64,000 bases of DNA. It comes from Amoebidium appalachense. Lineage: Eukaryota; Protista; Ichthyosporea. Below the pieces are notes generated by a model. It ran no database searches, was not told the DNA's origin, and was given only the letters and a program-made list of their open reading frames with translations. Positions 1-64,000 of this stretch are shown here, piece after piece. The stretch's first letter is position 1. Every line of letters starts with the position of its first letter. Both the position numbers and the translations under genes were made by a program. Location of the stretch: positions 4,984,310-5,048,309 of the forward strand of contig CAVNZM010000008.1 of the NCBI GenBank assembly GCA_963693365.1, read 5' to 3'.

Positions 1-929
1 AACGTAGTAGGGCGAGTTTGGACGGTTGTGCCGCCATTTGCGCTTACGGTCTGCCCCTTTGCCCATTGCAACTAGGGTATGGGATGCCGGGAAGAGAGGG
101 GGAGGGGATTTGAAAGGGACGGAGGGAAGCTGCACTGGTGGTTGTTGCTGTAGCCCTCTGAGAAGGAAATGTGAAGCTCGAGAGCTTGAAAGGAGTATTT
201 GAACTGCCCCCCAAAACTTGAATTAACATTTTTTGGGCTACGTAGTGTACGTAGGGGGCCTAGTGACCCGGATAATTGAGTATGTATCTCAGTAATACTT
301 CAAAGTTTTCCTCTCCTTTCTTTATTTCTTTGTGCCGTACAGTTTAGTAACTAGCTGTATATGTACAAACGCGTCCTATTATGTCTGCTGTGCCCTACAG
401 CCGCATTCTCAGAAGCTGACAACAGCACGGAAAAAGAAAAAAAAAAAAAACTTGCAGAACTTCAGCTAATCAACGAATCACTGACCGGTCAAAGTTCTTC
501 GACACATGTGTGGGGCCTGTCACTGCTGTCAGCAGTATCTTTGCCAATGCAAAGTTTCGCAGCTCATTTGAACTGTCAAAAAAAAAAAAAAAAAAAAAAA
601 AAGGAACATAGGAAAAGAAAAGAGTTGGTGTTCGTGTGCAGCGTTCTACGTGGCAGCATGTTGGCCGATAAATCACGTGGCTCCTGAGGACCTTCAAGGG
701 TTGGGCCCGGGCCATATGAAGTGATGGCGCAATTTGATAAGCCGTATTTGGCAGGTCTTTAAACAGCAAAAACTTGTAGAAACTTATAACTTTAAGATAG
801 CGCATCTAGTGATCACGTGAAGGTTTGAAATAAACAGCTTTAAATCGAGACATGTACACCCACACACACACCCACTTACTAACCTCCTCCTCCTCCTCCT
901 CCCCTCCCCCCTCCCCCCCACCCTGCCTG

Positions 930-1008
<79 letters not shown>

Positions 1009-1074
1009 ACACACCCACCCACCCACACACACACACTCTCTCTCTCTCCCCCCCCCCCCCCCCCCCCCCCCCCC

Positions 1075-1106
<32 letters not shown>

Positions 1107-1264
1107 ACGCTTTCCACCTAACACACACGTACATACACATACCTCCACCACCACCTCAAAAAAAAAAAAAAAAAAGAGCCAGTGGCCTACATCCATGAGC
1201 TTCGGAAAATAATAGGTTTTAGCAGAAAAAGACCGGCTGGCCAATGGAGGGATGGGGTGTGTGT

Positions 1265-1322
<58 letters not shown>

Positions 1323-1519
1323 GCGGCCCGAGCTGCATTGGGCGCACGCGCGCGCGCGCGCGCGCGCGTGTGTGTGTGTGTGTATGTGTGTGTATGTGTG
1401 TGTATGTGTGTGTGTGTGTGTGTGCGTGCGCGCACGCACGAGCGTAGGTGCCCGTGTGTGTGTGTGTGTGTGTGTGTGTAGTTGGGGGGGTGGTGGTGGT
1501 GGTGGGCACCGTGGTGGTG

Positions 1520-1586
<67 letters not shown>

Positions 1587-2030
1587 GGGGGGGGGGGTCT
1601 TAACGCGTGTCAAGCGCTGGTTCATCCCGATCAACTTCTGGCATTCAAATTCTTAATCTTAAGACGAACAAGCACGGTGATATGCATCTGGACCGTCATA
1701 GAGCAAAATGTTAAAGGAACCTGCTGGGTGCAACTTGGTAGATAGTTTCCTACGGATTTTGGTCAATAAGTAAGCTATGGTCAATGTGAAGCCATATTCC
1801 GGCCTTTTTTGTTGTTGTTTTGTTTCAGCTACAAATAAAACAGCAGGCATATTTCACATTATAACGATATTCTATTCAGATTAAGTACTATCAACGAGAA
1901 CCACACATGCCTGCATGTGTTCTACGTCTTGGCAATAACCATGGACATCGATAACACAAACTACGTGTGAGTATACATGAACCGACAATCGCATTGCAAA
2001 TCGTAAGAACGAGGCTTCATAAAGAGAAAG

Positions 2031-2133
<103 letters not shown>

Positions 2134-2569
2134 TGTGTGCATGTGTGTGTGTGTGTGTGTGTGTGTGTTTGTGCGTGCGTGTGTGCATGCGTCCACGCGC
2201 GCGCGTGTGTGTTTGTGTGTGCATCATTCGTTGTGGGACCACCAAGCATGCACACATAACATACAGCAGGCCGAATGATAGGAACAGCCAGTAACTCTCT
2301 GTAGTAGTACACACTCCTAGGGTGCCAAATTCCCTGTGAACCACCCCACCAACCCAATAACCCACCTAGCGTGACGGGGCAGGGTTTAACACCATCTTCT
2401 AGCGTATGCATGGTTGAGGTGTATATGCCCTAAATTCGTATGGCAGATAGTGTGTGTACATTAGTATACGTACATATTCCTGCGTTGTCAAACAGAGCAC
2501 TGATGTGTACATATATATTTCCCTATTGCACCACATATCCTCCATATACATAAATTATAAATTATAAAT

Positions 2570-3584
2570 TTAATTTGCCAAATATAGTGTGTAGTAAGCC
2601 CAAGGTTCAGGGAAATACATCAATCCCGGGTATCTAGCCCTCAGAGGCTGGTCATCCCACAACCATGCCACCCACACCCCCACCAGCACCAGAGTGCCAG
2701 CAAACGTCAGCAGCAGATAGCGCCCATTGCTGTCCATTACATACCCTGCAGCACACAGTCACACAGTCAGCCTATTGAGAAACAACATTCAACTTGCATT
2801 GGTCCTATGCACCTCCCCCCTCCCCCTCCCCTCTCCCCCCCCCTCCCCCCACCCCCTTGCCCGGCCCCCTCCCTCCTCCCCCATCCAGGCGCGCTCAGTA
2901 TGCATGCAGGTACAGCCTCTCCCTGCCCCCCCCCCCCCCCCCCCCCTTCCCCCTCCCCCAAAGCCCCCCGCCCACTCGTCCCCTCCCCCCTCCCCTCTCC
3001 CCGAATGTCCCTCCCAGGTGCCCCCCAACCCCCCCCCCCGTGCCTTTACCCTCCGAGGCCCCTTTTGGAGAGATGGTGAGGGGAGGGGGGGGGGTCTTCC
3101 CCTCATCCTTTTTGTTTCCCCCCCCTCCCCCCTCCCCCTTTACGCCCTTCTCCCCCTACCCCCCCCCCCCCCTCCCCCCCTGCCTCTGCCCCCCAACCGC
3201 CTGCCATATGAATTGTTCGCAGTTAAACAACCCATCCGTCCCCTCGCCTCCCTCCATCCTCCATCTCCCCCCCCCCTCCCCCCTCCCCCCGGCCCCCCGC
3301 CCCTCCCCCCCCCTCCCCCCCTTCACCGAGCCCCAACCTTTGTGCATATCTAGACCCCCCTCCTTTCCTCGCTCCTGCTAATAAGCGCAAGCACAGTACC
3401 ACAGTAACTGTTTTCCAGCCCCTTCACAACCCCAAGTCTTAGATTTGTGGCTGGAAGGGTAACCTTCTACAACAATTAGGCCCCTCGGGGCTCGTACGCG
3501 CTCAAAAGACGGCAAAATGGGACAAGACGTAGATAAAAAAATGAAAACGGTGAAAACAAAAACCAAAAAAGAAAAGGCGGCGGC

Positions 3585-3638
<54 letters not shown>

Positions 3639-4446
3639 TACCTTTCCTCCAGCCGTTAGCCCAGCACAGCAACATTGCCAATGTGGTTGCAGCAAAGAGG
3701 GGCACGATCTGACCCTCTGTGGCCAGGTACCAATAGTAGAAAACATTGACAGGGAGAAGGAAAACAACACCCCATAAGGGCAGGGGGGGTGGGGTAGGAC
3801 GGGAGGGGCGCAGGCAGGCGTTGAAGTATGCCACAAGAACTGCCATATATGGAAGGTACCACATCATGTGGCCCAGGAACTCATCGTAGAAGTATAGGAG
3901 CTGGAATGACGCGAGCAGGCCTGGTGGGTTCAAATCCTTGAAAATGTTGTTGTCCTCCAAAGCAACATGGTTCTGGTAGCCGAGGTGGATGAGACGGTGG
4001 TTGACGCTGTCCCCGACAAGATGAATCGATGCGCCCATCACAAACACCACCACTAGAAGCTGGCCCACGTCACCAACACCCCTGCAAACACACACACACA
4101 CAGTGAGCCTACTGTCTATCTCTATCGCCGTGTTTTGTGTTGTGGTTGTGCATACACCAGCACTCCCATCCCCCCGTCCCCGTTCGTCTCTATTTCTTTT
4201 CCCCAGCCCTGTTTCTCAGATTGGTGTATACGTCTGCACTGCCCCCCCCTCCTCCCCCACCCCCTATCCCCCCGCGCCAGCGCCACCACCTTCCCCCTCC
4301 CCCCACCAACCCTCCTTTGCTCCCCCCCCTTCCCAACTCTTTTCCCAGCCCCGGTTGTCAAAAGCTGTATGCGGCTGCGCCCCCCCCCTCCCCCCCCGCC
4401 CCCCTCACCACCACCACCCTTCCTCTACCTTTCCCACCACCATCCC

Positions 4447-4493
<47 letters not shown>

Positions 4494-4940
4494 CCCCCCC
4501 CCCCCTTTCTTCCCCCGCCCCCCGCCCCCCGGCCCCCAAACCCTCCTATCCTTCACAATTTCACACTCCAACTCTTCCCCGCTCCTTCATATTCACTCCC
4601 TCCCTCCCCCACTCCTTCCCTCCCCATGTTCTCACCTAGGGTCCGCCCTGTTTAGAAGCTTAAGCAGCACGAATGCCGTCAAAACATTGTACGCCATGTG
4701 AAAGTAATCACCCAGGCTGGGTCTGCTGAGGGGGAACCACTCCAGCGGGGCAAGATTCATTGCCCATGGCCGCCCAAAGTCCAGAATCCAATTTTCAGCA
4801 GCAAGAAGAATCCACAAACCCACCTCGAACTGCCCCCCAACAGCAGAAGTGGTGGAAGTGGGTGCATTATCAGAGAGGATTGAGGCCTTGTTTTCTGCCG
4901 GCCCGGGTGCGTTTTTGCGGTGACGCAGTGTTGCGGCCAT
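2570..4940 (-). CDS. CLN6: CLN6-like ER membrane protein (ceroid-lipofuscinosis neuronal 6 homolog), 3 exons
   Basis: Exons 4940-4636, 4081-3642 and 2745-2570 join with GT-AG in phase to 306 aa. Recognisable CLN6 motifs: [92 protein letters not shown]. Confidence 0.93.
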
Positions 4941-5199
4941 GGTGGTGGTGTGGCCCTGTAGCGGCTGTGGCGCGGGGGCGGAACGAAGGCGTTCACCGTG
5001 CAGGCGACAGCGAGCTCGCAAGAGTTGGGGTGTGTGTATGAATGATTCTACGCCGCCCCTGAGACAGATTCTCTCTCTCTTCCCCCCTCTCTCTCTCCCT
5101 CTCTCTCTCTCTCCCCTTGTCTGCCGTGTATGTACAAATAGTGATACCTATAGGATTTTTGTGGCTGACTGTCTGGCCCTCTGGGGCGCGGTGGCTCAC

Positions 5200-5215
5200 A
5201 AAACGCGCGCCAAAA
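5200..5215 (-). promoter_or_regulatory. E2F-type site (TTTGGCGCGC) in the ~490-bp bidirectional CLN6/PP4R2 promoter
   Basis: The + strand reads aaaacgcgcgccaaaa, matching TTTSSCGC on the - strand, between two head-to-head start codons (4940 and 5430). Confidence 0.4.
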
Positions 5216-5429
5216 TTTGCACAACGAAGCTAGCCTTCCCGCGCAGCTGCAGCGCCGGGTGGAGAATGCTAACAACTGGCCGGACCCGGACAATAGGTGC
5301 TACTTAGTGAGTTATTATATATGAGTCTAAAAGGCGTCGGGGTGTGGGGGTTGTAGAGTATACACAGCGGGCGCGCACGGGGAGGGGTTGATACTACTTG
5401 AAGGGGCACAGAGACAGAGACAGACAACA

Positions 5430-9691
<4,262 letters not shown>

Positions 9692-9848
9692 GGGGCTGTA
9701 GGGGTAATGGTGGTTGTAGGGTTATAATTACGTAGAGGATTTCTAAAGGTTTTCTTAGTGTTCTTTTTTTTTGTTTGGGGGGGGGGGAGGGGGGGGGGGG
9801 GGGGGGGGGCTGAGGGGGGAGGGCAGGGTGTGCCATGGAACAGGTGTG

Positions 9849-9921
<73 letters not shown>

Positions 9922-10555
9922 GGCTATGTGAGCTAGTTGGTGATTTTTTATTTTATTATTATTATTATTATTTTTTATTTTTTTTTGGGGGGGGGGGGGG
10001 GAGTTATGATCCGTACATAATGATAGTATAAAAGAGTATTAGTGGCACATATCCCCAGTGTTGGCAGCAGGCCATGTACGAACAACCACGGGGGGAGGGG
10101 GGGGGGGGGGGGGGTGGGGGGGGTGAAGGGAGACTGCCGGGGGGAAGGGGGGGGTTAATAGTGAGTCAATGGAAATTCGGCCGGCTGCTGGCAGCAGGCA
10201 TACATACGACCAGTGGGTAATACATTTCTATGGTCGATTTCATGCGTTTGATTTTTGGAACCCCCTAAAGCCAAATTAGGTGTCTCAGTGGTGCAGTTAC
10301 TTATGTATCGTGGGGTGTCAAGTATGTGTGCCATATGCAAAATGCGCAGCCATGTGCTAACCCTTCCTCCCCCCCCCCCTCCCCCCAGCACACACGCAAC
10401 ACACCACCACCACCACCACCACCACCCAAGCACACATACACACACCACCACCACCCGGTGACACACCACCACCACCCATCAACAGACACATACGCAACAC
10501 ACAGACCACCACAACCGCCGCCCACCCAGCCACCCATCCGTGTGCCAAGACACAC

Positions 10556-10612
<57 letters not shown>

Positions 10613-11322
10613 AACCCACCACACACACACGTACACACACGTACACCCACCCACCTACCCGGCAGACACACAGAAGCGCGCGCACACACACACACTTGTA
10701 TGTCCCCTGCTTTTACTTGTGTCGTGCTGTGCCAATAACCACTACCAGAGCGGCCCAATCACTTTGCCTTAAACTTTACTGTGTCACACTCATAGTACTG
10801 CCGTGATATAAAAAATAAATAATATCATTCTCAGATAGTATAATGCTGTCATTGTTTCCAATTGCAGGCCCTTCGGGACTTCGATCGGCCAATGCCCAGC
10901 ATGCATCGATGAAAACAACCATATTTAGAATGTATGTGTGACCTGCAACCAATTAAGTCTCTGCATATGCACAAAAAGGATAATGTTACCTAAAAAAAAG
11001 TGCATTGATCCCGGGAATAATTTTTTTTATGCAACAATAAGAAAGTAGGAATATGAGTTCAACACGTGCACCACACACTGTTCTGTCATGTATACGTATG
11101 CATGGGGTCCGGGCAAAGTATGTATGTTCGTAATCGGGGTTTTCCATAAAATTCCAGTTCTTTGACCCCAGAGCGACTGTGCGCGGCAATACATTTACTG
11201 TAATAATGTACGGTAAAAATCAAAAGGAGGTTTGCCTGCAGCAGCCATATGCGTAGCCCAACATGTCTTGATGTATGCCGCATGGCCACGGTCCCTCACT
11301 GGCGTCTCATTGGCTGGTATTT

Positions 11323-24841
<13,519 letters not shown>

Positions 24842-25133
24842 GCATCAACAACTGATTGCATGCGGACGCCCCCAAGATCCTAGGTATGAATGCTTTTTAT
24901 CAAAAAGTGACTGAGATAAAGACAGCAGGATTGAAAATAGACGCAACGAAAGACAATTTTTTTAAAAAAATAAAAAAACAAAAACAAAAATATCTATGTT
25001 TAGGTGATCAAAACAGCCGGCTGTAATGTAGCAAAGGCCGATGGTATCGTGGGTCGATCAAATGGAAATCCCCGCTCCTGTGGCAGTGATATCTCTTTGG
25101 GGCCCATCTCTTCCCCCTTCCCCCCCCCCCCCC

Positions 25134-25194
<61 letters not shown>

Positions 25195-26338
25195 AACAAA
25201 AACAACACACATACACACACACACAAACTATCTTGTTGCAGGATTACCCAGGCATCCTTTTCACGCTTGCTACACGATAACAATGGACTTTGGAGAGAGC
25301 AAGTGTTATGTGCCATTAAACCTGGCTATTCGAACAACAGCAACCATGCATCACGTTAAATAAAATACATAAATTACTCTCTACCTTATCGACACCCTTG
25401 GAAACATAGGCCATGATTTGTTCCCAAGCTTTAATTTAATACCTCGCTGACTGGAGCTCTGCGCTCTACCGTCCTTTTTCCGTCGGCCAAGGCACTGCCT
25501 ACTAGTAGCAGGCCGGCAAAGCACATAAGCGTTGCTGGTCGCATATTCTCTATCTTTATGTTCAATGTTACAGTGCGCTATTGGTCACTTGAATAGTGTT
25601 TATCAGTAATGGTCAACAAGGAAACAAACAGTCGTCTATGTACGGCTCAACCTTGCAAAAAGAATATTTGATATAACTTGCTCGGAGCATTCCCGTACGT
25701 AGGCGTGTGCCTGTGTGCCTGCACTAATCAGGCGCACAGCGTAACCTCCATGCGAGGCACACGGAAGCGACTGTGTCACGGAAAATGGAGGGGTGCGCTG
25801 TGCTAGCGCATGCACATGTACACACACACACGCAGCACACACATGCTGGGGTGACATGGGCTCTGACAGCACCCAACCCGTCATGAATCATGATCATGAT
25901 CACGCAAGAAAGCTCGAAAGGTCATAAATCGGCGCCAGCCTACATGGAAAAAACATGTATGCCTCCCCTGTAGTCCTCTGAAAATCCGCCACATGGCCCA
26001 CCCAGTGATTTGCAGGGCGCTACCAATCTATTTGCCAATCATCGCGTGCCAAATAGATCCAACGAGCTGGTAGTTGCCAGTGCGACGCTGCCTTCCAGCA
26101 GCTTCTTCTGGCTCTCATGGAGGGGCGTCGAGGCTCGCTCCCGGGCCTCGCTGCGCTCGGCCCGGGGCTCATACCCTCCTTCCCTTCCTCCCTCTGCCTT
26201 CCCATCTATTCCCCTTTTCTCCTCCTCCCCCCCCTTCCCCTCTCTCGTTTCCTCCCCCTCCCCCCTTTTTTTGTGCCACGTATGTGTGTTTGGCTGGCCC
26301 CAAATTTACCCATTGTGTGTGTGTGTGTGTGTGTGACA

Positions 26339-26419
<81 letters not shown>

Positions 26420-27298
26420 GTGTGTACAGCAGATGGGAAACAAACGTTTTCCAAAAACGTATTTGATCGGGGGGAGGGGGGGGGAGGGGAGGGGGAGGGT
26501 TATTTCTCTAGCCCTTTTTTTTTTGAGTCAGTAACTGCCCTGGGGGGGGGGGAGATGGCTGGGGGGGAGGTGCATGTGTGAGAGCTAGGACATTCAATGC
26601 AGATTCTTCTGGTCGTGTTTGGACGGACGGTGGTAAGCCCCAAATGAGGGGTGTGATGAAGCTCTCCTTCTTCCCCGGGCACAAATACAAATAAACCCCG
26701 CAAAAGTGTACGTGTGACTTTGGACTGCCACTTACTTATTAGACATGTACACAATCACAAGATAATTACGCGATTTAAAAATTGCAAATGGAAAAAGATA
26801 CCACACGACCCCAGACCCGATGAAAGCATACACCTTGAAAAACTAAGCCTTCATGATGTCCCGTTTTATATATAATGACCACCTTAACCATATTGCCAAA
26901 TATGGCACTCGCAAAAGTGTAACACCTATATACATATTACCTTCCTGTAGAATTGGTCTCTCTCTAGCTGATGGTATTAATGATCACATACCACGCTTTT
27001 ACTGTACACGTGCTATACAGTGGAGGTCTAATAAGGTCTAATAAGTATAAGGTGGCATCTTTTGCATGCCCAAACAACACACACACACACCAGTTTAAAC
27101 GGTCATGTATCGCCAAATGTAGTTTGATAGACCACATAATACCGCAACACACACACGTCACATTCACAACAGACACCCAGAAATGTAGCCTACCTGAAAA
27201 TTACAACATCCTTGATTTTATACTAAACACGCGTACTAACTACGACCTGTTTATTAGATGTATTGATTGGCTTGAGAAACACATCATTACAAATTCTA

Positions 27299-27355
<57 letters not shown>

Positions 27356-27971
27356 ACCAGCTGATACCGAGAGTCCCAGGGAGCCCGGAAAAAAAAAAAA
27401 AGAAAAAGAAAAAAAAAAAAACGGGGAACCCCAACTAATTGATTTCTCTTAGTCTTTATGGTGTCTCGTAGAGAAAGTTTGAAACCCTGATATATAATCA
27501 TCACCCGACATCTATGTACGTGATCATGATATACCGCTGAGGGGATATTCCGAGCAAAACCCCCCCATACCTGAGACTGGTCTCTCTTTGCCTCGAGTAA
27601 ACAGCGTAAACCCCCCAAAGCTACTTCCTACTAGTACTTCTACCCTATCAGGTTGAAGTATTGGGTTTCCTAATACGGCATTCTGATTGGCTGCAGGAGA
27701 ACGGATAGACCTGCATGGATAGGGGTGCATTGGTCTTAGTACTGTTGCGGCTGCTACAAAGACTGCTACAGTACTTCTCTGTTTGCCAGGTGGCTCCTTT
27801 GTCCCGTTCGTGTCTCTGAATAACATGTTTCGTTGAGGGCGTAGAAAATTTTAATTATGCCAAGTATTGGGTTAGAAGGAACGGACAGGAGTTCAAAGAA
27901 TGATCTCTGCAGTCTACGACGTCGACATGTAGGGGTGGATGAGAGAGCGTGTGTTGTGTTGTGTTCTATGC

Positions 27972-28026
<55 letters not shown>

Positions 28027-28087
28027 TACCTCTCTCTTTGCTCTCTCTCTCTCTCTCTCTCTCGCTCTCTCCCTCTCTCTCTCTCCC

Positions 28088-28122
<35 letters not shown>

Positions 28123-28310
28123 TACCTCTCTCTCTGTCTCTCTCTCTCTCTCTCTCTCGCTCTCTCCCTCTCTCTCTCTCCCTCTCTCTCCCTCTCTCCC
28201 TCTCTCTCTCTCTCTCTCTCCCTCCCTCCCTGTGTGTGTATGTGTGTTTGACAATGTGTCTGTGAGTGAGTTGTGTGTGAGTGAGTGAGTGTGTATGAGT
28301 GAGTGAGTGA

Positions 28311-28355
<45 letters not shown>

Positions 28356-28528
28356 CGTGTGCCCTTGCGCAGGTGTTGATGGGTACCTGTAAGTTCAAGC
28401 AAGTTGGGGGGAGGGGAGAAGGGGGAGGGGGGGTGAGAGAGAGAGAGGGAGAGAGGGAGAGGGAGGGAGAGGGAGAGGGAGAGGGAGAGGGAGAGGGAGG
28501 GGGACGGGGAGGGGGACGGGGAGGGAGG

Positions 28529-28560
<32 letters not shown>

Positions 28561-28966
28561 GAGCGTTCATGCAAAACAATATCCGTATTCAGATCTCAGC
28601 CTCTCACGCTGAGGGCTGTCAAGTCGAAACATTTTACTGCCATCCCTGGGTCCATCGACTGCAGGGGAAAACTGCTACATTTCTACTCGTACAGATTCCG
28701 AGTGGGGGGTCGACCCTACAGGGCCTATACCCCAGGCTAGACTCACCCCATATGCATCCATATGTACACAGCTATCCCATACGTAGCTGAGGTAGCAGCG
28801 AGGAAAAAAAAAAATACAATGGAATCCTACAGTTACCATATAAGGTTGGTCCGATCAACCGGATTTGGCCTCCGATCATCTCTACCGCGTGCACACATTG
28901 CGCCTTCATACATACCATACCTACGTGCATACCCCCCCCCCCCCCCCCTCATTCATTGGTTCCTTG

Positions 28967-41774
<12,808 letters not shown>

Positions 41775-42377
41775 GTTGCCTGTGTGCGTGTGCGTGTGTG
41801 TGCGTGTCCCTGTCTCAATGCCTGTCTGCTATGTGGTTCCACTCTGTATTTCTGCCCGTAAGCGGCTGATAGTGCTCTCGCAGAGGCAACCCCACCCTTT
41901 CCCGCTTTGTGTGTCTGTTATGGTTTGTGTTTGCCTGTCTGCCTGCCTGCCTGCCTGCCCGCCGCAGGCCTAAAGCCCCCTCACCTCCCCTACAAACTGT
42001 AGTTCAAGGTGTACCAAAACGGCCCTCGCCCTCAATGTACATAAACGCGAATGATCGCGCGCGCCCACTGATATCACTGGTGCGTTATCACACGTTTGAC
42101 GCACACAGACACGCACACTTCTTGCCTTCACGCACAGAGAAACACTAACACTGTCGCTGCATACAAACAAACATTCTCTGGCAACTATATGTACCTTGCT
42201 TCTAGCTTCCTAGGTTAGTTCAGCTGTGCTTGTGATCAGCGACGCGCAAGACACAGGCATAGATAGCACAGCGACGCCATCACCCAAGCAACACGCTCAC
42301 ACAAGCACAGGCTTGCTGTTACAGGCAAATACACACACACGCGCGCGTGTTGTGGCAATGCGCGCACCCACACACCG

Positions 42378-46126
<3,749 letters not shown>

Positions 46127-46697
46127 CTCCGTGTACCTATTTTTAGCTGGGCCCTGTCTGTGCTTTTTGGCACGGCGTCCCCACGTGCAACATCTGGGCC
46201 AGTGGCCTTTGCACGTGCAGATAAGATCTTCGATGCTTCCGATTAGCCATGCTATTTATGGGTGTGGGGGGTTATATTTATTGTTGGGCCTAGAGGGCCA
46301 GAGCGCAGGGTTGTGTGATTCGAATCACAGGCCCTTCGCAAAAGTAAAGCAGTGAACGGGTTGGTCGGCCCGGTGTACAGTGTCAACACGTACACGTGTC
46401 TGGATGTACATGTGTGTGGTGGATTTGTGCCTGTGTGTTGTGTGTGCACGTGTGTATGTGTGGTGTGTGATCATGTCCGGCATACGTGCTTGATGGCGCT
46501 GCATTTGAAAAGGTTACTAAGTGAGAACACTGCAGTCACCGTGACCATGTTGGTCAGTGCCTGCATGTTGGCGTCGGTGTTGTGTTTTGTGCTTGTGTAA
46601 TTATATAATATAATAATAACTTGGCGCGCTTGCGCCGGTTGTGTTTGGAAAAAGGGTAGACTCCACACTATTCCTACTTTTTTGGTTGCTTTATAAG

Positions 46698-46731
<34 letters not shown>

Positions 46732-47403
46732 CCTGCGCCAAAACTTCCCACCTCGAATGATTACCATTTAGGGTGAATCAGTTTGATTGCACACGCATTA
46801 TTGGTTGATGCAACTCTCTCTCGATATAGCGAGATTCTTACCTTTTTGGTTGTTTTATTACTCAGTGGGTAGGCCCTACGAACTAGGACTTATACCGGGA
46901 AATCAAAATTTTGCGGCTTTTAAATTTTGAGCAGCATCTGCATACATACACCGCTGCCCCTTGCCTGCACGTGGTTCTAGAGTGTACAAAAGTGAAATTG
47001 ATGTGGAATATCACAGAGAGCCTGAGAGCCTTCGTGCTATGCAGCCACAATACCATCTGACTGATATCTCACATTCGACAGTAAGGGTTCAATACAGTGC
47101 AAGGATATGCATAATATGGGCCTAAGGTGGGGAGAGGGCTAGGCTAAGTGCTTACATACACCCTTTTTTGTGCTGCAATGCGGCTGACGCATATAGTGCA
47201 TTGATAAAAAGATTGGATCTCCTGGAACCTGTGGTGGTGGTGGCTGCGGTGGTAGGCAATGTGGCCCTGCCCCTAGCTCTATCATAACCATCATAATAAC
47301 GTCCCCGATCAACCGTCCGTATCTGACCCCGGCAAATATTACCATATCCCCCCCCCCCCCCCCCCCTCCCCCCCCCCCCCCCCCCAAGAGGCTCAACGTT
47401 AAC

Positions 47404-47789
47404 CACATCGGCAGAGTCAACCTGCAAAAAGCAGAATTATCCTGCAGAAAGCAGAAATATTGTGTTAAAAGGCAGAATTATTCAATAATATTGTAACAAG
47501 CAGAATTGTTCTGCGAAAAGCAGAACTATTCAATAGGGAAAATTATTCTGCTTTCGGCAGCAGAATAAACAGTGCCGCTAACTAATTATAAGCAGAATAA
47601 ATTTAATTTAGCAGGCGGAGAATAATTCTGCTGTTTACAGGATAATTCTGCTTTTGCTGAATGATTCTGCTCTTAGCAGGATAATTCTGCTTTTTGCACA
47701 ATAATTCTGATTTTTGCACAACAATTCTGCATTTTGAAGAACAATCCTGAGCTTTTTGTATGTAAGTTCAACTTGACTCTACCGATGTG
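47404..47789. mobile_element. MITE/foldback-like element
   Basis: 17-bp terminal inverted repeats (cacatcggcagagtcaa at 47404-47420; ttgactctaccgatgtg at 47773-47789, 1 mismatch) enclose multiple GCAGAATTAT motifs that flip orientation near the centre. No clear TSD. Confidence 0.72.
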
Positions 47790-47791
47790 TT

Positions 47792-47834
<43 letters not shown>

Positions 47835-48375
47835 CACACACACACACCACCACCACCACCACCACCACCCACCGACCCAACTCTTTCCCCGGGTTCCAAA
47901 CTGTAAAAAATAAAAAAAAAATAAAAAATGAAAACCACCCGCCGCCGCCACCACCACCACCACGACGTGCACCAAACTCATTATGTAATTTAATATATAT
48001 TATATATAAGCCTTCACTCAAAAGCTTATAACTGCGTCATTCACAACTATGATTCGATGTGTTTTTCTTTTGCGTGTTCGAGACTCAGACTGTCCGGCCG
48101 ACACTCCTGAACCAATAGTAATGCGGGCTCGGACTAGCAGCTTACAGAAGGCGTGAAGCAAAAGGTTGGCAGGACACACACGATTTCTTGCGCGAGTAGA
48201 CTTAAAAACGATGAATTTAGGGCATGATGCCACACACCCTTAAACAGTCTGCTGACTATTATGTATTGAGCACTCAAGGGAACATAACATACATGTACAG
48301 TACCAGTACATCACATAGATTCTCGATCAAAATCTCTCTCTCCCTCTCTCCCTCTCTCCCTCTCCCTCTCTCCCC

Positions 48376-48416
<41 letters not shown>

Positions 48417-48422
48417 CCCCCC

Positions 48423-48475
<53 letters not shown>

Positions 48476-48517
48476 CCTCTCTCTCTCTCTCCCCCTTTCT
48501 CTCTCTCTCTAGCTAGA

Positions 48518-48656
<139 letters not shown>

Positions 48657-48678
48657 ACTCTCTCTCTCTAGCTAGATC

Positions 48679-48793
<115 letters not shown>

Positions 48794-49395
48794 CCCCTTC
48801 TCTCCCTCTCTGCACTTTCGCCACCTCTCTCCCCCCTTTCCCCCTCCACGTATACCGTGACAGTGGCGGACGACACTGCCCACCTCCCTCCCCTCCTCTC
48901 CCGTCCCTCTTTGACCTTTTTCTCCAAAGTTTAGGTTTCTCTCCCCCCTCCCTTCCCCCCTTTCCCCTCCCCCCCCCTCCCTCACCCCCCCCTTCCCCCC
49001 TCCACCCTCCCCGCACGCCTTTCCCCCACCTCTCTCTGTCTTTGGATCTCAGATCTCTCCTCTTCTTTCCTGCCCCTCCCCCTGAGCCCCTCCCCTCCCC
49101 TCTCCCAGTCGCAGTGTCAACTTGATTGTGTTTACCCATAGAAAGCATCTTTAAAAACGGAAAAGAGTAGCCTGCACAAAAGGATAAAAAACTTGTAGAT
49201 ATCAAATGTATCGGCTTTCTCGAGTAAATAAACTTTGCCTGGTACACTGCCGGTATGAGTGTTTGATAAAAGGCTATGGCGCCAAACAGCTGAGCTGCAG
49301 CAGCCATAATATACTATAGATCCGTCACGTTACCCATTCGCCGAAGTGACGTTTAGTGACATTTATTTAGATCGTGGACCTAATTAGATTGAGGA

Positions 49396-49452
49396 GCCGC
49401 TGTAAGCTCGAGGCCTCGCCTTTGACGCAAGAGGTATTGGGTTCGAAACCCC
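49396..49452 (+). pseudogene. tRNA-derived fragment (pseudo-tRNA or SINE head)
   Basis: ctcgc-ctttgac-gcaag-aggt-attgggttcgaaaccc resembles a tRNA anticodon arm, variable loop and T-arm with a good B box. The D-arm is degenerate and the 3' acceptor strand is replaced by poly-C. Confidence 0.45.
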
Positions 49453-50494
49453 CCCCCCCCCCCCCAAAAAAAAAGAAAAATCCTCCCCTGTGCGGCCATA
49501 TGTCGCTGTGTCGTCGGCTCCCTCCCCTGTGGGGGCATGCCGTTCATGTGTCGTCGGCTCCCCCGAGCTCGTGGGGGCATGCCGTTTTTTTTATCGACTT
49601 TTTTTCCCCCCGCACGGCACTAATACGGCTCGAGCAGCTATTATTAGCGGAATACAACACGCTGTATGATTGGCGCATCGTGATGCAAACAGCATTTTTT
49701 TTTTTTTTTTTTGATTTCGCAAAATAAATAAATAAATAAATAAATAAAAAAAAAAGTGCACGTGCCGGCCTTTGTTAATATTAGCATATGTGTGCACGTA
49801 TACATGTAGGTGTACATGCTCGAGTGTGTACGCCGCAATGTACACGTGCATATCAGTATTCATGTATGTAGGTGTGAGTTCGATCGAATTCCGCAAAATA
49901 TGTGCTGGTAATCACAATGTGCACGTGCATGTGGGTGCATAGCGTGCTCCAATACCATGTGCAGGCTATTTACGTGTTGTTTTTTTTAATTCCATCCAAT
50001 CATTGTATACGTAAGCCTGAGTCCAGCTCCGGCGCAAATTATAAGCCATAGCTAAATTTAGCTAGAGCCACATACTATCACAGCTATAAATAGCCACATC
50101 GTCATGACTATACACAAAGCCCCTGCCACATGCGTGCACACTAATAGCACAGTGGCAGAAGATTCTTGCACTTATCGCCCACCTTAAAAACTAAAGGAAA
50201 AGAATGGGATAACCACTGTAGTCACACTTCGAGCAAGGAAGGGCCAAAAAAAAAAAAAAAAAAAAAAAAAGAAGAAGAAGAAGAAGAAGGAAAAAAAGGG
50301 CGAGGCGGCGGCGGCGGCGGCGGGGGGGGGGGGGGGGGGGGGGGGGAGGGGGGGGGGGGGAATAAAAAATTACAGAACAAAATTACGCACAAGCACCCCT
50401 CCTACGTCGTCACCTGTGGTGTGGCAGTGGGTGGCTCTGAGTGAGCCACACCTACCAATCCGAGCTGGTGTGCTAATAATAGCAACCAATCACA

Positions 50495-50595
50495 TCATGA
50501 GAGCCGCCGCAACCGCGTAAGTTGGTCGACAGGGGCAGACTTGCGGCCTGTAAGTGCGTCCCATGCAGGCATGCGCACCACAAGCACGGTCGTGT

Positions 50596-50645
<50 letters not shown>

Positions 50646-50933
50646 GTGTCGTGGTGAGCGGCCCCAGGGGGGGGGGGGGGGGGGTTAGAATGTGTCACAG
50701 AGTACAACCGCAAATTCAGGACGAAAGACACAATGCACGCATGGTTAAAGCGGGAACATGCACTGGTAGTACGTATGAAATAAAGTAGAGCCCGTCCATC
50801 GGGCGGGGAGGATCAGTATAACTGAGTCGCATTTGGCAACAGACGCATGCACACACACACAAGAGGGAGAGAGAGAGCGAGCGAGAGAGCGAGAGAGTGA
50901 GAAACACACACACACACACACGCATACGCACAG

Positions 50934-50965
<32 letters not shown>

Positions 50966-51077
50966 CCTGGGTGCCTGCCAGCTCTGCCTCCATGCAGAGT
51001 CTTGCTGCTGCGTCCGTTGGACTTGTCGACTGCTGCACCAACCCTGTGGCCTGTTTTGCATCCATCACATCCCACAG

Positions 51078-51126
<49 letters not shown>

Positions 51127-51257
51127 AGAGAGAGAGGGGGGGGGGGAGGGGGGGGGGGGGGGGGGGAGTTAGAATGTGTTATAGAGACGAAGAACACAGC
51201 AATAACCGACAACACAATGCAGAGTGCAAAGCACACAAGACCATGCAAACAAGCAGT

Positions 51258-51288
<31 letters not shown>

Positions 51289-52114
51289 GGGGGGAGGGGG
51301 GGGGGGGGGAGGGGGGGGCCATGAGATCCCAAGAAATAGCTCAGCGTAACAAGTGGATGTGCCACATGCACCGGGGAGGGGGGGGGGGGGGGGGGGTTTG
51401 AATGCGGAACACGGTACGAAGTGCGCATACACGAACGACAAATGCAAAGGCAAACATTCAAGTATGCAACATCAGCCATGCGCACAGCATGCGTCATAAG
51501 CAGAGCCCATCCTCAGGGAGGGCCCAAGTCATCAATTGCGTCTGAGTTTCGACCCCTTAGCCCGCGTACATACGACTCTCCAACTCAGACAGCAGCATCA
51601 ACTGAACTTGGGAGGGTCAACCCGTCTTGATCAAAGACGAGCAGGGTTGCTTATGCAAGCAAGGTGAGCAAAACGGTGAATGTGTGTGTGCAAACCAATG
51701 CAGTGCAGCGGAAAATGAGTATGTGCTTACAGATGCACGACACAGAGCAACCATGCCCGGTTGCATGGAAGTAAAGCGGTCTTCACACAGTGGTCTGTCC
51801 TGAAAGGACACCTCTGAAAGAAGACTGGGGGGGTTTGAATGCGGAACACGGTACGAAGTACGCATACACGAACGACAAATGCAAAGGCAAACATTCAAGT
51901 ATGCAACATCAGCCATGCGCACAGCATGCGTCATAAGCAGAGCCCATCCTCAGGGAGGGCCCAAGAGGGGGGGGGGGGGGGGGATGTGAAAGCTTAGCAA
52001 ATGATGCAGTTCATCACTTTCTTTGTTTTTCATTTTTCTATTTCATTATCTTTCATTTCTACTCTTGTTTTTTATATTTGTTATTTTAATTATTTTTTAG
52101 GCTTGTGTGCGCTT

Positions 52115-52154
<40 letters not shown>

Positions 52155-52672
52155 ACGCGCATGTGCGTGTGCGTGTGCGTGTGCGTGTGCGTGTGCGTGT
52201 ATGTGTCACGCACCCGTCCGTAGCCATGATCATGAAGCCGTCTTGTGCATGGATCTCACGGTCCATCACCTCGGGCTCTGGTATTACCCCGTACTGCCTG
52301 CACACAGAGCCAAATTTTAATATCAAGCCTTATTATCATCCCGTACTCACTGCACGCACAGTTCACATTTTGAGGTGTTTGTAATGCATGGGCTGGCTAG
52401 TGCCATTGACCTTTAGTTCTAAAGAGCTCGATGCAAATACAACAATCTGCCTGCTACATTGCACAACCCACCCACACACACCCCCCACCCCCCACCCCCA
52501 CCCCCACCCCCACCAACCCACACCCACACACACACACACACACACACACCTCAGGCTGCTGTCTCCGAATGCCCGTGCCACGGTCAGTTTGCCGTTGACT
52601 CTTGGCAGACCCTCACTGTCTTCGTATACCTCCCCTCCACCTGCCCCTCCCAATGAGCACCCTTCCTTCATC

Positions 52673-52719
<47 letters not shown>

Positions 52720-55449
52720 ACCACACACACACCACCACCCCTCCCCCCACCCGCCGACCCCGGCCCCAACCACCCACCCACACCCACGCACCCACGCACC
52801 CACACCCACACCCACGCACACACTCCCAAGAATAAAAGTCGCCGCCATTCCAATAATCACAACCCATGCACCCATGCCACACGAGACGCCTCTCCTTTAA
52901 AGGATGCAGCTGTGTTCTGTGGCTTTCGGTCTAGAAACTGTACAGGAGTACGTGTATTCGGCTGGGTGGAGAGGGAAGGGGGGAGGAGGGGAGGGGGGGG
53001 GGGGGGGGGTTTTGAATGCGGAAAACGGTACGAAGTACGCATACACGACGAGAAGCATGGTGCAGGACACATGCAAAGGCAAACATTCAAGTATGCAACA
53101 TCAGCCATGTGCACAGTATGCGTCATAAGCAGAGCCCATCCTCAGGGAGGACCCAAGTCATCAATTGCGTCTGAGTTTCGACCCCTTAGCCCGCGTATAT
53201 ACGACGCTCCAACTCAGACAGCAGCATCAACTGAACTTGGGCGGGTCAACCCGTCTTGATCAAAGACGATCAGGGTTGCTTATGCAAGCAATGTGAGCAA
53301 AACGGTGCAGATGTGTGTGCAAACTAATGCAGTGCAGCGAAAAATGCGTATGTGCTTACAGATGCACGACACAGAGCAACCATGCCCGGTTGCATGGAAG
53401 TAAAGGGGGGGGGGGGGGGGGGGGGGGGGGGAGCACACATTACAGGACATATTGATTTGTTTTTGGAGGGGCGCGGAGGGGGGGGGGGGTTTTGAATGCG
53501 GAACACGGTACAAAGTACGCATACACGACGAGAAGCATGGTGCAGGACACATGCAAAGGCAAACATTCAAGTATGCAACATCAGCCATGTGCACAGTATG
53601 CGTCATAAGCAGAGCCCATCCTCAGGGAGGACCCAAGTCATCAATTGCGTCTGAGTTTCGACCCCTTAGCCCGCGTATATACGACACTCCAACTCAGACA
53701 GCAGCATCAACTGAGCTTGGGCGGGTCAACCCGTCTTGATCAAAGACGAGCAGGGTTGCTTATGCAAGCAAGGTGAGCAAAACGGTGAAGATGTGTGTGC
53801 AAACTAATGCAGTGCAGCGAAAAATGTGTATGTGCTTACAGATGCACGACACAGAGCAACCATGCCCGGTTGCATGGAAGTAAAGCGGTCTCCACACAGT
53901 GGTCTGTCCTGAAAGGACACCTCCGAAAGAAGACTGGGGGGGTTTTGAATGCGGAACACGGTACAAAGTACGCATACACGACGAGAAGCATGGTGCAGGA
54001 CACATGCAAAGGCAAACATTCAAGTATGCAACATCAGCCATGTGCACAGTATGCGTCATAAGCAGAGCCCATCCTCAGGGAGGACCCAAGTCATCAATTG
54101 CGTCTGAGTTTCGACCCCTTAGCCCGCGTATATACGACACTCCAACTCAGACAGCAGCATCAACTGAGCTTGGGCGGGTCAACCCGTCTTGATCAAAGAC
54201 GAGCAGGGTTGCTTATGCAAGCAAGGTGAGCAAAACGGTGAAGATGTGTGTGCAAACTAATGCAGTGCAGCGAAAAATGTGTATGTGCTTACAGATGCAC
54301 GACACAGAGCAACCATGCCCGGTTGCATGGAAGTAAAGCGGTCTCCACACAGTGGTCTGTCCTGAAAGGACACCTCTGAAAGAAGACTGGGGGGGTTTTG
54401 AATGCGGAACACGGTACAAAGTACGCATACACGACGAGAAGCATGGTGCAGGACACATGCAAAGGCAAACATTCAAGTATGCAACATCAGCCATGTGCAC
54501 AGTATGCGTCATAAGCAGAGCCCATCCTCAGGGAGGACCCAAGTCATCAATTGCGTCTGAGTTTCGACCCCTTAGCCCGCGTATATACGACACTCCAACT
54601 CAGACAGCAGCATCAACTGAGCTTGGGCGGGTCAACCCGTCTTGATCAAAGACGAGCAGGGTTGCTTATGCAAGCAAGGTGAGCAAAACGGTGAAGATGT
54701 GTGTGCAAACTAATGCAGTGCAGCGAAAAATGTGTATGTGCTTACAGATGCACGACACAGAGCAACCATGCCCGGTTGCATGGAAGTAAAGCGGTCTCCA
54801 CACAGTGGTCTGTCCTGAAAGGACACCTCTGAAAGAAGACTGGGGGGGTTTTGAATGCGGAACACGGTACAAAGTACGCATACAACGCGGAGGGGGGGGG
54901 GGGAGGTGAAGAATACATACATGTCTTGACATGATGGTGGGAGGGGGAGGGGGAGGGGGGGCAGCACATATTACAGGAAACATTAACTGCCGGGGGGAGG
55001 GAGGGGGGGGGGGGGGCATATAACACTTCAAGACACATCCGATTGGGGGGAGAAAGGGAGGGCGAGAAGGGGAGGGAGAAGGGGGGGGGGGGGGGGGGGG
55101 GGGGGGTGGCATACATCTTAGCACACGTGCGCGCTCATTTCCATTGAGGAGGGTGTGGGGGTTGTTGAGCCACTCTGAACCCTCTGCACCCACAAACAGT
55201 GCCCGGCAGTCACCAACGTGTGCCAAGGCAAGGTCGTGACTGCCCTGTAAAGGAAATAAATGGGTTGGTATGGGGGTTGGGGTGGTTCAGGGTGTAGCAC
55301 AGTGTGGGGGTAATAATGATCAACGAGGACATCAAGGCACAACCCGCAGTGTGTGTGTGTGTGTGTGTGTGTTGGTGGTGGGTGGGTGGTTTTTTCCTTA
55401 TTTCTTTTTTCTTTTTCTTGTTCTTTTTTTTTTCTTTTTTTTTTCTTTT

Positions 55450-55490
<41 letters not shown>

Positions 55491-55716
55491 CATATCAGTC
55501 AGGAAAAGAGAGTGCTACAGTCGGGTGTGTGGCTGCAATGTGTCTGGCATGCTATTGCCTCCCCTTGCCTCAACCACACACCAACGTCAACACCACACAA
55601 ACAAACTCCATCCCTTCCTTCCCCCCTCCCCCTGGCAAACACATCCCAAATCCATTCCCCCACAGCCACACACGTACACAAACACCCCCCCCCCCCCCCC
55701 GGGGCTCCCCCCCCAA

Positions 55717-55775
<59 letters not shown>

Positions 55776-56362
55776 TACACAACCACACTTGTCACAAAAC
55801 CAGCATCACACAACCACGCACAACCCATTAGTCCCCCCTTTGCACCCCCCAAATGGGCACATACCCTGACAAGTGCCACCAACGCTGTTGTGCCGCAACG
55901 AATCTCCTGACTGTGGACATGAGTTAGCAGCCCACCCATATCACCATAAGCACCGCCACCACCACCACATCAAAACCACTGCCACCCCCCAAACACCATC
56001 ACCACCACGTGCACACATACGTACACGGAGGCAAAACCAAACCTGGACTGCAAGTGCACATCACAAATGGACCCCCCCCCCCCCCCCCCCCCCCCACCCA
56101 CCCCCCACCAAACACACACACACACTCGCCCCACCCACTTACCCATCCACCACCATCAACCCCCCCCCCCCCCCCCCCCCCCCTCGTTCCCACCTTTCCC
56201 TCCAAAAGAACAGGGAAGAAAAAAAAAGAAAAAAAAAAGAAAAAAAACCACAGCCACCTGTCCTTGGTCTGATCTGTGCCACTTGCATGCCACACATTTC
56301 CTTGCGTTCTGCCCAATTTACACACACATGCACCCCTCCCCCCTCCCCCCTCCCCCCCCCCC

Positions 56363-56415
<53 letters not shown>

Positions 56416-57038
56416 TCTTCATCCCTCCCCTTCGTCCTCTCTTCCCACCATATCTAACCCTAAACCCAATCCGACACAGACAGACACACAAAAAAAGCAA
56501 CACAACATTACAGGGACAATGGGTTCGAACACAGAGCCACGTACGGGGTGTCCAAACTAGCTGCTATAAAGACATCCAGCTCCCACGATGTCGAATGGAA
56601 ACCCTTCCGTAGCACTTCGCAAAGGTCCGCATCGTGTTCATCAACACCCTGTAGGTGCTGTGCAAGAAGTATAAGCACAGTGCACGAGGTACCTAAACAG
56701 TGATAGTGCAAGAGGTACCTAAACAGTCATAGTGCAAGAGGTACCTAAACAGTGATAGTGCAAGAGGTATAAATTAACTGCCAGACGTACATAAACATTG
56801 ACAGTGCAAGAGGCAACTAAATAGTGACAGAAATACAGTGCCAGTCTAGGAAGTACCAACACAAAGCCGGTGCAAAAAATACACTGCATGTGTTCAACGT
56901 GGGGGGGGGGGGGGGGGGGGGGGGAGGGGGTGAGGGGGGGGGGGGGGGGGGGGGGGGTGGGGGTGACGGGGGTGGGAGCCTAATGATGATGGATTTGGAT
57001 GGATGCAGAGGGCAGACAGCGAGGTGGAGATGATTTGT

Positions 57039-57069
<31 letters not shown>

Positions 57070-57352
57070 GGGGGGGAGCATGTTTGTGCATGTGTGTGTG
57101 CATGTGTGTGTGTGTGTGTGTGTGTTTGCACGTGCCAATACCTGGTGCAGGTAGTAATGCATGCGTGCCGCCACAAAGTCCGCACATCTTGACCCCCCGT
57201 GCCCATCGTACAGCCCTATGTACCACTATGGTAGCCACCAGGTCAGTGTGTGTGCATTCTCCCCACTGAGAAGCGCCACCCCCCCTCCCCCCCCCCCCCC
57301 CCCCTTCGTCACCCTCCCCTCCCCCCTTCCCCCAACCCCACCCATCCATTCT

Positions 57353-57406
<54 letters not shown>

Positions 57407-57860
57407 ACACACACACACACACACACCAACCCATCCCTCGCCCTCCCCAACCTGTCTCCCCCCCCCCTGTCTCAGTCCCCCCCTCACCACGTCTCAACCT
57501 CCCCCCCCCCCCCCCAAAAAAAAAAAAAATAACCCCCTCAAGAAAACTACACTATGCCAAAACTAGGCCATATCCCTTCTCTGCCCGTAATATTCCCCCC
57601 CCCCCCCCCCCCAAATCCCCCTCCCTCCCCCCCATCCCCCCCCCCCCCACCACCCAAAAAAAAAGGTGTCCCCCTCCCCTAAATGCAAGTGCCTGCATCC
57701 AAGCCTGAGTACGCCATCTCTGCCTCTTACCAACGGTTGTTATTGAAGTAGTTGAATGGGCCTTTGTTATCAGTGAGAATGCATCGTCCTGGGATAAAAT
57801 GATTTTTTTTCCATTACTTTTGCAGGGGTGTGTGTGTGTTTGGTGGTGGTGGTGGTGGTT

Positions 57861-57902
<42 letters not shown>

Positions 57903-58571
57903 ATAGCAGCACCACCAAAGACCACAGCTCAAGACAGAGCGAGCAATGCCAACCTAGACTCTTCGTCCTGGGCCCAAAATGTGTAGCAGTGGGGTTCGAA
58001 TATCTACAACAAAGGCAATAAGACAATAAAGGGACACTACGGTGCACATAAGGGCTACATACTGTGGGAGGGATGTATGGTGCTTATTGGGGGGGGGGGG
58101 GGGGGGGGGGGGGAGGTGGGGGGGGGGGGGGGGGGGGGAGGGGGGGGGAGAGGGGGGGGAGGAAGGGATACACACTATGGACGAGTAGTGTGGTGCACCT
58201 GCGGGGGGTTGGGCGGGGGGGGGGGGGGGGGGGTACGTACTATGGAGGGGCTGAGCTGTGCTATGCGGTACCTGTCCTCGTTGTAGGGCCGCATGCCCCG
58301 CAGACTGCGGGCCCCTACATGGCCTGCCGTGTAGTCCGCTGGGAACGTGCGGGGGTACGGCTGGTTGCTGTTGACGTACCACTGTGCACACATGTTGGCC
58401 GGTACTCTCCCACCCTCTTCCCCCTCCCAAAAAAAAAGCACACTATCTTCCCCATCCCCTCCCCCCCCCCCCCCCCCCCACACACATACGGTACGTGTGC
58501 GCCCAGGCATACACAACCCCACACACATACGCACACGCACACGCACACACACGCAAAGGCACATACATACA

Positions 58572-58608
<37 letters not shown>

Positions 58609-59053
58609 TAGCACACACAGGCACACTACAGACGCCCCATGACTTGCAGCGATCCCCCCTACCCCTTCCACCCCACCCCTTGTACCCTTTGTACCCTGGG
58701 CCCATGTTAGATCTCTCTCAAGCCGCACACACAACTCCTGCCCCTCACAACCAGCTGGGTCCTCCAGCGCCCAGTATGATAATAATATTGACCTTTTTTC
58801 CCCGAAAACACACACACTCAATGCAAGACCCTGCATCTTCTCTTTGTCCTGCTAGAAATTAGCAGCTCAACCTCCCCCCCCCCCGCCTCCCCCCCCCCCC
58901 CCCCCCCCCCCCCGGGGGCACCGCCCCCAGCTCCGCCTCCCCTTCCCCTGCTTCCTTACCCCCCCCCCCCCCCCCCCCCCCCCGCCGCCACACCCCTCCC
59001 CCCACACCCACACTGTCCATCCATTCTACCAACCCACGCAAATCACCCACACC

Positions 59054-59146
<93 letters not shown>

Positions 59147-59311
59147 CACACACACCTTCTTCTGCTGCTGGCCATCACTAGTGTCGTGCGTAAGCCTTGC
59201 TGCAGCCACGGAATATCTGCGCAAGAAGGGCTCGGCCAGTGCGCGTGCGAGGGGGCGTGCGGCAGACACGTGACTGCTGGGCAGGCGCCGCAAAAGCGCC
59301 GCCGCCAGCAT
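50495..59311 (-). CDS. PPM1K: Mitochondrial PP2C/PPM-family phosphatase (PPM1K/PP2Cm-like), about 11 exons
   Basis: Arg/Ala/Leu-rich presequence MLAAALLRRLPSS (59311); GMRPYNEDR (~58280); LYDGHGGSRCADF (~57200); CGTTALVALVR (~55890); AHVGDCRA (~55210); PRVNGKLTVARAFGD (~52580); GVIPEPE..FMIMATDGLWDVM; GTQDNTTVLVV..AW; stop 50495. Confidence 0.88.
51396..51965 (-). mobile_element. About 1.3 tandem copies (437-bp period) of the structured repeat in a PPM1K intron
   Basis: Near-identical to the 53-54.9 kb units apart from a small deletion. Bounded by G-runs. Further short remnants lie at ~50683-50745 and ~51168-51250. Confidence 0.9.
53010..54883 (-). mobile_element. Tandem array (~4.1 units, 453-bp period; first unit 480 bp) of a structured non-coding repeat, candidate retrozyme-like element
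   Basis: The marker agagcccatcctcagggagg recurs at 53131, 53611, 54064 and 54517. Units are nearly identical and contain several hairpins. Confidence 0.92.
54064..54153 (-). ncRNA. Candidate non-circularly permuted hammerhead ribozyme (also at ~51502, 53131, 53611, 54517)
   Basis: The - strand reads tGTCTGAG-TT-GGAGtgtc...AGGGGTC-GAAA-CTCAGACg...gggtcCTCC-CTGAGGA-t-GGGCTCT. The full core (CUGANGA, GAAA, UH) is present with stems I, II and III pairable in register. Stem II has one G-G mismatch. Activity is untested. Confidence 0.5.
56680..56770. repeat. 26-bp tandem repeat x3 (gtgcaagaggtacctaaacagtgata) near a PPM1K acceptor
   Basis: Three direct copies plus a degenerate one at ~56800. Confidence 0.85.
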
Positions 59312-59828
59312 ATTCCGCCCCCAACCCCCAAAGGTGCACTCAACACACCTCTGTGGATGGTTGTGCGAACGTACGAAGGGCTTAGGAGCCTGATCTATGT
59401 GTGAAAAGCAAAGAGGGTCAAGAACTGTGTGTAACCTGTATGCGTGCGGTCGATATTCAAAGGGGTAATGGGAGTATATGGTTGACACTGCAAGCGCAGC
59501 CAAGCCTGTCAGGGAAAACTAAAGGCGATCACTCCACCAGATTAGAACTTGAAACGAAACCGCTGCAAAAGATTTCTTATGTGGTGCAGCATTAGCTGTG
59601 CATGTGCAGTATATGTGGTGACACGGCGTAAGCTAGACTTGTAGATTCGCTCAAGCTAAATAAGAGAGGTGCATGTGTTCAGATTTGACACTTCAACATG
59701 AAACATGAAAACGAAAAAACTTCGGGGTGGGTCTCTGTGGAAAAGGCACTGCAAAGTTGTTCGAGTCAAAGAACACAGAAAAGCACGCGCACAGAGCACA
59801 CAACACGCTGCACGCACGAAAAAAGCTG

Positions 59829-59892
59829 GCCAATCGAACACGCACGAATTTCCTATTGGCTGCTCATCGCGTCACAGGCGTTCCTATTGGCT
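59829..59892. promoter_or_regulatory. CCAAT-box cluster upstream of PPM1K
   Basis: gccaatc at ~59829 and ttcctattggct duplicated at 59850 and 59881, about 520-580 bp upstream of the ATG. Confidence 0.4.
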
Positions 59893-61714
59893 TACCTAAC
59901 AATGCACATTTCAAACCCTGTGACTTCCGCATTCACCCACGCACACTGTCACATGAGTCATGTCTGCCGCAGTGCCGGCCGGCGGCCGCAGGACACGTAG
60001 GGGGCCCCCCGGCAGATTCGGCCTTCTTCCACAACCGGGCCGTTTGGTTGGCTGGCGCGGGGCCGGGGTTACGTAAGGCGGTGGGGTCGGGGGGGCCAGA
60101 CCACGATATGGCGTAGGGCTACCTTTCGTAAAAACGGTTTTTTGCAGTTTCCTTATATGGCTAATCTGATCGAACCGGATTCGATCTGGACCAATCATAA
60201 ATACCCCTTGGCAGAGTTTTAAAAAGTGTGTAAACCCCCTCTCGTTACGATCCCTACGTGTATGGTGCCACGGTGCGTTGTACATGCCTCACCCTCAAAG
60301 TCTGTCACATTGGCCACATATCATACACTCATGGCACCATGCTCTGCACATACTTTTTCACCAACGCCTCCTAAATAGCACACCTATTTAGGAGGCCTTG
60401 CACATCACAAGTCATGTGATCACGTTTGGAAACCACACCAGACGTACAGCCTGACCTGACGCTTGCACTGTGCCTGTGGCTTTGGGGGCCTTGTAAAGCA
60501 TGTATGATTTGGGCGAATTAAAAGGCAGCACTGTCGAATAACTTTACTTCCAGAGGCACAGGCCTCGCGTGACCGTTCAACAGTCACTGTATGCCGCATG
60601 CATCGATGTTTCCTGTTTGCCGCGTGGCACGTTACTAACTCGTGCAGTTGCAACTGGTGCAACGAAGGAAACGGGAAAGTTTCCCTTAGTCTCCACATGT
60701 AATACATTACATGACGTTGTGCCTTGCGATCGTGCTGGGGGTCGCGCCGGTACACAAATTTACAAGCAAGGGAGTAGATTTAAAGTGGCACTCCGTGAAA
60801 CCGGCATTGCATGCGCAGAGGGCTGGCAGGTGTAACACAGTGCACACAAAACGTTAGCACTCTCATCCAATACACGTTATCAGATTTGCATTCCCTGGCA
60901 TCACATCCCACCAGTTGTTTTTTCCCCGCCAAACTTAACACTCAGGGACCGTTGCAAGTTGCCAACTATTGAAGAGTTTCACATGCATGGTCTTACCTGC
61001 CTACACCCTCGGCCCGGATCCACGTGGTTCCATTAAGAGTCACCCCCAAATAAAAGAGAAAAAAAAAAACTTCCGGGTCCCTGCCCCTGCACAGTCTGGC
61101 CAACCTTTGTTCCATTTTACGGTCAAGTTGCCCTTCCGCCCTTCCCCCCCCCCCCCCCACACACATCCATGCCAATATTCCCGGCCCCATGGCAAAATGT
61201 TGCCCACCGTAGTTCCAATGCGCCTTATCACCTTGCCCGCACAACGGCCCCCGTACTCAGCCTACAAACCTGTGGTAACAACTTACACCATCATTCGCCA
61301 TTGAAGGGTCCTTTAGAAGCGATATTCATTCTGCAGCAGGCCCAGTGTGCCATTGTCGCCTTCGGGGAAGCTGGCATATATGCGTGTATGTATTTCTTGA
61401 GAGGCCTTTGGGTGTACATATGCAGCACCCAACCCCCAGCAGGCCACCACCTCGGCAGGCACATCCACGGTATTGCGTGACACACGTGTAAGCGAGTCAC
61501 CCAACCAAAGGTCCCTCCCTCACACTTGTTCCCTACAAACCCTTCCGCTCTCAAAGCACACACACCAGCCACGCATAACCTTATGCGAGCACAGACGCAC
61601 ACACACGGCCCTCACCCGCACATGCACGCAGCGAGACCAGGGTTCTAAGTGCCGAGCAGGCAGAGCCACACGGTGGTCGCCAGCTGGCCGTGGTACTAAA
61701 ATTAGTACCAACGT

Positions 61715-62315
61715 TTACTTCTTGGCCTTGAGGAACCGCTTGACGATCTTCTGCTCCTCAATGAGGAACGCACGCACGATCCTGCACACACCATTTCAGT
61801 TAGGCACAGCAAGAAAATGGCATTTCTCGAGGCAAAAAAAGCCTCATGACCCGCGGCCATTCCCCGACTCACGTGCACAATCCCACCCAGACCCCTCGTC
61901 ACTGTGTTTACCTTTCGTTTCACTGCCAACCAATCCCTTGTACTTCGAATGCCCTCATCCCGAAAAGCACACTTCAATCATACCCCCCCAGGCCTCCCCT
62001 TTGTGCCCCATGCCCCGAATACTACCGAACTCCAACCCTTCACTTTCATCATTCCTAATCTAACCCCTTGCTTATATATTGATCTTATGCCACACTGTCA
62101 ACACCTATCACATCTACCCCAAACTGTTCCCCACGTCCTTTTCCCCCAAACACACCTGATTCTCTTCGGCTGTACCCGTTAGGATGCCATGACTCAGCCC
62201 CCCCCCCCCCCCCCTATTTCTAACTATTACACCACAAGAGCAGAAGGAGAAAAAGTCCGCACATCTGCGCACCTTCCCTTACAGCACCAACTCCCCAGCA
62301 CTGGTGCTTACTCCC

Positions 62316-62348
<33 letters not shown>

Positions 62349-62990
62349 ACCCCAAAAGCTCACCCGTACAGCCGTGAAAGAGAGCATCACAATCAACACA
62401 AAATCCCGTGCCCCCCCCCCCCCCCCCCCTTTTTTTGTTGACATGCTAGTGAGCTAGTGTGTATGCGGCCAATGTAGCCGTACACGAGATGCACCCACTT
62501 CCTGGTGTTCCTCTATACCCGCCCGGTGCATCCCGGTGCCTGTGTGCAGCCAACGGGGTGTGGTGCAGCCAAAGTAGTGCACATATGTGGTGGCTTGAAA
62601 GAGCACGGTGATGCTTGTGCATGTGAGCAGCTGCATGCATACGTCGGCGGGCACGCGCACGTGTACTCGTAGGAGTGTGTGTCCCGATGTGTGCTTGAAA
62701 GTGTCCACAAGCTTGCATGTGCCCGTGTGTACAGTGACAGGCCGTGTGCACATGTCTCGTGTGTGTGCACGTGTCTGCTGAGCTGCACTTGCCTCTCCTT
62801 GACGCAGTGACCGCAGCGGGAGCCGCCATAGGCGCGAGTGATGTTCTTGCGCGTCTTTGAGATGGTGGCCAGCTGCTTGGGGCGCAGGGCCGGCACACCC
62901 TGCAGGTGGCTGCCGCAGTCGCCGCACTTGGGCCGGGACCCAGCCTTCTTCACGTACAGGTACGTGAGCTTGCCACCCGGGGTCTTGACG
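61715..62990 (-). CDS. RPL34: 60S ribosomal protein eL34, last two exons (first exon not found, probably beyond the window)
   Basis: Exon 62990-62793 encodes VKTPGGKLTYLYVKK..PKCGDCG..LQGVPALRP..RAYGGSRCGHCVKE. Exon 61781-61715 encodes RIVRAFLIEEQKIVKRFLKAKK*. The intron between them is GC-AG. Confidence 0.96.
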
Positions 62991-64000
62991 CTGCAGCCCC
63001 AACGTTAGAAAACGCCCATGCGCACCCCAACACACCGAGCTGCAAGGAATGTATGGGTTCTTGCAAAGGCAGTGGCACAAGGCAGGCAAGAGGCTAATGC
63101 AGGTCAGAATGAACTTGTGCAGAAGACAAAACGAAGGGCATAGGGCGTTACATCAGAAGAGTAAGGCACAGATGAGGTGAAAGGCAGAGAAGGGTGAGGT
63201 GGAAGATGGTGATTGGGAACCTTGGCATGGATGGTATCCGTGTAGACACGTGTGCCACAACTTGCGACAACAAACATAGCTATAGTTGTTTGTGAAGAGC
63301 ACACGAATCGACAGGCAGCAAACCATAGAATGCAGAAACTTATTGCAGGAAGACTGTGTGCTTACACCATAGGCACAGGTGTTTTGTCTTCCACAGAAAC
63401 GACATTCAAAGACTCTTCACACACATCCATGTGGTACTGCGTGTGCACTCCATGTACTCAAAAAAGCTAACTTGTGCTGCCCAGCCTTGGAGGTCTCTTT
63501 TAAACCAGGTGCAACGTAGAGTTGCATGCGAAAGAAAACTTGGTCTTCCTCCATGAATGTGTCCCCGAGTTCGACGGGCAACAAGGTTGTCTCCCAACAT
63601 AAAACCCGGTTGACTAATAAAGTGAACTTGCTGGAATGACTCAAAACTAGCACTACCAAACAACCGTCCCACCTGCTAGAGTGGATCATAGATTCTTCCT
63701 CTTGTCTTCCACAAGTCCGTTGTGTGCTTTGACTTGGACTCACCACTGTTAATCGATTTCCGTCAAAACTATCCGTACTGGAAGCTATCCTCAGCGTTGA
63801 TTCCTTTGCCACACCCAGTAACTCCGTCCGTGGCTGCCCGTCAGTCCAGCCTCCAAATCACTCCTAGTGGCAAAAAGCCATTGATTGAGTTGAATTGATC
63901 GAATCCCTTCTCGTGGCAATAGCCCCTTTTCCCAGTGCTAGAAGCTTGGACATGGTTGTCGTCAAAAAAACAGGATACAGGCAACAGTGACCCTCGCACT

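Follow-up and report, generated by a model that had tools for sequence, protein, structure and literature searches.

The 453-bp repeat within introns of a PP2C gene in the window (the whole 64-kb stretch of Amoebidium appalachense DNA that was analysed) is probably a type-SGC retrozyme (probability about 0.6). Its hammerhead is predicted to cut within a single unit, and the element would be reinserted at poly-C by a Penelope-type reverse transcriptase acting in trans. Each unit holds a complete type-SGC hammerhead core that, by analogy with known hammerheads, is predicted to be self-cleaving. The evidence comes from the core itself, from the insertion junctions and from a diverged sister subfamily in which the predicted helices are kept. 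The positions of all features are given in Table 1.

Organization of the repeat

The 453-bp unit lies on the minus strand in tandem within 53003-54883 and carries one hammerhead core per unit. The sequence-only reading had described a tandem repeat with all three hammerhead segments on this strand, and this is confirmed. It had treated 53010-54883 as a single array. The region is in fact two insertions, the first of three units plus 42 nt and the second a truncated copy, and they are separated by a C-rich spacer of approximately 75 nt. The lengths of insertions 1, 2 and 3 are 1401, 406 and 577 nt. Together they contain the five intact SGC copies of the 64-kb window, which represent three distinct sequences.

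The units of insertion 1 are 100, 100 and 99.8% identical and differ at one site. Both partial units of insertion 3 share seven changes that are absent from insertion 1, and they differ from each other at one site. Alleles are uniform within each multi-unit insertion (1 and 3) and different between insertions. The reading frames of the unit are short stop-to-stop stretches. The layout is that of non-LTR retrozymes, with short, non-coding tandem units that are dispersed and carry one ribozyme each. Dispersed copies of the family occur in both orientations.

Degenerate copies and sister-subfamily fragments are also present (Table 1). Just upstream of the longest sister-subfamily fragment, at 35945-36055 on the minus strand, a CUGAGGA block is followed by GGCUCU-like letters with poly-C tracts around them. 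This is perhaps a third, more diverged subfamily.

Table 1. Positions of the repeat, its hammerhead core, its junctions and the host exons in the window
Feature	Position	Strand	Remarks
Insertion 1	53483..54883	-	three 453-bp units + 42 nt
Insertion 2	53003..53408	-	5'-truncated unit (98%), 406 nt, intact SGC core, poly-C tracts either side
Insertion 3	51389..51965	-	~1.3 units (96%), one intact SGC core, flanks share C17 TC
Old degenerate copies	43455..43800	+	~70%, block S deleted
Sister-subfamily fragment	35775..35905	-	5'-truncated; block C + different 3' part, poly-C at end
Sister-subfamily 3'-end fragment	51169..51250	-	poly-C end
Shorter sister-subfamily 3'-end fragment	50685-50718
Block S, unit 2	54140..54152	-	stem III 3' strand, U16.1 (54145), U17 (54144), stem I 3' strand GGAG
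Block G, unit 2	54102..54119	-	stem II 3' strand, GAAA, stem III 5' strand
Block C, unit 2	54064..54082	-	stem I 5' strand CUCC, CUGAGGA, extra U, stem II 5' strand
S-G linker	54120..54139	-	20 nt; can pair with 54063-54054 as helices IIb and Ia
Predicted cleavage site, after GUU	54143..54144	-	by analogy with hammerheads
Equivalent predicted cut sites	54597/54596, 53691/53690, 53211/53210, 51582/51581	-
K-turn, bulged strand	54158..54174	-	C-stem 54174-54165 (bulged 54168), bulge G54164-U54162, G54161, A54160, U54159, G54158
K-turn, non-bulged strand	54085..54097	-	U54097, U54096, G54095, A54094, C-stem partner 54093-54085
Target-site duplication of insertion 1, 5' copy	54886..54903	-	18 bp, C12 TCCGCG
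Target-site duplication of insertion 1, 3' copy	53472..53489	-	18 bp, overlaps the C tract at the end of the element
AAAA-C7 tract inside the unit	53936..53946	-	all three insertions have their 3' end here; priming likely at this tract
PP2C exon upstream of insertions 1 and 2	55122..55244	-	Pfam PF00481 positions 111-151
Next PP2C exon	52552..52638	-	profile 155-179; alone under the curated cut-off
PP2C exon upstream of insertion 3	52213..52299	-	profile 179-211

The hammerhead core

The order of the blocks from 5' to 3' is S, G, C (Site-GAAA-CUGAnGA). The CUGAnGA, GAAA and UH letters and the closing pairs G10.1-C11.1 and A15.1-U16.1 are intact in all five full copies. Stem III is made up of U16.1-A15.1 and seven Watson-Crick pairs, with a pairing probability of approximately 1.0. 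Stem I has only 4 bp. Stem II follows the extra U and is paired at six of seven positions, with a G.G mismatch that is kept in both subfamilies; another register of this stem has two extra bases and three G.U pairs. The segment order, the A15.1-U16.1 register (8 bp) and the proportions of stem I (GGAG/CUCC, 4 bp) and stem II (6/7) are as first proposed from the letters. The cut predicted between 54144 and 54143 is also correctly placed, by analogy with hammerheads. As a cleavage triplet, GUU is slower than GUC. The broader proposal, that a retrozyme-like tandem repeat carries a hammerhead permuted non-circularly, is supported, and the order corresponds to type SGC as described in the accessible text of PMC10085705.

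Local hairpins compete with the core pairing (probability 0.5-0.6). Stem II together with helices IIb and Ia reaches -11.2 kcal/mol, compared with -5.1 for stem II alone, and in the model this pairing of the S-G linker is a candidate stem I-II brace. The G-C linker is 19 nt long and pairs, via the hairpin described below, with sequence upstream of block S.

A descriptor that accepts any block order, with all blocks within 130 nt and on both strands, has exactly five matches in the 64 kb. All five are in SGC order and all are in the 453-bp repeat. There is no CGS, GSC or SCG match within 130 nt, and the type I hammerhead by which non-LTR retrozymes are recognised is not among the matches. A second ribozyme on the plus strand was considered and rejected, as the descriptor has no match there. 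In dinucleotide shuffles of the unit, the same descriptor has 0 matches in 40,000 on both strands. Combinations of blocks from different units are all formally possible under the descriptor.

Metagenome loci that carry the core letters alone were compared with the unit. None of the 120 listed (approximately 970 are estimated to exist) has all three stems or resembles the unit, and the best of the 120 has stems of 4, 5/7 and 3. Family-specific patterns have no match in viral contigs and none in metagenome contigs. An Rfam search with E up to 10 returns 13 weak matches and no ribozyme family, as expected from the SGC block order.

Insertion junctions and mobility

All three insertions end where the A3-4 C7 tract of the unit meets genomic poly-C. 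In sequencing run X7, 65 contigs enter a G-run at position 53936. Insertion 1 has a target duplication of 18 bp, insertion 3 has C17 TC on both sides, and insertion 2 has only C-runs. From the predicted cut downstream to the C7 tract there are 208 nt, and a linear monomer released by the cut could thus serve as template for no more than 208 nt. Since every insertion is longer than 208 nt and spans the cut site, the template would have been either circular or an uncut multimer. The homogeneous units within insertions 1 and 3 indicate that each of these two was copied from a single template, which was either a circle or a multimer of uniform units. A (C)n target, 5' truncation, head-to-tail copies and a short tail are all present, as in non-autonomous Naiad/Chlamys elements, for which the target is (C)n or (CA)n.

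The family is abundant in two of the four public runs examined, with 14,650 (X1), 5,393 (X7), 180 (X13) and 12 (X16) family contigs, figures that are not copy numbers. Head-to-tail joints are present in all four runs, and the 453-bp stretch is present in 20 of 24 listed runs (four organism codes, five studies). No RNA run is listed among those that carry it, which says nothing either way about expression. No reverse transcriptase or GIY-YIG domain was found by Pfam among 30 chosen stretches of the window. A rod-like, viroid-type fold of the circular monomer was tried and rejected (z -0.39 on the minus strand and -0.58 on the plus strand, 60 shuffles each).

A similar TTC(A/T)AA-C-run 3' end occurs at ten places, nine of which belong to the 453-bp family or its sister. 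Runs of C or G of at least 10 bases number 165 in the 64 kb (85 + 80), and elements that target C-runs and duplicate them could help to lengthen such runs. A 49-bp repeat (84%) is present in the insertion flanks at 54936-54984 and 53405-53453 on the minus strand, with poly-C at the end of each copy, and 54900-55130 contains several short units of the form 'atgtatg/tatgtg + C-run'. These are possibly the remains of another C-targeting element.

Host gene and neighbouring features

Insertions 1 and 2 lie within the intron that follows the exon covering PP2C profile positions 111-151. Insertion 3 lies within the intron that follows the exon covering positions 179-211, and the subsequent exon (LWDVM...) is visible. 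All three insertions are intronic and in the sense orientation relative to the PP2C gene.

Elsewhere in the window, an exon at 45030-45191 on the plus strand matches the RNA-binding domain of histone stem-loop-binding protein (PF15247, E 1.2e-14), and a ribosomal protein L34e exon lies at 62789-62986 on the minus strand. Of 355 matches to this 66-aa L34 exon, the best is a gene with the prefix Ihof (78%), followed by fungi at no more than 72%. The prefix probably denotes Ichthyophonus hoferi, and this single exon thus points to an ichthyosporean as the probable host. Minisatellites are present at 9220-9537 (26 bp, 12.8 copies), 20710-20982 (25/50 bp) and 32566-32907 (a repeat with periodic reading frames).

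The extended hairpin and the sister subfamily

Stem III extends to CCCAAG/CUUGGG, and the base helix has a pairing probability of approximately 0.8. The long hairpin on stem III that was proposed from the letters is real: stem III is paired at approximately 1.0, and the hairpin is kept with changed letters in the sister subfamily. From its base, the hairpin has a 9-bp stem with one bulged base and then a 3-nt bulge (54164-54162). The bulge is followed by G54161.A54094, A54160.G54095, U.U and G.U, which is the consensus of a k-turn. A loose k-turn pattern occurs at three places in 200 nt, two of them besides the hairpin. By nearest-neighbour energies without k-turn terms, a plain Watson-Crick register of the hairpin is the better one, at -21.7 kcal/mol compared with approximately -18 for the k-turn register. 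The 94-nt hairpin has z values of -1.99 on the minus strand and -2.64 on the plus strand, so folding energy does not pick the strand. Upstream of the ribozyme, two small hairpins at 54186-54200 and 54176-54185 on the minus strand have a pair probability of approximately 0.9.

The contigs of all four runs diverge at one or both edges of 54181-54096, with three runs at each edge. In these contigs the sister subfamily is represented by 30 letters of each loose end, and its block S (5-20 nt) lies outside them. Its upstream piece (X16, X13) reads CUCAUG, U, UCA, AGU, GA, A, ACAGUAUC. Its downstream piece (X16) reads GAAA CUCG GGUACUGU G and rejoins the window sequence at 54095, with U54089>G in that contig. 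The two pieces are from different contigs and presumably belong together.

In the distal part of stem III of the sister subfamily, the eight changed letters pair at eight of eight positions. The probability of this by chance is 0.0004-0.008, depending on the number of registers allowed. In the noisier X1 consensus (agreement 0.7), six of eight are paired. The base helix is paired at six of six positions, with a double change from A-U to U.G. The sister subfamily retains the 3-nt bulge along with both G.A pairs, and the distance from GAAA to the k-turn is 13 nt in both subfamilies. These compensated helices in a diverged subfamily indicate selection on the fold. Support for the k-turn comes from these public contigs, and the pattern alone is weak.

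Within the window, sister-subfamily motifs do not occur beyond chance. In one X16 contig the letters agree with a compact S-G linker of 3 nt and a compensated stem I of GGGG/CCCC, and a long S-G linker fits equally well from length arithmetic and likeness to the linker in the window. The stretch 54182-54226 is common to both subfamilies though both of its sides differ, and it may therefore be a conserved signal.

Variation within the family

Among the five window copies (three distinct rows), changes on both sides of a pair are found in 0 of 41 pairs. The variable sites cited in the sequence-only reading, an unpaired stem I position and a switch from G-U to G-C (54139 U/C/A; 54084 U/C), are outside the 4-bp stem I, and the changes are one-sided. 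Across the four runs, 33 variable sites are listed. Two of the 50 positions in the core blocks are variable, compared with 3.6 expected (P=0.27), and three of the 82 modelled positions in the core and extension are variable (P=0.12). In a local comparison, three of 82 modelled positions are variable compared with seven of 46 others (P=0.025), for a model that was partly drawn after the variants had been seen. There is no listed variant of at least 1% in CUGAGGA, GAAA or U16.1/H17 in the four runs. U54081>C makes up 17% (X1) and 25% (X7) of the summed depth and disrupts a stem I pair unless the partner position is also changed. A 1% variant converts the G.U of stem II to G-C, and changes in stem II are one-sided only.

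These data bear on whether the hammerhead is active. The element may be a mobile, Penelope-dependent repeat with a hammerhead that is a relic, whether weak or dead, or that acts too slowly to have an effect, and with tandems that arise via multimeric transcripts or DNA duplication and no circles. Stems I and II are weak, the core shows no significant excess conservation and five intact copies are tolerated in the sense orientation in the PP2C introns, all of which are consistent with such a relic. An uncut transcript would also explain insertions that cross the cut site, and the fold of the complete monomer is no more stable than that of its shuffled versions (z -0.39). This explanation is nevertheless unlikely, as the core letters are intact in 5/5 full copies with no listed core variant of at least 1% in the four runs, and the compensated helices of the sister subfamily imply selection on the fold.

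Cleavage within or between units

The sequence-only reading held that the hairpin keeps the block C of its own unit away from the core, so that the block C of a neighbouring unit docks, only multimers are cut, and monomers and circles are stable. As the main reading this is unsupported. Published SGC ribozymes are cut as single units in the accessible text of PMC10085705, and both subfamilies have the k-turn consensus equally far from the core, a feature for which cleavage between units has no need. The block C of the preceding unit is also approximately 390 nt upstream and has a local hairpin of its own.

Standard k-turns (Kt-7, box C/D and U4) have G.A and A.G pairs after a bulge of 3 nt (PMC4382518) and an angle of 50 degrees (PMC5061560), as given in the accessible parts of these papers. 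A k-turn at this position would bend the hairpin back toward the core and return block C to it. In the sister subfamily 3b.3n is A.G, as in Kt-7. In the window family 3b.3n is U.U, which falls under neither of the ion-folding rules (3n=G or 3b=C) in the accessible text of PMC4382518, and the k-turn may therefore need protein or tertiary contacts.

The estimated gap for cleavage within a unit is 14-23 Å, compared with approximately 19.5 Å of linker. This borderline estimate covers both reach and no reach, and the multimer model is therefore kept as an alternative. It is consistent with a stable hairpin that ends 2 nt before stem I, with the straight Watson-Crick register as the best computed energy, and with the formal possibility of all combinations of blocks between units. 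The hammerheads of axolotl retrozymes are cut far better as dimers, according to the accessible part of PMC7229834. Cleavage only in multimers is judged improbable here, and cleavage within one unit is favoured in the model.

The remaining explanation, a plain satellite or minisatellite with hammerhead-like letters by chance, has in its favour a genome rich in simple repeats and an Rfam search without a ribozyme, and it is largely refuted and highly improbable given the 0 of 40,000 shuffles, the 0 of 120 listed motif-only loci with three stems, the target duplication, the fixed 3' ends and the dispersed insertions in both orientations.

Proposed mechanism

In the preferred reading, a retrozyme predicted to be cut within its own units, the cycle would begin with a multimeric transcript, for example by read-through from the host gene. 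During synthesis, blocks S and G would close stem III first, and the extended hairpin is predicted to kink at the k-turn. Block C, which is made last, would then dock in the loop of 35 nt, where it would form stems I and II as two pseudoknots, and would be braced by the pairing of the S-G linker with 54063-54054. Cleavage after GUU is predicted to free 453-nt monomers, which a host ligase would circularise. For reinsertion, an endonuclease nick in a G-run would prime on the C7 tract of the RNA; the junctions of this step are observed and the enzyme is presumed. The enzyme would go round the circle 0.9 to 3.1 times, which would leave head-to-tail copies that are truncated at the 5' end and a duplicated C-rich target.

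Comparison with known systems

In the accessible text of Eckert et al. 2023 (PMC10085705), five SGC RNAs are cleaved as single short units at 0.007-0.19 per min. The published SGC cases there are from metatranscriptomes only, and none is from the genome of a known organism. The published search pattern requires N7=U (CUGAUGA) and linkers of up to 8 and 15 nt, with the extra U included. The 453-bp unit is outside this pattern because it has N7=G and linkers of 20 and 19 nt.

As far as type SGC and HRIMA-1 are described in the accessible sources, the unit shares with them the S-G-C order, the full core, the extra U between A9 and G10.1, and stems I and II as pseudoknots on stem III. A typical S-G linker in HRIMA-1/SGC has 3 nt, and the brace there is formed by the G-C linker with the 3' flank, whereas the S-G linker of the unit is 20 nt. 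Unlike in HRIMA-1, the G-C linker of the unit pairs upstream of block S via the k-turn hairpin. The HRIMA-1 traits given in those sources (a fixed stem I of AUGUU/AACAU, a short S-G linker and its brace) are absent from the unit. By analogy, the core of the 453-bp element would act in the manner of HRIMA-1, and it lies outside that family. The accessible part of the Eckert 2023 supplement (PMC10085705) contains neither 'k-turn' nor 'kink'.

Animal non-LTR retrozymes have type I hammerheads and are 150-450 bp long in the accessible parts of Cervera & de la Pena 2020 (PMC7229834) and Li et al. 2026 (10.64898/2026.07.22.740005). Going by these descriptions, the 453-bp element resembles them in its non-coding tandems, one hammerhead per unit, dimers to multimers and proposed Penelope dependence. 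It differs in having an SGC and not a type I core and an ichthyosporean host, and in that its cleavage is predicted whereas their cleavage and circles have been demonstrated.

The Chlamys and Naiad elements target (C)n, show 5' truncation, carry a tail of 30-40 bp and have non-autonomous copies arranged head to tail (PMC8557442, Craig et al. 2021). In the accessible text of that paper they are without canonical hammerheads, and some Naiads are flagged 'HHR_core' or 'HHR_half_core'. MRC1-like non-autonomous Naiad/Chlamys elements, as described there, have insertion traits in common with the 453-bp element. Four ichthyosporean genus names are absent from the accessible part of the PMC8557442 supplement.

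In the accessible text of PMC13725137 (November 2026), the only sources given for such variants are Eckert and one paper on a fungal virus. A literature search in which subscription papers were mostly beyond reach and bioRxiv supplements were not visible found no paper that describes SGC ribozymes in genomes, and for type-SGC hammerheads it returned Eckert 2023 alone. The search also returned nothing on Amoebidium with Penelope or on ichthyosporean hammerheads, and its ichthyosporean Penelope matches are unrelated. No natural k-turn hammerhead was found by title or by the opening of the abstract.

Significance

In print, natural non-circular permutation is known only from virus-like RNAs of environmental origin and from a small number of candidates in metagenomes or bacteria. 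The 453-bp element is a genomic, high-copy and recently mobile example in a eukaryotic microbe, and it offers an accessible substrate with different wiring. It bears on a stated puzzle, as Naiad/Chlamys elements are able to spread with no canonical hammerhead, and the SGC order escapes standard descriptors. With five predicted cut sites in the sense orientation in introns of one gene, the locus is also a test of splicing against intronic ribozymes, or of cellular gating.

A further proposal is speculative and doubtful. The k-turn-wired SGC hammerhead might be the missing ribozyme of the Naiad/Chlamys branch and older than animals, with a U.U k-turn that gates cutting by a protein of the L7Ae family (15.5K/Snu13), and it might be a genomic source for viroid-like SGC ribozymes. 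If this is true, a protein-gated ribozyme would leave host pre-mRNA and circles intact until bound, and such genomic elements would feed the SGC ribozymes of environmental viroid-like RNAs.
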